A model generated the notes under the pieces. The model worked only from the letters and a program-made list of their open reading frames with translations. It ran no database searches and was not told where the DNA came from. Below are positions 1 through 64,000 of a stretch of DNA of 64,000 nt, piece after piece. Made by a program: the position numbers and the translations under genes. Positions within the stretch are counted from its first letter, which is position 1, and each line of letters begins with the position of its first letter. This stretch comes from an uncultured Actinomycetes bacterium (GTDB lineage: Bacteria; Actinomycetota; Thermoleophilia; UBA2241), in contig CAVYCN010000004.1 in assembly GCA_963767005.1 (NCBI GenBank), positions 32,001 to 96,000 of the forward strand, written 5' to 3'.

Positions 1-278
1 GCCGGGTCGCGCCGCTGCACCTGCTCGAGGCCCTCGCCGGCGGCGCCGACGGCGTCATGGTCGCCGGCTGCCTCGTGGGCCAGTGCCACTATCGCGAGGG
101 CAATCTGAACGCGCTCGACCGGGTGCTGCTCGTGCAGCGCTTGCTCGCCGCGGTCGGCGTCGAGCCCGAGCGCGTGCGCATGTTCACGATGAGCGCCGGC
201 GAGCCGCCGCGCTTCGTGGCCGCCGTGCGCGAGATGGACCGCACGATCGCCGCCCTGCCGCCCCTCGAGAGGTCCTGA
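1..278 (+). CDS. mvhD: MvhD/FlpD-family [2Fe-2S] subunit, 5'-truncated by window edge
   Basis: Frame open from position 3: RVAPLHLLEALAGGADGVMVAGCLVGQCHYREGN...GVEPERVRMFTMSAGE, the MvhD GADGV-xGC-xxxCHY motif. Confidence 0.9.
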   Translation, partial: RVAPLHLLEALAGGADGVMVAGCLVGQCHYREGNLNALDRVLLVQRLLAAVGVEPERVRMFTMSAGEPPRFVAAVREMDRTIAALPPLERS

Positions 279-280
279 CC

Positions 281-760
281 GTGCCCCTCACACAGCGCGG
301 CAGGAGAGTGGCGGAGCGGCTGCCGCACGCCGCGCCCGCGCAGGGCAGCGCCCTCGGCTGCGAGATCGTGCGCCACGAGGAGCTCTGCGTGGGCTGCGGC
401 AAGTGCGCCACCACCTGCCCGAGCGGAGCCAGCGTGCGCGGCACGACCTTCGACGTGAGTCAGCTCCTCGACGCGCCCGAGGGCAGCCGGCGCGGCGCTC
501 TGGGCGCCGCCCTGCGGCGCCTGCAGCGCCGCGCCCCCGACGGCCCGATCGACGTGCCGCCCCGCGTCGCGACCTATCGTACGATCGACTACCAGGCCGA
601 CCTCTGCCTGGGCTGCGGCGCCTGCGCGCGTGTCTGCCCCGCCGCGGCGATCGAGGCACGCGGCCCCGTGGCCGAGCCCGCCGGCGGTGGCGCGGCGGCG
701 CTCGCCGGCGTCGCCCCCGCGGCCGGTCCGGCCGCGGGCGCGGCCGAAGAGGCGTCGTGA
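281..760 (+). CDS. 2x[4Fe-4S] ferredoxin-like protein with long inter-motif insertion
   Basis: CVGCGKCATTCP and CLGCGACARVCP motifs; GTG start at 281 (or 308); stop overlaps next GTG. Confidence 0.8.
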   Translation: MPLTQRGRRVAERLPHAAPAQGSALGCEIVRHEELCVGCGKCATTCPSGASVRGTTFDVSQLLDAPEGSRRGALGAALRRLQRRAPDGPIDVPPRVATYRTIDYQADLCLGCGACARVCPAAAIEARGPVAEPAGGGAAALAGVAPAAGPAAGAAEEAS

Positions 761-3192
761 GCGTGGCCGCGCGACCCCTCGTCCTGCTGTGCGAGTGCGC
801 CGGCACGATGGGCAACGTCGACTTCGACGAGCTCGAGCGGCGCCTCGGTGAACAGGTCGAGGTGCGCCGCGACGCGCACTGGTGCGACCGCCAGGGTCAG
901 GCCCGGCTGCTCGAGCTCATGGAGACCGACGCGCGCCGGCCGGTCTTCGCCGGCTGCTCGCGCGACTTCTCGGACCGGCGCTTCCAGCGCCTCGCGGCGC
1001 GCGGCCTAGCCATGGAGATCGCCGACATCCGCGAGGGCTGCTCCTGGGTCCACGGCGACGAGGCCGGTGACGTGACCGACAAGGCCGAGCGCATCGTGCT
1101 CGCCGCCCTGCGTTATCCGGGCGCGCCGGCCGACACGCTGGCCCGCACGAGCCGCATCGACGGCGTGCTCGTGATCGGCGGCGGCGTGGCCGGCACGCAG
1201 GCCGCCGCCGAGCTCGCCCAGATGGGCCATCGCGTCGAGCTCGTCGAGCGGCGCCCGTTCCTGGGCGGCCGCGCGGCCCGCATCGGCACCGTCTTTCCGA
1301 CCAACGACTGCGGCCAGTGCCTGCCGACGACCGACGCCCAGGCCGGCACCCGCAAGTGCTTCCACCGCAACGTGGCGATCGACCACCCCGGCCTGCACGT
1401 CTGGCGACGCACGACGGTCGAGTCGGTCGACGGCCGCCCCGGCGACTTTGCCGCCACCCTGCGGCGGCTGCCCAACGTCGTGACCGGCGACTGCATCAAC
1501 TGCAGCCGTTGCGAGGCGGTCTGCCCCGAGCTCGCGAGCGACGGCGGGCAGAAGGCGATCTTCGCCGAGTTCTACGACGGCCGCGTCGTGCGCACCGTCG
1601 ACCTCGACACCTGCAGCTTCTGCGGGGCCTGCGTGAAGGAGTGCCCGGTCGACGCGATCGACTTCACGCAGTCGCCCGAACGCGCCACCGTACGGGTCGG
1701 CGCGGTGCTCGCCGCGGTCGGCTGCGAGCCGGCCCCGGCCGAGCTCCTGTCGTACCTCGGCTACGGCCACGACACGGTGCTCACGCAGACCGAGCTCGCC
1801 GAGATGATGGACGACTGGGTGGCCCAGGCCACCGTCGGCCGTACGCCGGCCGCCGAAGTGGTCATGATCCAGTGCGCCGGCTCGCGTGACCGGCGCCGGC
1901 TGCGCTACTGCTCACGCCTGTGCTGCATGATCGCGCTCAAGCACTCGATCCGTCTCAAGCAGCTCTTCCCGCAGATGAAGGTGACGGTCTGCTACACCGA
2001 GCTGCGCACGGCCGGCATCGCCTACGAGAACTGGTACACGGCGGCCCGCCAGGCCGGCGTCGAGTTCCTGCGCGGCACGCCGTCGGGGGTCGAGTTCGAC
2101 GAACGCGGCCTGCCGGTGATCGAGGTCGAAGACATGACGGCGTCCGAGCGGCGCACCCTGCGGCCCGACCTGGTCGTGCTGTCGCACGGTATGGTGCCGG
2201 CCCACGACGTCGGACGCCTCGTCCAGGTGCTCGGCGTCGACGCCGACGCGCACGGGTTCATCGAGATCCTCGACCGCAAGAACAGGGCCACCGAGACCAC
2301 CCGCGAGGGCGTCTTCGTCTGCGGCTCGGCGGCCGGCCCCAAGGCCATCGTCGAGTGCAACACCGAGGCCTCGGCGGTGGCCGCCGAGATCCACAACTTC
2401 CTGGGCTCGGCCGGGCGCCGCATGGCGACCGCCACGGCCGTGCGGGCCGAAGCCTGCGTCGGCTGCGACGTGTGCCAGGAACGCTGCCCCTTCGGCGCGA
2501 TCAGCCTGGTCGAGCGGCCGGCGACGGCGCCGCGGCCGGCCGAGGTCAAGGGCGACGGCCTGCTGGCCGTGGTCGACCCCGAGGCCTGTCACGCCTGCGG
2601 CATCTGCGCCGCCAACTGCCCCGAGATGGCGATCGACCACAACCTGTCCGACGACGCCCTGGCCGGCCGCCTGCACCTGCTGGCCGACGGCGTCGAGCGC
2701 CCGGTCGTCGGCTTCTACTGCAGGGAGTGCGCCGGCGCCGCGATCAGCCTGAGCGGCCTGCGGCACGACCCCTATCCCACGGCGGTGCGCCTGATCGAGC
2801 TGCCCTGCCTGGGTCGTGTGAGCGCCCTGCACCTGGTCGAGGCCGCCCGCATGGGTGCGGCCGGCGTGTTCCTGGCCGGCTGCGCCGAGGGCCGTTGCCA
2901 GTTCCGCACCGGCGACACCAGCGCCGCCGAGCAGGTAGCGCTCACCCGCGAGCTGCTGGCCGAGGCCGGCCTGCGGATGCCGGTCGAGCTCTGGCACCTG
3001 TGCGCGGTCGACCGCGACAGCGTCGGGCGCCGCATCCGCCTGTTCTGCGCGAGCACGCAGAGCGACGAGGCCGCCGCGGCCATGCTGCTGTCCGAGTCCG
3101 ACCGCATCGACCGGCCGGCGAACGGCGCCGGCAGCGGCGCGGCCGCGCCCGTCGGCGCCAGGCTCGCCGGGGAGGCGCGCGATGACGGCTAG
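757..3192 (+). CDS. hdrA: HdrA-family FAD/Fe-S protein with C-terminal MvhD domain fused
   Basis: N-terminal CEC...IREGCSWVH, GGGVAG FAD motif, FPTNDC, four CxxCxxCxxxCP motifs, CAGSRD..YCSRLCC, C-terminal FYCREC..LPCLGRV..GAAGVFLAGC..CQF; GTGA overlap at 757. Confidence 0.9.
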   Translation: MSVAARPLVLLCECAGTMGNVDFDELERRLGEQVEVRRDAHWCDRQGQARLLELMETDARRPVFAGCSRDFSDRRFQRLAARGLAMEIADIREGCSWVHGDEAGDVTDKAERIVLAALRYPGAPADTLARTSRIDGVLVIGGGVAGTQAAAELAQMGHRVELVERRPFLGGRAARIGTVFPTNDCGQCLPTTDAQAGTRKCFHRNVAIDHPGLHVWRRTTVESVDGRPGDFAATLRRLPNVVTGDCINCSRCEAVCPELASDGGQKAIFAEFYDGRVVRTVDLDTCSFCGACVKECPVDAIDFTQSPERATVRVGAVLAAVGCEPAPAELLSYLGYGHDTVLTQTELAEMMDDWVAQATVGRTPAAEVVMIQCAGSRDRRRLRYCSRLCCMIALKHSIRLKQLFPQMKVTVCYTELRTAGIAYENWYTAARQAGVEFLRGTPSGVEFDERGLPVIEVEDMTASERRTLRPDLVVLSHGMVPAHDVGRLVQVLGVDADAHGFIEILDRKNRATETTREGVFVCGSAAGPKAIVECNTEASAVAAEIHNFLGSAGRRMATATAVRAEACVGCDVCQERCPFGAISLVERPATAPRPAEVKGDGLLAVVDPEACHACGICAANCPEMAIDHNLSDDALAGRLHLLADGVERPVVGFYCRECAGAAISLSGLRHDPYPTAVRLIELPCLGRVSALHLVEAARMGAAGVFLAGCAEGRCQFRTGDTSAAEQVALTRELLAEAGLRMPVELWHLCAVDRDSVGRRIRLFCASTQSDEAAAAMLLSESDRIDRPANGAGSGAAAPVGARLAGEARDDG

Positions 3193-4366
3193 CGAGACGG
3201 CCCGCCGCGAGGTGGCCGCCCTGGCGGCCGAGAACCGGCTCTGCTACCAGTGCGGCCAGTGCACGGCCGTCTGCCCGAGCGGCGCCGACCTCGAGGGCGG
3301 ACCGCGGCGCGTGATGCGCTACGTCCTGACAGAGCAGGTCGAGCGCCTGCTCGGCAGCGACGACGTCTGGCGCTGCACCGGCTGCGGCTCGTGCACCGAC
3401 GTCTGCCCCATGGAACTCGACGTCGCCGGCACGCTCGCCCGTCTGCGGGCCCTGGGTCACGAAGGCCCCGGGGCGCGCTGCCCCGAGCGTGCCGCGGCGC
3501 AGGTCGCGGCCCGTCGCCTGGCCGGCCACGACGAGATCGACTCGATGGCCTTCGGCGTGGCCATGGCGCTGCGCGGCCACGTGCCGGCCGACGTGGTGAG
3601 CGCCGCCGGCGCCGCCTCGCGCCTCGCGCGCCACCGCCTGCGGCGATCCCGACCCGACGGCGCGGCCACACCGACACCGACGCCCGCCGGCTCGGCAGCG
3701 GACGGCGCGGCGGCGGCCGCCCGGACGTTCTACCCCGGCTGCGCCCTGCGCCAGGACCCACCGCTCCTCGCCCAGACCCGCATGGTGGCAAGCGAGCTCG
3801 GTCTGCCGCTCGGCGAGCCGGCCGGCGCCGTGTGCTGCGGGCATCCGAGCCGCGGCGCGACGCCGGCGCGCTTTGCCAGCGACGGCGAGGTGCTGAACGC
3901 CTGTCCGGCGTGCGACAGCAGCCTGAGCGAGAGCGGCGTGACCACGAGACCGCTGTGGGAGGCCCTCATCGACGGCGCCGCGCGCGACGGGCGCCGCCTG
4001 CGCGCGGCCGAGCCGGCCTTCGTGCCCTACGTCGGCTGCCTGTCGGAGCGCGACCCGGCGCTCGCCGCCCTGGCCGCCGCCGGCGAGCTTGCTGCGTCGT
4101 CCTGTCTCACCTCGTACCCCTCGCTGCACTCGGGCTGCTGCGGCGCCCTGGGCGGCATGTATCGCGCCGAGACGCGCGCCACGCGACGGCTGCTCGACTA
4201 CGCCGCGACACACGCCGCGCCGGTCGTCACGACCTGCTTGCTGTGCCGCGACAACCTGCGCTCGGCCGCGCGCCGGCGCGGGCCGTCGGTCCCGATCTAC
4301 TTCTGGCCCGAGTTCTTCGGCGCGGCCGGCCCGGCCGGCGCCGCCCCTGGAGGCGACCATGACTGA
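3182..4366 (+). CDS. HdrC-HdrB fusion (4Fe-4S dicluster plus two compact CCG domains)
   Basis: CYQCGQCTAVCP, WRCTGCGSCTDVCP, then FYPGC..CCG..CPAC and YVGC..CCG..CLLC. Confidence 0.8.
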   Translation: MTASETARREVAALAAENRLCYQCGQCTAVCPSGADLEGGPRRVMRYVLTEQVERLLGSDDVWRCTGCGSCTDVCPMELDVAGTLARLRALGHEGPGARCPERAAAQVAARRLAGHDEIDSMAFGVAMALRGHVPADVVSAAGAASRLARHRLRRSRPDGAATPTPTPAGSAADGAAAAARTFYPGCALRQDPPLLAQTRMVASELGLPLGEPAGAVCCGHPSRGATPARFASDGEVLNACPACDSSLSESGVTTRPLWEALIDGAARDGRRLRAAEPAFVPYVGCLSERDPALAALAAAGELAASSCLTSYPSLHSGCCGALGGMYRAETRATRRLLDYAATHAAPVVTTCLLCRDNLRSAARRRGPSVPIYFWPEFFGAAGPAGAAPGGDHD

Positions 4367-5021
4367 GCACGACGAACACAACAACCCGTACTCGGTGATC
4401 GCCGGGAGCGAGTTCCACGAGCGTCCGGCGGCGCGCCGCGACCTGGTCGACCGCATCCTCGACGACCCCCGCATGCACGACCACCGCGAGGGCTTCCTGT
4501 CGTGCCTGCAGTGCGGCGTGTGCACGTCGGGCTGCCCGGCGGCGCGCTTCACCGAGTACTCGCCCCGCGAGGTCGCGCGGCGCGCCTCCGAGGGCGACCC
4601 CACGCTGCTCGAGGACGACACCATCTGGTACTGCTTCTACTGCTACACCTGCCAGAGCCGCTGCCCGCGCAAGAACAGCGTCGCCGTGATCAACCAGGTC
4701 GTGCGCAGCATGCAGGTCGAGAGCGGCTACGGCATCAAGCACGTCGAGATGTTCGCCGCCTGGGGCGAGCAGTTCTACGACAAGGGCATGGGCGGCACGC
4801 CGCACGTGTTCTTCAGCGACATCGCCGAGGCCTGGGGACCGAAGTGGAAGGAGTTCATCGCCAACCGGGACGCCCTCCGCGAGGAGATCGGCGTGGGCGG
4901 CATGTACCCCTCCGCCGCGGCGGTGAGCGAGGTGCGCGCCATCATGGACCAGACCGGCTTCAAGGCGCGGCTCGAGAGCCTGGGCTCGTGGGGCGGCCAC
5001 CGGCCCGACGACGACGAGTAG
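4359..5021 (+). CDS. hdrC: HdrC-family 4Fe-4S dicluster subunit
   Basis: CLQCGVCTSGCP, IWYCFYCYTCQSRCP; GGAGG RBS before ATG 4359. Confidence 0.85.
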   Translation: MTEHDEHNNPYSVIAGSEFHERPAARRDLVDRILDDPRMHDHREGFLSCLQCGVCTSGCPAARFTEYSPREVARRASEGDPTLLEDDTIWYCFYCYTCQSRCPRKNSVAVINQVVRSMQVESGYGIKHVEMFAAWGEQFYDKGMGGTPHVFFSDIAEAWGPKWKEFIANRDALREEIGVGGMYPSAAAVSEVRAIMDQTGFKARLESLGSWGGHRPDDDE

Positions 5022-5090
5022 CGGACACGCCGGGGCGGGGGGCCCGCCGGCGCGCGGAGGCAGCGGCACCGAACGGCACGCGCCGCGCGC

Positions 5091-5132
5091 GGCGTGACGA
5101 ACCCGGCGTGACGAGCCCGGCGTGACGAACCG
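5091..5132 (+). repeat. 3 tandem copies of a 14-bp unit GGCGTGACGA(A/G)CC(C/G)
   Basis: ggcgtgacgaaccc / ggcgtgacgagccc / ggcgtgacgaaccg, read directly, between hdrC and nadA. Confidence 0.9.
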
Positions 5133-5185
5133 GGCGGCGCACCGTATCCTTCTCCCATGACCCCATCCGGACCAATCCCGAGGCC

Positions 5186-6097
5186 ATGACCGACTTCAGC
5201 GACCAGCAACAGCGCCTGCGCGACCTCGCCGCCGAGCGCGGCGCGATCATCCTGGCGCACAACTACCAGCGGCCCGAGGTGCAGGACGCCGCCGACGTCG
5301 TGGGCGACTCGCTCGAGCTCGCCCGCAAGGCGGCCGCCACCGACGCCGCGGTGATCCTCTTCTGCGGCGTCCACTTCATGGCCGAGACGGCCAAGATCCT
5401 GTCACCCGACAAGACCGTGCTCATGCCCGACCCGCACGCCGGCTGCCCGATGGCCGACATGGTCACGGTCGAGGGGCTGCGCGCCCTCAAGGCCGAGCAC
5501 CCCGAGGCAGCGGTCGTCGCCTACGTCAACACGAGCGCCGAGATCAAGGCCGAGGTCGACGTCTGCTGCACGAGCGCCAACGCGCCCGAGGTCGTGGCCC
5601 GCATCCCGGCCGAGCGGCCCATCATCTTCGTCCCCGACCGTAACCTCGGCGACTGGGTGGCGCAACGTAGCGGCCGCACGAACATGATCATGTGGCAAGG
5701 GTACTGCCCGGTGCACGAGGACATGACGGCCGACGAGGTCCGCGCGGCGCTCGACGCGCACCCCGACGCCGAGCTCATGGCGCACCCGGAGTGCGCCCGC
5801 GAGGTGCGCGACCTGGCCACCGTGATCACGAGCACGTCGGGCATGCTGCGCTACCCCGCGACGAGCGCGACGCGCGCCTTTGTCGTGGCGACCGAGACAG
5901 GCCTGCTGCACCGCCTGCGCGGCGTGTACCCCGACCGCGAGTTCGTGCCGGCCGCACGCGGCGCGATCTGCCCCAACATGAAGCGCACCACGCTCGACAA
6001 GGCGATCGAGACGCTCGACGAGGGCTTGAACGAGATCGTCGTGCCGCCGCAGGTCGCCGCCCGCGCCCTGGTCGCGGTCGAGCGCATGATGGGCTGA
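5186..6097 (+). CDS. nadA: Quinolinate synthase
   Basis: ILAHNYQRPEVQ, FCGVHFMAETAKIL, AGCPMAD, YVNTSA, CPVH, AHPEC, CPNMK. Confidence 0.96.
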   Translation: MTDFSDQQQRLRDLAAERGAIILAHNYQRPEVQDAADVVGDSLELARKAAATDAAVILFCGVHFMAETAKILSPDKTVLMPDPHAGCPMADMVTVEGLRALKAEHPEAAVVAYVNTSAEIKAEVDVCCTSANAPEVVARIPAERPIIFVPDRNLGDWVAQRSGRTNMIMWQGYCPVHEDMTADEVRAALDAHPDAELMAHPECAREVRDLATVITSTSGMLRYPATSATRAFVVATETGLLHRLRGVYPDREFVPAARGAICPNMKRTTLDKAIETLDEGLNEIVVPPQVAARALVAVERMMG

Positions 6098-6171
6098 GCC
6101 GCCGTCCGGCGGCCTCGCGCGCGCGGCGCGGCTCCGCTCCCGACCGCCGCGCGGTTCGGCCGTCGGCGGCC

Positions 6172-7245
6172 CTATTCCTCGCTCACCTGCAGCACGGCCG
6201 CACCCCGGATGCCGTCGTGCTTGAGGGCGATCAGCGCCTCGTTGGCCTGCTCCAGCGGGAACACCTGGATCTCGGTGGCGATCGGGATCGCGGCCGCCAG
6301 GCGCAGCAGGCCGGCCGCGTCGCCACGCGTCGAGTTGGTGACGCTGCGGATCACGCGCTCGCGGTAGATCAGCGGGTACTCGACCGGGGGAATCGGCGTC
6401 GAGTAGATGCCGCCCATGGCCACCGTGGCGCCCTTGTCGAGCACCCGGAGCGCGTCGATCACGAGCTCGCCGGCCGGCGCGAAGATGACGGCGGCGTCGA
6501 GCTTGAGCGCGGGATCGCCGCGCGGCGCGTCGCCGGCGCCGCCGGCCCACACGGCGCCGAGCTCGCGAGCGAGCTGGCGGTGCTTTTCCTCGCGCGTGAA
6601 GGCGTAGACCTCGGCGCCCCAGTAGCGCGCGATCTGCAGGCAGATGTGGGCGGCGGCGCCGAAGCCGTAGAGGGCGAGGCGGCGGCCGGCGGCGGCGCCG
6701 GGCGCCGCCGGTGAGGCGGCGGCCGCCGCCTCACCGGCGGCGCCCGGCACGAGCCCCGAAAGGCGCAGCGAGCGGTAGCCGATGATGCCGGCGCAGAGCA
6801 GCGGCGCCGCGGCGAGGTCGCTCAGGTCCTCGGCGAGCGGGTAGCTGAAGGCGGCCGGCGCGACCGTGTAGTCGGCGTAGCCGCCGTCGACGTCCCAGCC
6901 GGTGAAGAGGGCGGCGTCGCAGAGGTTCTCGTCGCCACGGCGGCAGTAGCGGCAGGTGCCGTCGGTCCAGTGCAGCCAGGGCACGCCCACGCGGGCGCCG
7001 ACCGCCGGCGTCGTCACGCCCTCGCCGAGCGCGGCGACGCGGCCCACGATCTGGTGTCCCGGCACGACCGGCGACTTGTGCGGCGGCAGCTCGCCCTCGG
7101 CCACGTGGAGGTCGGTGTGGCACACGGCACAGGCGTGCACACGGATCAGGATCTCCCCCGGACCGGGGTGCGGCCGCTCGAGATCGACGAGCTCGAGCGG
7201 CCGTTCGTCGATCGGCCCGGGTTGACGCAGCAGCATCGCTCTCAC
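6172..7245 (-). CDS. Zinc-dependent alcohol dehydrogenase family protein
   Basis: CAVCHTDLH, PGHQIVG, DGTCRYC..ENLC, APLLCAGIIGYR, YGFGAAAH; GGGAGG RBS. Confidence 0.92.
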   Translation of the reverse strand: MRAMLLRQPGPIDERPLELVDLERPHPGPGEILIRVHACAVCHTDLHVAEGELPPHKSPVVPGHQIVGRVAALGEGVTTPAVGARVGVPWLHWTDGTCRYCRRGDENLCDAALFTGWDVDGGYADYTVAPAAFSYPLAEDLSDLAAAPLLCAGIIGYRSLRLSGLVPGAAGEAAAAASPAAPGAAAGRRLALYGFGAAAHICLQIARYWGAEVYAFTREEKHRQLARELGAVWAGGAGDAPRGDPALKLDAAVIFAPAGELVIDALRVLDKGATVAMGGIYSTPIPPVEYPLIYRERVIRSVTNSTRGDAAGLLRLAAAIPIATEIQVFPLEQANEALIALKHDGIRGAAVLQVSEE

Positions 7246-7296
7246 CTGAGACCTCCCGCGTGGTGGGTGTCGTAGTCTACCCCGCCGCGTCTCTCG

Positions 7297-8106
7297 CTAG
7301 CTCAGGACGTCCTTGCGAGCGAACACCGCCCAGGCGGCGAGCAGCAGCGCCCCGATCGTCACACCGTAGTCGAGCAGCGCGTCGCGGATCGGCGACCAGT
7401 AGATGGGGGAGCGGAAGAGGTCCACGAAGACGAGGCGGTACGTGGAGTACGTGTACGGCTTCATGAAGTCGAAGGTGCTGAAGACGTTGAGCACCGTGAG
7501 CACCGTGAAGACCGCGATCGCGATGGTGGCGGCGGTCAGGCTGGAGTCGGTGAGCGTCGAGATGAAGAGCGCCACGGTCAGCGAGCAGACGGCGCCGGCT
7601 ACCACGAGCAGGTAGGCCGTGGCGATGAGGCCGAGGGCGTGGGGCACGCTCAGGGTCGTGCCCGAGAGGGTCGGGAGCGGGTGCAGGCCGAAGGCGACGG
7701 CGCCGGTCGCGAGAGCGACCACGGCGACGAGGGTCGCGCCGGCGAGGGCGTAGGCGACCGCGCTCACCCACTTGGTGAGCAGCACGCCGGTGCGGCCCAC
7801 GGGACGCGTGAGCCAGGTCTTGAGCGTCCCGCTCTCGGCCTCGCTCGCCACCGACGAGGCACCGCCCATGGCAGCGATGATCGGCAGCAGAAACGACGCC
7901 AGGGCGATCAGCGCCGAGAGCGCCACCAGCAGGCCGTTCTGGCTCACGTGGGCGACGAAGGGCGGTTCGCCCGGATCGGGCGGCTGCGGCTTCTCGAGGG
8001 CCGCCGCGGCCACGACCACGACCGGCACCAGCACGAGACCGACCCAGCCCACGTACGTGCGTCGCTGGTGCAGGATCTTGACGAGCTCGAGGCGCAGGGT
8101 GGTCAT
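7297..8106 (-). CDS. ABC-2-type transporter permease
   Basis: About 6 hydrophobic segments, EAESGTLKTWLTRPVGR motif; paralog of adjacent gene. Confidence 0.88.
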   Translation of the reverse strand: MTTLRLELVKILHQRRTYVGWVGLVLVPVVVVAAAALEKPQPPDPGEPPFVAHVSQNGLLVALSALIALASFLLPIIAAMGGASSVASEAESGTLKTWLTRPVGRTGVLLTKWVSAVAYALAGATLVAVVALATGAVAFGLHPLPTLSGTTLSVPHALGLIATAYLLVVAGAVCSLTVALFISTLTDSSLTAATIAIAVFTVLTVLNVFSTFDFMKPYTYSTYRLVFVDLFRSPIYWSPIRDALLDYGVTIGALLLAAWAVFARKDVLS

Positions 8107-8122
8107 GTCGCCCGCGGGACCG

Positions 8123-8932
8123 CTAGGTCAGGATGTCCTTGCGCCGGAACACGAGCCACGAGACGACGAGCAGACCGGCGACCGTGGCGGCGTCGACCAG
8201 CAGGGCGTCGCGGATCGGACGCCAGACGATCGGATCGCGGATCAGGTTCACGAAGGCCATGTCGTAGCTCGTGAACGTGTAGGGCTTCATGAAGTCGAAG
8301 TACGTGAAGCCGTTCAGGATGGTGAGCACGATGAAGACGACCATCGCGGTGATGGCCGCCGTCAGGCTCGAGTTGGTGAGGGTCGAGACGAACAGCGCGA
8401 GCGACACCATGCAGAGCAGGGCGGCGAGGATGACGAGGTTGACGAGGACGATGCGGCCGACGCCGGCCGGGATGCTGAGCGTCGTGCCCGAGATCGTCAC
8501 CATCGGGTGGATGCCGAACACGAGGCCGCCGGCCACCAGGCCGCCGAGGCCGACGAGCAGCATGCCGACGACGACGTAGAGGGTCGCGACGCCCCACTTC
8601 GAGAACAGCACGGCGCCACGCCCGACCGGCCGCGAGAGCCAGGTCTTCATGGTGCCCATCTCGGCCTCGCCGGCCAGCGGAAAGGCGCCGGCCATCGAGG
8701 CGACGAGCGGGAACAGGAACAGCGACAGCGCCCCGATCGCGACGAGCGGCGCGAACAGACCGTTGCCGACGATCCGCGAGAAGAAGGCCGGCCCCTCGCC
8801 GGGCGCCGGCTTGGAGCCCGACAGATCGAGCGCCAGCACCATGAGCAGGGGGACGGCAAGGAGCCCGGCCCAGCCCACGTAGGTGCGCCTCTGGAAGAGG
8901 ATCTTGACGAACTCGCGGCCGAGCGTGCCCAC
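8123..8932 (-). CDS. ABC-2-type transporter permease
   Basis: EAEMGTMKTWLSRPVGR motif, hydrophobic, 269 aa like its neighbour. Confidence 0.88.
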   Translation of the reverse strand: MGTLGREFVKILFQRRTYVGWAGLLAVPLLMVLALDLSGSKPAPGEGPAFFSRIVGNGLFAPLVAIGALSLFLFPLVASMAGAFPLAGEAEMGTMKTWLSRPVGRGAVLFSKWGVATLYVVVGMLLVGLGGLVAGGLVFGIHPMVTISGTTLSIPAGVGRIVLVNLVILAALLCMVSLALFVSTLTNSSLTAAITAMVVFIVLTILNGFTYFDFMKPYTFTSYDMAFVNLIRDPIVWRPIRDALLVDAATVAGLLVVSWLVFRRKDILT

Positions 8933-8934
8933 GG

Positions 8935-9996
8935 CTAGGGACCCGCCTCGCCGGCGGGCGCCCCGGCGGTCGTGGCCGCGCTCGCCGCGCGCGCCCCGGG
9001 CGTGCGGTCGACGTCGGCGCTCTGCGTGAGCTCGAGGAAGAAGTCCTCGAGGCCCTGCTCGATCGCCGGCACGACGGCCCGCACGGCGACGTCGTCGGCC
9101 ACCAGGCGCCGCACGAGCTCGGGCACGCCGTCCGGGCCGGAGCGCACGACCAGGCTGCCCTCGTCCCAGCTCACGGCCTCGGCGCCGAACAGCGCGCGGG
9201 CCGTCTCCGCGGACTTCTGCGGGTCGTCGGTGGTCACCTTGACGGCCTCGGTGCGCGGTCGCAGGGCCGAGACAGGGCCCTCGATCACCGTGCGCCCGCG
9301 GTTGATGATGACGGCGCGGTTGCAGACCTGCTCGACCTCGTGGAGCAGGTGCGACGACAGAAAGACGGTGGTGCCGCCGGCGCCGAGCTCGCGCACGAGC
9401 TCGCGCACGTCCTTCATGCCCTGTGGGTCGAGGCCGCTCGTCGGCTCGTCGAGGATGATCACCTCGGGCCGACCGAGCAGGGCGAGCGCGATCCCGAGGC
9501 GCTGCTTCATGCCGTGCGAGTAGCCGGCCACCTTGCCGTCGGCGCGGCCGAGCAGGCCGACGACGTCGAGGACCTCGGCGATGCGCTCCTCGGTCGGGTG
9601 GCCGCCGGCCGAGCCCAGCAGGCGCAGGTTGCGGCGCGCGCTCATGGTCGGGTAGAAGGCCGGCACCTCGACGAAGCCGCCCAGGTGGCGCAGCGCGGCG
9701 ACGCGGTCGCCGGGCACGCGGTGGTCGAGCACGTCGACGTGCCCGGTCGTCGGGAAGATGAGCCCGAACATCATGCGGATCGTCGTCGTCTTGCCGGCCC
9801 CGTTCGGCCCGAGGAAGCCGAACACGTCACCGCGGCACACGGCCAGGTCGAGATGGTCGACCGCGAGCAGCTTGCCGAAGCGCTTGGTCAGGCCGTGGGT
9901 GGCAAGGACGACGGGGCGGCCGTCACAGGCGGAGGCCGCCGGACCGGTCGGTCCGGCGGCCCCCGCCTCGGCCTGCGCCGCGTGTTCGTCGGTCAT
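8935..9996 (-). CDS. ABC transporter ATP-binding protein
   Basis: Walker A GPNGAGKTT, YSHGMKQR signature, IILDEPT, SSH. Confidence 0.95.
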   Translation of the reverse strand: MTDEHAAQAEAGAAGPTGPAASACDGRPVVLATHGLTKRFGKLLAVDHLDLAVCRGDVFGFLGPNGAGKTTTIRMMFGLIFPTTGHVDVLDHRVPGDRVAALRHLGGFVEVPAFYPTMSARRNLRLLGSAGGHPTEERIAEVLDVVGLLGRADGKVAGYSHGMKQRLGIALALLGRPEVIILDEPTSGLDPQGMKDVRELVRELGAGGTTVFLSSHLLHEVEQVCNRAVIINRGRTVIEGPVSALRPRTEAVKVTTDDPQKSAETARALFGAEAVSWDEGSLVVRSGPDGVPELVRRLVADDVAVRAVVPAIEQGLEDFFLELTQSADVDRTPGARAASAATTAGAPAGEAGP

Positions 9997-10005
9997 GCGC
10001 GCGTC

Positions 10006-11307
10006 TTAGTGCAGAGTGCCGGCGATCTGCGCCACGACGCTCATCGGCACCAGGCCGACCACCACGACGCGCACGTCGCCGCGCCGGAAGGTGTCGACCG
10101 CGCCGAGCGGCGTCTGCAGGCGCGTGCCCTGCGTGGCGTTCGCCTTGCCGCCGCCGAGGATCGACAGGGCACCGAGCTGCTGCTGGAGCTGGGCGTCCTG
10201 CGCGGCCGTGGTCTTCGCCTCGATCACCAGCACGGTGCCGAGGCCCTTGCCGTAGACGAGCAGGGCGGCGCGGTGTCCGGCGAGCCGGGAGACGGCCGCG
10301 CGCTGTGCGGCCGTCAGGCCGCTCGCCGCCTTGACCGCGGCCGGCGTGACGAAGGCGCCGCGGAACGACACCCCGGCCGGCGTCGACGACGGCGTCAGCA
10401 GGTACGGCGCCTGCGCCCTGGCCTGCGCCAGCGTGAGCGGCCTGGCCGCGTGCTGCGTGCCGGTGCGCCCTGGCGCGACGCCGGCCGCGCCGGCGCCAAG
10501 CGACGGCACGCTCAGGGTCTTGTGCACGGCCTTGGAGCCGGCCGGCGGCGTGAAGGTGAAGAGGCTGTTCGACAAGCGGCCGAACGAGACGCTGGTGAAG
10601 CCGGCTGAGAGGACGGCCGTGGCATCGCCCTTGGCGAACACCTGCACGCGCAGCGGCAGCCAGCGGCGGCCATCGATCGCCACGGTCACCGAGCCGACGC
10701 TCGTGAGCGGCGACGTCGGCGTAAGCTTCAGCAGGTACGCCTGGCGGCCGGCCACCGTGGTCTGCCCGGCCACCGACAGCTTCGCCGTCGGCGCGAGGCG
10801 CGAGATCAGCGTCTCGATCGCCGTCGTCGGGTCCAGGCTCGCGGCCGGCGACGGCGCCGTGGTGCCGGCGCCCGACTTGACGCCCTTGGCGGCCGGCAGC
10901 GTGTACCGCGTGGCCGTCGAGGTCATCGAGTCCCAGGTCCAGACGGCGCGCCCGTTCACGACCGCCACGAAGTCGCCGTTCTGGCCCTGCTGCTCGAGGC
11001 GCAGCTTGCCGTCCTGCACCCAGACCCGGCCCGATCCGCCGGCGAGCAGCGACGACAGCCCCGTCGGCGTGGCGTTGCCGAGCGACAGCAGCGACGACGC
11101 GCTGCCGAGCAGGTCGTTGCTCCAGGTCACGTCGCCGCTCACGGCGGTCGTGCCGTGCGCCTTCGTAGCGACGTTGCCCAGAAGCTGCGCGACGCCGATC
11201 GGCCGCAGGGTCGACGGACCCTTGGCGGCGGCCGTCACGACGCCGACGATGAGGACCGCGACGAGCACCGCCGCGGCGGCGAGGATGGTGAGGGTCTTGC
11301 GACGCAT
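10006..11307 (-). CDS. Exported LolA/LppX-like (lipoprotein-carrier-fold) protein
   Basis: Signal/anchor MRRKTLTILAAAAVLVAVL; RVWVQDGKLRLE, VAGRQAYLLKLTP, VAIDG..LPLRVQV, FTFTPPAGSK typical of actinobacterial LolA-like proteins. Confidence 0.7.
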   Translation of the reverse strand: MRRKTLTILAAAAVLVAVLIVGVVTAAAKGPSTLRPIGVAQLLGNVATKAHGTTAVSGDVTWSNDLLGSASSLLSLGNATPTGLSSLLAGGSGRVWVQDGKLRLEQQGQNGDFVAVVNGRAVWTWDSMTSTATRYTLPAAKGVKSGAGTTAPSPAASLDPTTAIETLISRLAPTAKLSVAGQTTVAGRQAYLLKLTPTSPLTSVGSVTVAIDGRRWLPLRVQVFAKGDATAVLSAGFTSVSFGRLSNSLFTFTPPAGSKAVHKTLSVPSLGAGAAGVAPGRTGTQHAARPLTLAQARAQAPYLLTPSSTPAGVSFRGAFVTPAAVKAASGLTAAQRAAVSRLAGHRAALLVYGKGLGTVLVIEAKTTAAQDAQLQQQLGALSILGGGKANATQGTRLQTPLGAVDTFRRGDVRVVVVGLVPMSVVAQIAGTLH

Positions 11308-11489
11308 GGTCCGCTCCCTTCGCTCCCACGGCCCGCGCGCGGCCGCGTCTGCTTCTCGAGCGCTACCCGTCATTGTTCCATATCCGCCACGGAACCGAAC
11401 GTGGCCGGCCCGCCGACCGGTGCCGCCGGGACGGGTGGCCGAGCACGGCCGCCGGACGCGGTCGTCCCCGGGCCGGCCTTCCGCCGGCG

Positions 11490-12761
11490 TTACGGCAACG
11501 TCATGACATACGACTTCCAGCCTGCGTAGAAGCCGGCCCACGACACGCCGAGGTCGCGGCGCACGACGCCCTGGACCGCCGCCGGCCGCAGCGAGGTGTT
11601 CGCCACATCGACGCTGAAGCGCCGCATGGTGGCGAGGCCCCAGCGGGCGATGAGGTATTTCACAAGGGCGCCGCCCTCCAGATAGGCGAGATCCACCCTG
11701 GCCATACGGTTGCTCGACCAGAGGTCGCTCGATGCGAACAGCGAGAGCAGCGGCAGGGTGTGGTCGCCGCGCGCCACCTCGACCTGCAGCGGCCCGTAGG
11801 TGCGCGAGCCCTCGACGTCGGTGGCCATGCCCTCGAGCAGGAGCGGCGGCTGGTGAGCCGTGTGGTAGAACCAGCGCCAGGTCAGCGTGTGGGTCACCTC
11901 GTGGGCGAGCATGTGCCGGGTCCACGGGTCGTTGGGCGTGAGCGCCGAGGCCAGCACGCCGACGTCGGTCGGCCACCACAGCTTCGCCGGCGCCGTGGTA
12001 GGCAAGCGGGCGAAGAAACGCTCGCGGACGCTCGCCCGCGTCTGGCCCAGATACGCCGCGACCTCGGCCGCCGTCGAGTACAGAAAGACGACGATCGGGC
12101 GGCTGCCGGTCACCCCGAGGACGGACCGCAGGTCGGCCCGCGCGAGCGGCATGTCGGCGGCGAGCTCGTCGGCCAGGGGTCGCCAGCTCCCGTCGCAGAT
12201 CACGACGGCGCCGTCGCGCGCGACCAGCCGCGGCATGCGAAAGGCCATGAGGTACTGATGTGCCGTGCGCGTCGGGGTGCGATCGCCGGTGACCACGAGC
12301 TGCCCGCCCTCCCAGGCGACGACGAGCAGGCGTTCCGCCACGACCCGGCCGGATGGCCCGGCTCCGCCGGGCCGTCCCTCGAACTTGACGTCGTAGGCGA
12401 CCGGCACCTGCCGGCTCGTCGTGACGACGGCACGCAAACGCGTCCAGGGGATCGGCGTGAGGTGCCGGTAGAGCTCGTCCAGGGCACGGCGAGCGGCGGA
12501 CCCGCGCGGGGCCAGGATGCCGCGCCAGGCCGCCTCGTCGTGCGCCGTCACCGCCGGCAGGGCGGCGTCGATCCAGCGCTGGACGGTCGTCGCCGGCACG
12601 GCGGCGGACGCCCCGCCGCCGACTGAGACGATCGCCACGCGCCGGGCCGGGGCGCGGAACGCCTGCACGAAGGCGACGCCGGCGACCGCGAGCAGGGCCG
12701 CGACGGCGAGCAGCAACAGCGGCCTCACCCGTGAGCCGCCCGGCTGAAGGTGGTCGTCCAT
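11490..12761 (-). CDS. Membrane-anchored putative gluzincin (peptidase MA-like) protein
   Basis: N-terminal TM segment; LAHEVTH zinc motif followed by LLEGMA; DLAYLEG; candidate leaderless start. Confidence 0.7.
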   Translation of the reverse strand: MDDHLQPGGSRVRPLLLLAVAALLAVAGVAFVQAFRAPARRVAIVSVGGGASAAVPATTVQRWIDAALPAVTAHDEAAWRGILAPRGSAARRALDELYRHLTPIPWTRLRAVVTTSRQVPVAYDVKFEGRPGGAGPSGRVVAERLLVVAWEGGQLVVTGDRTPTRTAHQYLMAFRMPRLVARDGAVVICDGSWRPLADELAADMPLARADLRSVLGVTGSRPIVVFLYSTAAEVAAYLGQTRASVRERFFARLPTTAPAKLWWPTDVGVLASALTPNDPWTRHMLAHEVTHTLTWRWFYHTAHQPPLLLEGMATDVEGSRTYGPLQVEVARGDHTLPLLSLFASSDLWSSNRMARVDLAYLEGGALVKYLIARWGLATMRRFSVDVANTSLRPAAVQGVVRRDLGVSWAGFYAGWKSYVMTLP

Positions 12762-12991
12762 GGTCCGCAGCGTAGCATCGCGCAGCCCGCGGAGCACTGC
12801 GGCGGCCGTCGACACCGTAGCCCGGCCGGCGACGAGCAGGCCGGCGCGCGACGTCCGGCGGGAACCGCAGGGCAAGGCGTGACCGCCGTTCGGCCGCCGG
12901 GGCACGCCCCCGCGCCGCAGGTGAGGAAGCGGCGGCGCAGAATGTGAGTGGTCAACGGAAGCGGCGGCCGGAGGGGCGGCGCAGGGGGGCG

Positions 12992-14269
12992 ATGGGACCG
13001 AGCGACGACAGGCGGCGCGGCCGGGACCGGCGAGGCCGAGCGCAGCACACCGGCCGGAGCACACCCGGCCGCGCCATCGCCGCGGCGCGCGATGAGGGGC
13101 CGACGCGGTACCGCGCGCACCGTCTGCGCGCCTCACGATCGCGCGTGCTGCTCGCCGTCGCCGTCATCGCGGCCACGATCGTCGCCGCCCTGGCCCTCGC
13201 GGCGGCGCTGACGCCGCGCGGCGGCGGGGGCGGCACCGCCGCCGCGCGCACCACGCCGGGCGCCGGCGAGACCGCCGCGGGCCCGACGAGCCCGGCGACG
13301 GCCGCGACGCCGCCGGTCACGGTCGTCTCTGGCGGCGACACGATGGCCGACCGCCAAGTCAAGGCGTTCATCCGCCGGCACGGCGCGGACGCCGTGCTGA
13401 CCGGCATCGCACCGCTGCTGCGGTCGGCCGACGTCGCCTGGGTCAACCTCGAGTCGCCGCTCACCACGATCAGCGACCCCTGGCCCGGCAAGGACGTGCG
13501 CTTCCAGGGCGACCCGCGCCTCGCGGCCGCCCTGGCCGCCGCCGGCGTCGACCTCGTCAACATGGCCAACAACCACGCCCTCGACCAGGGCCACGCCGGG
13601 CTGCTCGACTCGATCCGCCGGCTCGAGCGGGCCGGCGTCGGGGTGGTCGGCGCCGGCCGCGACGCCGCCGCGGCCCGCCGGCCCGTGATCGTGCGCACGA
13701 GCGGCGGCGCCACGGTCGGCTTCCTCGGCTGGACCGACATCATCTGGCCCGGCTTCGCGGCGGGCACGTCGCCGGGCGTCGCCACCGCGAGCCCGGACAT
13801 GGCCTTCGTGGAGCAGGCCATCCGCAGCCTCAAGCGGCGCGTCGACTACGTCGTCGTGTGCTTCCACTGGGGCATCGAGTACACGGACGTGCCGATCGCG
13901 TCGCAGGTCGCCGAGGCGCACGCGGCGATCGACGCCGGCGCCGACCTCGTGATCGGTCACCATCCGCACGTGCTCCAGGGCGTGCAGCTCTACCACGGCC
14001 GTCTGATCGCCTACAGCCTCGGCGACCTCGTGTTCGACCACTACAGCGTGGCGACCGGGCAGACCGTGCTCGTCGACGCCGAGCTGCGACCCCACGGCGT
14101 GCGGGTCACGCTCATCCCGGTCTACGCCTCGGCGAACGGCATCCCCGCGGTTGTCACAGGTGCCGCCGCACGTGGCATACTCGTCCACATGCGACGGCTT
14201 TCGGCAGCCCTGGGCACCCGCGTCACGATCACAGGCGATCGCGGCTACGTGAGGTCGGCCGGCGCGTGA
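12992..14269 (+). CDS. CapA/PgsA-family metallophosphoesterase-fold protein
   Basis: GGDTM, NLESP, MANNHALD, FHWGIEY, GADLVIGHHPHVLQ, YSLGD; start uncertain (12944 or 12992). Confidence 0.9.
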   Translation: MGPSDDRRRGRDRRGRAQHTGRSTPGRAIAAARDEGPTRYRAHRLRASRSRVLLAVAVIAATIVAALALAAALTPRGGGGGTAAARTTPGAGETAAGPTSPATAATPPVTVVSGGDTMADRQVKAFIRRHGADAVLTGIAPLLRSADVAWVNLESPLTTISDPWPGKDVRFQGDPRLAAALAAAGVDLVNMANNHALDQGHAGLLDSIRRLERAGVGVVGAGRDAAAARRPVIVRTSGGATVGFLGWTDIIWPGFAAGTSPGVATASPDMAFVEQAIRSLKRRVDYVVVCFHWGIEYTDVPIASQVAEAHAAIDAGADLVIGHHPHVLQGVQLYHGRLIAYSLGDLVFDHYSVATGQTVLVDAELRPHGVRVTLIPVYASANGIPAVVTGAAARGILVHMRRLSAALGTRVTITGDRGYVRSAGA

Positions 14270-15162
14270 TCCCCGTCCTCTTCCACGTCGGACCGTTCAC
14301 GATCTACAGCTTCGGCGTCATGGCCGCCGCGGCGCTCGTGTCGGCCTGCTACGTCGCCTACCGCGTGCTGCGCACCCGCGGCGTGTCGTTCGAGTTCGCC
14401 TACGAGCTGCTGTTCGTGGCCGGCATCGGCGGCTTCGCCGGCGCGCGCATCTACTACCTGATCCAGCACTGGCACACCGTCCGCGGCGACCTGTTCCACA
14501 ACACGTTCAGCGGCTCCGGCTTCACCTGGTACGGCGGCCTGATCGGCGGCTTCGTCTGCGTCGTTCTGTGGAGCCGCTTCCGGCACGTGCCGGTCGGCCT
14601 CATGGCCAACGCCGCCGGGCCCGCGGTCGCCATGGGCTACGCCGTCGGGCGCATCGGCTGCCTGCTGTCGGGCGACGGCGACTACGGCAGCCCCACCAAG
14701 TCGTTCATCGGCATCGCCTTCCCGCACGGCACCGTGCCCACCCCGCCCGGCGTGAAGGTCTGGCCGACGCCGCCCATGGAGACGGTGAGCATGCTCATCG
14801 TCTGCTGGATGCTCTACCGCATGGCGCGCCGGGCGCAGCCCGGCTGGTACGTCTGGGGCTGGTTCATGGTGCTCGCCGGAGCCGAGCGGTTCCTGATCGA
14901 GTTCATCCGTCGCAACCCCGTGGTCTTGCTCGGTCTGCGCACCACGCAGTGGGAGTCGATCGCCAGCGTGCTGATCGGCGTCGCCATCATCCTCGCCGTG
15001 CGCCACCGCGCGCCCGTCGAGGCGACGATGCGCGCGACGCCCGCGCCCGTGGTGGCGCGCGGCGGGGGAGGCTCGGCGGCCGGCCCCGGCGGTACGCGGG
15101 CGGCCGCCGGCAAGCCGGCCCGCAAGCGCCGGCCGGCGCGGACCGGCCGCGCTCGCCCCTAG
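14266..15162 (+). CDS. lgt: Prolipoprotein diacylglyceryl transferase family
   Basis: IPVLFHVGPFTIYSFG, GARIYY, WYGGLIGG, GRIGC, ERFLIEFIR; GTGA overlap with capA-like gene. Confidence 0.85.
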   Translation: MIPVLFHVGPFTIYSFGVMAAAALVSACYVAYRVLRTRGVSFEFAYELLFVAGIGGFAGARIYYLIQHWHTVRGDLFHNTFSGSGFTWYGGLIGGFVCVVLWSRFRHVPVGLMANAAGPAVAMGYAVGRIGCLLSGDGDYGSPTKSFIGIAFPHGTVPTPPGVKVWPTPPMETVSMLIVCWMLYRMARRAQPGWYVWGWFMVLAGAERFLIEFIRRNPVVLLGLRTTQWESIASVLIGVAIILAVRHRAPVEATMRATPAPVVARGGGGSAAGPGGTRAAAGKPARKRRPARTGRARP

Positions 15163-15227
15163 ACCCTCGGGCGACGACCTCACCTCAGGCCGACCCGGCG
15201 TCATTTCGCGCGCCCGGCGTGCGCCCG

Positions 15228-16055
15228 CTACGACGCCGCCTCGGCCGACTCGCGCCCCGCGCCGCGCGCCGCGCGCGCCGGTACCGCGACCGGCACCAGC
15301 AGCAGCGGGCACGGCGCCTCGTCGAGGAGGGTGTGCACGAAGGGCGAGCGCCCCGAGCTGAAGACCCCGGTCCAGGCCAGCACGATGAGGTCGGCAGGCG
15401 GACGGCTGGCTTCGTCGATGATCACCGCGGGCGGCTCGCCGACGCGCAGCACGGTGCGATGGCGACCGCCCTCGGGGCAGGTCGCGAAGCGCATCGTGAA
15501 CTCCTCGTGCCACGACGACCACTCGTAGTGCTCCTGGTCGACCATGCGCGGCGCCGGCATGCTGCCGGGCTCGTCGGGGGTGTCGATCGTGCCGACGTGG
15601 AGCACGACGATCTCGCGGCCGCGGCGGCAGAACGCCTCTTCGGTGAGGCGCATCGCCTCAGAGCTCGACGGGCTACCCTCGAGCGGCACCACGAGGCGGC
15701 GCAGCGCCGCGAGCGGGCGCATGCCCGGGCGCAACACGAACAGGGGCTGCGGCGCGCGGGCGAGCAGGGCGTCGGCCACACGGCCGACGCCCTGCTCGCC
15801 CGCCCGCCGCGAAACGAAGGCGATCACGTCGTCGTCGCCCGCGGCCGCCAGGGCGACCGTGGCCGGCTCACCGACCGCCTCGTCGACCGCAACGCTCGCC
15901 GCGAGCGCCGCCGGGAGCCGCAGGTCGGCCGCCGCGGCGCTCGGCTTGACGTGGAGCCCGCGTAGCGGCCAGCCGCCGGCGTGCGCCAGCGCGCCCGCCG
16001 ACACCAGCAGCTCCTCGTCCTCGGAGACCGCTTCGAGCAACACGAGCAGGTTCAT
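15228..16055 (-). CDS. Universal stress protein (tandem Usp domains)
   Basis: GRVADALLARAPQPLFVL, LVVPLEGS, GEPPAVII, ADLIVLAW, LLDEAPCPLLLVP; ATGA overlap with GH65. Confidence 0.8.
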   Translation of the reverse strand: MNLLVLLEAVSEDEELLVSAGALAHAGGWPLRGLHVKPSAAAADLRLPAALAASVAVDEAVGEPATVALAAAGDDDVIAFVSRRAGEQGVGRVADALLARAPQPLFVLRPGMRPLAALRRLVVPLEGSPSSSEAMRLTEEAFCRRGREIVVLHVGTIDTPDEPGSMPAPRMVDQEHYEWSSWHEEFTMRFATCPEGGRHRTVLRVGEPPAVIIDEASRPPADLIVLAWTGVFSSGRSPFVHTLLDEAPCPLLLVPVAVPARAARGAGRESAEAAS

Positions 16056-19000
16056 GTCGTCTCCTCCCAGGTTCCCCTCGGGCCCTTGCGGAAGTGGTGC
16101 TCGCCGCTTGCTAGGCGGCGCTTGCGGCGCCCCACGCGGACGGTGACCGGTCCACCGTCGACGGTGAGATCGAGTCGCTCGCCGGTGGCTGCGACGCGGT
16201 AGCGCGCGCCTCTGAACTGCACGGTGTAGTCGAACGAGCTCCACTCCTCGGGCAGGTGCGGGTCGATCACGAGCGTCTCGTCGTCGCGCCGCACCCCGCC
16301 GAAGCCCATGACCGCCGCCTGCCACAGCCCGCCCATGGTGGCCATGTGGAGGCCGCGGGCCGCGTTGCCCATGTTGTCGGACAGGTCGATGTCTGAGGCC
16401 ATGCGGAACGCCTCGAAGGCGAGGCGCGTGTCGCCGAGGCGAGCCGCCAGAGCGGCGTGGATTGCCGGCGACAGTGAGCTGCCGTGGCTCGTGATGGGCT
16501 CGTAGTAGCGCAGGTTGGCCTGCGCCACGTCGGGCGGGATCTCGTTCGAGAGGACGTAGCAGAGCATGACGACGTCGGCCTGCTTCACGACCTTGGAGTT
16601 GAGCGTCACATCGCGCCCGAGCAGCAGGTCGGCCGCCATCGGCCGCGCCGCGAGGGCGGCCGGGTCGACGTCGGCCAGGCCGTAGAAGCCGGCGAACTGC
16701 TCGTAGAGCCTGGTGGCCGGGTCGAAGCCGTCGACGAGCGCGTCGGCCACGTTGCGCCAGTGGGTGAGCTCGCCGGGCGTGAGGCCGACGCGCTCGCCGA
16801 GCGCCGCCGCGCGTGCGGGGTCGCGCGCCGCGAGCCACGGGTAGGCATCGAGGGCGCGCTCGATGTTGGAGCGGGCCAGGACGTTCGTGTAGGCGTTGTC
16901 GTCGACGCCCTCGTGGTACTCGTCGGGCCCGACGACCAGAGGGATGTGAAAGCGGCCGAGCTCGTCGCGCGACGCGCGCGAGGCCCAGAAGCGCGCGGTC
17001 TCGAGCAGCAGCTCCACCCCCATGCGCTCCATGAACTCGTCATCGCCGGTGCACTTCCAGTACTCCCATACCGCCCAGGCGACGTCGGCCGAGATGTGGT
17101 GCTCGAGCAGGCCAGACAGGATGGGGATCATCTCGCCGTGCGGGCCGATGCCGTAGGGCGGGGTGGTCTCGGTGCCGCGGTCGGCCGACTCCCACGGAAA
17201 GAGCGCGCCCTTGTGACCCATGTCGCGCGCCTTCTTGCGGGCGCCGTCGAGGTTGCGGTAGCGGTACGAGAGCAGCGTGCGAGCCGTCTCGGGGTGCGTG
17301 TAGATGAAGTACGGCACGACGAAGATCTCGGTGTCCCAGAAGACGTGGTTGAAGTAGGACAGGCCCGACAGGCCGCGGGCGCCGACCGAGACGCTCTCCT
17401 TGGTCGGGTGGGCCGTGGACATCATGTGGAACATCGAGAATCGCAGGGCGAGCTCCGCGTGCGGGTCGCCGCCGACGGACACCGCGGCGCCGGCCCAGCG
17501 CTCGCGCCAGGCCGCCACGTGGCGTCGCAGGAGCTCGTCGAAGCCCTGCTCCTCGGCCCGGTGCAGCACGGTGAGCGCGGCAGAGGAGGCGGGCGGACGA
17601 TCCGCCGACGACACGAGCGCCGCGAAGCGGTCGATGGCGGCCGGCTCGTCGCAGTCGAGCCGCCCGCCGATCACGTCGCGCGAGCGCTCCAGGTAGCGCG
17701 CCACCGGCGAGCCCGACGCCGGCCGGGTCGACACGGCGAGCACATGGCCGCCGCCCTTGCGCCCCTTGGTGCGCGTCACGAAGCCGGTCCCGTCGAGCCA
17801 AGCCAGCGCGGCCTCGTACATCGGCCCCCCGGCATGCGAGACGCCGATGCAGGCCTCCCACACGAGGCGACCGCAGAAGTCCTCGGGACTCGCCTCGGCC
17901 CGCAGGACCATGATCGCGCGGTCGGCGAGCGAGGCGAAGCGCGCCGTGCGCACCCGTACCGTGCGACCCACGCGGTCGCGCTGGCGCCAGTAGCGAAAGA
18001 CGATGCCCTGGCGCATGTCGAGGACGCGGCGATGCTCGACCACCTCGCCGTTGGTCAGCGTGAGCGGCATGCCCTCGACGAGCAGCCGCAGGCACAGCCA
18101 GTCGGGCGCCGTGACCGGCTGGCGGATGTGCAGGTCGCCGGTGTCGTCGCCGTAGACGCCGGCCACGAAGGTCGCCGGCGTCGAGGCCGGCGAGCCCTCC
18201 TCGAGCGAGCCGCGCGTGCCGCTCTCGCCGTTGGCGACGGTGAGCCAGGTCTCGACCTCGCGCTCGCGGAACGGGTCGAAGCCTTCGACCTGGAAGAGCC
18301 AGTCGGTCTGCGTCGTGGGCGACGGGAAGCTCTCGAGCACACGCGCCTCGCGCAGCTCGATCTGCTCGTCGAGCACGCCGAGCACGGTGGCCGGCCCTCC
18401 GCCGAGCGCCCGCACGCCCCGGCGGGCGCCGTCGGCGTGCTCGCCGACCGCCGCGAAGGCCGCGCCGTGCAGCTCCGGGATCATGAGCCGCGCCGCGGGA
18501 CAGCCGGGCTCGCCGTCGGCGCCGAAGCCGTCGGCCACGACGAGCACCTCGCGGGCGTCGTAGTCGCGGTAGCGCACGATCCACTGCAGCAGCCAGCGCA
18601 TGCTGTCGGCGAAGTCGGTGTGCGAGAGCTCGAGCAGGCCGTCGCGCCAGGCGACGCGCGGCCGCGAGACGCCGGCGCCGCGCGCCAGGCGCGTGGCGAG
18701 CGCGACGAGCGCGGCCGGCCCGGACAGGCCGGCGGCCGCCAGACGCTCGTCGAGCACTCCGTCGACCGAGCCGCGGCTCACGTTCAGGCGCCGCCGCCAG
18801 CGATCGCCACCGGCCGGGCGCGCCGGCAGGCCCCGCGCCGCCAGGTCGTCGCGCACTGCGGCCAGGGCATGGGAGAGCCGCTCGTCCTCGTCGGCGCTCA
18901 CCAAACGGCGCTCGATCAGGCGCGGGCCGGCCGAGCCGGCGACGTAGGCCTCGGCGCCGTCGGAGAGCAGCAGGAAGAGCCGACCCTCGACGTCGGGCCG

Positions 19001-19213
19001 GGCGCGCAGGCGGGCATCGACGTCGCCGATGCCCGCCTGCGCGACGAGCGCGACATCGACCCCGAGCGAGGTCAGGCGCTCGATACGCTCCCGCAGCTCG
19101 AGGGGGGCGTCGTCGTCACCCTGCGGCGCCGCCGCCGCCCACTCCAGGCACACGACGCGGAAGGCTCGGCCCAGCAGGGTCGTTCCAGAGATGGTGGCAG
19201 CCGGCGGACGCAT
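16052..19213 (-). CDS. Glycoside hydrolase family 65 (kojibiose/trehalose phosphorylase-like) with degenerate N-terminal HAD-like domain
   Basis: LTVANGESGTRG, ARGLSG.SY..HVFWDTE, GPDEYHE, DDNAYTN, VVKQADV, HGSSLS, GLHMATMGG; start 19213 or 19255. Confidence 0.92.
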   Translation of the reverse strand: MRPPAATISGTTLLGRAFRVVCLEWAAAAPQGDDDAPLELRERIERLTSLGVDVALVAQAGIGDVDARLRARPDVEGRLFLLLSDGAEAYVAGSAGPRLIERRLVSADEDERLSHALAAVRDDLAARGLPARPAGGDRWRRRLNVSRGSVDGVLDERLAAAGLSGPAALVALATRLARGAGVSRPRVAWRDGLLELSHTDFADSMRWLLQWIVRYRDYDAREVLVVADGFGADGEPGCPAARLMIPELHGAAFAAVGEHADGARRGVRALGGGPATVLGVLDEQIELREARVLESFPSPTTQTDWLFQVEGFDPFREREVETWLTVANGESGTRGSLEEGSPASTPATFVAGVYGDDTGDLHIRQPVTAPDWLCLRLLVEGMPLTLTNGEVVEHRRVLDMRQGIVFRYWRQRDRVGRTVRVRTARFASLADRAIMVLRAEASPEDFCGRLVWEACIGVSHAGGPMYEAALAWLDGTGFVTRTKGRKGGGHVLAVSTRPASGSPVARYLERSRDVIGGRLDCDEPAAIDRFAALVSSADRPPASSAALTVLHRAEEQGFDELLRRHVAAWRERWAGAAVSVGGDPHAELALRFSMFHMMSTAHPTKESVSVGARGLSGLSYFNHVFWDTEIFVVPYFIYTHPETARTLLSYRYRNLDGARKKARDMGHKGALFPWESADRGTETTPPYGIGPHGEMIPILSGLLEHHISADVAWAVWEYWKCTGDDEFMERMGVELLLETARFWASRASRDELGRFHIPLVVGPDEYHEGVDDNAYTNVLARSNIERALDAYPWLAARDPARAAALGERVGLTPGELTHWRNVADALVDGFDPATRLYEQFAGFYGLADVDPAALAARPMAADLLLGRDVTLNSKVVKQADVVMLCYVLSNEIPPDVAQANLRYYEPITSHGSSLSPAIHAALAARLGDTRLAFEAFRMASDIDLSDNMGNAARGLHMATMGGLWQAAVMGFGGVRRDDETLVIDPHLPEEWSSFDYTVQFRGARYRVAATGERLDLTVDGGPVTVRVGRRKRRLASGEHHFRKGPRGTWEETT

Positions 19214-19294
19214 CGTTTCCCCGTACACAGGTTCGCGCGGGTCTTTCCCGCCCAACGCCTATCGTACGCCACGCGGCCGGGCTGCGGGCGGTCA

Positions 19295-19334
19295 GGGCGG
19301 CGGACGGCGCCCCGCGGGGCGCCGTCCGCCGCCC
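19295..19334. terminator. Perfect 40-bp palindrome downstream of htrA; probable terminator without U-tract
   Basis: gggcggcggacggcgccccg|cggggcgccgtccgccgccc, 6 bp after the htrA stop. Confidence 0.7.
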
Positions 19335-19340
19335 GCTCTT

Positions 19341-20531
19341 CTAGAACACGCTCGGCCGGGTGCCCAGCGTCACCTGCAGGGTGATCGTCTGAGAGCCCCT
19401 GACCAGCGTCACCTTCACCCGAGCGCCCGGCTTGTGCGCCGTGACGAACGCCGAGAGGTCGTCGTTGCTGCTCACGGCGGTGCCGTCGACCTTCGTGATG
19501 ACGTCGCCGCCGGTCACGTAGACCTGGTCCTGGAGGGCGACCTGCTTGCTACCGCCGCGGATGCCGGCTTTGGCCGCCGGGCTGCCGCCCTCGACGCTCG
19601 CCACGAGCACGCCCTGCGTGACCTTGAGACCGAGCGCCTTGGCCACGTCGGGCGACACGGTCTGGCCCGAGACGCCAAACCAGGCGTAGACCGCCTTGCC
19701 GGTCTTCTCGATCTGATCCATCACGCTCACCGCGGTGTCGATCGGCACGGCGAACCCGAGCCCCTGGTTGCCGCCCGACTGCGAGGCGATCTGCTCGTTG
19801 ATGCCGATCACCTTGCCCGCCCCGTCGATCAGCGGCCCGCCGGAGTTGCCTTCGTTGATGGCCGCGTCGGTCTGGATGCCGTTCGAGATGGTCGAGCCGT
19901 TCGGCGATTGCAGGTTGCGGTCGGTGGCCGACACGATGCCCGAGGTGAGCGTGAAGTCGTAGCCGAGTGGGTTGCCGATCGCCACGACGGGCTCGCCGAC
20001 CTGGACGGCGCTCGAGTCGCCGAGCGGCAGCGGGTCGAGCTTCGCCGTCCCGGCCGGGTCGACCTTGAGCACGGCGACGTCGCTCGTCTCGTCGATGCCG
20101 ACGATCGTCGCCGTGACCGGCGTCGTCTGCGAGCCCGCGCCCTTGAAGACGACCGACACCTTGCTCGCCGCGCGGCCGTCGCTCGAGACCACGTGGGCGT
20201 TCGTCAGGATGTAGCCCTGGTGCGACACGACGAAGCCCGAGCCCAGCGCCTGGGACTGACCCGTGACGGGCCCGAAGAAGGTCTGCTGGGTCGTCTGCAG
20301 GGTCGAGACCACCTCGACCACGCCCGACGATTCGCGTTGGTAGATCTCGGCCGGGGTGAGGGCGGCCGTGGCGCCGGCCGACACGGCCGGCGCCACGGCC
20401 GTGTCCCTCACCACCGTCGTCTTTTGCGAGCGCACCGGCAGGACGCCGGTCGCCATCAGGACGACCACGACGATGGCGCTGACGGCCACGCCCGAGACGA
20501 ACGTAAGCGCATACGATCGCAGTCGACCCAT
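19341..20531 (-). CDS. htrA: HtrA/DegP-family serine protease with PDZ domain
   Basis: TM anchor, GSGFV, ILTNAHV, DVAVLK, IQTDAAINEGNSGGPL, C-terminal PDZ. Confidence 0.95.
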   Translation of the reverse strand: MGRLRSYALTFVSGVAVSAIVVVVLMATGVLPVRSQKTTVVRDTAVAPAVSAGATAALTPAEIYQRESSGVVEVVSTLQTTQQTFFGPVTGQSQALGSGFVVSHQGYILTNAHVVSSDGRAASKVSVVFKGAGSQTTPVTATIVGIDETSDVAVLKVDPAGTAKLDPLPLGDSSAVQVGEPVVAIGNPLGYDFTLTSGIVSATDRNLQSPNGSTISNGIQTDAAINEGNSGGPLIDGAGKVIGINEQIASQSGGNQGLGFAVPIDTAVSVMDQIEKTGKAVYAWFGVSGQTVSPDVAKALGLKVTQGVLVASVEGGSPAAKAGIRGGSKQVALQDQVYVTGGDVITKVDGTAVSSNDDLSAFVTAHKPGARVKVTLVRGSQTITLQVTLGTRPSVF

Positions 20532-20564
20532 GCTCCTGCCTCCTCACCCGCCGCATTTCGACTC

Positions 20565-20727
20565 TGTGTAGTCGGCTTCGCTGTGAAGGAGCTGTGGTCG
20601 ACCTTGGGCCGCTCTGAGAATCCGAGCTGCTTCGTGCCGACGGGCCCGATGGTCACCCCGCCCCTCCACGATGCACACGACCACCACAGAATCTTCTCAG
20701 CACCTCCACAGCAAACGACCGTACAAT
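20565..20727. promoter_or_regulatory. Divergent promoters each with 11-bp-period YC(A/T)CAG direct-repeat arrays (MprA-box-like)
   Basis: Plus strand: CACAG 20685, CTCAG 20696, CACAG 20707, 10 nt, TACAAT 20722. Minus strand: CTCAG 20618-14, CCAAG, CACAG 20596-92, CACAG 20585-81, 10 nt, TACACA 20570-65. Confidence 0.75.
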
Positions 20728-20793
20728 GCCCTCCAGCGGGCGTGAACGTGTCGCGGGCCACGCCGTGAGGGTCGGCGAGCGAGGAGGCACACG

Positions 20794-21486
20794 GTGAGCG
20801 ACAACCCCAAGATCCTGGTCGTCGACGACGAAGAGAGCCTGACCGACCTGATCGGCCTTGCGCTGCGCTACGAGCAGTTCGAGGTCGACGTCGCCCACAC
20901 GGCCCGAGTCGCTCTCGGCAAGGTCACGAGTTTCCGGCCCGACCTCGTCGTGCTCGACGTCATGCTGCCCGACCAGGACGGCTTCGAGGTCGCGCGCCGT
21001 ATGGCGGCCGAGTCGCCGTCGACACCCGTCCTGTTCCTCACCGCCCGTGACGGCACCGAGGACAAGGTGCGGGGCCTCACGCTGGGCGGCGACGACTACA
21101 TGACCAAGCCCTTCAGCCTCGAGGAGCTCGTCGCCCGCATCCGCGCCATCCTGCGCCGCACGCGCCCGGCCGAAGGCGACCACCAGCGCCTCGTCTACTC
21201 CGACCTCGAAATGGACGAGGACACCTACGAGGTGCGCCGCGGCGGGCAGCGCATCGACCTGACCGCGACCGAGTACAAGCTGCTGCGCTACCTCATGCTC
21301 AACCGCCGCCGCGTGCTCTCGAAGGCGCAGATCCTCGACCACGTCTGGAACTACGACTTCGCCGGCGACGCCAACGTGGTCGAGATCTACATCAGCTATC
21401 TGCGCAAGAAGCTCGACCCCACCGGCCCACCGCTGATCCACACCGTGCGCGGCTTCGGCTACTGCCTGCGCGACGCGCACGACTGA
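20794..21486 (+). CDS. OmpR/PhoB-family response regulator (MprA/PhoP-like)
   Basis: ILVVDDE, LDVMLPD, FLTAR, GGDDYMTKPFS, LTATEYKLL, IHTVRGFGY; GGAGG RBS. Confidence 0.95.
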   Translation: MSDNPKILVVDDEESLTDLIGLALRYEQFEVDVAHTARVALGKVTSFRPDLVVLDVMLPDQDGFEVARRMAAESPSTPVLFLTARDGTEDKVRGLTLGGDDYMTKPFSLEELVARIRAILRRTRPAEGDHQRLVYSDLEMDEDTYEVRRGGQRIDLTATEYKLLRYLMLNRRRVLSKAQILDHVWNYDFAGDANVVEIYISYLRKKLDPTGPPLIHTVRGFGYCLRDAHD

Positions 21487-21508
21487 CGGCCGGCAGAAAG
21501 GGATCCGC

Positions 21509-23068
21509 TTGTCGCTCCGCCTGCGCCTGCTGCTCGCCTTGGTCGGCCTCGTCGCCGTCGGCCTCCTCGTGGCCGATGGCGCCACGTACCTGTCGCTGCA
21601 CTCGTTCCTGCTGAACCGCGTCGACCAGCAGCTCGTCTCGGCGGAGTTCCCCGTGCTCCACGCGCTCGAGGACAGCGCAGGCAACGGCTTCCCCGGCGTG
21701 CCGAGCGTCCCCGAGGGTGAATCGGCCAACCTCCCGCCCGGCACGTACGGTTGCGTGCTCACCGGCGGCGGTCAGATCGTCGCCCAGTACACGTTCAGCT
21801 ACGGCGGCAGGTCCTACGCGACGCCCTCGCTGCCGGCCGGCTTCCCCCAGAGTGTGGCACGTCACGGTGGCCAGCAGACCATCACGGTGAACGCCGCCGG
21901 CTCGTCGCTCCAGTTCCGCGTGATCGGCCACAGTCTGACGAGCGCCGCGACGGGCACGACTTACACGCTCGTGGCGGCCATCCCTCTGACCGAGGAGGCT
22001 CAGACTCAGCAGCACCTGGTTCTGATCGAGGCCAGCGTCACGCTCGCCGTCCTCGTCGGCCTGGGTCTGCTCGCCTGGTGGATCGTACGCCGCGAGCTGC
22101 GCCCGCTCGACGACATGGCCGCCACAGCCGGCGCGATCGCCGCCGGCGACCTGACGCGCCGCGTCGACCGCGCCGACGACCGCACCGAGGTGGGGCGTCT
22201 GGGCACGGCGCTGAACGCGATGCTCACGCAGATCGAAGAGGCCTTCACCCGCCAGCACAACTCCGAGAACGCCCTGCGGCGGTTCCTCGCCCAGGCGTCG
22301 CATGAGCTGCGCACGCCACTGGCGTCGGTCCGCGGCTACGCCGAGCTCTTCCGCCGCGGCGCGCGCGAGCGCCCCGAGGACCTCGACCTGGCGATGCGTC
22401 GTATCGAGCAGGAGGCGGCGCGCATGGGCGTGCTCGTCGAGGACCTTCTGCTGCTTGCCCGCCTCGACGAGGGGCGCGTCCTCGACCGCCGGCCGGTCGA
22501 CCTCACCCAGCTCGCCGCCGACGCCGCCGCCGACGCCCGCATCGTGGCGCCGGGTCGCGACCTGTCGGTCGAGCAGACCGGCCCCGTGACCGTGGCCGGT
22601 GACGAGAGCCGCCTGCGCCAGGTGCTCGGCAACCTCGTGACGAACGCCCTGCGCCACGGCGGACCCGACGCCCGCGTCCGGCTGCGCACGAGCGTGGCCG
22701 GCGACCAGGGCGTCCTCGAGGTGAGCGACGACGGGTTCGGCATGCGCCCCGAGGTCGCGGCGCGCGCGTTCGAGCCCTTCTACCGGCCTGAGGAGTCGCG
22801 CGCCCGCGGCGAGGGCACGGCCGGCCTCGGCCTGTCGATCGTCGCCGCCATCGCCGAGGCGCACGGCGGCCACGTCGAGCTCGAGACCGCCCCCGGCCTT
22901 GGCGCCACCTTCCGCGTGCTCCTGCCGCTCGGCGCGGCCGCCGAAGGCTCGGCAGCCACGAGCGCCCTCGCCTGGACGCCGCACGACGCGGGCCCCGACA
23001 CGCCGGGCGAGCCGGCGACCGACGCCGACGGCGGTGACCGCGCTCCGGCCGGCGAACCGATAGACTAG
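21509..23068 (+). CDS. HAMP-domain sensor histidine kinase
   Basis: Two TM segments, HAMP, ASHELRTPL, NLVTNALRH, DDGFG, GLGLSI. Confidence 0.95.
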   Translation: MSLRLRLLLALVGLVAVGLLVADGATYLSLHSFLLNRVDQQLVSAEFPVLHALEDSAGNGFPGVPSVPEGESANLPPGTYGCVLTGGGQIVAQYTFSYGGRSYATPSLPAGFPQSVARHGGQQTITVNAAGSSLQFRVIGHSLTSAATGTTYTLVAAIPLTEEAQTQQHLVLIEASVTLAVLVGLGLLAWWIVRRELRPLDDMAATAGAIAAGDLTRRVDRADDRTEVGRLGTALNAMLTQIEEAFTRQHNSENALRRFLAQASHELRTPLASVRGYAELFRRGARERPEDLDLAMRRIEQEAARMGVLVEDLLLLARLDEGRVLDRRPVDLTQLAADAAADARIVAPGRDLSVEQTGPVTVAGDESRLRQVLGNLVTNALRHGGPDARVRLRTSVAGDQGVLEVSDDGFGMRPEVAARAFEPFYRPEESRARGEGTAGLGLSIVAAIAEAHGGHVELETAPGLGATFRVLLPLGAAAEGSAATSALAWTPHDAGPDTPGEPATDADGGDRAPAGEPID

Positions 23069-23165
23069 ACGCGGCGGCGGCGGCAGGGCCGGCACGCGCC
23101 GCCCGCCGGTCCCGCGCGAGCGGGCTCGGGCGCCGGGCCGGCCACGCTCGAGGAGCCGCACCGTC

Positions 23166-24521
23166 ATGAAGCTCGATGTCCCCTACGTCCGGCGGCAGTT
23201 CCCCGCCCTCGCGCGCACGGTCGACGGGCACCCCGTCGCCTACTTCGACAGCCCGGGCGGCACGCAGGTGCCGCAGCGCGTGGCCGACGCGGTGACCGAC
23301 TACCTGCTCGGGCACAACTCCAACACGCACGGGTTCTTCGCCTCGACGATCGAGACCGACCACATCCTGGCCGACGCCCGCGACGCCCTGGCCGACTTCC
23401 TTGGCTGCGACTGGGACGAGGTCGCCTTCGGCGCCAACACGACCACGCTCAACTTCCTGCTCGCCCACAGCCTGGTGCGCGACCTGCACGAGGGCGACGA
23501 GATCGTCCTCACTGAGATCGACCACGAGGCCAACCGCGGCCCCTGGGTGTCGCTCCAGGACCGCGGCGTCGTGCTGCGCGAGGTGCCGGTCGACCCCGTC
23601 ACCTGCACCCTCGACTGGGACGCCTTCGCCCGCCTCGTGAACGAGCGCACGCGGATCGTCGCCATCGTCTGGGCGAGCAACGCGGTCGGCACGATCAACG
23701 ACGTCGCCCAGGCCGTCGAGCTCGCCCATTCGGTGGGCGCCCTGGTCGTCGTAGATGCCGTGCATTACGCCCTGCACGGCGTGATCGACGTCGCCGCCCT
23801 GGGCTGCGACTTCCTGCTCTGCTCGGCCTACAAGTTCTTCGCGCCGCACGTCGGCGTGCTCTACGTGCGCCGCCAGGCGGCCGAGCTCGTACGGCCGCTG
23901 CGTCTGCGCACGCAGGCCCGCGAGACTCCCTTCAAGTTCGAGACCGGCACGCTGAACCACGAGGGCATCGCCGGCGCCGCAGCCGCGGTCGACTTCATCG
24001 CCGACCTCGGCCGCCACCACCTGCGGCGCGTGGCGGCCGACCCCGCGCTCGGCCCGCGCCTCGAAGGGCTCGAGGGCCGCCGCGGGCAGATCGTCGCCGG
24101 CATGCTGGCCTCCGAGGCGCACGAGCAGCCCCTGGCCCGGCACCTGATCGAGGGGCTGCGCGACACCCCCGGCGTCACCGTCTACGGCCCGCCCGACGGC
24201 CATCCCCGCACGTCGACCGTGGCCTTCACCATCGACGGCGTGCGGCCCGAAGAAGTCTGCCGGCGCCTCGGCAGCGAGGGGCTGTTCCTCTGGGACGGCC
24301 ATTTCTACGCCATCCGACTGGTCGAGCGCCTCGGCCTGATCGACGACGGCGGTCTGGTGCGCGCCGGCCTCGCCCCCTACACCACGCCACGCGAGGTCGA
24401 GCGGCTGCTGGCCGCGGTCCGGCGCCTGGCGCCGGGCGGACCGACGGCGCGGCGGGCGGCCCCGCGAACGGCCGGCGGCCGTGCGAGCCGCCGCCCGGCG
24501 CACCCCGCGGCCGACGCCTGA
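23166..24521 (+). CDS. Cysteine desulfurase-like class V PLP enzyme lacking the catalytic Cys
   Basis: RRQFPAL, DSPGGTQVP, DHEAN, DAVH, CSAYKFF (PLP Lys), FETGT; WDGHFYA where SufS has RAGHHCA. Confidence 0.88.
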   Translation: MKLDVPYVRRQFPALARTVDGHPVAYFDSPGGTQVPQRVADAVTDYLLGHNSNTHGFFASTIETDHILADARDALADFLGCDWDEVAFGANTTTLNFLLAHSLVRDLHEGDEIVLTEIDHEANRGPWVSLQDRGVVLREVPVDPVTCTLDWDAFARLVNERTRIVAIVWASNAVGTINDVAQAVELAHSVGALVVVDAVHYALHGVIDVAALGCDFLLCSAYKFFAPHVGVLYVRRQAAELVRPLRLRTQARETPFKFETGTLNHEGIAGAAAAVDFIADLGRHHLRRVAADPALGPRLEGLEGRRGQIVAGMLASEAHEQPLARHLIEGLRDTPGVTVYGPPDGHPRTSTVAFTIDGVRPEEVCRRLGSEGLFLWDGHFYAIRLVERLGLIDDGGLVRAGLAPYTTPREVERLLAAVRRLAPGGPTARRAAPRTAGGRASRRPAHPAADA

Positions 24522-24546
24522 GACCCGTTCCCAGGACCGTACCGCC

Positions 24547-25656
24547 ATGCCCGACCTCGTCACACGGTCGGTCTGCCTGCTGGGTTTCGGCAACGTAGGA
24601 CGACGGTTCTGCGAGCTCGTCGCCCGCAACGACGACGAGCTCGCCCGCCGTCACGGCCTGCGGCTGCGCTTCGTCGCCGTGGGTACCGGCTCGCACGGCA
24701 GCTTCGTCGGCTCCGCCGGCCTGAGCGCCGCCGAGGTGCTCGAGGTAGCCGAGGCAGGGCTGGCGGCCGCCGCCGAGCCGGACGTGAGCGGCCGCTCGAC
24801 TCCGGCGGCCGTCCTGTTCCCCGAATCGTCGCGGCGCGGCGCAGAGCTGATCGTGGCGAGCGGCGCCGACGTGCTCGTCGAGGCGACGCCGCTCGACCCA
24901 CACGGCGGCCGCGCGGCGATCGCTCACATCGAGGCCGCGCTCGCCGGCGGCGCCGACGTCGTCACCGTCAACAAGGGGCCGATCGCCTGGGACTACCGGC
25001 GGCTCGCCGACCTCGCGGCGGCGCGCGGCCGGCGCCTGCTGTTCGAGGGCACGGTCATGGACGGCTGTCCGGTCTTCGACCTGTTCCGCTCCTGCCTGCC
25101 CGGCTGCCGCTTGCTCGGCTTCGACGCCGTGTTCAACTCAACCACCAACTTCATCCTCGACGCGATGGGCGAGGGCGTCGGCTTCGCCGACGCCCTCGCC
25201 CAGGTCCAGGCCGCCGGCTACGCCGAGGCCGACCCCTCCCACGACATCGACGGCCACGACGCGGCTGCCAAGACGGCGGCCCTCGCCAACGTCCTCATGG
25301 AAGCCGCCATCACCCCGGACGACGTCGCCAAGGACACCATCCGCGACGTCACCGCCGAGCGAGTGGCGGCGGTCCGGGCGGCGGGCCGGCGCATGCGCGT
25401 CGTCTGCTCGGCCGGCAAGAGCGGAGCAGCGATCGCCGAACCTGGGCCGGGCGTGCGTCGGGACCGCCCGCCGGCCGTACGTCTGACCGAGCTCGGGCCC
25501 GACCACCCGCTGTACGCGGCGGGCGGCTCGACCCTGTCGGCCCTGCTGCACACTGACCTCATGGGCACCGTGCAGGTGGCCGAGCACGGCGCGCTCCCCG
25601 AGCAGACGGCCTACGCCGTCTACGCCGACCTGCTGGCGCTGCACGAAGGGCGCTAG
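24547..25656 (+). CDS. Homoserine dehydrogenase-like protein (no ACT domain)
   Basis: GFGNVG, VVTVNKGP, FEGTVMDGCP, NSTTNFIL, GYAEADPSHDIDGHDAAAK. Confidence 0.88.
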   Translation: MPDLVTRSVCLLGFGNVGRRFCELVARNDDELARRHGLRLRFVAVGTGSHGSFVGSAGLSAAEVLEVAEAGLAAAAEPDVSGRSTPAAVLFPESSRRGAELIVASGADVLVEATPLDPHGGRAAIAHIEAALAGGADVVTVNKGPIAWDYRRLADLAAARGRRLLFEGTVMDGCPVFDLFRSCLPGCRLLGFDAVFNSTTNFILDAMGEGVGFADALAQVQAAGYAEADPSHDIDGHDAAAKTAALANVLMEAAITPDDVAKDTIRDVTAERVAAVRAAGRRMRVVCSAGKSGAAIAEPGPGVRRDRPPAVRLTELGPDHPLYAAGGSTLSALLHTDLMGTVQVAEHGALPEQTAYAVYADLLALHEGR

Positions 25657-25671
25657 GCCCCGGGTCCCGCG

Positions 25672-26607
25672 CTACTCCGCGTTCGTCAGCGCCTGCCGGA
25701 AGCGCGCCACGGCGGCCGCGTTCCAATCGACGTGGTCGTTGCGCGCGCCGGTCAGGTCCTTGAAGAAGGGTGACGCGTTGGCCATGGCGTGGCCGATCAC
25801 GTCGTCGGTCGAGATGTCGTAGGTGGCCTGCAGCCAGGCGACAAGGCGCAGCGCGGCGTCGACCTGGTGCTGCCGCGCGAAGATGTCGGCGATCGCCTGC
25901 GTCGGCCCCGACGCGGCGGGCTGCACGAACTCGATGCCGATCGCGCACCAGTCGAGGCCGACCGTGTGCCGGCAGCGCACGTCGAGCGGCACCTGCTGGT
26001 AGATCGTGCCGTCCTCGGCGATCACGAAGTGGGCGGCCACGCCGGGCAGCTCGCCGAGGGCCGGCGCGTTCGACGCGAAGGTGTTGTGCGCGGCGCCGTA
26101 GGTCGAGGTGGCGGTGTAATGCAGCACGATGACCTTGGGCTGCAGCACCCAGGTGTCCTGCCCGTAGTGGCGCTTGCTGAAGGCCGCCATCTCGGCCTTG
26201 CGGGCGGGACCGTAGGGCACGAGGTCCTGGACGATCGGCGGGGCGACGATGCCGCTCGCGCCCGGCAACGGGGTGCCGCCGCTGGCGCCGGAGCTGGGCG
26301 TCGAACCGGGCCCGGCCGAGGTCGGCGAGCCGGCGGGCGACGCTCCCTGGCCACCTGACGTCGCCGCGGCGCTCGGGCTGTCCGACGTGGCGGCGAGCTG
26401 GGCCGGCGGCTTGTCGCCGTTGCCGGCCGCCTTGTGCTCCCAGCGCTGCCACGGCTTGAACACGGCGAGCGCGCCGGCGGCCAGTACGACGAGGACGATG
26501 AAGACGAACGCGAGGCTGCGTCGCCGGCGCGCGCGCCGGCGTGACTCCTCGCGCCGCACCATGCGCGGACCGCTCTCGCCGGGGCCTCGCTCGAAGAAGT
26601 CGCTCAT
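25672..26607 (-). CDS. Membrane-anchored N-acetylmuramoyl-L-alanine amidase (Amidase_2)
   Basis: TM, Pro/Ser linker, IVLHYT, AHFVI.EDGTIYQ, RHTVG, IGIEF, VIGH. Confidence 0.85.
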   Translation of the reverse strand: MSDFFERGPGESGPRMVRREESRRRARRRRSLAFVFIVLVVLAAGALAVFKPWQRWEHKAAGNGDKPPAQLAATSDSPSAAATSGGQGASPAGSPTSAGPGSTPSSGASGGTPLPGASGIVAPPIVQDLVPYGPARKAEMAAFSKRHYGQDTWVLQPKVIVLHYTATSTYGAAHNTFASNAPALGELPGVAAHFVIAEDGTIYQQVPLDVRCRHTVGLDWCAIGIEFVQPAASGPTQAIADIFARQHQVDAALRLVAWLQATYDISTDDVIGHAMANASPFFKDLTGARNDHVDWNAAAVARFRQALTNAE

Positions 26608-26692
26608 GATCCTCCGTCTTCTTGCGTAGCCCTACACGGTACACGCCGTGAAGCGACGGTGCACGCCCTGGTCCGGCTCGCGTGCCCCAGAC

Positions 26693-27526
26693 TCAGACCG
26701 CCACCGCGAGCAGGCTGACACCGGCCAGCGTGCAGGCGATGCCGACCCACTGATGCCGGCGCGGCCGTTCATGCAGCAGGGCCACGCCGAGGATCACGGC
26801 GAAGGTGCCGAACTGCGTCGTGGCGATGGCCGCCACGGTGGGCGGCCCCATGGCGATGGCCAGCGTGAAGCACGACAGGCCGCCGAGCTCGAGTACGCCG
26901 GCCCCGATCGCCACCGGGCGCAGTCGCCCGGGCAGGGCGAGGCCGCCCGTCAGCAGCGCGAACGGCAGGGCCACGGCGAGCGATACCGTGCGCGAGATCG
27001 CCGCCTGCGACAGCCAGCTCAGGGCGTGGGCGTAGCTGTACAGCACGAGGACGCCGCCGAACAGCAGGCCCGACGCCAGGGCCCACGGGACGCCGCGGGT
27101 TGTCTTGGCGCGGTGCTCGATCGAGGCGAGTACGGCGCCCAGCACGCACAGCGCAAGCGACACGGCGAGCAGCGGAGTAAGTCGCGAGCCAAGCAGCACG
27201 AACGCCCCGGTCGCGTAGGCGCCCTGCAGCGCGTTGAGCGCCGACATCAGGCCGAGGTCGCCGCTCGCCAGGGCGCGCAGCAGGCAGACGAAGGCGGCCA
27301 CGTAGATGGCCCCGGCGAGAGCCGCGAAGCCGGCGGCGCGCCACTGCGCGCCGCCGCTCGGCAAGCCGTCCACGATCAGCGCGACGGGCAAGACGATCAC
27401 GGCGCCCGTGACCAGCACCCACGCGACCTGGACGAGCGCTCGCGTCGCGCGCGTCACCCGCTGCGACAGCATGTCGCTCGACGCGTACGAGAAGGCGGAG
27501 AGCAGGCCGACGAGGACGGTGAGCAC
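26693..27526 (-). CDS. EamA/DMT family transporter
   Basis: About 10 TM segments, ILGVALLHERP..QWVG C-terminal motif. Confidence 0.85.
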   Translation of the reverse strand: MLTVLVGLLSAFSYASSDMLSQRVTRATRALVQVAWVLVTGAVIVLPVALIVDGLPSGGAQWRAAGFAALAGAIYVAAFVCLLRALASGDLGLMSALNALQGAYATGAFVLLGSRLTPLLAVSLALCVLGAVLASIEHRAKTTRGVPWALASGLLFGGVLVLYSYAHALSWLSQAAISRTVSLAVALPFALLTGGLALPGRLRPVAIGAGVLELGGLSCFTLAIAMGPPTVAAIATTQFGTFAVILGVALLHERPRRHQWVGIACTLAGVSLLAVAV

Positions 27527-27600
27527 GGCGGTAGTCTACAGGAGGGGACGCGGGTCCGGCTCTGTGCGGGCACCAGGTCCCGCGCGCGCCCGACGACCCC

Positions 27601-29421
27601 TCAGAGCGACAGCAGCTCGTCCCGGGCGACACCGTCGGCGCGGGCCGGCGCCGGCACACCGAGGGCGCGGCAGACCGTCGGAGCCACGTCGACGAGCCGC
27701 ACCGTGTGGTCGGGCAGCACGCCACGCGCTGCGCCGAGGCCCGCGACCAGGCAGAGCGCCGGCATGCCCCAGTCGCCCGCCGTGAGGGTCTCGGCGGGGA
27801 GCATCGAGCCGTGGACCTCGGAGAACTGCGGCCGCACGGCGTAGACCACGTCGCCGGCGCCCGGTCCGCCGACGCCGAGGGCGCCCGCCTGCTCCGTCGG
27901 CGCGACGAGGGTGAACGGACTCAGGCCGGTGTCGGGGTCGCGGTAGCCGCGCAGCGCCTCGAGCACGCGCTCGAGCACATGCGCGGCGTCGCCGCGGCCG
28001 ACGACGCCGCGCGGCTCGCGACCCGTCCGGTTCAGCCGCACGAAGCAGGTGCCCTGCGGCGCGGCCAGCGTCTGCTCCCAATCGACCCGGCCGTCCGCGT
28101 CGGTTACATACAGCCCGGCGTCGCGCAGGATGCCGGCGAGCGGGACGGGCTGCCCGGGCGGCATCACGCCGTGATCCGACACGAGCACGACGAGCGCGTC
28201 GTCGCCGGCCGCTCCGAGCAGCCGGCCGAGCGCGGCGTCGACCTGCCGGTAGACGCGCAGCTCGGCCTCTTCGAAACGCCGCTCAGCTACGCCGGACGTC
28301 CGGCGGTGACTGACGGCCTCGAGGCACAGATGGTAGAAGGTGTCGACCGCGTGGAAGTGCGCGCAGAGCAGATCGCAAGGCTCGTGCTCGAGCAGGTGAG
28401 AGCAGGCGTCGGCGAGCCAGCGCGTCGACAGCTCGGTGAGCTCCACGAGGGTATCGAGCTCGATCCGTCCGGCCGAAAACGCCTCCCAGCCCACACCGGG
28501 GGTGGGCAGGCCGCCGAACCCGGACCAGTCGTCGAGCACGCCGGCCGGCTGCTCGAGCCAGGTCGCCCGGCAGACGTCGCTGACGTACAGACGGAACCGG
28601 CCGGCCGCCGGGTCGAGGTCGAGCAGCTTGAGCATGAAGAGGCCGGGCACGGTATGGCCGCCCGCCATGAAGGGGTGGACGAGGCGCTCGCTCCACTCGC
28701 CCGGGGCGAGCTCGGCGAGCGCCTCGCCGCTCCCCGGCAACCCGAAGCGCGCGACCGGACGGCCCGACCGGACGGTGATGCGACAGGTGAGCGCGAGCCC
28801 CGGCGCCACCGGGTCGAACGCCGCGCCGTAGGTGAACGGCAGCTCGAACGGCGCCCCGTCGGGCGGCAACGTGACCCGCGCTGCCTCCGGATCACCCTCC
28901 GTCGAGAAACACTGCTCGGCGGCGAGCGCCACCAGCCGGTCTCTGCCGGGCTGGTCGATGCGCCACTCGTCGAGCTCGATCCCGGCCCCGCCCACGACGA
29001 CGAGCCGCCCCGGAGTGCTCGCGACCCGCGGTGGCCAGGCGCCCGGCCAGTTCACCACGACGGCGTGCCGGCCGGCGCGGACCGCCGCCTCCCACACGAG
29101 CTCGGCGCTCACCGCGCGCGCGTCGAAGCCCTGCGAGCTCTCGCCGGGCAGCTCGCCGGGCCGTTGCGGGTTGAAGTCGCTCACGCCGTGCGTACTCGGC
29201 CAGGCGCCGCTGGCGATCGTCGCCCAGTTGGTCGTGGTCAGCGTGGGCATCGCCGGCAGGGCCCGGGTGAAGCAGCCGTCGGCGAGCAGGCTCTGGCCGA
29301 CGGGGAGCACGCCGGCCGCGGCGAAACGGCGCCAGCGTCCCGGCACGACCGCGTCGAGGCCGATCAGCAACGCACGACGTGGCCGGGCGGTCACAGCCAG
29401 GTCTCTCGACCCGCCGCCCAT
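27601..29421 (-). CDS. Alkaline phosphatase superfamily (nucleotide pyrophosphatase/phosphodiesterase-like) protein
   Basis: LLIGLDA, PTLTTTNWATIASG..P..HG, DTFYH, LVSDHG, EVHG, LVDVAPT; start may be GTG a few codons in. Confidence 0.85.
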   Translation of the reverse strand: MGGGSRDLAVTARPRRALLIGLDAVVPGRWRRFAAAGVLPVGQSLLADGCFTRALPAMPTLTTTNWATIASGAWPSTHGVSDFNPQRPGELPGESSQGFDARAVSAELVWEAAVRAGRHAVVVNWPGAWPPRVASTPGRLVVVGGAGIELDEWRIDQPGRDRLVALAAEQCFSTEGDPEAARVTLPPDGAPFELPFTYGAAFDPVAPGLALTCRITVRSGRPVARFGLPGSGEALAELAPGEWSERLVHPFMAGGHTVPGLFMLKLLDLDPAAGRFRLYVSDVCRATWLEQPAGVLDDWSGFGGLPTPGVGWEAFSAGRIELDTLVELTELSTRWLADACSHLLEHEPCDLLCAHFHAVDTFYHLCLEAVSHRRTSGVAERRFEEAELRVYRQVDAALGRLLGAAGDDALVVLVSDHGVMPPGQPVPLAGILRDAGLYVTDADGRVDWEQTLAAPQGTCFVRLNRTGREPRGVVGRGDAAHVLERVLEALRGYRDPDTGLSPFTLVAPTEQAGALGVGGPGAGDVVYAVRPQFSEVHGSMLPAETLTAGDWGMPALCLVAGLGAARGVLPDHTVRLVDVAPTVCRALGVPAPARADGVARDELLSL

Positions 29422-29591
29422 GAGCAGAGACGGCTCTCACGCGCGCGCGAGCAGCCCACAGGGTCCCCCCGGTCCGGTTACGCGGCCGCGCTCCACGGCC
29501 CCGAAGGCAATCATACGCAAGCAATCACGGGCGCGCCAAGACCCCGCGGCACGGCACAGGGCCGTGCGAGTGCCCGATCGCCGCGCGGCCG

Positions 29592-30806
29592 CTACCGCGC
29601 GGCCGGCCGGCCCACGAGGCTGTCGGCGTACCGGCGAGGCGACAGGCCGGCGTGCCTCGTGGCGATGGTCTCGGCCAGGCGATCGAGCGCCTCGAGGTCG
29701 GCGGCGCGCGGCAGGCCCCTGACCATCACGGGCTCGAGAAACTCGAGCTTGAGGCGCCCGAGCAGCTCCTGGATGGTCTCGACCGTCCTGCCCGCCCAGC
29801 CGTACGAACCGATCACCGTGGCGAACTTGGTGCGCGGCCGCAGGGCATTGGCCAGAAAGGCCGCGCTCGCCGCGAGCGGGTGCGGGCCGGTGAGCACGGT
29901 CGGCGTGCCCAGCACGAGGGTGCCGGCGTGCACGAGCGAGGTCGCGAGCTCGCCGGCGTCGAGGGTCGTCAGGTCGAAACGCTCGACGGTGACGCCGCGG
30001 TCGGAGAGCGCCATCGTCAGGCGGTCGACCATGAGACGCGTGCTGTCGTGCATCGACACGAAGGGCAGGCAGACGATGTTCTGGGGCTCGCCGCCGGCCC
30101 AGTCGCGGTAGGCGTCGATGATGAAGGCGGGGTCGTCGTAGACCGGGCCGTGGCTCGGCCCGATCAGCTCGATCGGATGGGCCGTGACCTTGGCGATGTT
30201 CTTCAGCACCTGCGGGCCGAACGGCATCATGATCTCGGCGTAGTAACGCTTGGCCCCGTCGTAGACCTCGTGGCGGTCGGCGAACAGGTCGCTCGTCGCC
30301 AGGTGCGACCCAAAGAAGTCGCAGCTGAACAGGATGCGGTCCTCGGCGAGCCAGGTGCACATCGTCTCGGGCCAGTGCACCCAGGGGGTGAAGACGAAGG
30401 TCAGCGTCTTGCCGCCCAGGTCGAGCGTGTCGCCGTCGGCGACGACGCGGAACCGGCCGTCGTCGATATGCAGGTGGTCGACGAGCATCGCCCTGGCCTT
30501 CTCGTTGCACACGATCTCGAGGCCGGGGTAGCGCTCGAGCAGGAGCGGCGCGCAGCCCGAGTGGTCCTGCTCCACGTGGTGGATGACGAGGTAGTCGGGC
30601 GCCGGCAGGCTGTCGAGCTGACCGGCGAGCGTCGCCCAGGCGGCGGGGTCGACCGTGTCGATCAGCGCGCTCTTCTGGGCGCCCTTCACGAAGTAGGCGT
30701 TGTAGCTCGTGCCGTCGGGCAGCGGGATGAGCGCGTCGAACAGGCGCCGGTCCCAGTCGACGTGACCGATCAGGTAGACGTTGTCTCGGAGCGCTCGTGC
30801 TTTCAT
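29592..30806 (-). CDS. fprA: FprA class A flavodiiron protein (O2/NO reductase)
   Basis: GTSYNAY, HVEQDHSG, PWVHWPET, FSCDFFG, AKRYY, PSHG, flavodoxin GSYGW; TATAAT upstream (30869-30864). Confidence 0.93.
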   Translation of the reverse strand: MKARALRDNVYLIGHVDWDRRLFDALIPLPDGTSYNAYFVKGAQKSALIDTVDPAAWATLAGQLDSLPAPDYLVIHHVEQDHSGCAPLLLERYPGLEIVCNEKARAMLVDHLHIDDGRFRVVADGDTLDLGGKTLTFVFTPWVHWPETMCTWLAEDRILFSCDFFGSHLATSDLFADRHEVYDGAKRYYAEIMMPFGPQVLKNIAKVTAHPIELIGPSHGPVYDDPAFIIDAYRDWAGGEPQNIVCLPFVSMHDSTRLMVDRLTMALSDRGVTVERFDLTTLDAGELATSLVHAGTLVLGTPTVLTGPHPLAASAAFLANALRPRTKFATVIGSYGWAGRTVETIQELLGRLKLEFLEPVMVRGLPRAADLEALDRLAETIATRHAGLSPRRYADSLVGRPAAR

Positions 30807-30970
30807 TGGGATCAGACCCCCGTGGCGTCTGTTGGTGGTCGCAAAGTGGCGGATCGTCTCGCGATTATACCGTCGCGCCCAACGAGCCCTCGCAAGCCGG
30901 CCGCCGCCCCTTTCGCTGGCCGTGAGCACACGAATCGCGTATGGTCCGTGCCAGATCCTGGGAGGGGGAC

Positions 30971-32629
30971 ATGAGCGACTTGATCCTGCGCACCGACTCC
31001 GCGTACGACTACCAGCTCACCATCAAGAACCTGTTCCTGACGCCCATCGCCGACAACCCTGAGCAAGAGATCACCTACCGGGGCCAGTTCCGCATGACCT
31101 ACACGACGTTCCGCGAGCGCGTGCGCCGCCTGGCGGCGGCGCTCATCGGCCTCGGCGTCAAGCCCGGCGACACCGTCGGCGTGCTCGACTGGGACAGCCA
31201 CCGGTACCTCGAGTGCTTCTACGCGATCCCCATGATCGGCGCCGTGCTGCACACGGTGAACGTGCGCCTGTCGCCCGAGCAACTCGTCTACACGATCGAC
31301 CACGCCGAAGACAGCCTGCTGCTCATCAACGCCGAGTTCCTGCCGCTCGTCGAGCACATCAAGGGGCGCATCGACACGGTCAAGCAGATCGTCCTGCTGA
31401 CCGACGACGGCGGCGTCGACACGCCGCTCGCGTTCGCCGGCGAGTACGAGGCGCTGCTCGCCGCCGCCGCGCCGCTCGCCGAGTTCCCCGACTTGAACGA
31501 GGACACGCGGGCGACCACCTTCTACTCGACCGGCACCACCGGCCTGCCCAAGGGCGTCTCGTTCACCCACCGCCAGCTCGTGCTGCACGTGCTGAGCTGC
31601 ACCGCCACGATCTGCTCGGCGCGCGCCGCCAGCCTGTCGCGCTCCGACGTGTACATGCCGCTCACGCCGATGTTCCACGTGCACGCCTGGGGCATCCCCT
31701 ACATCGCGACGATGCTGGGCCTCAAGCAGGTCTACCCGGGCAAGTACGTGCCCGATGTGCTGCTGCGGCTGCTCGCCACCGAGGGCGTCACCTACTCGCA
31801 CTGCGTGCCCTCGATCCTGCACATGCTGGTCGGGAACCCCGCCACGGCGGCCGTCGACCTGTCGCGCTGGAAGGTGATCATCGGCGGCGCCGCGCTGCCC
31901 AGGTCGATCGCCCTGGCCGCGCTCAAGCGCGGCATCGACGTGGTCGTCGGCTACGGCCTGTCGGAGACCTGCCCGGTGCTCACCATCTCCGACCTGACGA
32001 GCGAGCAGTGCCAGCTGCCGCTCGAAGAACAGGCCCGGCTGCGCAGCCGTACCGGCACGCCGATCGCCCTCGTGGCCCTGAAGGTCGTCGACCCGCAAGG
32101 CACCGAGGTGGCCCGTGACGACCGTGCGACGGGCGAGATCGTGGCGCGCGCGCCCTGGCTCACGCAGGCCTACCACAAGGACCGCGCCAACTCCGAGAAG
32201 CTCTGGGAGGGCGGCTGGCTGCACACCCAGGACATCGCTGCCTGGGACGGCCACGCCTCGGTGCGCATCACCGACCGCGCCAAGGACATCGTCAAGGTCG
32301 GCGGCGAGTGGCTGTCGTCGCTCGAGATCGAGGACATCCTCATGGCCCACGAGGCCGTGGCCGACACCGCGGTGATCGGCCGGCCCGACGAGCGCTGGAC
32401 CGAGGTGCCGCTCGCCCTCGTCGTACCCAAGCCGGGGCACGAGCTGACCGAGGCCGACCTGCACGCCCACATCAAGAGCTACATCAAGGCCGGCGTGCTG
32501 CCGCGTGAGGCTGTGCTCACCGCCGTGCAGCTCGTGCCCGAGATCGTGCGCAACGGCCTGGGCAAGATCAACAAGGTGGCCATGCGCGAGCGCTATCTCG
32601 AGGCGCCCGCTCCCACACCGGCGTCCTGA
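30971..32629 (+). CDS. Medium-chain fatty-acid--CoA ligase (AlkK/DmdB-like)
   Basis: YSTGTTGLPKGV, PMFHVHAWG, GYGLSET, GWLHTQD, DRAKD..KVGGEW; GGAGG RBS. Confidence 0.92.
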   Translation: MSDLILRTDSAYDYQLTIKNLFLTPIADNPEQEITYRGQFRMTYTTFRERVRRLAAALIGLGVKPGDTVGVLDWDSHRYLECFYAIPMIGAVLHTVNVRLSPEQLVYTIDHAEDSLLLINAEFLPLVEHIKGRIDTVKQIVLLTDDGGVDTPLAFAGEYEALLAAAAPLAEFPDLNEDTRATTFYSTGTTGLPKGVSFTHRQLVLHVLSCTATICSARAASLSRSDVYMPLTPMFHVHAWGIPYIATMLGLKQVYPGKYVPDVLLRLLATEGVTYSHCVPSILHMLVGNPATAAVDLSRWKVIIGGAALPRSIALAALKRGIDVVVGYGLSETCPVLTISDLTSEQCQLPLEEQARLRSRTGTPIALVALKVVDPQGTEVARDDRATGEIVARAPWLTQAYHKDRANSEKLWEGGWLHTQDIAAWDGHASVRITDRAKDIVKVGGEWLSSLEIEDILMAHEAVADTAVIGRPDERWTEVPLALVVPKPGHELTEADLHAHIKSYIKAGVLPREAVLTAVQLVPEIVRNGLGKINKVAMRERYLEAPAPTPAS

Positions 32630-32632
32630 CCG

Positions 32633-32676
32633 TCGGGGCGACGGGCGGCGGGCATGGCCGCCGCCCGTCGCCCCGA
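32633..32676. terminator. 19-bp-arm hairpin between convergent genes
   Basis: tcggggcgacgggcggcgg-gcatgg-ccgccgcccgtcgccccga. Confidence 0.75.
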
Positions 32677-32740
32677 GACCCGTCGTCCTCGAGCACCCCG
32701 GACCTTCACCCGGCGGCGAACTCGCCGCCCGCGAAGATCA

Positions 32741-32812
32741 TCAGGTCGCGACGAGCGCGACCAGCGTCAGGACGAAGGCGACGAGTGCGGCGATGCGCAG
32801 GCCCCATCTCAT
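32741..32812 (-). CDS. Putative 23-aa single-TM small protein MRWGLRIAALVAFVLTLVALVAT
   Basis: AAAAGGGGGGAGCC directly before ATG, high GC3 codons, tandem TGA TGA; below the ORF-track size cutoff. Confidence 0.55.
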   Translation of the reverse strand: MRWGLRIAALVAFVLTLVALVAT

Positions 32813-32890
32813 GGCTCCCCCCTTTTGGCGTCCTGCTCCTGGCAGGACGCTGATACCGCGCGGGAGATGGCGCCAGTCGCGTTTTCGGTC

Positions 32891-34138
32891 TCAGGTCCCG
32901 GCGTGCCCCTCGAGCTCGTTGGCGAGCAGCTCGACGAACAGGCCGACGTCGGTGACGACGCCGATCGTCTGGAAGCTGCCGCGATCGGCAAGCTTGGTGA
33001 CCACGGCCGGGTTGATGTCGACACATACGGTGTGGACCGCGGCCGGCAGCAGGTTGCCCGTGGCGATCGAGTGCAGCATGGTCGAGAGCATCAGGCAGGC
33101 GCCCGCACGCTGCGCGTAGGCGCGCATGGCGCGCTGCGCCTCCATGACGTCGGTGATCACTTCGGGCAGCGGCCCGTCGTCGCGGATCGAGCCGGCCAGC
33201 ACGAACGGCGTGCCGCTCGTGACGAGGGCGTGCATGAGGCCCGACGTCAGCACGCCCTGCTCGACGGCGGCCGCCAGGCCGCCGCAGCGCCGCACGGTGT
33301 TGATGGCGCGCAGGTGGTGCTCGTGGCCGCCGGGCACCGGCATGCCCGTCTTCATGTCGATGCCGAGGGAGGTGCCGTAGAGCGCCGACTCGACGTCGTG
33401 GGTGGCGACCGCGTTGCCGCCGAACAGGGCGCCGACATAGCCCGACCTGATCAGGCGGGCGAGCTGCGCGGCCGAGCCGGTGTGCACCACGGCGGGGCCG
33501 ACCACGGCGATTGTGAGCCGGCCCTCGTCGCGCACCCGGCGCAGCAGGCGGGCGACCTCGTGCACGATCTGCGCCTTGGGCTTCTCGCTCGACACGGCCG
33601 AAGCCATGAACTCGAAGGGTTGGCTCTCGCGCGGGCGCTCGAGCGGCAGGACGCGGATGCCGTGATGGCCGACGACCAGAAGGTCGCCGCGCGCCACGTC
33701 GCTCAGCGGCACCGTCTCGACGCGCGGCGCGCCGGCGGCGGCCGCGGAGAGCACGCGCACGCCGCAGTCCATCTCGGGCCGGTCGACGCGCACCCACTCG
33801 CCGTCGAGACGCACGAACGTCTCGAGGTTCGTGGTCGAGTAGAAGCCCTCGGGGAAGACGCCGTCGGCGGGCGCCGGCGCGAGCACGGCGTTCTCGGGGG
33901 AGACGGCCACGGCGCCGTGCTCCTGCACCGCCGTGAGGATCTCCTCGAGGTGCGCGCGATCGCGCCCGTAGATGCGAAAGACGGCGGTCGAGATGTCGGT
34001 CTTCGTGCGGCCCACGTCGAACGACAGGATCTCGAACTCGCCTTCGAGGTCCATGACGTCGTCCATGAGCTGGGGCACCATGAGCGAGTCGATCAGGTGG
34101 CCCTCGATACGGACGTCTTCGTAGGGTCGCTCAGCCAT
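32891..34138 (-). CDS. TIGR00300-family protein (LOR/SDH-like, ornithine cyclodeaminase as in ArgZ/AgrE C-terminus)
   Basis: GHLIDS, DGVFPEGFYSTTN, EMDC, FEFM..VSSEKPK, GPAVVHTG, GNAVATHDVE, LAGSIRDDGPLP, MLHSIATGN, VTKLADRGS. Confidence 0.9.
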   Translation of the reverse strand: MAERPYEDVRIEGHLIDSLMVPQLMDDVMDLEGEFEILSFDVGRTKTDISTAVFRIYGRDRAHLEEILTAVQEHGAVAVSPENAVLAPAPADGVFPEGFYSTTNLETFVRLDGEWVRVDRPEMDCGVRVLSAAAAGAPRVETVPLSDVARGDLLVVGHHGIRVLPLERPRESQPFEFMASAVSSEKPKAQIVHEVARLLRRVRDEGRLTIAVVGPAVVHTGSAAQLARLIRSGYVGALFGGNAVATHDVESALYGTSLGIDMKTGMPVPGGHEHHLRAINTVRRCGGLAAAVEQGVLTSGLMHALVTSGTPFVLAGSIRDDGPLPEVITDVMEAQRAMRAYAQRAGACLMLSTMLHSIATGNLLPAAVHTVCVDINPAVVTKLADRGSFQTIGVVTDVGLFVELLANELEGHAGT

Positions 34139-34142
34139 CGTG

Positions 34143-35159
34143 TCAGGGATTATCTCCGAAATCGGGAGGCGGCGCCTGGCGGGGCTCGTCGCCGGGCATC
34201 CTGCCCTCTCCGCCGTCAATCGCGACGAGCGCCTCGACCGGCGCCTCGTGGCGGCCGCCGGCCGCCGGCAGCAGCTCGATGATGAGCGTCCCGCCAAAGA
34301 TCAGCGAGGCGCCGCTGATGAGGCGCACGGTGACGGCGTCCATGCCGAAGATCACCCCCGACACGGCGGCGAATACGCTCTCGAAGCAGAGCAGCACGGC
34401 GGCGTGCGTCGCCGTCGTGTACTGCTGCGCCCACGACTGGATGAAGAACGCGTAGATCGTGCCGGACAGCGCCGTCCAGACGATCTCGAGCCAGGCCTGC
34501 CAGCCAAGCGCCAGCGTGAGATGGGCGACGAAGGGCGTGACGGCCGCGAGCAGCACCGTCGAGACCGCCATCTGCGTGACGGCCAGGGTCGAGGGCGGCA
34601 CCTTGGGGGCAAAGAAGCCGGTCGTCATGATGTGCAGGGCGTAGAGCAGCGCCCCGAGCAGCGTCAGGGCGTCGCCCCAGCTCAGCGTGAGGTTGCCGCG
34701 CAGCGACAGGATGCCGAGGCCGGCGGTCGCCACGACAGCGCCGAGCGCCTGGAACCAGCCCGGCGAGCGGCGCGCCACGGCCCAGTACAGGAACGGCACC
34801 ATGGCCACGCTCAAACCGGTGATGAAGCCCGACTTGCCCGGCGTCGTGTACTGCAAGCCGATCGTCTGCACGACGAGCGCCGTCAGGTAGAAGGCGGCGA
34901 GCAGGCCGCCCATGCCCCACTGCCGGCGCGTGGCGCGCAGCAGCGCGCGCGGCTGGGCGGCCGAGAAGATCACGGTGGCGACGACGTAGCGGAAGAACAG
35001 GTAGAGCAAGGTCGCCGCCACCACGCCCTGGCCCCAGGAGCTCACGGTGTGGGTGAGGCGCTCTGTCACGTTCTTGATGACGACGAAGTTGAAGCCCCAG
35101 AAGACGGCGACCGAGAACAGCGCGAGGTCGGCGACGAGGACTTTGCGGCGCGGGTTCAC
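34143..35159 (-). CDS. DMT/EamA family transporter
   Basis: WGFNFVVIK, GLQYTTPGKSGFITG, GDALTL, QSWAQQYT, ESVFAA. Confidence 0.92.
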   Translation of the reverse strand: MNPRRKVLVADLALFSVAVFWGFNFVVIKNVTERLTHTVSSWGQGVVAATLLYLFFRYVVATVIFSAAQPRALLRATRRQWGMGGLLAAFYLTALVVQTIGLQYTTPGKSGFITGLSVAMVPFLYWAVARRSPGWFQALGAVVATAGLGILSLRGNLTLSWGDALTLLGALLYALHIMTTGFFAPKVPPSTLAVTQMAVSTVLLAAVTPFVAHLTLALGWQAWLEIVWTALSGTIYAFFIQSWAQQYTTATHAAVLLCFESVFAAVSGVIFGMDAVTVRLISGASLIFGGTLIIELLPAAGGRHEAPVEALVAIDGGEGRMPGDEPRQAPPPDFGDNP

Positions 35160-35285
35160 CGCCTCATCCTCTCACCGGCCCGCGAGGCGGTCGAGCCGGG
35201 TGCCGGCGCGAGCAGGCTGCCCCGAGGGCCGGGCGTGCCGGCGGCACCGGCGCGCGGCGCGCGCCGATGCCCCCGCGAGCCCGCC

Positions 35286-36074
35286 TCAGGCCGTGAACCC
35301 GCCGTCGACCGTCCAGGCGCGCCCCGTGACGAAGCTCGCCTCGTCGCTTGCCAGGAAGGCGACGACGGCGGCGAGCTCGGCTGGCCGGCCGACCCGCCCG
35401 AGCGGGTAGTCGTGACCCTGCCACGACGCGTAGGCCTCGGGATCGGGGGCGTCGGCGATCGCCTTGTCCAGCATGGGCGTGTCGAAGATCGCCGGCGCGA
35501 CGCTGCAGACCCGCAACCCATCGGGGCCGTGGTCGATCGCGAGGCTGCGGGTGAGCATGATGACGCCGGCCTTCGAGGCGGCATAGGCGGCCGCCCCCGG
35601 CTCACCGTGGATGCCGGAGTCGCTCGCGATGTTGACGATCACGCCGGCGCGGCGCGGCACCATGTGCCGCACCGCCTCGCGGCACAGGAAGAACGTGCCC
35701 TTGAGATTGATGTCCATGAGCTCGTCGTAGTCGGCCTCGCTCCAGTTCGCGATGGGTTTCTCAGCCCAGATGCCGGCCGAGTTCACGAGAACGTCGATGT
35801 GACCGTGCTGCGCGACCGCGTCGGCGAACAGACGCTCGCAGTCGGCGACCTTGGCGACGTCGCCCAGCACGGTCGAGAAGACGGCCGCCTCGAAGCCGGC
35901 CTCGCCGGCGAGCTCGGCGGCGCGCCGGGCGACGTCGTCGCAGCGCCCCTCGTCGCGACCGCCGACCGCGACCGACACGCCCTCCAGCGCAAAGCGCGAC
36001 ACGATCGCCTCGCCGAGCCCCGACGAGCCGCCGGTGACGAGCGCCGTCCTGCCGGCCAGACCCTGCAGCATCAC
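35286..36074 (-). CDS. Short-chain dehydrogenase/reductase
   Basis: TGGSSGLG, VLVNSAG, YAASK, VDGG; GAGGAGG RBS. Confidence 0.93.
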   Translation of the reverse strand: MMLQGLAGRTALVTGGSSGLGEAIVSRFALEGVSVAVGGRDEGRCDDVARRAAELAGEAGFEAAVFSTVLGDVAKVADCERLFADAVAQHGHIDVLVNSAGIWAEKPIANWSEADYDELMDINLKGTFFLCREAVRHMVPRRAGVIVNIASDSGIHGEPGAAAYAASKAGVIMLTRSLAIDHGPDGLRVCSVAPAIFDTPMLDKAIADAPDPEAYASWQGHDYPLGRVGRPAELAAVVAFLASDEASFVTGRAWTVDGGFTA

Positions 36075-36129
36075 GTCCTCCTCACGGTCGCTTCGAACGC
36101 GGTGGGAGCATAGCGCGTCGCGGCGTCGC

Positions 36130-37548
36130 TCACGACGCGGCGCGCCCGCACCAGCGCAGCGCGGCGCAGGCCACGATCGCAGCCGTGTCGACGAGCTCGT
36201 CGACCGCCACGCACTCGTTCACCGCGTGCGCCGTGTACCGGTCGTGCGGTCCGAACGAGAAGGTCGGGACGCCGCCGTGCAGGGTGAACGTCGCGGCGTC
36301 GTGCCACGAGTTCAGGCCGCCCGGCCGCGACGGCCGGCCCAGCGCTGCCCCGGCGTCGAGCACGGTGGTCACGAGCGGATGGTCGGCGGGGATCTCAGCC
36401 GGCGGCACCTCCCACTCCCACTCCCAGGTGATCGGGTGCTCGGCGAGCCAGGGATCGGCTGCGGCCGCCGCGTCGATGCGGCCGCGCAGCTCGGCCTTGA
36501 CCGGCTCGGCACCGAGCTGCGGGTGCCAGTGGGCCGGCAGGTAGTGACAGTCGAGCGTCAGACGACAGAAGGCCGGATAGGTCACGTCCCAGGTGCCGCC
36601 CGACACGAGCACCGGCACGACGTCGCCGGGCGCAAGGTACGGGTGGCGCTGGTCGGCGCGCGAGCGCCACTCGTCGTTCAGGCGACGCACCTCGGCGAGC
36701 ACCGGCACGAGCTTGTCGATCGCGTTGACCGCGCCGCCGTCGCGCCAGTCGGGCTGCGGCTCCTGCGAGTGCCCGGCGCGGCCGGGGATGGTGAGCCGCG
36801 GCTTGAGGATGCCGCGACAGGCCACCCAGGCCTCGAAGCCGGTGGGCTCGGCGCAGATGCCGGCGTCGGGCTGCAGGCCGCGTGCGGCGAAGCGGCGCAC
36901 GACCGACCAGCTCCCCATACCCGACGACTCCTCGTCGGTCACCGCGGCGAAGACGACCTCGCCGGCGAGCGCGACGCCGGCGTCGCGCAGCGCCTCGAGC
37001 GCGACCACAAGGGCGGCCAGGCCGCCCTTCATGTCGTTGACGCCGCGGCCGAACAGCAGGCCGTCGCGCTCGACCGCCACGAACGGGTCGGTCGTCCACT
37101 GCTCGCGCGGCTCCACGTCGACCGCGTCGATGTGCCCGGTCAGCAGCAGGCCGCGGCCGGGGCGGCCGCTCGGGTCGCCCGCAAAGCGGGCGACCAGCTG
37201 CGGCCGCCCCGCGAACTCGAGGCCGGGCGGCACGAAGAGACCGCCCGCGCCGGTCGGCTCCGGCTCCCACAGGTCGATGTCCGCGCCCAGGGCGGCGAGG
37301 CGCGCCGCGAGCAGCTCCTGCAGCTTCGCCTCGTCGCGCGGCGGCGTGCCGGCGTCGCGCGCCGTGGTGTCGCAGGCGACGAGCGCGGCGGTGAGGGCGA
37401 CGAGGTCGTCGCGGCGGGCGCGGACGGCGGCCGCCACGCGCGTTTCGAGCGCTGCCGCCGGCGATCCGTCGCCGCCGGCGCCGGTCGCGCCCTCGCGCCC
37501 AGGCGCGCCGTCGCGGCCTGACGCGCCGCCCCGGCCCTGCGCACTCAT
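36130..37548 (-). CDS. ArgE/DapE-family M20 deacylase
   Basis: GHIDAV, GRGVNDMKGG, VTDEE, CAEPT, GRAGH, AHAVNE; ATGA overlap with upstream paralog. Confidence 0.9.
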   Translation of the reverse strand: MSAQGRGGASGRDGAPGREGATGAGGDGSPAAALETRVAAAVRARRDDLVALTAALVACDTTARDAGTPPRDEAKLQELLAARLAALGADIDLWEPEPTGAGGLFVPPGLEFAGRPQLVARFAGDPSGRPGRGLLLTGHIDAVDVEPREQWTTDPFVAVERDGLLFGRGVNDMKGGLAALVVALEALRDAGVALAGEVVFAAVTDEESSGMGSWSVVRRFAARGLQPDAGICAEPTGFEAWVACRGILKPRLTIPGRAGHSQEPQPDWRDGGAVNAIDKLVPVLAEVRRLNDEWRSRADQRHPYLAPGDVVPVLVSGGTWDVTYPAFCRLTLDCHYLPAHWHPQLGAEPVKAELRGRIDAAAAADPWLAEHPITWEWEWEVPPAEIPADHPLVTTVLDAGAALGRPSRPGGLNSWHDAATFTLHGGVPTFSFGPHDRYTAHAVNECVAVDELVDTAAIVACAALRWCGRAAS

Positions 37549-38858
37549 CGCGCCACCCCGCACCAGCGCATGGCCGTCACGGCGGCGGCGGCGCAGAAGT
37601 CGACGAGGGCGTCGATCGTCACGCACTCGTCGACCGCGTGGGCCGTGCCGATCCCGTCGGGGCCGAATGAGAAGCAGGGCGTGCCGGCCAGCGTGAAGCT
37701 GGCCGCGTCGTGCCACGAATCGAGGCCGGCGACGCGCCCCTCGCGACCCAGGCCGCGCGCCACTCCGAGCACGGTCTCGACGAGCGGATGGTCGCCCGGG
37801 ATCTCGGCCGGCACCACGTCCTCGCTCCACTCGAAACGCAGCGGGTGCTCGGCAAACCAGGGATCGGCGGCGACGGCCGCCCCCAGACGACGGGTGATCT
37901 CGTCCTCGACGCCGCTTCCCGTGCCCTGCGCGTCGACGTGCCCGGGCAGGTATGTGACGTCGCAAGTGAGCGCGCAGGCGTGCGGATAGGTGACCACCCA
38001 GGTGCCGCCGCCGATCACGACCGGGACGATGTCGCCCGGCGCGAGCAGCGGGTGGCGGTGGTCGGCGCGCGAGCGCCAGTCGTCGCGCAGGCCACGTATG
38101 CCGTCGAACACGAGCGCCATCTTCTCGATCGCGTTCACCGCGCCGCCGTCGCGCCAGTGCGGCTGCGGCATCTCGGCGTGACCGGCGCGGCCCTCGACCG
38201 TGATGGTGGGCGTGACCGTGCCGCGGCAGGCGACCCAGGCGTCGAAGTCAGTCGCCTCGGCGCACAGGCCGGCGTCGGCGGCCACGCCGTGGGCGACGGC
38301 CGCACGCCCGCCGGCGCCGCTCGACTCCTCGTCGGTCACGGTGCAGAAGACGACGTCGCCGGCCAGGCTCACCTGCGCCCGCCGCAGGCTCTCGAGAGCC
38401 ACGACCAGGGCGGCGATGCCGCCCTTCATGTCGTTGACGCCGCGGCCGTACAGGCGGCCGCCGCGCTCCGTCGCCACGAACGGGTCGCTCGACCACTGCT
38501 CGCGCGGCTCGACGTCGACGGCATCGATGTGGCCGTTCAGCAGCAGGCTGCGGCCGCCGCCGCGACCGGGTAAACGCGCGGCGAGCTGCGGGCGCCCGAC
38601 GAAGTCGAGGTCGTCGGGCACGAAGCGATCGCCCCTCCCGGTCGCCGCGGGCTCCCACAGGTCGGTCGCGGCGCCCAGGGCGGCGAGCCGCGCCGCCAGC
38701 ACCCCCTGCAGGGCGGCCTCGTCGCGAGCCGGTTCGCCGGGCAATCGCGCCGTCGTGTCGAAGGCGACGAGCTGTGCGACGAGGTCGCACAGCTCGTCGC
38801 GCCGCCCCCGCACCTCCGCGATGACCTGTTCTTCGAGCTCGCTGCTCCCCGCGTCCAC
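37545..38858 (-). CDS. ArgE/DapE-family M20 deacylase (paralog)
   Basis: NGHIDAV, GRGVNDMKGG, VTDEE, GRAGH, AHAVDE; start GTG 38858 inferred. Confidence 0.9.
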   Translation of the reverse strand: MDAGSSELEEQVIAEVRGRRDELCDLVAQLVAFDTTARLPGEPARDEAALQGVLAARLAALGAATDLWEPAATGRGDRFVPDDLDFVGRPQLAARLPGRGGGRSLLLNGHIDAVDVEPREQWSSDPFVATERGGRLYGRGVNDMKGGIAALVVALESLRRAQVSLAGDVVFCTVTDEESSGAGGRAAVAHGVAADAGLCAEATDFDAWVACRGTVTPTITVEGRAGHAEMPQPHWRDGGAVNAIEKMALVFDGIRGLRDDWRSRADHRHPLLAPGDIVPVVIGGGTWVVTYPHACALTCDVTYLPGHVDAQGTGSGVEDEITRRLGAAVAADPWFAEHPLRFEWSEDVVPAEIPGDHPLVETVLGVARGLGREGRVAGLDSWHDAASFTLAGTPCFSFGPDGIGTAHAVDECVTIDALVDFCAAAAVTAMRWCGVAR

Positions 38859-39062
38859 GATGCCTCGTTTCGCTCGTGAGCGGCGCGCGCCGGGCGCGTT
38901 CCTTTCCGCGCGACTGGCGCGCGCCGGTCGTTGCCGGCTGACCCGCAGACACGATTCTACGACGCGGCCGTCGCCACACGGGACGGCGTCCGCACCGTTG
39001 CGGCCCGGCGCGCCTGCGATAAGCTTGCCCCACCAGGCTCCCATGCCTCGAGGAGGTCGCCG

Positions 39063-39464
39063 ATGTCCGCCGACGAGCGGTCCAAGAGAATCCGCGTGAT
39101 CAGGCCCGCCGACGTGCGCTGGGAAGAGGCCATGGTGGGGCCCGAAGAGAAGGACCCGCCCGGCCGGGAGTGCGTCGCGGCGCAGTCCGGCGACGAGCGC
39201 TTCAGCTGCGGCCTGTGGCAGCGCGACGTGCAGGGCCGCTACTTCGAGCGCCCGTACCACGAGATCGCCTACATCCTCGAGGGCGAGGTCGAGGTGACCG
39301 ACGACGACGGCAACGTCGTCACGGCGCGCCCGGGCGACATCCTCATCACTCCCCAGGGCAGCAAGGGCTACTGGAAGAACCTGGGACCCGTGAAGAAGTT
39401 CTGGACGATCTACGACGACCCGGCCGCCGACCTCGAGGCGTACCTGGGGCCCGGGGAGTTCTGA
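39063..39464 (+). CDS. Cupin domain protein (EutQ/cupin_3-like)
   Basis: FSCGLW, YHEIAYILEGEVEV, PGDILITPQGSKGYW, VKKFW; AGGAGG RBS. Confidence 0.88.
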   Translation: MSADERSKRIRVIRPADVRWEEAMVGPEEKDPPGRECVAAQSGDERFSCGLWQRDVQGRYFERPYHEIAYILEGEVEVTDDDGNVVTARPGDILITPQGSKGYWKNLGPVKKFWTIYDDPAADLEAYLGPGEF

Positions 39465-39478
39465 GAGAGCGGGGCCCC

Positions 39479-40237
39479 GTGGCGTCTGAGGGCCCGCCCG
39501 TGAAGCCGCCGCTCGTGACGCCGGTCGGCCTGCCGCTGCCCGACGTCGCTCCCGCGCTGCCCGGCCGCACCGTCGTCCTGCGCCCGCCGCAGCCGGCCGA
39601 CGTGGGCGTGATCGGGCGGCTGGGCGTCGACCCGACGATCGAGCGCTTCTTCGGCGTCGAGGGGGTCGTGCGTCGCGGGCTCACGACGCACGAGGCGCGT
39701 GCCGCGCTCGCCCGCCTCACCGACCGCGAGAGCACGCAGGGCTGGGTGATCGAGCACCGGGAACGGCTCGTCGGCCTGGCGCGGCTCTTCGCGGTCGATC
39801 CCGACGAGCGTCACGCGCGGTACGCCATCACGCTGCTCTCGCGCGAGTGGCTCGGTCGCGGTCTCGGCACCGAGGCGACGCGGCTCGTGCTGACCTACGC
39901 CTTCGCCGTGCTCGGCCTGCACCGCGTCACCGCACGCGTGCTCGACTTCAACGCGCGGGCGCTCGCCTGCCTGCGGGCCTGCGGCTTCGTCGAGGAGGGC
40001 AGCGAGCGCGAGGCCGTGCCGTTCGAGGGGAGCTGGCACGACCTCGTCGTCATGGGGGTGCTCGATCGCGAGTTCGCCGCCTTCGCCGCGGCGCGGCCGG
40101 AGTGCGCCGTCCTGTCGCCGCTCTCCAGGGTGCTCCGCGCCGAGGTCTTTGCCGCCGCCGGCCGCCGCAAACCGGACCGCCGCGAGCCGGACCGCCGCGA
40201 GCCGGACCGCCGGCCGCAGCACGCGCCGCGCCCCTGA
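39479..40237 (+). CDS. GNAT acetyltransferase, RimJ/RimL-like
   Basis: WLGRGLGTEA..LVLTYAF..LGLHRV..V..FNARA..GFVEEG..RE; start 39479 or 39500. Confidence 0.82.
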   Translation: MASEGPPVKPPLVTPVGLPLPDVAPALPGRTVVLRPPQPADVGVIGRLGVDPTIERFFGVEGVVRRGLTTHEARAALARLTDRESTQGWVIEHRERLVGLARLFAVDPDERHARYAITLLSREWLGRGLGTEATRLVLTYAFAVLGLHRVTARVLDFNARALACLRACGFVEEGSEREAVPFEGSWHDLVVMGVLDREFAAFAAARPECAVLSPLSRVLRAEVFAAAGRRKPDRREPDRREPDRRPQHAPRP

Positions 40238-40292
40238 GGGGGCGAGGCGGTCGCGCCGCCGCGAGCCTCGGACCCGAAGCGGAGGCCGCGGC

Positions 40293-41831
40293 CTAGCCTC
40301 GCACCCTCACCTTGAAACGCCGCACGCCCACCCCGCCGTGGCGGTCGTAGACACGCACCGTCACGACGAAGACGCCGTCGCGGTGGAAGACGTGACCTAT
40401 CCGGAAGGCGCGCGACCGGACGGTGGGGCGACGGCTCTGCGTGCCGTCGCCCCACACGACCGTCGTCCGCCACGAATCGGCGCCGGGGTCTGTGAAGGCG
40501 ATCCGGCGCCTGAAGGCGATGCCGCGGCGGGCGACGCCACTGCGCTGCGCGGCGATGCGCGGCGGCACGTCGCGCACGGTCACGAGGAACCGGGCCGTGC
40601 CCGACGTGCCGCCGCTCACGCGCACCGTCACCGCGACCGCGTAGGTGCCGGCGACGGCGTAGCGGTGGGACAGGGCGAAGCCGTGGTCGGCCAGGGTCAG
40701 TGCCTGCGCGCCCGTCCCGTCGCCGTAGTCGACCGTAGCCGTCCAGGCGGCGTCGGCCGCGGTCTCGTCGACGAACGAGCCCGTGCGCGCGAAGGTCTGG
40801 CCCTCGCGCAGCGCGCCGTCGCCGCCCGCGTCGACGACGAGCGCCCCGGGCTCGAGGTAGCGGCTGTCGACGACCTCGAAGTCGCTGCCCTTGACCTGCG
40901 ACAGCTCGTGCAGGTCGTCGTCGCTCCAGCGGGGATCGGGGGCGCCGGACACGTACCAGTCCGAGCCGTTGTCGGCGACCATCATGCCGTAGGTCTTGAG
41001 GGCCTGCAGGATGACCTGCACATCGGGCGAGAAGCCTGAGATGTCGAAGTCCGCCTTGAGGCGTACACGCAGCCCCATGGGCGGCAGGTCGGGATCGGTC
41101 GAGTCGCTGGCGTAGTGGCGGGCGGGGTAGATGTAGGCGCGCTGCGTGCGGGCGACCGTGAAGCGCAGCGCGTGGTCGATCACCCCGTCTGTGACCGCTT
41201 CGTCGTAACGTACGAGGCCGGGCAGGATCGGCAGACCGGCGGCGTCGGCCGACGTCCAGCCGGCCGGGCGCAGGGCGTTCGTGCCGAGGTCGAACACCGC
41301 CCCAGAGCCCGCGTGCCAGCTGCCGTCGGCCTGCGGCCAGGCGTCGTAGAGCTCGTAGAGCATCTGGTGGTCCACGTCGAGCACCAGCACGTGACGGTCG
41401 CCGTCGCTCGACGCGCCGCCTTCGACGGGAGCGTCCGCAGGGATCGGATACGGACCCGGATCGCTCTCGTCGGCGTAGTCGAACGTCACCGGCACCTTCG
41501 CCTGCGTGCCCGACACGCAAACGTATGGGATGCCGTTGGGCGCCCCGTCCCAGACCGTGCCGAAGTCGGCGTGGAGGCCGGTGTCGAGGCCCATGCTGCC
41601 CAGGTAGGCGGCCGAGTCCGGGTCGACCGGCAGCGTGTCGACCGGCGTGTTCCAGGGGTTGTCGGTCGGGAACAGCGGGAACGGGATGGCCACGTTCGGG
41701 CCGAGCACGTCGGCGGCGACCGCGCGCGGCGCCCACGAGAGCAGGCCGGCGGTGAGCGGCACCACGGCGAGCAGCACGACGGCGAGCGTCGCCGCTCCGC
41801 CACTCGCGCGGGCCCCGCGCCACGCCCTCAC
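40293..41831 (-). CDS. Secreted protein: conserved uncharacterised domain plus two PKD/Ig-like repeats
   Basis: Signal peptide; FPTDNPWN, DESDPGPYPIP, DRH, WTSADAAGLPILPGLVRYDE, HALRFT, YGMMVADNG; two D..W.ATV.(Y/W)GDG...H.(Y/F)..G.(Y/F).V.V.V repeats. Confidence 0.75.
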   Translation of the reverse strand: MRAWRGARASGGAATLAVVLLAVVPLTAGLLSWAPRAVAADVLGPNVAIPFPLFPTDNPWNTPVDTLPVDPDSAAYLGSMGLDTGLHADFGTVWDGAPNGIPYVCVSGTQAKVPVTFDYADESDPGPYPIPADAPVEGGASSDGDRHVLVLDVDHQMLYELYDAWPQADGSWHAGSGAVFDLGTNALRPAGWTSADAAGLPILPGLVRYDEAVTDGVIDHALRFTVARTQRAYIYPARHYASDSTDPDLPPMGLRVRLKADFDISGFSPDVQVILQALKTYGMMVADNGSDWYVSGAPDPRWSDDDLHELSQVKGSDFEVVDSRYLEPGALVVDAGGDGALREGQTFARTGSFVDETAADAAWTATVDYGDGTGAQALTLADHGFALSHRYAVAGTYAVAVTVRVSGGTSGTARFLVTVRDVPPRIAAQRSGVARRGIAFRRRIAFTDPGADSWRTTVVWGDGTQSRRPTVRSRAFRIGHVFHRDGVFVVTVRVYDRHGGVGVRRFKVRVRG

Positions 41832-42061
41832 TGCCGACCTCCTCCTCCTCGCCGACGCCCTCGCCGCCGGTATCGGCCGGACCCCCGCCCCGGCTTACCG
41901 ACCGGCGTAGACCGTTCTGGCTATCAGCGCAGGCCGGTCTGGTCGTCCGCACGGCCGGACGGCGCGATCGTCCGCCGCCACTCCCCGTACGAAGGTCCCT
42001 TGAGGGAACCGGCCGCCGTGGTTGGAGTCGTGCCACCCGACGACGACGAAAGGAAGCCGAG

Positions 42062-42307
42062 ATGGCGACACGGCCGGATGCGCGAGAGGGCACGACGATC
42101 CCCGCGTCGCCGGGTGTGCGGACGGCCACGACGATCGCCGTCGCCGGCGACCGCATGGTCGACTGGCGCCTCGTGGGCGCCAGCGCGGCCAGCGCCGACC
42201 TCGACGTCGAGGGGGTCTGGCAGGCCGGCGCCACGTTCCAGCTCGTGCCGCAATCGCTCGGCGCCGACGTGACCGGCGGCCTGCTCGAGCTGGTCGCCGC
42301 CGGCTGA
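42062..42307 (+). CDS. Small hypothetical protein or gene remnant (81 aa)
   Basis: AAAGGAAG before ATG, high GC3 in the 3' two-thirds. Confidence 0.4.
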   Translation: MATRPDAREGTTIPASPGVRTATTIAVAGDRMVDWRLVGASAASADLDVEGVWQAGATFQLVPQSLGADVTGGLLELVAAG

Positions 42308-42357
42308 GGCGCGCCCGACTCGCAGCCGCGGGGCCGATCCGTTGTAGCATCGCCGCC

Positions 42358-43602
42358 ATGAGCGACGAACCGACGCGCGCGACGACACTCGGCCGGCGCC
42401 TGCGGGCCCTGCCGGCGAACGTCGTGGCGCTGGGCGTGGTCAGCCTCGTGGCCGACCTGAGCACCGAGATGATCTACCCGGTGTTCCCGGGCTTCGTGAC
42501 GAAGACCCTGGGTGCGTCGGCGGCCACGCTCGGCCTGATCGAGGGCACCGCCGAGGCCACGGCCAGCGTCAGCCGGTACCCCTTCGGCCGGCTCTCCGAC
42601 GCCCGTGGGCGGCGGCGGCGCTTCGTGCTGGGCGGTTACGGCCTGGCGGCGCTCGGCAAGCTCGTGCTCGCGCTCGCCTTCGTGTGGCCGGTCGCGCTCG
42701 GCGGCCGTTTTCTCGACCGCCTCGGCAAGGGCATGCGCACGGCGCCGCGCGACGCGCTGCTCGCGGCCGACGTCCGCGACGCCGACCGCGGCCTCGCGTT
42801 CGGCCTGCACCGCACCATGGACACGGCCGGCGCCGTCGTCGGTCCCCTGGCCACGCTGCTGCTGCTCCACCTCGGGGTGTCGCTGCGCTGGGTCTTCGCC
42901 CTGGCGGTCGTGCCCGGCGTCCTGAGCGTGCTCGTCATCTGGCGGAGCGTGCGCGAGCGAGCGGCGGGCGGCCCGCTCGCGGCGGGCGCGGCGCCGGCCG
43001 CCGCGCCCACCCGGCGACGCCTCGTCTCGTTGCCCTCGTCGCGGCGCTTCCGGCGCCTGCTCCTGGCCTCGCTCGTCTTTGCCGTCGGCAACTCGAGCAA
43101 CGCCTTCATCCTGCTCGAGGCGGGGCGCGTCGGTTTCAGCCCCGACACCGGCGTCATCCTCGTCTACGTGCTCTACAACCTGACCTACGCCGCCGGTTCG
43201 CTGCCCCTCGGCGACCTGTCCGACCGCATCGGCCAGCTCCCCGTGGTGGCCGGCGGCTTCGTCGTGTTCGCCGCCGTGTACGCCGGCCTCGCCGTGGCGC
43301 ACAGCATGGTCGCGGTCGCCCTGCTCTTCGCCGTCTACGGCCTCTACATCGCCGCGACCGAGGGCACCACCAAGGCGCTCATCAGCCGCACGGCGCCCGA
43401 GGCCGAGCGCGCCTCGGCCATGGGCTTCTTCGACACGACGGTCGGCATCGCCGGCTTCGCGGCGAGCGCGATCGGCGGGACGCTCTGGGTCGCGCTCGGG
43501 CCGTGGGCGACCTTCGCCTTCGGCGCGGCCACGGCGGTCGCCGCGGCCGCCCTGCTGTTCGCCTTCTCACGAGGGTTAGACACGCGCCCGCAGAACGTCT
43601 GA
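42358..43602 (+). CDS. MFS transporter
   Basis: SLVADLSTEMIYP, GRLSD..GRR, DRLGKGMRTAPRDALL, AFGLHRTMD, GDLSDRIG. Confidence 0.93.
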   Translation: MSDEPTRATTLGRRLRALPANVVALGVVSLVADLSTEMIYPVFPGFVTKTLGASAATLGLIEGTAEATASVSRYPFGRLSDARGRRRRFVLGGYGLAALGKLVLALAFVWPVALGGRFLDRLGKGMRTAPRDALLAADVRDADRGLAFGLHRTMDTAGAVVGPLATLLLLHLGVSLRWVFALAVVPGVLSVLVIWRSVRERAAGGPLAAGAAPAAAPTRRRLVSLPSSRRFRRLLLASLVFAVGNSSNAFILLEAGRVGFSPDTGVILVYVLYNLTYAAGSLPLGDLSDRIGQLPVVAGGFVVFAAVYAGLAVAHSMVAVALLFAVYGLYIAATEGTTKALISRTAPEAERASAMGFFDTTVGIAGFAASAIGGTLWVALGPWATFAFGAATAVAAAALLFAFSRGLDTRPQNV

Positions 43603-43723
43603 GGCGATACGAACGACACCGGGTCGGGGCGCCGGTGACCGGCGTCGTCTCCGTCCCGTCGCGACGGCGCCGCCGCCACGACGGGGCCTGGGACCCGCGG
43701 ACGACGACCAAGGAGAGGCCGCC

Positions 43724-44968
43724 ATGGGATCGATCGTGACCGGACAGCGCCGCGGTGCACGCCGGGCGGTAGCGAGTCTCGGGGCCGTCACCCTCGTGCT
43801 GGCGCTCGGCCTCACGGCCGCCCTGACCGCCTGCGGCGGCGGCAATCCCACGCCCGCGGCGACGGTGACCGTCACGGCCAGCGCGTCGCCGAGCACCTCG
43901 TCGGCAGCCACCTCACCCAGCGCCGCGCCGAGCATCAAGGCCCAGCTCGTGGTCGCCGTCGCGAGCGGCGCCAAGGCGAGCGGCATCAGCGTCGTGAACG
44001 GCAGCGGCGTCGTGAAGCAGCTCATCGCCCCCAGCGGCGGCCCTGTCAGCGATCTTGCCTGGTCGCCCGACGGCACGCGCCTTGCCTTCTTGCGCGCCGC
44101 GAGCGAAAGCGACTCGGCGAGCAGCCTCTTCGTCTACGACACGCGCACCGCGACCGTGAGCCAGGTGCCGGTCGGAGTCTCGCCGGCGACCATCGGCAGC
44201 TACGCCTGGGTGAGCGCGGCGCGCCTCATCGCGGCGTACTTTCCGGCCGGGGCGAAGACTTATCGCGTGAACGGCAAGCTCTGGCTGCGCGACGTGGCCA
44301 AGGGCGTGGGCTGGCCGGCCAAGGACGCCGGCGGCCACCTGGTGAAGGGCTCCAGCGTCTCGGCGTCCGCCGACGGCACGCGCGTGGCCTACGTCAGCTA
44401 CGGGACACCGACCAGCGCCACCATTCCCGAGAAGCTCCACGTCCTCGACACCGGCACCCTCACCGTGTCGACGGTGACGACAGGGCAGGCGCCGGGTGGC
44501 ATCGATGGCGATCAGCTCACCTGGCCGGTGATCTCGCCCGACGGCTCGATGATCGCCACCGAGCAGACCGGCAGCGACATCGGCTTCGGTCTGACCGTCT
44601 ACGCGCTCGACGGCACCAAGCGGTTCCAGGCGAGTGGCCTGGTCTGGCCGGCGCAGCCGGCCTGGACGAGCCAGGGTCAGCGCCTCGCCTTCGGCGGCGC
44701 CCTCGGCGCGACCGGCGGTGAGATCGACTCGCTCAACGTCTGGACGCCCGGTGCGAGCGCCGCGCAGGCCGTCGTGACCGGCCTCAAGCGTCCCGTGACC
44801 GGCGTGGCCTGGACGCCAAAGGCCTCGCAGATCGCCTATGCCGTGAGCGATGCGACCGGCCTGCAGAGCGTCCTGTGGATCGCGACCGCCGGCGGCGCGA
44901 ACCGCCACGTCCTGATCGCTCACGGCAACTCGCCGGCCTGGGCGATCGCCCCGATCGCCTTCCCCTGA
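43724..44968 (+). CDS. Lipoprotein with TolB/PD40-like beta-propeller
   Basis: Lipobox LTAC, Ser/Thr/Pro linker, AWSPDG, SADG, ISPDG, AWT repeats; AAGGAG RBS. Confidence 0.8.
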   Translation: MGSIVTGQRRGARRAVASLGAVTLVLALGLTAALTACGGGNPTPAATVTVTASASPSTSSAATSPSAAPSIKAQLVVAVASGAKASGISVVNGSGVVKQLIAPSGGPVSDLAWSPDGTRLAFLRAASESDSASSLFVYDTRTATVSQVPVGVSPATIGSYAWVSAARLIAAYFPAGAKTYRVNGKLWLRDVAKGVGWPAKDAGGHLVKGSSVSASADGTRVAYVSYGTPTSATIPEKLHVLDTGTLTVSTVTTGQAPGGIDGDQLTWPVISPDGSMIATEQTGSDIGFGLTVYALDGTKRFQASGLVWPAQPAWTSQGQRLAFGGALGATGGEIDSLNVWTPGASAAQAVVTGLKRPVTGVAWTPKASQIAYAVSDATGLQSVLWIATAGGANRHVLIAHGNSPAWAIAPIAFP

Positions 44969-44976
44969 TACGCGAG

Positions 44977-45017
44977 AGAGGCGGGCGGGCGGCTCGAGCA
45001 GCCGCCCGCCCGCCTCT
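44977..45017. terminator. 18-bp-arm hairpin after the lipoprotein gene
   Basis: agaggcgggcgggcggct-cgagc-agccgcccgcccgcctct. Confidence 0.8.
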
Positions 45018-45066
45018 TGTGAAATAACGGACAAGTATTGCCCGCTTTCTGGCGCGCCTTTACACT
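45017..45066 (+). promoter_or_regulatory. hdr-flx promoter: candidate Rex operator plus -35/-10
   Basis: TTGTGAAATAACGGACAA (45017-34); TTGCCC (45038-43), 17 nt, TACACT (45061-66); AT-rich patch. Confidence 0.65.
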
Positions 45067-45136
45067 ACGAACATAGCTCTTACTTCGCGACGATACAGGC
45101 CGGCCGCACGATCGGCACCCCGGGCCACCCCGCGCG

Positions 45137-45811
45137 GTGCACCCGCGACGAGAGGCAGACGCCACGACCACGCCGCTCACCTCGACCCCGACTTCTCCGG
45201 CGAGACCCACGCCGGCCGGCCGGCCGGCCTCTCCGGAGCCCCTGGCCGCCTACGTCCGCCGCACGGCCGGGACCGACGTGGCGCGCTGCTACCAGTGCGG
45301 CAAGTGCTCGGCCGGCTGCCCGATGGGCCCGGAGATGGCGCTGCCGCCGCATGCGATCATGCGTCTCACGCTCGCCGACGACCGCGCCCGCCTGTTCGCC
45401 GACGACTCGCTCTGGCTGTGTCTCACCTGCGAGACCTGCAGCGCGCGCTGCCCCAAGGACGTCGACCCGGCGCGCGTGATCGACGCGCTGCGCGAGCTCG
45501 CGGCCGTCGAGGGCGCGGCGCACGCCCCGCGCGCGGTGCACGCCTTCCACCAGTCGTTCCTCGAGCAGATCCGCACGAACGGCCGCCTGTCCGAGGTGGG
45601 CCTCGTCATGCAGTACAAGCTGCGCGGCGGCGGGCTGCTGCAGGACGTCACGACCGCGCCGGCGATGCTGCGCCGCGGCAAGCTGCCGCTGCGCCCCCAG
45701 CGCATCGCCGGCGTGGCCGACGTGCGGCGCCTCATGGCGGCCTGCAAGCGGGAGCGCGCCCACAGCGCCCACTGCGCCGACTGGCCGGCCGACGGCGGAG
45801 GGCCGGCGTGA
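45137..45811 (+). CDS. hdrC: Heterodisulfide reductase subunit C
   Basis: CYQCGKCSAGCP, LWLCLTCETCSARCP, FLEQIRTNGRLSE; start uncertain. Confidence 0.9.
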   Translation: MHPRREADATTTPLTSTPTSPARPTPAGRPASPEPLAAYVRRTAGTDVARCYQCGKCSAGCPMGPEMALPPHAIMRLTLADDRARLFADDSLWLCLTCETCSARCPKDVDPARVIDALRELAAVEGAAHAPRAVHAFHQSFLEQIRTNGRLSEVGLVMQYKLRGGGLLQDVTTAPAMLRRGKLPLRPQRIAGVADVRRLMAACKRERAHSAHCADWPADGGGPA

Positions 45812-46767
45812 GCCTCGCCTACTACCCCGGCTGCTCCATGCACGGCACCTCGCGCGAGTACGAGGAGAGCCTGCTGGCCGTGGCGGTCGCGCTCGACGTC
45901 GAGCTCGACGAGCTCGACGACTGGAGCTGCTGCGGGGCCAGCTCGGCGCACGCCGCCGACCACCTGCTGGGCGTCGCCCTGCCGGCTCGCAACCTGGCCC
46001 TCGCCGAGGCCCAGGGTGCCGACCGCGTCCTCGCGCCCTGCGCCGCCTGCTACAACCGCCTGTCGGGCGCGGCCCATGCGGTCGCCGCCGAGCCCGGCAT
46101 GGCGCCCAGGGTACGCGACGTGCTCGAGCGGCCGTTCGCGAACACCGTCAAGGTGGTCAGCATCGTGGAGCTGCTCCAGGGCCTCGCGCCGGCCATCGAG
46201 GAGCGCGTCGCGGCACGCCTCGAACCCAACCCGCTCGCGCACCTGAGCGTGGCCGCCTACTGGGGCTGCCTGCTGGTGCGGCCGGCCGACGCGACCGGCT
46301 TCGACGACACGGAGCGGCCGGTCGGCATGGACGAGGTGGTCGCCGCCTGCGGCGCCCGCCCGGCGCGCTGGAACATGGCGGTCGAGTGCTGCGGCGGGGC
46401 CTTCTCGATCGCGCGCACGAGCTCGGTCCTGCGCCTGAGCCGGGCCATCATCGACGACGCCCGGCGCTGCGGCGCCGACGCCATCGTCGCGGCCTGCCCG
46501 CTCTGTCACGCCAACCTCGATTTTCGCCAGAGCGCGATGAGCCTGAAGGGCGCCCCACCGATGCCCGTGCTCTACATCACTCAGCTCGTCGGCCTCGCCC
46601 TGGGGCTGCCGCTCGACCTGCTCGGCTTCGAGCGCCACTTCGTCGACACCCAGCCGCTCCTCGCGCGCCTGGCCGGCGACGCGCGGCGGGCGGCCGCTGA
46701 GGCCGCCGCACGCGAGGCGGCCCGGGCGGCGAAGGCCGCCGCCGGCACGACCGGAGCCGCGACGTGA
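45808..46767 (+). CDS. hdrB: Heterodisulfide reductase subunit B
   Basis: YYPGCS, DWSCCGA, PCAAC, YWGCLL, ECCGG, ACPLCHANLD, PVLYITQLVGLALG. Confidence 0.93.
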   Translation: MSLAYYPGCSMHGTSREYEESLLAVAVALDVELDELDDWSCCGASSAHAADHLLGVALPARNLALAEAQGADRVLAPCAACYNRLSGAAHAVAAEPGMAPRVRDVLERPFANTVKVVSIVELLQGLAPAIEERVAARLEPNPLAHLSVAAYWGCLLVRPADATGFDDTERPVGMDEVVAACGARPARWNMAVECCGGAFSIARTSSVLRLSRAIIDDARRCGADAIVAACPLCHANLDFRQSAMSLKGAPPMPVLYITQLVGLALGLPLDLLGFERHFVDTQPLLARLAGDARRAAAEAAAREAARAAKAAAGTTGAAT

Positions 46768-48788
46768 GCCGCATCGGCGTCTTCGTCTGCCACTGCGGCG
46801 AGAACATCGCCCGCACGGTCGACTGCGCCGCGGTCGCCGACGCCCTGCGCGAGCACCCCGGCGTGGTGCGCGCCGAGGACTATAAGTACATGTGCTCCGA
46901 CCCGGGCCAGCAGCTCGTGAAGAGGGCGATCGAGGAGGACGGCCTCACCGGTGTCGTGGTCTGCGCCTGCTCGCCGCACATGCACGAGGCGACCTTCCGC
47001 CGCGCGGCCGCCCAGGCCGGCCTCAACCCCTTCGTGGTCGAGATGGCCAACATCCGCGAGCACTGCTCGTGGATCCACGACGACCGCGAGCGCGCCACGG
47101 CCAAGGCGATCGACATCGGCCGCACCCTCGTGGAAAAGGTCAAGCAGGACCGGCCGCTCGATACCATTCGCATCCCCGTCACCAAGCGGGCGCTGGTGAT
47201 CGGCGGCGGCATCGCCGGCATCCAGGCGGCGCTCGACATCGCCGACGGCGGGCACGAGGTCGTGCTGGTCGAGAGGGAGGCCTCGATCGGCGGCCATATG
47301 AGCCAGCTCTCCGAGACCTTCCCCACGCTCGACTGCTCGCAGTGCATCCTCACGCCGCGCATGGTCGAAACCTACCAGCACCCGCGCATCACACTGCACA
47401 CCTGGAGCGAGATCGAGAAGGTCGACGGCTACATCGGCAACTTCAGCGTGACGATCCGCAAGAAGGCGCGCTCGGTCGATGAGGACCTGTGCAACGGCTG
47501 CGGCGACTGCCAGGCGGCCTGCCCGAACCGCAGGATCACGAGCGAGTTCGACGCCGGGCTGGGCAAGCGCACCGCGATCTCCACCCCGTTCCCCCAGGCC
47601 GTCCCCAACATCCCGGTGCTCGACCGCGCCAACTGCACGCTGTTCAAGGGCCGCGCCAAGGGACTCAAAAAGGACGCCTGCGGCAAGTGCAAGGAGGCCT
47701 GCCTGAAGGGCGCGATCGACTACGACTCCGAGGACACGTTCGTGACCGAGGAGGTCGGCGCGATCGTGGTGGCGACCGGTTTCCAGCTCTACGACATCGG
47801 CCGCGAGCAGCCGGCGGGCCTCAAGGGCTACGGCGAGTACGGCTACGGCGAGGTGCCCGACGTGATCGACGGCCTCCAGTTCGAGCGCCTGGCGAGCGCG
47901 TCCGGGCCGACCGGCGGCGAGATCGTGCGGCCCTCCGACGGCGCCGTGCCCAAAACGGTCGTGTTCGTCAAGTGCGTGGGCTCGCGCGACCCCGAGAAGG
48001 GCATGGCCTACTGCTCCAAGATCTGCTGCATGTACACGGCCAAGCACACCATGCTCTACAAGCACAAGGTGCACGACGGGCGCGCCGTGGTCTTCTACAT
48101 GGACATCAGGGCCGCGGGCAAGGGCTACGACGAGTTCAGCCGGCGGGCGATCGAGGAGGACGGCGCCGAGTACGTGCGCGGGCGGGTGAGCCGCATCTTC
48201 CGCGACGGCGACGTGGTGAAGGTCTGGGGCTACGACACCCTGGCCGACCGCCAGGTCGTGATCGACGCCGACATGGTCGTGCTGGCCACCGCCGTGCGAC
48301 CCCAGCCCGGCATCGCCGAGCTCGCCCAGAAGCTGTCGGTGAGCTACGACCAGGACGGCTTTCTGAACGAGGCCCATCCCAAGCTGCGCCCGGTCGAGAC
48401 CAACACCGCCGGCGTCTACCTGGCCGGCGCCTGCCAGGCGCCGCGCGACATCCCCGAGTCGGTCGCCATGGCAGGCGCGACGGCGGCCAAGGTGCTCGGC
48501 CTGTTCAGCGCCGACGAGCTCGAGCGCGACCCGTCGGTGGCCCTGGTGAACGAACGCACCTGCAGCGGCTGCTTTCACTGCGAGCGCGTCTGTCCCTACG
48601 GTGCGATCGAGCATCGCGACGTCTGCGACATGGAGGGCCACGTCTGCGGTCACGTCGCCTGGGTCAACCCCGGCGTCTGCCAGGGCTGCGGCACCTGCGT
48701 GGCAGTGTGCCCCTCGAAGAGCGTTGAGCTGGCCGGCTTCACCGACAGCCAGGTCTATGCCGAGATAAACGCGCTGGCGGGATGGTGA
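46764..48788 (+). CDS. hdrA: Heterodisulfide reductase subunit A
   Basis: IGVFVCHCG, YMCSDPGQ, ACSP, ANIREHCSW, GGGIAG, TFPTLDC, FERL..SGPTGG, CVGSRD, YCSKICCMYTAK. Confidence 0.96.
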   Translation: MSRIGVFVCHCGENIARTVDCAAVADALREHPGVVRAEDYKYMCSDPGQQLVKRAIEEDGLTGVVVCACSPHMHEATFRRAAAQAGLNPFVVEMANIREHCSWIHDDRERATAKAIDIGRTLVEKVKQDRPLDTIRIPVTKRALVIGGGIAGIQAALDIADGGHEVVLVEREASIGGHMSQLSETFPTLDCSQCILTPRMVETYQHPRITLHTWSEIEKVDGYIGNFSVTIRKKARSVDEDLCNGCGDCQAACPNRRITSEFDAGLGKRTAISTPFPQAVPNIPVLDRANCTLFKGRAKGLKKDACGKCKEACLKGAIDYDSEDTFVTEEVGAIVVATGFQLYDIGREQPAGLKGYGEYGYGEVPDVIDGLQFERLASASGPTGGEIVRPSDGAVPKTVVFVKCVGSRDPEKGMAYCSKICCMYTAKHTMLYKHKVHDGRAVVFYMDIRAAGKGYDEFSRRAIEEDGAEYVRGRVSRIFRDGDVVKVWGYDTLADRQVVIDADMVVLATAVRPQPGIAELAQKLSVSYDQDGFLNEAHPKLRPVETNTAGVYLAGACQAPRDIPESVAMAGATAAKVLGLFSADELERDPSVALVNERTCSGCFHCERVCPYGAIEHRDVCDMEGHVCGHVAWVNPGVCQGCGTCVAVCPSKSVELAGFTDSQVYAEINALAGW

Positions 48789-48794
48789 GCGTCG

Positions 48795-49379
48795 ATGCCT
48801 GAGACGACGAGCGACGGCCGCGAGTCGAGGATCTTCGAGCCGCGCATCACCGCCTTCGTGTGCAACTGGTGCACCTATACCGGCGCCGACCTGGCCGGCA
48901 CGAGCCGGCTGCCCATGGCGAGCAACGTGCGCATCATCCGCCTGCCCTGTACCGGCCGCATCGACCACCTCTTCATCGTCAAGGCCTTCGAGCGCGGCGC
49001 CGACGGGGTGATCGTGAGCGGCTGCCACCCGGCCGACTGTCACTACACGGCCGGCAACTACCACGCCCGGCGCCGCTTCGGCGTGTTCCGCGAGCTGCTC
49101 TCGTTCCTGGGTGTCGACCCCCGCCGCCTGACCTTCTCGTGGGTCTCGGCCTCGGAGGGCGGCAAGTGGGCCGCGGTCGTGAACGAGACGGTCGCCCGGG
49201 TGCGCGAGCTGGGGCCGTTCGACGCCTATCACCGGCTCGCCGACGCGCCGCCGCCCGACGGCGACCCGTTCGCCGCGCTCGCGGGCACGGACGGCTCGCT
49301 CGAGGCGGCCGGCGGCGATGGAGCGTTCACAGTCGACGCCGCCGCCCCCGATCCGGCCGGCGAGGGGGGCGCCCGGTGA
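48795..49379 (+). CDS. flxD: FlxD/MvhD [2Fe-2S] subunit
   Basis: FVCNWCTYTGADLAG, LPCTGRI, GADGVIVSGCHPADCHY, WVSASEG. Confidence 0.92.
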   Translation: MPETTSDGRESRIFEPRITAFVCNWCTYTGADLAGTSRLPMASNVRIIRLPCTGRIDHLFIVKAFERGADGVIVSGCHPADCHYTAGNYHARRRFGVFRELLSFLGVDPRRLTFSWVSASEGGKWAAVVNETVARVRELGPFDAYHRLADAPPPDGDPFAALAGTDGSLEAAGGDGAFTVDAAAPDPAGEGGAR

Positions 49380-50254
49380 GCGAGCTGCAGGACACCGCCC
49401 GCCGCCTGCTCGAGGACGGCACGGTACAGGTGGTGATCGGCTGGGAGGCCGGTCGCCGCGGCGTCCGCCCGGCCTTCGTGACCGACGCCGCCGGCTGTGA
49501 CCGGCTCGTCTTCGACGCGCGCTGCGTGCACGACCTTGCCGTCTTTGTGAACCCGCGGCGCTCTCAGGTCGCCGCCCTCGGCAGGGCCGCCCTCGTGGTC
49601 AAGGGCTGCGACGCCAAGGCGGTGGCCGGGCTGCTGCGCGAGGCGCAGCTCACCCGCGACCAGGTCGTGCTCATCGGCGTGCGCTGCGGCGGCGTCGCGA
49701 CCGGCCCCGAGGGGTCCGAACCGCCGGCGCTCACCGCCGACACCGTCGCCGCGCGCTGTCACGGCTGCGACGTGCGCGAGCCGGCCGGCGTCGACGTGCT
49801 CGTCGGCGAGCCGCAGAAGGAGCTTCCCGTCGAGCCCACGCTCGACGAGCGCGTGGCGGCGCTCGACGCCCTGAGCCCCGCCGAGCGCCTCGCCTTCTGG
49901 ACCGCTGAGCTCGCGCGCTGCACGCAGTGCTACGCCTGCCGCCAGGCCTGCCCGCTGTGCTACTGCGAACGCTGCGTCGTCGAGAAGAGCGAGCCGCAGT
50001 GGATCGAGACCTCGCCGCACGCGCGCGGCAACTTCGCCTGGCATCTCACGCGCGCCCAGCACCTGGCCGGTCGCTGCGTGGGCTGCGGCGAGTGCGAACG
50101 GGCCTGCCCGGTCGGCATCCCCCTCGGCCTGATCAACCGCAAGCTGCAGCAGGTCGTCTACGAGCTCTACGGCTACACGGTGAGCGACGACCCGGCGGTG
50201 CCGGCGCCGATCGGCGCCTACGCCGTCGACGACACTCAGGACTTCATCCGATGA
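49376..50254 (+). CDS. flxC: FlxC Fe-S subunit
   Basis: KGCD, CHGC, RCTQCYACRQACPLCYC..C, HLAGRCVGCGECERACP. Confidence 0.88.
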   Translation: MSELQDTARRLLEDGTVQVVIGWEAGRRGVRPAFVTDAAGCDRLVFDARCVHDLAVFVNPRRSQVAALGRAALVVKGCDAKAVAGLLREAQLTRDQVVLIGVRCGGVATGPEGSEPPALTADTVAARCHGCDVREPAGVDVLVGEPQKELPVEPTLDERVAALDALSPAERLAFWTAELARCTQCYACRQACPLCYCERCVVEKSEPQWIETSPHARGNFAWHLTRAQHLAGRCVGCGECERACPVGIPLGLINRKLQQVVYELYGYTVSDDPAVPAPIGAYAVDDTQDFIR

Positions 50255-50313
50255 ACGACTTCATCGTCATCGCCCACGCCGGCGCGACGTTTGTTGCGCG
50301 CCTGGTCCGATGA
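50251..50313 (+). CDS. Putative 20-aa intra-operon peptide MNDFIVIAHAGATFVARLVR
   Basis: ATGA overlap with the flxC stop and ATGA overlap with the flxB start. Confidence 0.45.
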   Translation: MNDFIVIAHAGATFVARLVR

Positions 50314-51488
50314 GCGAGCGGGCGACAGACGGCGGCCACGGTCCGGCGACGGTCGGCGACTCCGCCGCGGGCGCGGTGCCGCGCCGGGTCCTGCTGCTGA
50401 CCGACGACGCCGTCGCGGCGCTCGTCGAGGAGCTCGCCACCGCCGGCGCGCCGGCGGTGGCGCCGGCGTGGGCCGGCGGAGCCGGCCGCGCCGCCGACGC
50501 CCCCGGCGCGCCGCGCGAGACCGAGTACCGGCCGGTGACGGGCGCGGCCGAGCTCGCCTTCGGCGAGCGGCTGCCGCGCCTCTCCCTCAAGCAGCTCTTC
50601 CTGCCGCCGACCGAGGTGCTCTTCTCGTGGCGGCGCGGCGCCGGCGACGTCGAGCTCACCCCGGCGCCCACCGACGTGCCCGCGCGAGTCGTGCTCGGTG
50701 CGCGGCCCTGCGACGTCGCCGCCCTGCCGATCGTCGACCGCGTGATGAACTGGGACTACGCCGACGAGCTCTGGAACGCGCGGCGCGCGGCGACCACCGT
50801 CTTCAGCCTGGCCTGCGGCGTCGAGGACGGATCGTGCTTCTGCTCCGCCGTGTTCCTCGAGCCAGCGACGACCAGGGGCTCCGACGGACGGCTGACGCCG
50901 GTCGACGGCGGCTACCTGGTCGAGACGTTCAGCGACAAGGGCGACGCGTTCGTCGCGGCTCACGCCGACCGGTTCACCGATTCGCCCGCCGGCGCGGCGG
51001 GCGACGAGCTGCGCGGCCAGGCCGGCGCCTTCCGGGCCGCGGCTCGCGAGCGCGTCGCGGCCAATCTGCGCCTCGACCACGACCGCGTGCGCGACTGGCT
51101 CGAGCACCACTTCGACGACCCCTTCTGGGCCAGCCTCGGGCCGCGCTGCAACGGCTGTGGCGTGTGCTCGTCGGTCTGCCCCACGTGCCACTGCTTCGAC
51201 ATCGTCGACGAGCCCGAGAGCGTGGGCCGCGGCGTGCGGCGGCGCAACTGGGACACCTGCCAGACCTGCGTGTTCACGCTGCATGCCTCGGGCCACAACC
51301 CGCGCGCCGACCAGAACGCCCGCTACCGCCAGCGCGTCGAGCACAAGTTCCTCGTCTACCCGGCCCGCTTCGGCGACGTGCTCTGCACCGGCTGCGGCCG
51401 CTGCTCGCGCGCCTGCCCGACCGGGCAGGACCTGACCGAGATCCTGGCGGCGATCGGCGACCGCGCCGGCAGCGGAGCGCCGTCGTGA
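50310..51488 (+). CDS. flxB: FlxB Fe-S subunit (AsrA/HydB-like)
   Basis: GARPCD, CFC, RCNGCGVCSSVCPTCHCF, RNWDTC, RYRQRVEHK, CTGCGRCSRACP. Confidence 0.9.
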   Translation: MSERATDGGHGPATVGDSAAGAVPRRVLLLTDDAVAALVEELATAGAPAVAPAWAGGAGRAADAPGAPRETEYRPVTGAAELAFGERLPRLSLKQLFLPPTEVLFSWRRGAGDVELTPAPTDVPARVVLGARPCDVAALPIVDRVMNWDYADELWNARRAATTVFSLACGVEDGSCFCSAVFLEPATTRGSDGRLTPVDGGYLVETFSDKGDAFVAAHADRFTDSPAGAAGDELRGQAGAFRAAARERVAANLRLDHDRVRDWLEHHFDDPFWASLGPRCNGCGVCSSVCPTCHCFDIVDEPESVGRGVRRRNWDTCQTCVFTLHASGHNPRADQNARYRQRVEHKFLVYPARFGDVLCTGCGRCSRACPTGQDLTEILAAIGDRAGSGAPS

Positions 51489-52333
51489 GCGGCGGGCCGG
51501 CGAGCAACCTCTATCAGCCCGACCTCGTCGTGGTCGAGGCGATCACCGACGAGACGCCCGACACGCGCACCTACCGCCTGCGCTTCCGCGACCCCGAGCG
51601 CGCCGCGGCCTTCACGTTCCGCGCCGGGCAGTTCGGCGAGTACTCGGTGTTCGGCGCCGGCGAGTCGACCTTCTGCATCGCGAGCCCGCCGACGCGCACG
51701 GGCTACCTGGAGTGCACCGTCAAGGCCGCCGGCAAGGTCACCGGCAGCCTGCGCCAGGTCGACGTCGGCGACCTGCTCGGCTTTCGCGGCCCCTACGGCA
51801 ACGCCTTCCCGATCGAAGAGTGGGAGGGCCGCGACCTCGTCTTCATCGCCGGCGGCATCGGCCTCGCGCCCGTGCGCTGCGTCATCTGGAACGTGCTCGA
51901 CCGGCGCGAGCGCTACGGCGACGTGACGATCGTCTACGGCGCCCGCAGCGTGGCCGACCTCGTCTACAAGCACGAGCTCGAGGAGTGGGCCGCGCGCGAC
52001 GACGTGCGCCTGGTCACGACCGTCGACCCCGGCGGCGAGACGCCGGAGTGGCACGGCGAGGTGGGCTACGTGACGCCGGTGGTCGAGCGCACCGCGCCGC
52101 GCGCCGCGGGCGCCGTCGCGGTGCTCTGTGGGCCGCCGATCGTAGTCAAGCTGACGCTGCCGGTGCTCGCGCAGCTCGGCTTCGCCGACGAGGCCGTGTA
52201 CACGACCCTCGAGAACCGCATGAAGTGCGGCGTCGGCAAATGCGGGCGCTGCAACATCGGCTCCGTCTACGTCTGCAAGGACGGCCCCGTGTTCACCGCG
52301 TCCCAGCTCAAGGCGCTGCCTCAAGATTATTAG
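51485..52333 (+). CDS. flxA: FlxA FAD/NAD-binding [2Fe-2S] subunit (AsrB/PyrK-like)
   Basis: AGQF, RGPYGN, IAGGIGLAP, YGAR, CGPP, ENRMKCGVGKCGRCN..VCKDGPVF. Confidence 0.92.
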   Translation: MSGGPASNLYQPDLVVVEAITDETPDTRTYRLRFRDPERAAAFTFRAGQFGEYSVFGAGESTFCIASPPTRTGYLECTVKAAGKVTGSLRQVDVGDLLGFRGPYGNAFPIEEWEGRDLVFIAGGIGLAPVRCVIWNVLDRRERYGDVTIVYGARSVADLVYKHELEEWAARDDVRLVTTVDPGGETPEWHGEVGYVTPVVERTAPRAAGAVAVLCGPPIVVKLTLPVLAQLGFADEAVYTTLENRMKCGVGKCGRCNIGSVYVCKDGPVFTASQLKALPQDY

Positions 52334-52453
52334 GCGCGACGAAGTGACGCGCGCCTGAGCGCCGGCGACGCAGTCGATCCGGCGGACCAGGCGCGCGACG
52401 CCGACCGCCGCCTTCACGTCCGGTGTGGCCGCCCCCCGGTCCCGGACGTGAGA

Positions 52454-52487
52454 CGGGCGGGGCGGGCCGAACGGCCCGCCCCGCCCG
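52454..52487. terminator. 16-bp-arm hairpin between flxA and convergent tRNA-Asp
   Basis: cgggcggggcgggccg-aa-cggcccgccccgcccg. Confidence 0.75.
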
Positions 52488-52513
52488 GCAAGCAAGCGGC
52501 GCTGTGAAGGTGC

Positions 52514-52590
52514 TGGCGGGAGCGACGAGACTCGAACTCGCGACCTCCGGCGTGACAGGCCGGCGTTCTAACCAGCTGAACTACGCCCCC
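52514..52590 (-). tRNA. tRNA-Asp(GTC)
   Basis: GGGGGCGTAGTTCAGCTGGTTAGAACGCCGGCCTGTCACGCCGGAGGTCGCGAGTTCGAGTCTCGTCGCTCCCGCCA; 77 nt, encoded CCA; extended -10 TGCTACAAT at 52658-52650. Confidence 0.97.
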
Positions 52591-52775
52591 GCGCAAGCAG
52601 CGACGACCGGCGCCCCAGGGCGCACCGGTCGGCAGTGCAGCGACGACGGATTGTAGCAGATGCGGACGGGGCGACAAAACTCCGCGGCGTTGCGCCGGCC
52701 GCCGTCGCGGCCCCGGGCCCGGCGAACCCGCCGCCGTCGCACCCGCGGCGCGCGGCGCGGTACGATGGCTCGACC

Positions 52776-53582
52776 GTGAACGGACACGAACAGCCCGACA
52801 TCGAGTACGACGCCTACGGCTCGGACGAGCTCGCCGAGATCTACGACGCCGTGTACGCCGATCGTGACGACGCCGGCTTCTGGACGGCGCTCGCCCCCGC
52901 CGAGGGCGGCACGCTCGAGCTGGCCTGCGGCACTGGGCGCGTCCTGCTGCCTCTGGCGCGCGCCGGCCACGAGGTGGTCGGCCTCGACCTCTCGCCCGCC
53001 ATGCTCGCCCGCTGCCGGACCAGGCTCGCCGCCGAGCCGGCCGCGGTGCGCGAGCGCGTGCGCCTCGTCCAGGCCGACATGACCGCCTTCGACGTGGGCC
53101 GGCGCTTCGCCCTGGTCACGAGCCCTTTCCGCGGCTTCCAGCATCTCACCGCCGTCACCGACCAGCTCGCCTGCCTGGGACGCTGCCACGCCCACCTCGT
53201 CGCCGGCGGTCGCCTCGTGCTGGACCTGTTCAATCCGGACCCGGCCCTCCTGTATCCGGGCGGTGGGAGCGACGGCGAGGAGACGGCCGAGACGGTGGCC
53301 TGGACCGCCGGCCGCACCATCCGCTGGTGGGGCCACGTGACCGGCTACCATCGCGCCCGCCAGGTCAACCAGTGCGAGATGGTCTACGAGATCACGGAGT
53401 CCGGCGGCGCCACCCGCCGGGTGAGCGAGCGCTTCCCCATGCGGTACCTGTTCCGCCACGAGCTCGAGCACCTGCTGGCCCGCGCCGGCTTTGCGATCGA
53501 CGCCCTCTACGGCGACTACGACCGCTCGCCCTACGACGACGACTCGCCCGAGCTCATCGTCGTGGCCCGGCCGATCGCCTGA
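52776..53582 (+). CDS. Class I SAM-dependent methyltransferase
   Basis: LELACGTGR, GLDLSPAML, VQADM, HLVAGGRLVLD, LYGDYDRSPY. Confidence 0.9.
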   Translation: MNGHEQPDIEYDAYGSDELAEIYDAVYADRDDAGFWTALAPAEGGTLELACGTGRVLLPLARAGHEVVGLDLSPAMLARCRTRLAAEPAAVRERVRLVQADMTAFDVGRRFALVTSPFRGFQHLTAVTDQLACLGRCHAHLVAGGRLVLDLFNPDPALLYPGGGSDGEETAETVAWTAGRTIRWWGHVTGYHRARQVNQCEMVYEITESGGATRRVSERFPMRYLFRHELEHLLARAGFAIDALYGDYDRSPYDDDSPELIVVARPIA

Positions 53583-53751
53583 CCGGCCGCCGCGCCGGCG
53601 CAGCAGCGCACGAGCCGGCGTACCACCGCCCCGCCCCACGTGCGCCGCCGCAACGCCGCGCGCCGCCGCCCCACCGGGAACCATGCCGCCACGGACCGCG
53701 GCGCCGGCACGGCGCGACGCCGCCCGCGAGACCGACGACCAAGGAGGACGA

Positions 53752-54510
53752 ATGAGCGGACGCCTCGCCGGCAAGGTGACGATCGTGACCGGCGCCGGCT
53801 CGGGCATCGGCAGGGCGACGGCGATCCGCTTCGCCGAAGAGGGCGCCCTGGTGACCTGCGTCGACATCGTGTCCGAGACGGTGGCGACGACGGCGGCCGA
53901 GATCGGCGATGCGGCCGTCGCCGTGACCGCCGACATCGCCGACCCCGAGCAGGTGCGCGCCTACACCGACGACACGGTGGCGCGTTGGGGCGGCGTGCAC
54001 GCGGTCTTCAACAACGCCGGCGTCAACCTGCCCGGCGTTTTCCACGAGGTGCCCGACGAAGTCATCGACCGTACGCTGAACGTCAACGTCAAGGGCACGA
54101 TGTACGGCTGCCGCTACGCCATCCCCCACATGCTCCGGGCCGGCGGCGGCTCGCTGATCAACACGAGCTCGGTGAACGGCATCGTCGCCGAGCCGTTCCT
54201 CACCGTCTACGCCGCCTCGAAGGGCGCGATCGTCATGCTTTCCAAGGGTATCGCGCTCGACTACGCCAAGCGCGGCATCCGCTGCAACGCGATCGCGCCG
54301 GGCTGGGTGGACACCCCGGTCAACTACGCCCACGCCGAAATGCTCGGCGGCCTCGAGCACGTCTACGCGACGATCGACTCGTTCCAGCCGATCGGCCGGC
54401 CGGGCGAGCCCCGCGAGATCGCCAACGTGGCCCTGTTCCTGGCCTCCGACGAATCGTCCTTCGTCACCGGGGCGCTGATCGTGGCCGACGGCGCGATGAC
54501 CGCGCAGTAG
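53752..54510 (+). CDS. Short-chain dehydrogenase/reductase
   Basis: TGAGSGIG, NNAG, YAASKG, IRCNAIAPG; AAGGAGG RBS. Confidence 0.94.
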   Translation: MSGRLAGKVTIVTGAGSGIGRATAIRFAEEGALVTCVDIVSETVATTAAEIGDAAVAVTADIADPEQVRAYTDDTVARWGGVHAVFNNAGVNLPGVFHEVPDEVIDRTLNVNVKGTMYGCRYAIPHMLRAGGGSLINTSSVNGIVAEPFLTVYAASKGAIVMLSKGIALDYAKRGIRCNAIAPGWVDTPVNYAHAEMLGGLEHVYATIDSFQPIGRPGEPREIANVALFLASDESSFVTGALIVADGAMTAQ

Positions 54511-54577
54511 ACGACGCAGCGCTCGCCGCGTCCGGCGATCCGTGCCGCCCGCTCGGCCGCGCGCTCGAGCCCTGCCG

Positions 54578-54940
54578 CTAGCCGGCGCGCGTGCCGTTCG
54601 GCAGCGGCCGCTCCGGCACGGCCAGCGCCGGCGCGATGCCGTCGGCGTAGCCGAGGTCGAGGAACATCGCCTCGGACAGCACGCCGGCCATCTCGCGCGG
54701 CTCCAGGTTGACGACGAAGAGCGTCTGCACGCCGACGAGCGCGCCCGGGTCGGCGCGCTCTTTCTTCATGCCGGCGAGGACGGTGCGCCGCCGGTCGCCG
54801 AAGTCGACGACGAACCGCACGAGCTTGCTCGAGCCGTCGACGTCGTGGACGCTCTCGATCGTCCCCACACGGATGTCGAGCGCCTCGAGCTGGGCGAGCG
54901 GCACGAACGGCTTGATCGGGGCAGGTTTCATGCTCCTCAC
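54578..54940 (-). CDS. csaA: CsaA/Trbp111-like tRNA-binding OB-fold protein
   Basis: LDIRVGTI, VDFGD, VVNLEPREMAGVLSE, PNGTR; start 54940 or 54931. Confidence 0.85.
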   Translation of the reverse strand: MRSMKPAPIKPFVPLAQLEALDIRVGTIESVHDVDGSSKLVRFVVDFGDRRRTVLAGMKKERADPGALVGVQTLFVVNLEPREMAGVLSEAMFLDLGYADGIAPALAVPERPLPNGTRAG

Positions 54941-55536
54941 CTCCGCCCAGACCAGCCGTGGAGCAGGGTGGTCACCACCGCGGCTTCGCCATCGGCGGCC
55001 TGCAGGCGCCCGTTGGCCACTTCGTGCAGGACCATCACCATCGCGCCGCCGAACACGGCGCTCAGGGCAGTCGAGGACAGCTCCCGCGGGAACTCTCGCG
55101 AAAGCCTGCCCCGCTCGAAGAGCGTGAGGATGGGCTGCTGGAAGCGCCGCTCGATGTCGCGGCGCTGGTCCCGAGCGGGCTGCAGGGTCTCCTGGACGAG
55201 CAGGAACCGGTAGCGGTCGCTCATCTCGAACAGCGCCGCGATGAGCCGGGTCAGGGCCTCGCTCGCACCGCCTTCGTCGAGCCGGCTCGCGGCGATCGCG
55301 CGCTCCACGTCGTCGAGCGCCCGCGCCAGGATCGCCTCGATCAGCACCTCCCGCGTGGGGAAGTGACGGTACAGTGTGGCGCGGCCGATCCGCGACTCGG
55401 CAGCGATCTCGGCCATCCCCGCAGCCGGATCGAGCGACAGCAGTCGGGCGGCGTGATCGAGCACCGCCTGGCGGTTACGCTCTGCGTCGGCCCGCCGGCC
55501 GTAGGGACGTTCGGCGGGCTCGGCTTCGTGCGTCAT
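54937..55536 (-). CDS. TetR/AcrR-family regulator
   Basis: RADAERNRQAVLDHA...EIAAESRIGRATLYRHFPTRE helix-turn-helix. Confidence 0.92.
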   Translation of the reverse strand: MTHEAEPAERPYGRRADAERNRQAVLDHAARLLSLDPAAGMAEIAAESRIGRATLYRHFPTREVLIEAILARALDDVERAIAASRLDEGGASEALTRLIAALFEMSDRYRFLLVQETLQPARDQRRDIERRFQQPILTLFERGRLSREFPRELSSTALSAVFGGAMVMVLHEVANGRLQAADGEAAVVTTLLHGWSGRR

Positions 55537-55572
55537 GGGCAGGACTCCGACAACGATGCCTTCACTCGAACT

Positions 55573-57771
55573 CTACTCCCGGGTCGGCCCGGGCGCCGCC
55601 GCGGCGCTCGCGACCGTCTCGGGCGACGCCTCGCCGGCGCCGACCGTCGGCCCACCCGCGACGACCGCCGCAGGCGCGAGCGCCCGTCCGCCCTGGTGTC
55701 CCGGCCACCAGACGCGATGGCCGAGCAGGGTGGCGACGCTGGGCACGAGCGTCGCGGCCATGACGAAGGCCACGAGCATGATGCCGACGGCGACGGCAAA
55801 GCCCATCTCGGCGAGCAGCGTGACGCCGGCGGTCAGCAGCGACGCGAACGTGCCGGCCAGGATGACGCCGGCCGAGGCCACCGTGGGGCCGCCGTGAGCG
55901 ACCGCCATCGCGGCGGCGTCGTGCGGGCTCGCGCCCTCGACGATCTCCTCGCGCAGACGGGTCGTCAGCAGGATGTTGTAGTCGGTGCCGACGGCGACCA
56001 CGAACAGGTACACGATCATCGGCATGGCGAACATGATGCCGGCGTCGCCCCCTATCCACTGGAAGACGATCACCGAGGCGCCGAGCGTGGCCGCGAAGCC
56101 GAGCGCCACGCCGGCCAGCAGGTAGAACGGGGCGACGAGACTGCGCAGCAGCACGGCGAGGATGAGCAGGATGAGCAGCGCCGCGACCGGATAGACCACG
56201 CGGTAGTCGCGGTTGGACGCCGCGCGCACGTCGGCGAAGCCCATGCTCTGCCCGCCGACGAGCGCCTGGTGGCCCTGCCCGGCGGCGGCGTGCGCCACGT
56301 CCTTCAGGCGCTCCACGACGGCGAGTGCCTGGTTGCTGAGCGGCGCGACCACAAGACTTGCGTCGAACGCCGCCGTGCGGCCGTCCTTGGTCGACCCCGC
56401 CGCGGTCACGGTCGCCACGCCGCCCACGCTCCTGAGCCGCGCGGCAAAGGCCGTCATCTCGCTTGCGGCCAGGGGGCGCGAGCCCGTCAGATAGACCTGG
56501 GTCGGGCTGAGGGCGCCGGCCGGGAAGGCGCTCTCGAGCAGCGTGGTCGCCCGCGCCGACTCGGTCTTCGAGGGGAGCTGCCCGCCGATGTCGTAGCTCG
56601 CGTGCATGAAGAACGCGCCGACGGCGAGCGCCACGAGGATGCCTCCCGACGCGAGCGCCATGCGCCCCGGCTGACGCGCGATCCGACCGGCGATCGCCTG
56701 CCAGATGCGGCTGGGCCGCGCCGTCCGCCAGTGCTTCGACGGCCAGAACACGTTCGGCCCGATCAGCGCGAGCAACGCGGGGATCAGGGTGAGCGCGGCC
56801 AGCAGCATGAGCGCGACAGAGGTGACGAAGGCCGGGGCCATCGTCTGGAACGATTTGAGGTCGGAGAGGCCGAGCGCGGCCATGGCGGCGATCACGACGA
56901 AGGCCGACGACGCAATGGCCACTCCCACGCGATGCACGGCGGTGCGCACCGCGACGCGCGATTCGTCGCCGGCGCGCAGGCGCTCCCGGTAGCGGAACAG
57001 CAGAAAGAGGATGTAGTCGGTGCCGATCCCGAACAGCACGACGACGAGCAGCGTGGTAAGCGAGGCGTCGACCTTGAAGCCGAAATACTTGGCGAGGTCG
57101 GCCAGGACCGACGTCGAGAGCGCGTAGACCAGGCCGATCGAGGCGACGGGCAGCGCTCCGGCGATCGGGCTGCGGAAGATCACGCCGAGCAACACGATGA
57201 TCAGGACGATGGTGACGATCGCCACGATCCTGGTCGCCGAGTCGAACGACTTCATCGTGTCGTAGGCCATGGCGACGGTGCCGGCCAGACCGGCCTTCAG
57301 GCCGCTGCCGGCGAGCAGACTCGTCGCCTTGGCGCGCAGCAGCGGCACGGCGTCCTGCAGGCTCTTGTCGGTGGGGGCACCCTTGAAGAGCACGGTCACG
57401 AGCTGCATCTTGCCGTTCGGCGCGATCATGCTGCGGCTCGTGACGACCCCCGCCACGTGGGCGATGTGCGCCTGGTTCAGGCCGAGCGTCAGGGCGCCGA
57501 CGCGGGCCAGGTCGGCGGTCGTCAGCCGGGCGCCGTCGGCGCGCCGCACCACGAAGACGCTCGTGGCGTCGGCGTTCTGCGGAAAGGCCCGGGTCGCCAG
57601 GTCCTGGGCCTTCATCGACTCATACGACTTGGGCAGGAAGCTGGTCTGGTCGGAGCTCGAGACGCTCGCCAGCGACGGCGAGAGCGCGACGATCGCGACG
57701 GCGGCGATCACCCAGGCGACGATCACCCACCACGGGCGGCGGGTCACGAGCTGACCAAGTCGAGGGAACAC
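55573..57771 (-). CDS. MMPL (RND-family) transporter
   Basis: GIGTDYILFLLFRYRE and AVGTDYNILLTTRLREE, two repeated halves; AGGAGG before GTG 57771. Confidence 0.94.
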   Translation of the reverse strand: MFPRLGQLVTRRPWWVIVAWVIAAVAIVALSPSLASVSSSDQTSFLPKSYESMKAQDLATRAFPQNADATSVFVVRRADGARLTTADLARVGALTLGLNQAHIAHVAGVVTSRSMIAPNGKMQLVTVLFKGAPTDKSLQDAVPLLRAKATSLLAGSGLKAGLAGTVAMAYDTMKSFDSATRIVAIVTIVLIIVLLGVIFRSPIAGALPVASIGLVYALSTSVLADLAKYFGFKVDASLTTLLVVVLFGIGTDYILFLLFRYRERLRAGDESRVAVRTAVHRVGVAIASSAFVVIAAMAALGLSDLKSFQTMAPAFVTSVALMLLAALTLIPALLALIGPNVFWPSKHWRTARPSRIWQAIAGRIARQPGRMALASGGILVALAVGAFFMHASYDIGGQLPSKTESARATTLLESAFPAGALSPTQVYLTGSRPLAASEMTAFAARLRSVGGVATVTAAGSTKDGRTAAFDASLVVAPLSNQALAVVERLKDVAHAAAGQGHQALVGGQSMGFADVRAASNRDYRVVYPVAALLILLILAVLLRSLVAPFYLLAGVALGFAATLGASVIVFQWIGGDAGIMFAMPMIVYLFVVAVGTDYNILLTTRLREEIVEGASPHDAAAMAVAHGGPTVASAGVILAGTFASLLTAGVTLLAEMGFAVAVGIMLVAFVMAATLVPSVATLLGHRVWWPGHQGGRALAPAAVVAGGPTVGAGEASPETVASAAAAPGPTRE

Positions 57772-57797
57772 GCTGCAGACCTCCTGGACGACGTCCA

Positions 57798-57850
57798 AAC
57801 AGAGACAGACGAATCTCGGAAAGATAAGACTCGTCCGTCTCTGTTGTCAA
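57798..57850 (-). promoter_or_regulatory. MMPL operon promoter with paired TetR-type operators
   Basis: TTGACA (57850-45), 18 nt, TATCTT (57826-21); 19-bp inverted arms 57798-816 and 57827-845 flanking the -10. Confidence 0.8.
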
Positions 57851-57882
57851 CCTATGCGGGCGCCGGTGCCCGGGCGATGGAC

Positions 57883-58755
57883 CTACCCGCCTCGCCCGCC
57901 TCGAGCTGTGGCCACCAGGTAGATCCTGTTGAACACGAGATCGACGAGGCCGTCGTCGGCGCGCTGGGTCGCGAACGACGAGCGCAGCAGGCGTCCGAAG
58001 AGCTCCGCATACCAGTCCGGCAGCGGCGCGGTGTAGTTGCCCGGGTCGAGGTAGCCGGCCGCGGCCCCGCTCTCGAACACCCGCACGACGTCGTCGGGCG
58101 CGCGGCGGGACCGGGTGACGTCGATCCGCGCAAGCTCGACGCGAAAGCCGGCCGCCGCGAAGAGCTCGGCGTACTGGTCCGCGCTCTCCAGAAAGAACCA
58201 CGGGCTGCGAAAGCCGGCGAAGACGGGTCCCGTCTGGGCATCGGCGGCGACGTCGTCGAGGGCGGTCAGGAAGTTCGGGCAGTAGCGAGCGCCCGCGGGG
58301 GCCTGGATCCCCATGCGGCCTCCGGAGCGCAGCGCCCGGCGGCAGGACTCGAGCGTCCGACGTGGGTCGGGGAGCCACTGGAACGCCGAGTTGCAGAAGA
58401 TCACGTCGAAGCGCGCCCGCTGTGGCAGCGTCTCCGCCGTGCCGACGCGGAAGCGCAGGTGTTTGCCACCGTGGCCGGCGGTCGCCTGGTCGATCATCCG
58501 CACCGACGGGTCGACCCCGAGGACCCGGCCGGCGGTCATCTGGCCGATCCGCTCGGTGAGGTGGCCGGTGCCGCAGCCGAGGTCCAGCACGTCGTCGTGA
58601 GGGCCGATCCGCAGAAGGTCGAGGAGTCGCTCGGACGCCGCCTTCTGGACGAGGGAGTCTCGCTCGTAGCGATCCGCGATGCCGTCGAAGCCGGACGGGC
58701 GCGGCGGCACGTGGGCCTCCGCCCCGCTCGCAGGCTGATCGCCGTTCGTGGCCAT
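57883..58755 (-). CDS. Class I SAM-dependent methyltransferase (Tam/BioC-like)
   Basis: VQKAASERL, VLDLGCGTG, GVDPS, FDVIFCNSAFQW, LRSGG. Confidence 0.9.
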   Translation of the reverse strand: MATNGDQPASGAEAHVPPRPSGFDGIADRYERDSLVQKAASERLLDLLRIGPHDDVLDLGCGTGHLTERIGQMTAGRVLGVDPSVRMIDQATAGHGGKHLRFRVGTAETLPQRARFDVIFCNSAFQWLPDPRRTLESCRRALRSGGRMGIQAPAGARYCPNFLTALDDVAADAQTGPVFAGFRSPWFFLESADQYAELFAAAGFRVELARIDVTRSRRAPDDVVRVFESGAAAGYLDPGNYTAPLPDWYAELFGRLLRSSFATQRADDGLVDLVFNRIYLVATARGGRGG

Positions 58756-59867
58756 CAGGGCTCACCCTCGCCGAGCGCCAGGCGCACGAGCCGGTCGAGC
58801 AGCTCGCCGAACGGGATCCCGGCCGCCGCCGCGGCCTTGGGCAGCAGGCTGTTGATCGTCATGCCGGGCAGCGTGTTGACCTCGAGCACGACCGGTCCGC
58901 GATCCTCCGTCACGATCATGTCGACGCGGGCGTAGCCGCGGCAGTCGAGAGCACGGAAGGCGCGGATGGCGAGCTCCTGGATGGCCGCGGCCTCCGGGTC
59001 GGGCAGCTCGGCCGGACAGATGTCGTCGGTGAGCGCGGGGTCATACTTGGCCAGGTAGTCGAAGAAGGCGGCCTTCGTGACGATCTCGACCACCGGCAGC
59101 GCCGTCGGCCGGCGGTCGCCGATCACGCCCACCGTGATCTCGCGCCCCTCGAGCAACTCCTCGACCAGGACGCGACTGTCGTAGGCGAAGGCCTCCCCGA
59201 GGGCCGGCCGGAGCTGCTCCGTCCTGTCCACGCGGCTCATGCCCACGCTCGAGCCCTGCCTCGAGGGCTTGACGAAGGCGGGCAGCCGGGCGGCGGCGCG
59301 GCCGAGCGTCTCGTCGTCGAGCTCGACGCGCTCGATGACGACGGCGCGCGGCACCTGGATGCCCTCCGCGGCGAGCACCTTGTTCGCCATCGTCTTGTCC
59401 ATGGCGAGCGCCGAGGCCAGCACGCCCGAGCCTACGTAGGGAATCCCCAGGATCTCGAGCATGCCCTGCAGCGTCCCGTCCTCGCCGTAGGGGCCGTGCA
59501 GCGCGATGAAGGCCACGTCGATGCGCGGCTTATTATCGACGATGCCCACGGCTTCGGTCGCCGGAGCGGCCGCCGTGGCGGCGCTCTGAATCTCCGCCTG
59601 GAAGGCGGCCGGCAGCTCGCGATCCCGCTCGCCGAGCTCCTCGGGCGCGCCGGAGTGCGCCAGCAGCGTCCGCGCCTTCGCGGCGAGATCGGGCGGCAGC
59701 TTCGGGTTGCCCGCCATCAGCGCGAGCGAGTCGAACAGGAGGACCTCGTAGCGGTCGGGGGGCAGATGGTCGGCGATCATGCGACCGGTAGCGAGCGAGA
59801 TCTCGCGCTCGGCCGAGGCACCGCCGAGCAGCACGCCGACCCGTATACGACGATCGGTGTCACCCAT
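58755..59867 (-). CDS. ddl: D-alanine--D-alanine ligase
   Basis: GGASAEREISL, ALHGPYGEDGTLQG, PYVGSG, MDK, KPSRQGSSVG, FFDYLAKY, RVD, LEVNTLPG. Confidence 0.95.
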   Translation of the reverse strand: MGDTDRRIRVGVLLGGASAEREISLATGRMIADHLPPDRYEVLLFDSLALMAGNPKLPPDLAAKARTLLAHSGAPEELGERDRELPAAFQAEIQSAATAAAPATEAVGIVDNKPRIDVAFIALHGPYGEDGTLQGMLEILGIPYVGSGVLASALAMDKTMANKVLAAEGIQVPRAVVIERVELDDETLGRAAARLPAFVKPSRQGSSVGMSRVDRTEQLRPALGEAFAYDSRVLVEELLEGREITVGVIGDRRPTALPVVEIVTKAAFFDYLAKYDPALTDDICPAELPDPEAAAIQELAIRAFRALDCRGYARVDMIVTEDRGPVVLEVNTLPGMTINSLLPKAAAAAGIPFGELLDRLVRLALGEGEP

Positions 59868-60015
59868 ATCAGCCTCCCTGTCGCCGCCCCGGATACGGCC
59901 GGCGACTCCCTTCCTGCGGGGCCGCTGTCACACTTGGGACCCCAGCCGTTCGCGGAGCTTTCAGGCAGACGGCGATCCGCCGGTCGCGGCCCTGGGCGGC
60001 GGCGCTGGCGACGAC

Positions 60016-60090
60016 TGGTGGGCGATGCTGGATTTGAACCAGCGACTCCCTGCTTGTAAGGCAGGTGCTCTACCCCTGAGCTAATCGCCC
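60016..60090 (-). tRNA. tRNA-Val(TAC)
   Basis: GGGCGATTAGCTCAGGGGTAGAGCACCTGCCTTACAAGCAGGGAGTCGCTGGTTCAAATCCAGCATCGCCCACCA; 75 nt; TATAAT at 60114-60109. Confidence 0.97.
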
Positions 60091-60137
60091 CCCGATGCGG
60101 CAACGCGGATTATACAGACCGTGGGTAGACTACCGGC

Positions 60138-60992
60138 GTGGACCGGACCGCGAGACCGACGACGGGCGCCGCCGAGAGCGGCGACGCGGCGCTGGCCGTG
60201 GGGCCGGACCGACCTGCCACGGCGGCGCCGGCGAGTAAGCTGGCCGTCGAGCACCTGACGTACGCGGTCGCCACGGGCGGCGAGCGTCACGTCATCCTGG
60301 ACGATGTCTCGCTCGCCGTGCCGGCCGGCCGGTTCTTCACCATCCTCGGGCCGTCCGGCAGCGGCAAGAGCACGCTGCTGCGCTGCGTCAACCGCCTGAT
60401 CGAGCCCGGCGCGGGCGCCGTCCTGCTCGACGGCGAGCTGGTGTCGGGCCTGCCGGTGCAGACGCTGCGGCGGCGCGTCGGCATGGTGTTCCAGACGGCC
60501 GCGCTGTTCGAGGGCACTGTGCTCGACAACGTGCTCTACGGCCCGCGCCTGCGCCGCGAGCAGCTCGACGGGAGCCTCGCCGACGAGCTGCTCGAACGCG
60601 TCGGCCTGCCGCGCACCTTCGCGGCCAAGCCGGTCGGCGAGCTGTCGGGCGGCGAGGCGCAGCGCGTCTCGCTGGCGCGCGCCCTCGCCAACCGCCCCGA
60701 GGTGCTGCTCCTCGACGAGCCGACCGCCTCGCTCGACCCGACGGCGAGCGCCCAGGTCGAGCGCCTGCTCGTGACGCTCGCCGCCGAGACCGACCTCACC
60801 TGTCTGTTCGTCACCCACGACCTCGACCAGGCGCGCCGCGTCGGCGACCGCGGGCTCCTGCTGGTCGACGGCCGCGTCATCGAGGAGGGCCCCCTCGCCG
60901 AGATGCTCGCCGACCCCGGCACCGACATCATGCGCCTGTTCATCGAGGGGCGTCTGACCGGCGAAGGCGGGACCCAGGGAAGCACGCCGTGA
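60138..60992 (+). CDS. ABC ATP-binding protein (FetA/YbbL-like)
   Basis: GPSGSGKST, LSGGEAQR, LLLDEPT, VTH; coupled to FetB-like permease. Confidence 0.9.
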   Translation: MDRTARPTTGAAESGDAALAVGPDRPATAAPASKLAVEHLTYAVATGGERHVILDDVSLAVPAGRFFTILGPSGSGKSTLLRCVNRLIEPGAGAVLLDGELVSGLPVQTLRRRVGMVFQTAALFEGTVLDNVLYGPRLRREQLDGSLADELLERVGLPRTFAAKPVGELSGGEAQRVSLARALANRPEVLLLDEPTASLDPTASAQVERLLVTLAAETDLTCLFVTHDLDQARRVGDRGLLLVDGRVIEEGPLAEMLADPGTDIMRLFIEGRLTGEGGTQGSTP

Positions 60993-61804
60993 GCGCCCTG
61001 GCGGCGGTCGCCGGCTCACACTTCAGCTTCACCAACGTGGCGGTGGCCGTCGTCATGGTGGCCGTCGCGGTCGGTCTGTCGCGCTGGCGGCGACTCGACC
61101 TCGAGCGCGACATCGTGCTCGCCGCGATCCGCGCTTTCGTGCAGCTCATGGCGATCGGCTACGTGATCGACCTCATCTTCCGCTCGCGCAGCACGGTCGC
61201 CGTGGTCGCCATGCTGGCCGCCATGGTCGGCTTCGCGGCCTTCACGTCGGGGCAGCGCTTTCGTGGCCTGCCGCGCCGCTTCGGCATCGCCCTGGCCGCG
61301 ATCGGCCTGTCGTCGCTCGCCACGCTCGGCCTCATGGTCGCGCTCGGCATCATCTCGCGCGACGCGCGCTACCTGATCCCGATCGGCGGCATGGTGGTGG
61401 GTAACTCGATGAACGTCGCCTCGGTCACCGGCGTGCGACTGATCGAGGACACGCGGGCGCAGCGCGCCGTGGTCGAAGCTGCCCTCGCCCTCGGGGCGAG
61501 CCCGCGCCAGGCGGCTCACACGGTCCTGCGTCGCGCCGTGCGACTCGCGCTCATCCCCACGATCGACAGCACCAAGACGATGGGCATCGTCTTCCTGCCC
61601 GGCGCCATGACCGGCATGATCATCGCCGGCGCGGACCCGCTCGACGCCGTGCGCCTGCAGGTCGTGATCATGTACATGCTGCTGACCGCGGTGGCTGTGA
61701 CGGCCGTCACCGTGGGGTTGCTCGTGGTGGGCTCGCTGTTCACGGCCGAGCAGCAGGTGCGCCGCGTGGGCGAGGCCGCCGCGGCGAGCGACCGTCCGGC
61801 CTAG
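60989..61804 (+). CDS. fetB: FetB/UPF0014-family ABC permease
   Basis: RAFVQL, RYLIPIGGMVVGNSM, VEAALALGA, ALIPTID..KTMGIVFLPGAMTG. Confidence 0.88.
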   Translation: MSALAAVAGSHFSFTNVAVAVVMVAVAVGLSRWRRLDLERDIVLAAIRAFVQLMAIGYVIDLIFRSRSTVAVVAMLAAMVGFAAFTSGQRFRGLPRRFGIALAAIGLSSLATLGLMVALGIISRDARYLIPIGGMVVGNSMNVASVTGVRLIEDTRAQRAVVEAALALGASPRQAAHTVLRRAVRLALIPTIDSTKTMGIVFLPGAMTGMIIAGADPLDAVRLQVVIMYMLLTAVAVTAVTVGLLVVGSLFTAEQQVRRVGEAAAASDRPA

Positions 61805-63063
61805 CGGCTGGCGATCGTGTCGACGGCGACCTGCCAGGAGGAGCCGTCCCAGTGCACGATGAGCGGCGTGCTCGACGTGCCGGCGCCGGTCGTGCCGGCG
61901 ATCCACACGTCGGTGGGCGACTGCGCCGCGACTGCGCCGAGCTGCACGTGCAAGAGAGCGGCGATGCCCATGTCCTGGGCCGCCACCGGGCGCCAGGTGG
62001 TGCCGTCGTAGCGGGCGACGCCGGCGACCGCGGCGAGCCACACGCACGCCGGCGTCGGCGTCGCCAGCGTCTCGCGCACCCCGCTGAACGTCTGCGACAC
62101 GTCGAGCCACTGCGTGCCGTCGTAGTGCTGCAGGAGGGCGTCGCCGGCGGCCCAGACGTCGCCGGAGGACGTCACCGCCACCGTGAGGAGACCGCCGTCG
62201 CTCACGCCGGCGTCGGCGACCTGCGACCAGGCCGCACCGTCGTATCTCATCGCTAGGACGTGGCTGCCGTCGGCGGCAACGCCGACCGCCCAGAGGCCGG
62301 TGGGGGTGCCGGCGATCGCGTTCAGTGCGCCGCCGCCGGGGGTGGCGGGCAGGACGGCCGTGCGCCAGCCGGCGCCGTTCCAGTGGGTCGCGTAGGGGAC
62401 GCCGTGGGAGCTGCCCACCGCCCACACGTCGTTGGCCGCAAGGACAGTCAGGCCGCGCAGCACGGCGCCCTCGTCGTGCGCCGCGGTGAGCGCCGTCGTC
62501 CACTGCGCGCCGTCCCAGTGCACGACGCCGCCCGACGGGCCGAGGGCCCAGGCCTCGCCGTCGGCGGCCACGCCGACGGCCGTGAGCGGACCGACGTCGG
62601 GCACCGGCGTCTCACGCCACGCCGTGCCGTCGTAGTGCAGGGCGAAGGAATGTGCGGTGCTGCCGCCGGCGGCGTCGCCGCGGGCGCCGACCGACCAGAC
62701 GTCGATCGGCGAGAGCTCGGCGATCGCCGCGAGGCTGTAGCCGACGTGTGCGGCGCCGGGCGAGGGCGACGACAGACCGGGCACCAGCGGCTCGACGTAG
62801 GCGGGGGCGCCGCCGCCCGGTCCGGCGAGCACCGCGTTCGGCGACGCGGTGCCCTGGGGCCGTTGGTTGACCGCCAGCAGGCCCACGGTGAGAGCGCCGA
62901 CGCCGACGGCCAGGGCCGCCGCCAGGGCGAACGCGCGGCGCGGCGCGAGCGCGCGGCGCGGACGGCGCGCGCCGGCGCCAGTGCGTGCCGGCGCCGCTTC
63001 GGCGGCGCAGCGCTGCAGCTGAGCGCGCAGGCCGCTCAGGTAGTCGTCGAAGCCGCCGCTCAT
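61801..63063 (-). CDS. Putative membrane anti-sigma factor with extracellular repeat (beta-propeller-like) domain
   Basis: Short cytoplasmic N-terminus, one TM, seven (H/R)(Y/W)(D/N)GxxW repeats; ATGA overlap with sigma gene. Confidence 0.7.
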   Translation of the reverse strand: MSGGFDDYLSGLRAQLQRCAAEAAPARTGAGARRPRRALAPRRAFALAAALAVGVGALTVGLLAVNQRPQGTASPNAVLAGPGGGAPAYVEPLVPGLSSPSPGAAHVGYSLAAIAELSPIDVWSVGARGDAAGGSTAHSFALHYDGTAWRETPVPDVGPLTAVGVAADGEAWALGPSGGVVHWDGAQWTTALTAAHDEGAVLRGLTVLAANDVWAVGSSHGVPYATHWNGAGWRTAVLPATPGGGALNAIAGTPTGLWAVGVAADGSHVLAMRYDGAAWSQVADAGVSDGGLLTVAVTSSGDVWAAGDALLQHYDGTQWLDVSQTFSGVRETLATPTPACVWLAAVAGVARYDGTTWRPVAAQDMGIAALLHVQLGAVAAQSPTDVWIAGTTGAGTSSTPLIVHWDGSSWQVAVDTIASR

Positions 63064-63728
63064 CGCCGTTCCGCCTCGTCGTGGCCGTGATCGCGGTCGT
63101 CGTCGGACTCGTCGCGCAGGGCGGCGAGGTCGCGCGCCAGGCGCTTGAGCCCGCGGCTCACGCGCTGCCGCATGAGGTCCTCGCTGCAGCCGGCGAGGCG
63201 CGCCGCCTCGGGGTACGAGAGGCCGTCGACCACGCGCAGCACGACCGCCTGGCGGATGTCGCCCTTGAGGGCGTTCAGGGCGCCGGCCACCACGTCACGC
63301 ACCTGCTCGAGGTCGAGGAGCTCCTCGGCCCGCTCGAGAGCCTCCGCCGGCACCTCGAGCCGCTCCATACCGAGGCGTTCCCGCCACTGCGTCTCGACGC
63401 GGCGTCGCCGGATGTAGCGGGTGAGCTGGCGCCGCGCGATCGTATAGAGCCAGGCCGTGGCCGCTCCCGGGCCGGGGTTGCGAAAGCGGGCGCGCCCGGC
63501 GAAGGCCTGCGCGAAGGTCTCGGCCGTCAGGTCGGCCGCCACCTGCGAGTCGTAGGTGCGCCGCGCGAAGAACGCGAGCAGCCCGGCCGCATGGCGGTCG
63601 TAGAAGGTGACGAACTGCTCCGGACATGAGGCCGATCCCTCCAGGAGCTCCTCGTCGCTGCGCAGCGCCAGGCTCGCAACGTTGCCGTCCCTGAGTGGGC
63701 TTCTGTCCAGTAAGTGCACGACGTTCAT
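63060..63728 (-). CDS. ECF RNA polymerase sigma-70 factor
   Basis: SDEELL, FYDRH, AADLTAETF, AWLYTIAR, RQAVVLRVVDGLSYPEAA...RQRVSRGL; start uncertain. Confidence 0.9.
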   Translation of the reverse strand: MNVVHLLDRSPLRDGNVASLALRSDEELLEGSASCPEQFVTFYDRHAAGLLAFFARRTYDSQVAADLTAETFAQAFAGRARFRNPGPGAATAWLYTIARRQLTRYIRRRRVETQWRERLGMERLEVPAEALERAEELLDLEQVRDVVAGALNALKGDIRQAVVLRVVDGLSYPEAARLAGCSEDLMRQRVSRGLKRLARDLAALRDESDDDRDHGHDEAERR

Positions 63729-63908
63729 CGCCTGTGACAGTCCTTGCGCCGCGCTTCCTCGATCCATCAGGAAAGCATCGGCGGACCGGGGCCCACGCTG
63801 AAGGGCCGGCGGTCGGCGGCGGCGGCGGCGCTCAGGCGCGTGGGCGCGAGGAGATGCGGAGGGCGGGCGCGGTGACCGGAGGGGTGCGGAGGACGGGCGC
63901 GGCGGCGC

Positions 63909-64000
63909 CTACTTGGCCGCCTGGAGCGCCTTGAGCGTCGCCGAGAGGGCCTTGATCTGTGTCCCGTACCCCGAGAAATCGCCCGCCTTGAGCGCCGCCT
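63909..64000 (-). CDS. C-terminus of probable UPF0182-family membrane protein (truncated by window edge)
   Basis: ...AALKAGDFSGYGTQIKALSATLKALQAAK* resembles the UPF0182 terminal helix pair. Confidence 0.6.
   Translation of the reverse strand, partial: AALKAGDFSGYGTQIKALSATLKALQAAK

Follow-up and report, generated by a model that had tools for sequence, protein, structure and literature searches.

The window analysed here, a 64,000-nucleotide stretch of a contig from an uncultured member of the Thermoleophilia (Actinomycetota) whose family is anaerobic, opens with five closely packed genes for heterodisulfide reductase (Hdr)-type proteins. All five ORFs are present and open, and three of the four junctions within the window overlap (by 4, 11 and 8 nt), the mvhD-ferredoxin gap being 2 nt. 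The original prediction of a five-gene Hdr cluster in an actinobacterial host is right about the genes and the host, but the cluster it described is incomplete: the five genes are the 3′ end of an intact seven-gene operon in the order hdrB, hdrL, mvhD, ferredoxin, hdrA::mvhD, hdrC::hdrB′, hdrC (Table 1), which begins 4.5 kb before the window. The two additional genes, hdrB and hdrL, lie upstream of mvhD on the same strand with 4-nt overlaps, and five of the six junctions in the whole operon overlap.

Table 1. Features of the operon and its promoter (coordinates marked C4 are those of the contig, the others those of the window).
Feature	Contig position	Window position	Strand	Description
promoter	C4:27435-27463	left of window		LysR-type box, decayed in host genome
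hdrB	C4:27496-28461	left of window	+	321 aa
hdrL	C4:28458-31811	left of window	+	1117 aa; HdrA with GltD/NfnA-like FAD + NAD(P)H insert
mvhD	C4:31808-32278 (whole gene)	1-278 (3′ part)	+	156 aa; [2Fe-2S] adaptor; gene start 192 nt left of window
ferredoxin		281-760	+	159 aa; 2x[4Fe-4S]
hdrA::mvhD		757-3192	+	811 aa; type Ia architecture
hdrC::hdrB′ fusion		3182-4366	+	394 aa; HdrD/sHdrB3-like architecture; very divergent
hdrC		4359-5021	+	220 aa; 2x[4Fe-4S]

Domains were assigned with Pfam and NCBIfam profiles. The insert of HdrL spans about residues 290–765, its top solved relatives being NfnA/StnC-type subunits (E 6e-113), and the Pfam domains Fer4_20 and Pyr_redox_2 at 290–683 split the ferredoxin motif into two halves. 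This is the arrangement of HdrL, or type III HdrA, with a GltD-like FAD/NAD(P)H domain placed within the inserted-ferredoxin domain and mvhD adjoining. The insert is found in 38 of 40 orthologues (it is missing from L074 and L158), and 20 of the 38 carry an NADP-type YRR motif. The electron input module that had been expected beyond the window’s left edge is predicted from the sequence to be the GltD/NfnA-like NAD(P)H insert of HdrL. The free MvhD matches Pfam FlpD (E 2e-42) and has Cys34, 37, 63, 88 and 93 invariant in 52/52 sequences. A second FlpD match, at residues 650–741 of HdrA::MvhD, is the C-terminal MvhD fusion that characterises type Ia HdrA such as HdrA2 of Methanosarcina, with a score of 456 bits that falls short of the 1100-bit cut-off of the type Ia model NF040770; its ligands are Cys658 (58/58) and Cys684, 709 and 714 (57/58), and a short insert with an invariant extra Cys201 follows the FPTxDCxxC motif. 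The small ferredoxin carries the CxxCxxCxxxC motif twice, at a spacing of about 60 residues; it has a basic helical insert that is conserved and nine cysteines invariant in 57/57 sequences, the ninth being Cys27. Its predicted model (pLDDT 84) gave weak generic ferredoxin matches, the top one to FwdF (E 8e-3), the fold search returning nothing at E 0.001 or better.

The two putative catalytic subunits differ in their ligands. In stand-alone HdrB, His209 takes the place of the Cys193-equivalent ligand (46/46), leaving the two five-Cys non-cubane sets incomplete; both sets are complete in the fused B′ domain (68/68). The fusion protein consists of a 2x[4Fe-4S] domain with two cubane motifs followed by two compact CCG domains in a single chain, the layout of HdrD and sHdrB3, and all ten CCG cysteines are present. 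Its match to the CCG profile is weak (E 1.6e-4); we take it to be genuine because the AlphaFold model (pLDDT 88) aligns to HdrB over about 205 residues (Z about 16, rmsd 2.9–3.1) and none of the 18 expected cluster-ligand cysteines varies among the sequences (68/68). A degenerate B′ domain is ruled out by the retention of the ten CCG cysteines, and CCG-only homologues of the fusion were read as copies mis-called at the N terminus.

Bifurcating HdrA proteins are recognised by Glu356 and Lys409 at flavin N5 (PMC12054007, PMC9430772), and none of the nine archaeal type III HdrA has lost either residue (PMC12054007). In the operon, Glu356 is replaced in HdrL by Ala or Ser and Lys409 by Leu (40/40 sequences), and in HdrA::MvhD Glu356 is replaced by Ala, Ser or Thr while Lys409 is retained (58/58). 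Canonical archaeal HdrA and the host’s own Mvh- and Flx-linked HdrA, used as controls in the same alignment, keep both, and each of the three conventional Hdr systems in the host has both in at least one flavin domain. Classical bifurcation, which the original prediction had as its leading reading, thus appears unlikely, because Glu356 is missing from both HdrA and Lys409 also from HdrL; with Lys409 retained in HdrA::MvhD, some bifurcation remains conceivable.

The gene order is unchanged in the regions of all 20 relatives, as far as their contigs extend, with 12 of the 20 fully intact. Of 37 metagenome loci, 18 hold the whole operon and the others are interrupted by contig ends. Frameshifts or decay in relatives, which would have spoken against a functional cluster, do not account for these data: each of the seven genes has a dN/dS of 0.15–0.45 in two comparisons, which indicates purifying selection, and the frameshifts seen in 6/20 regions are spread over different positions and probably stem from assembly indels. 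With open ORFs in the host and invariant ligands, decay of the operon is ruled out. The fusion gene occurs in 46/55 other genomes of the host’s family and in 0/245 from the other families of the class, and beyond the family as scattered transfers into other phyla; at the family level, the operon can serve to mark a common lineage of anaerobic actinobacteria. The planctomycete copy (1/251 genomes of that phylum) is unlikely to be a mis-binning, since its flanks, cysK excepted, have no matches in the host genome and look planctomycete-like by their motifs.

An archaeal affinity is apparent in several of the proteins. The HdrA and HdrB trees, quick ones with SH-aLRT support in place of bootstrap, a long-branch warning and no labelled Methanosarcina or sulfate-reducer (SRB) HdrL rows, make HdrB sister to the second, MvhD-fused HdrCBA of Methanobacteriota (NF041890/NF041780/NF041891, ‘ferredoxin:CoB-CoM heterodisulfide reductase’; SH-aLRT 96) and put both HdrA with the HdrA of that system on one side of a branch (SH-aLRT 99). 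The phylogenetic comparison proposed with the original prediction gave a grouping for HdrA and HdrB but none for B′, which sits on a 2.2-substitution branch with no supported sister, the profile used missing even the operon’s own HdrB. The proteins score under the cut-offs of the Methanobacteriota families, which Methanobrevibacter controls pass: HdrC, with NF041890 (hdrC_Methbact) as closest NCBIfam model, 204 bits against 270; HdrB, closest to NF041780, 330 against 450; the two HdrA 574 and 336 against 1300. For HdrC the nearest named non-bacterial match is from Methanobrevibacter (40%). The second Hdr of Methanobacteriota has likewise lost Glu356 and kept Lys409 (12/12), has His or Thr for the Cys193 equivalent and, as here, has sulfur or CoM genes as neighbours. 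It differs in having three genes instead of seven, without a second HdrA, GltD insert, ferredoxin or CB′ fusion. Among 11 archaeal loci, this sister operon lies amid comA, marker-16 and comDE in four, which look like two pairs of close kin, and is preceded by a moeB/ubaA-like gene in three and by cysS in two. The com context can also be read as recycling of CoM disulfide. We take this second Hdr to be probably of the HdrA1B1C1 kind of Methanosarcina.

The operon had also been proposed to be distinct and possibly undescribed. It is distinct, and the titles and abstract beginnings in the literature searched contained no description of the seven-gene operon or of Hdr in the host family; the novelty of its parts list was overstated. 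Fusion of HdrC to HdrB is already known as the HdrD/sHdrB3 architecture, and clusters of HdrL, HdrA, MvhD, an Fe-S protein and HdrBC, with or without HdrD, are outlined in earlier reports (PMC2702500, PMC5947623). The comparison with SRB loci was made by published description, their sequences being absent from our trees. So described, locus VIII of Desulfobacterium autotrophicum (HdrL/HdrA-MvhD-FdhB-HdrCB-HdrD) and Sfum_0819-0824 of Syntrophobacter fumaroxidans (HdrABC/HdrL) have nearly the same parts, namely a GltD-containing HdrL, a second HdrA, MvhD, a small Fe-S protein, HdrB and HdrC (PMC2702500, PMC5947623); an HdrCB fusion is also given for locus VIII, and the S. fumaroxidans cluster, like this operon, is described without a hydrogenase large subunit. 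In these accounts the gene order is different, the Fe-S protein is FdhB-like where here it is a 159-residue ferredoxin, and the second HdrA lacks the MvhD fusion of this operon. The S. fumaroxidans complex is proposed to confurcate and to serve DsrC, which was not found in the host genome and was rejected as a substrate here. The canonical HdrABC-MvhAGD, Flx-Hdr and Moorella-type HdrCBA-MvhD-MetVF systems have domains and folds in common with the operon, and each is a separate, more distant locus in the host (about 27–50% identity) with Glu356/Lys409 kept in at least one flavin domain; metV and metF are not in the operon, the sole MTHFR match lying on contig C7 in a separate hdr operon.

Two further systems resemble parts of the operon. 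The HdrA of sHdr was reportedly described by Ernst et al. in 2021 as non-bifurcating. sHdrA is a short homodimer (about 350 residues) with only a weak match to the operon’s HdrA (E 4e-27, to 6TJR, which we take to be sHdrA). Type II sHdr (sHdrA, C1, B1, H and B3, a C2-B2 fusion) is outlined as a predicted asymmetric complex of two different B/C arms, one a C-B fusion, acting on sulfane sulfur, and in the same account sHdrB3 has one non-cubane cluster where the fusion here has both ligand sets (PMC11094781). The sHdr order given there (shdrC1B1AHC2B2 or C1B1AHB3-etfAB-emo, with a short sHdrA) matches neither the order nor the HdrA lengths of the operon, which contains none of sHdrH, EtfAB and EMO; sHdr is moreover dissimilatory, in contrast to the regulated biosynthetic context of an anaerobe seen here. 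The top whole-chain fold match of the CB′ model is mycobacterial EtfD (PDB 9OJN; Z 16.2, 327 residues, rmsd 3.5), described as an example of CCG domains that can be non-catalytic wires (PMC13083937). EtfD is reported there to have a membrane heme domain and altered ligands (Thr539, His583), whereas CB′ has no such domain and keeps its ten CCG cysteines.

Upstream of hdrB, 27 of 41 loci have a LysR-type box. A matrix trained on 24 hdrB promoters found 11 other sites of at least 19 bits in the fetched loci, ten of them upstream of sulfur operons: yezD-ABC-GTPase-iscS, cysK, cysH-tauE, taurine ABC-xsc and sulfate ABC, the last identified from translations, where Pfam gave a TOBE domain only. In a second scan, covering 60 of 76 pattern sites in 10 genomes, the five distinct sites above 24 bits all belonged to hdrB or sulfur operons, and 3 of 14 distinct sites at or above 19 bits were not near sulfur genes; genome-wide, the simple box was no commoner than its reversed control (34 vs 57, 33 vs 32 and 43 vs 43). 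An NF040786/YeiE-like LysR gene adjoining comA has the box across its start as well. In relatives, the promoter box that hdrB shares with the sulfur operons likely links the operon to a sulfur-assimilation regulon, which the original prediction missed, as it did the archaeal affinity. The yezD-iscS island, present in only 13/61 genomes, is ruled out as an obligate partner. The host and one relative lack the box (the top matrix score of the host promoter is 1.4) and have only a weak paralogue in place of the LysR orthologue. The box is missing from Dormibacteria-like loci too (3–4 mismatches), and three of the four inspected have a [NiFe]-hydrogenase large subunit, a protease and hypA directly upstream, which suggests that these operons are wired differently.

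The host’s gene inventory bears on the substrate. ComA, DsrC and the marker-16 protein were not found in its genome, which makes CoM/CoB an unlikely substrate and agrees with the earlier remark that no CoM/CoB genes were in view; cysH, tauE, xsc, the LysR orthologue and a recognised sulfite source were not found either, yet the operon is intact. G020 too carries the operon while lacking comA and cysH. TusA and DsrE are encoded at another hdr locus, on contig C16, and neither is among the operon’s conserved neighbours. CoM synthesis in the host family was set aside, marker-16 (CoM synthase) not being found in 61 genomes by a single archaeal query run without a positive control. In this family comA mostly lies amid glycosyltransferase- and MBOAT-like genes, as judged from translations, and its co-occurrence with the operon is weak and confounded by kinship and completeness (56 genomes: 37 with both, 10 with the operon only, four with comA only, five with neither; Fisher p 0.048). 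The four comA-bearing genomes without a match to the fusion gene are G018, G028, G033 and G104, and the host is among the ten of 47 operon carriers that lack comA. CdhC, found in 38/60 genomes, is uncoupled from the operon (at least nine carriers without it, six non-carriers with it), which rules out a Wood-Ljungdahl link.

Our leading explanation, held tentatively, is that the operon encodes an asymmetric, two-armed, non-bifurcating Hdr-type complex for NAD(P)H-driven S-S cleavage, supplying sulfide and sulfite to biosynthesis. A heterodimer of HdrL and HdrA::MvhD would replace the HdrA homodimer, with one MvhD, free or fused, for each HdrA; HdrC and HdrB with its His-substituted non-cubane site would form one arm and the fused HdrC::HdrB′ with all-Cys sites the other, and the small ferredoxin would be a dedicated wire or a low-potential donor. 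Electrons would enter from NAD(P)H at the FAD of the GltD insert and move on to the insert clusters and the inserted ferredoxin clusters, then through the HdrA flavins as plain relays to the HdrC-type cubanes and the non-cubane clusters, where the S-S bond would be cleaved as in methanogen HdrB. Candidate substrates are sulfane compounds (protein persulfide, thiosulfate or S-sulfonate), the sulfide going to CysK and the sulfite to ComA. A YeiE/CysL-like LysR regulator may control the operon together with cysH, taurine desulfonation and sulfate uptake; in the host, where regulator, box and comA are gone, only the cysK/iscS side would be left for the operon to serve. For two arms there is a precedent in sHdrAA′C1B1C2B2 and in the C2-B2 fusion described as sHdrB3 (PMC11094781).

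A wider proposal, possible though doubtful, is an anabolic Hdr lineage, to which the methanogens’ second Hdr would also belong, that would convert sulfite into sulfane sulfur or sulfide, and back, with no need of siroheme, either as an assimilatory sulfite reductase of a new kind or as a sulfite maker for phosphosulfolactate and coenzyme M synthesis in sulfide-grown anaerobes and methanogens.

It is unlikely, in our estimate, that the complex runs oxidatively in the manner of sHdr, with CysK fixing sulfide, IscS making persulfide and the two B sites oxidising it to sulfite for ComA, the archaeal sister likewise making sulfite for coenzyme M. A pair of unlike B/C arms is what sHdr, as outlined, uses to turn sulfane sulfur into sulfite (PMC11094781). 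Sulfite also comes from the rest of the regulon (cysH, xsc, sulfate uptake), comA adjoins the regulator gene, and it is the neighbour common to the bacterial and archaeal contexts. The operon occurs in 23 of 25 comA-bearing genomes without cysH, yet this is close to the base rate of 47/56, and the carriers without comA speak against the idea. Oxidation of sulfane sulfur to sulfite with NAD(P)+ would also be strongly uphill for an anaerobe (about −40 to −116 mV against −320 mV), and no gene for LbpA was noticed adjoining the operon on inspection of its conserved neighbours.

Ranked next, and likewise unlikely, is a disulfide reductase of general function, dependent on NAD(P)H or ferredoxin, that would hold a small thiol or protein thiols in the reduced state as a CoM-recycling Hdr does, with co-regulation reflecting thiol status only. 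The chemistry would be conservative for Hdr, and genomes that have lost regulator and comA still keep the operon. In Methanosarcina acetivorans, CoM starvation is reported to raise hdrABC along with the genes for CoM synthesis and uptake, which we also count in favour of the sulfur link of our leading explanation; the CoM-recycling reading published for it fits here (PMC12068725). Two catalytic arms with different ligand sets, and a box common to uptake and desulfonation genes, are nevertheless left unexplained, and marker-16 was not found in the control-free search of 61 genomes.

A siroheme-independent assimilatory sulfite reductase, replacing CysJI in a CysL-like regulon and reducing sulfite (probably as S-sulfonate) to sulfide with NADPH, seems improbable. 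Sulfate uptake, cysH, xsc and cysK are in the regulon, and the siroheme sulfite reductase domain (NIR_SIR) is found in only 1/61 family genomes; the reaction is downhill, CysL controls cysJI in B. subtilis, and the YRR motif points to NADPH. Against this, non-cubane clusters are known for two-electron S-S chemistry and not for six-electron S-O reduction, cysH occurs in only 21/60 genomes, the host has no recognised sulfite source, and the archaeal com context would go unexplained; G033 has cysH and xsc without the operon.

Least probable of all, and very unlikely, is energy-conserving bifurcation, with electrons of NAD(P)H or H2 shared out between the operon’s ferredoxin and a disulfide, as in the original prediction, to which two HdrA, two MvhD, a dedicated ferredoxin, the Lys409 of HdrA::MvhD, the hydrogenase genes of the Dormibacteria-like loci and the double-HdrA and HdrD clusters of ANME, proposed to bifurcate twice (PMC12054007), lend some plausibility, but against which stand the residue losses in every sequence, the conventional systems already in the host and the missing link to acetyl-CoA synthase.

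Bacterial Hdr clusters are as a rule classed as bifurcating, energy-conserving enzymes whose disulfides are unknown. In this operon, the promoter box, the missing sulfite reductase and an archaeal sister amid coenzyme M genes point to biosynthetic sulfur chemistry, and a concrete list of substrates is now available for testing. The probable counterpart in the genetically tractable Methanosarcina is described as having sulfide- and CoM-dependent phenotypes (PMC9963511; PMC12068725). Beyond the host family, the operon suggests a possible job for the methanogens’ little-studied second Hdr.

The original prediction described five closely packed hdr-like genes; all five are there on the plus strand in open reading frames, and Pfam and NCBIfam bear out their domains, but the cluster as described was incomplete. 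The upstream contig adds two genes, encoding a stand-alone HdrB and HdrL, an HdrA with an inserted GltD-like module, giving the order hdrB, hdrL, mvhD, fdx, hdrA::mvhD, hdrC::hdrB′, hdrC. The window spans C4:32001-96000, and mvhD starts 192 nt to its left; five of the six gene junctions overlap by 4–11 nt, and a single promoter-like site precedes hdrB. Since four further hdr loci sit elsewhere in the host genome, the operon is a fifth, separate Hdr system. Among these loci, the tusA/dsrE cluster, close to which lie a member of the YeiH family and a LysR gene of weaker YeiE likeness, is a candidate for a separate sulfur-handling Hdr. The Moorella-type hdr-metVF operon belongs to a genome in which CdhC was not found. 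The TGA of the molybdopterin oxidoreductase match probably encodes selenocysteine.

Locations of the operon's upstream genes, other hdr loci and neighbouring features (C, host contig; L, extracted locus; G, relative's genome, G000 being the host)
Feature	Location	Strand	Description
hdrB	C4:27496-28461	+	321 aa, upstream of window
hdrL	C4:28458-31811	+	1117 aa; HdrA with inserted GltD-like module
Mvh-type hdr locus	C18 (L077:4473-11320)		canonical hdrCBA-mvhDGA plus hydrogenase maturation genes
Flx-type hdr locus	window 45278-52330	+	conventional hdrCBA-flxDCBA type: HdrC, HdrB, HdrA with Glu/Lys, MvhD-like, two Fe-S proteins, NAD-binding FlxA-like
Moorella MetVF-type locus	C7 (L075:6056-14243)		hdrA (1488 aa)-mvhD-metV-metF-hdrC-hdrB
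TusA/DsrE-linked hdr locus	C16 (L076:7746-15424)		tusA-mvhD-hdrL-hdrA-small genes-CCG protein-dsrE-dsrE
nadA	window 5186-6097		3′ of operon
hemE, hemH, hemG	C4:23176-26814		heme synthesis; divergent, 5′ of operon
yezD-iscS island	G000 C4:234928-239982; L226:5330-9348		yezD (DUF2292)-ABC ATPase-CobW/HypB GTPase-iscS-FeS-domain protein-cysK
Molybdopterin oxidoreductase	L078:13461-15071 (G000 C19:162081-163349)		formate dehydrogenase-like match, one in-frame TGA
Tandem duplication	L062:6537-13108; G284:C9		operon 3′ end: part of hdrA::mvhD, fusion gene, hdrC
Hydrogenase genes	L122, L136, L139 (positions 1-2200)	same as hdrB	[NiFe] large subunit, maturation protease, hypA; directly 5′ of hdrB, Dormibacteria-like contigs

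The conserved synteny that was to be looked for is present. Gene order is the same in all 20 relatives' loci examined, as far as contigs extend (12 fully intact, 2 ending at contig ends, 6 with frameshifts), and in the best-matching 37 of 52 metagenome loci, 18 of which hold all seven genes, the remainder being truncated yet collinear. Pairwise dN/dS of operon genes is 0.15–0.45. Of 55 further genomes in the host's family, 46 carry the fusion gene hdrC::hdrB′. It was found in none of 245 from 11 other families of the class, in one of 251 planctomycete genomes sampled, on one deltaproteobacterial contig and among proteins labelled Acidimicrobiales and Ca. Dormibacteria; the planctomycete HdrB is placed inside Thermoleophilia sequences. 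Hydrogenase genes upstream of the operon in three of four Dormibacteria-like loci, together with two loci (L074 and L158) whose plain HdrA lacks the GltD-like insert, suggest an interchangeable electron input. The motif upstream in those three hydrogenase-bearing loci differs from the LysR-type box described below. The tandem duplication may be genuine or an assembly artefact. The placing of nadA (about 25 loci) and the heme genes, identified from translations (about 12–16 loci), beside the operon reads as lineage synteny.

Residues were numbered after 5ODC and counted over de-duplicated full-length bacterial sequences, excluding frameshifted fragments. In HdrL, Glu356 is replaced by Ala/Ser and Lys409 by Leu (40/40); in HdrA::MvhD, which has an additional invariant Cys201 within a short insert, Glu356 is Ala/Ser/Thr and Lys409 is retained (58/58). 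Within one alignment, canonical archaeal HdrA and the host's Mvh- and Flx-linked HdrA keep both, and the MvhD-fused second HdrA of Methanobacteriota lacks Glu356 but has Lys409 (12/12 of those in the tree). In the accessible parts of two papers the pair is the proposed signature of bifurcating HdrA (PMC12054007; PMC9430772), and in those of the former both are retained in all nine archaeal type III HdrA. Stand-alone HdrB has His at the Cys193-equivalent position (46/46), occupied by His in a Methanosphaera-cluster relative and Thr in Methanobrevibacter. The nearest relatives of the HdrL insert are NfnA/StnC-type subunits (8OH5 presumably being StnC), and its nucleotide-specificity motif (residues 546–548) varies among lineages, NADP-like YRR in 20/38 and acidic C(I/V)E in 14/38. 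In the fusion protein, the 8 cubane cysteines and the 10 CCG cysteines are all retained (68/68), and its model (pLDDT 88) matches HdrB at Z of about 16 and EtfD at 16.2. The ferredoxin has nine invariant Cys (57/57), and structural search found no specific fold match.

Phylogenies, also proposed originally, group the operon HdrB and both HdrA with archaeal relatives. Among 128 HdrB-like rows (110 of 150 database matches plus loci), the NF041780 proteins of Methanobacteriales form the sister group of the operon HdrB (SH-aLRT 96), labelled members of the enclosing group being archaeal; B′, the HdrB-like half of the fusion, is a long branch without placement. The HdrA core tree (59 rows, 17 near-duplicate archaeal rows omitted) sets HdrL, HdrA::MvhD and archaeal fused HdrA on the same side of one branch (SH-aLRT 99, with a long-branch warning). 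All operon proteins score under NCBIfam cut-offs and are therefore relatives, not members, of those families. From one control genome that passes NF041780 and NF041778, and from the Swiss-Prot naming, we infer that M. acetivorans HdrA1B1C1 is of the same kind as the MvhD-fused archaeal Hdr, although the absence of an MvhD fusion from HdrA1, as given in the accessible part of one review (PMC6019823), does not fit neatly.

The hdrB upstream regions share ATAAG-N5-CTTAT immediately 5′ of the -35 element, found with at most two mismatches in 27 of 41 hdrB loci against about 1.1 in shuffles. T-N11-A is the LysR pattern, and the box is found, too, across the start of a LysR gene scoring above the NF040786 cut-off (next closest, YeiE), which lies near comA in 11 of 15 comA neighbourhoods. 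Trained on 24 hdrB promoters and run over loci chosen beforehand for a box match or for closeness to comA, a score matrix gave 11 non-hdr sites of at least 19 bits, ten of them upstream of yezD-ABC-GTPase-iscS-FeS, cysK, cysH-tauE, taurine ABC-xsc or sulfate ABC genes. A second scan (10 genomes, 60 of 76 pattern sites examined) gave 14 distinct sites of at least 19 bits, namely 7 hdrB (some from the training set), 4 sulfur operons and 3 unrelated; all five above 24 bits precede hdrB or a sulfur operon. Weighing against the link to sulfur genes, raw box-pattern counts show no excess over reversed controls. A strong NF040786 match occurs in 42 of 60 relatives and in none of the host genome, G011 and G027; the host and G011 have no box upstream of hdrB, and the host has no matrix site of at least 19 bits. 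The yezD-iscS island occurs in 13 of 61 family genomes, with the same box ahead in relatives, and its FeS-domain protein matches no family other than PF04060.

NIR_SIR was found in one of 61 genomes, comA in 46 of 60 and cysH in 21 of 60. The host has two cysK plus the yezD-iscS-cysK island; cysH, tauE, xsc and comA were not found in its genome. In the relative G013 the operon abuts a moeB-cysK/yezD-iscS-comA island, and cysK is close to it in six further loci. Within the family (L182-L196), comA lies mostly amid MBOAT-, glycosyltransferase- and sugar aminotransferase-like genes, a context that hints at a sulfolactate-modified surface polymer. Of 11 archaeal loci, four, apparently two pairs of close kin, have hdrCBA among comA, marker-16 and comDE genes (comA of L118 lying outside the stretch examined); hdrCBA follows a moeB/ubaA-like gene in three and cysS in two, and the last two show none of these neighbours. 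The accessible text of PMC12068725 identifies marker 16 as CoM synthase and has hdrABC rising on CoM starvation together with CoM synthesis and uptake genes, and that of PMC9963511 has an hdrA1B1C1 mutant helped by sulfide.

By analogy with the predicted complex sHdrAA'C1B1C2B2 and fused sHdrB3 (PMC11094781, as far as accessible), HdrL and HdrA::MvhD may form a heterodimer with two unlike arms. NAD(P)H electrons would enter at the HdrL insert, the HdrA flavins would act as relays, and an S-S bond would be split at the non-cubane sites. We tentatively favour, at somewhat below an even chance, reductive cleavage of sulfane compounds, because this is ordinary Hdr chemistry, is energetically favourable from NAD(P)H where persulfides are the substrate, and could feed both CysK and ComA. 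By its redox potential, thiosulfate would need low-potential electrons. Oxidative sulfite formation by an sHdr-like assembly is unlikely, as is general disulfide recycling. Full reduction of sulfite seems improbable. Bifurcation, for which HdrA::MvhD keeps Lys409 and HdrL neither signature residue, is the most doubtful reading; sulfane cleavage remains our preference.

The original suggestion of an undescribed complex holds for the gene order, for which we found no published match, but not for the parts list. In the accessible parts of their descriptions, D. autotrophicum locus VIII and S. fumaroxidans HdrABC/HdrL have a similar list, and ANME clusters with two HdrA and HdrD are already described, so the general kind is known. 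In the literature covered, which did not include the main HdrA review, we found no description of this arrangement of genes, of a bifurcation signature lost twice over, of the kinship with archaeal Hdr or of a tie to a sulfur regulon. The operon is real and conserved, with an unexpected and testable functional lead.
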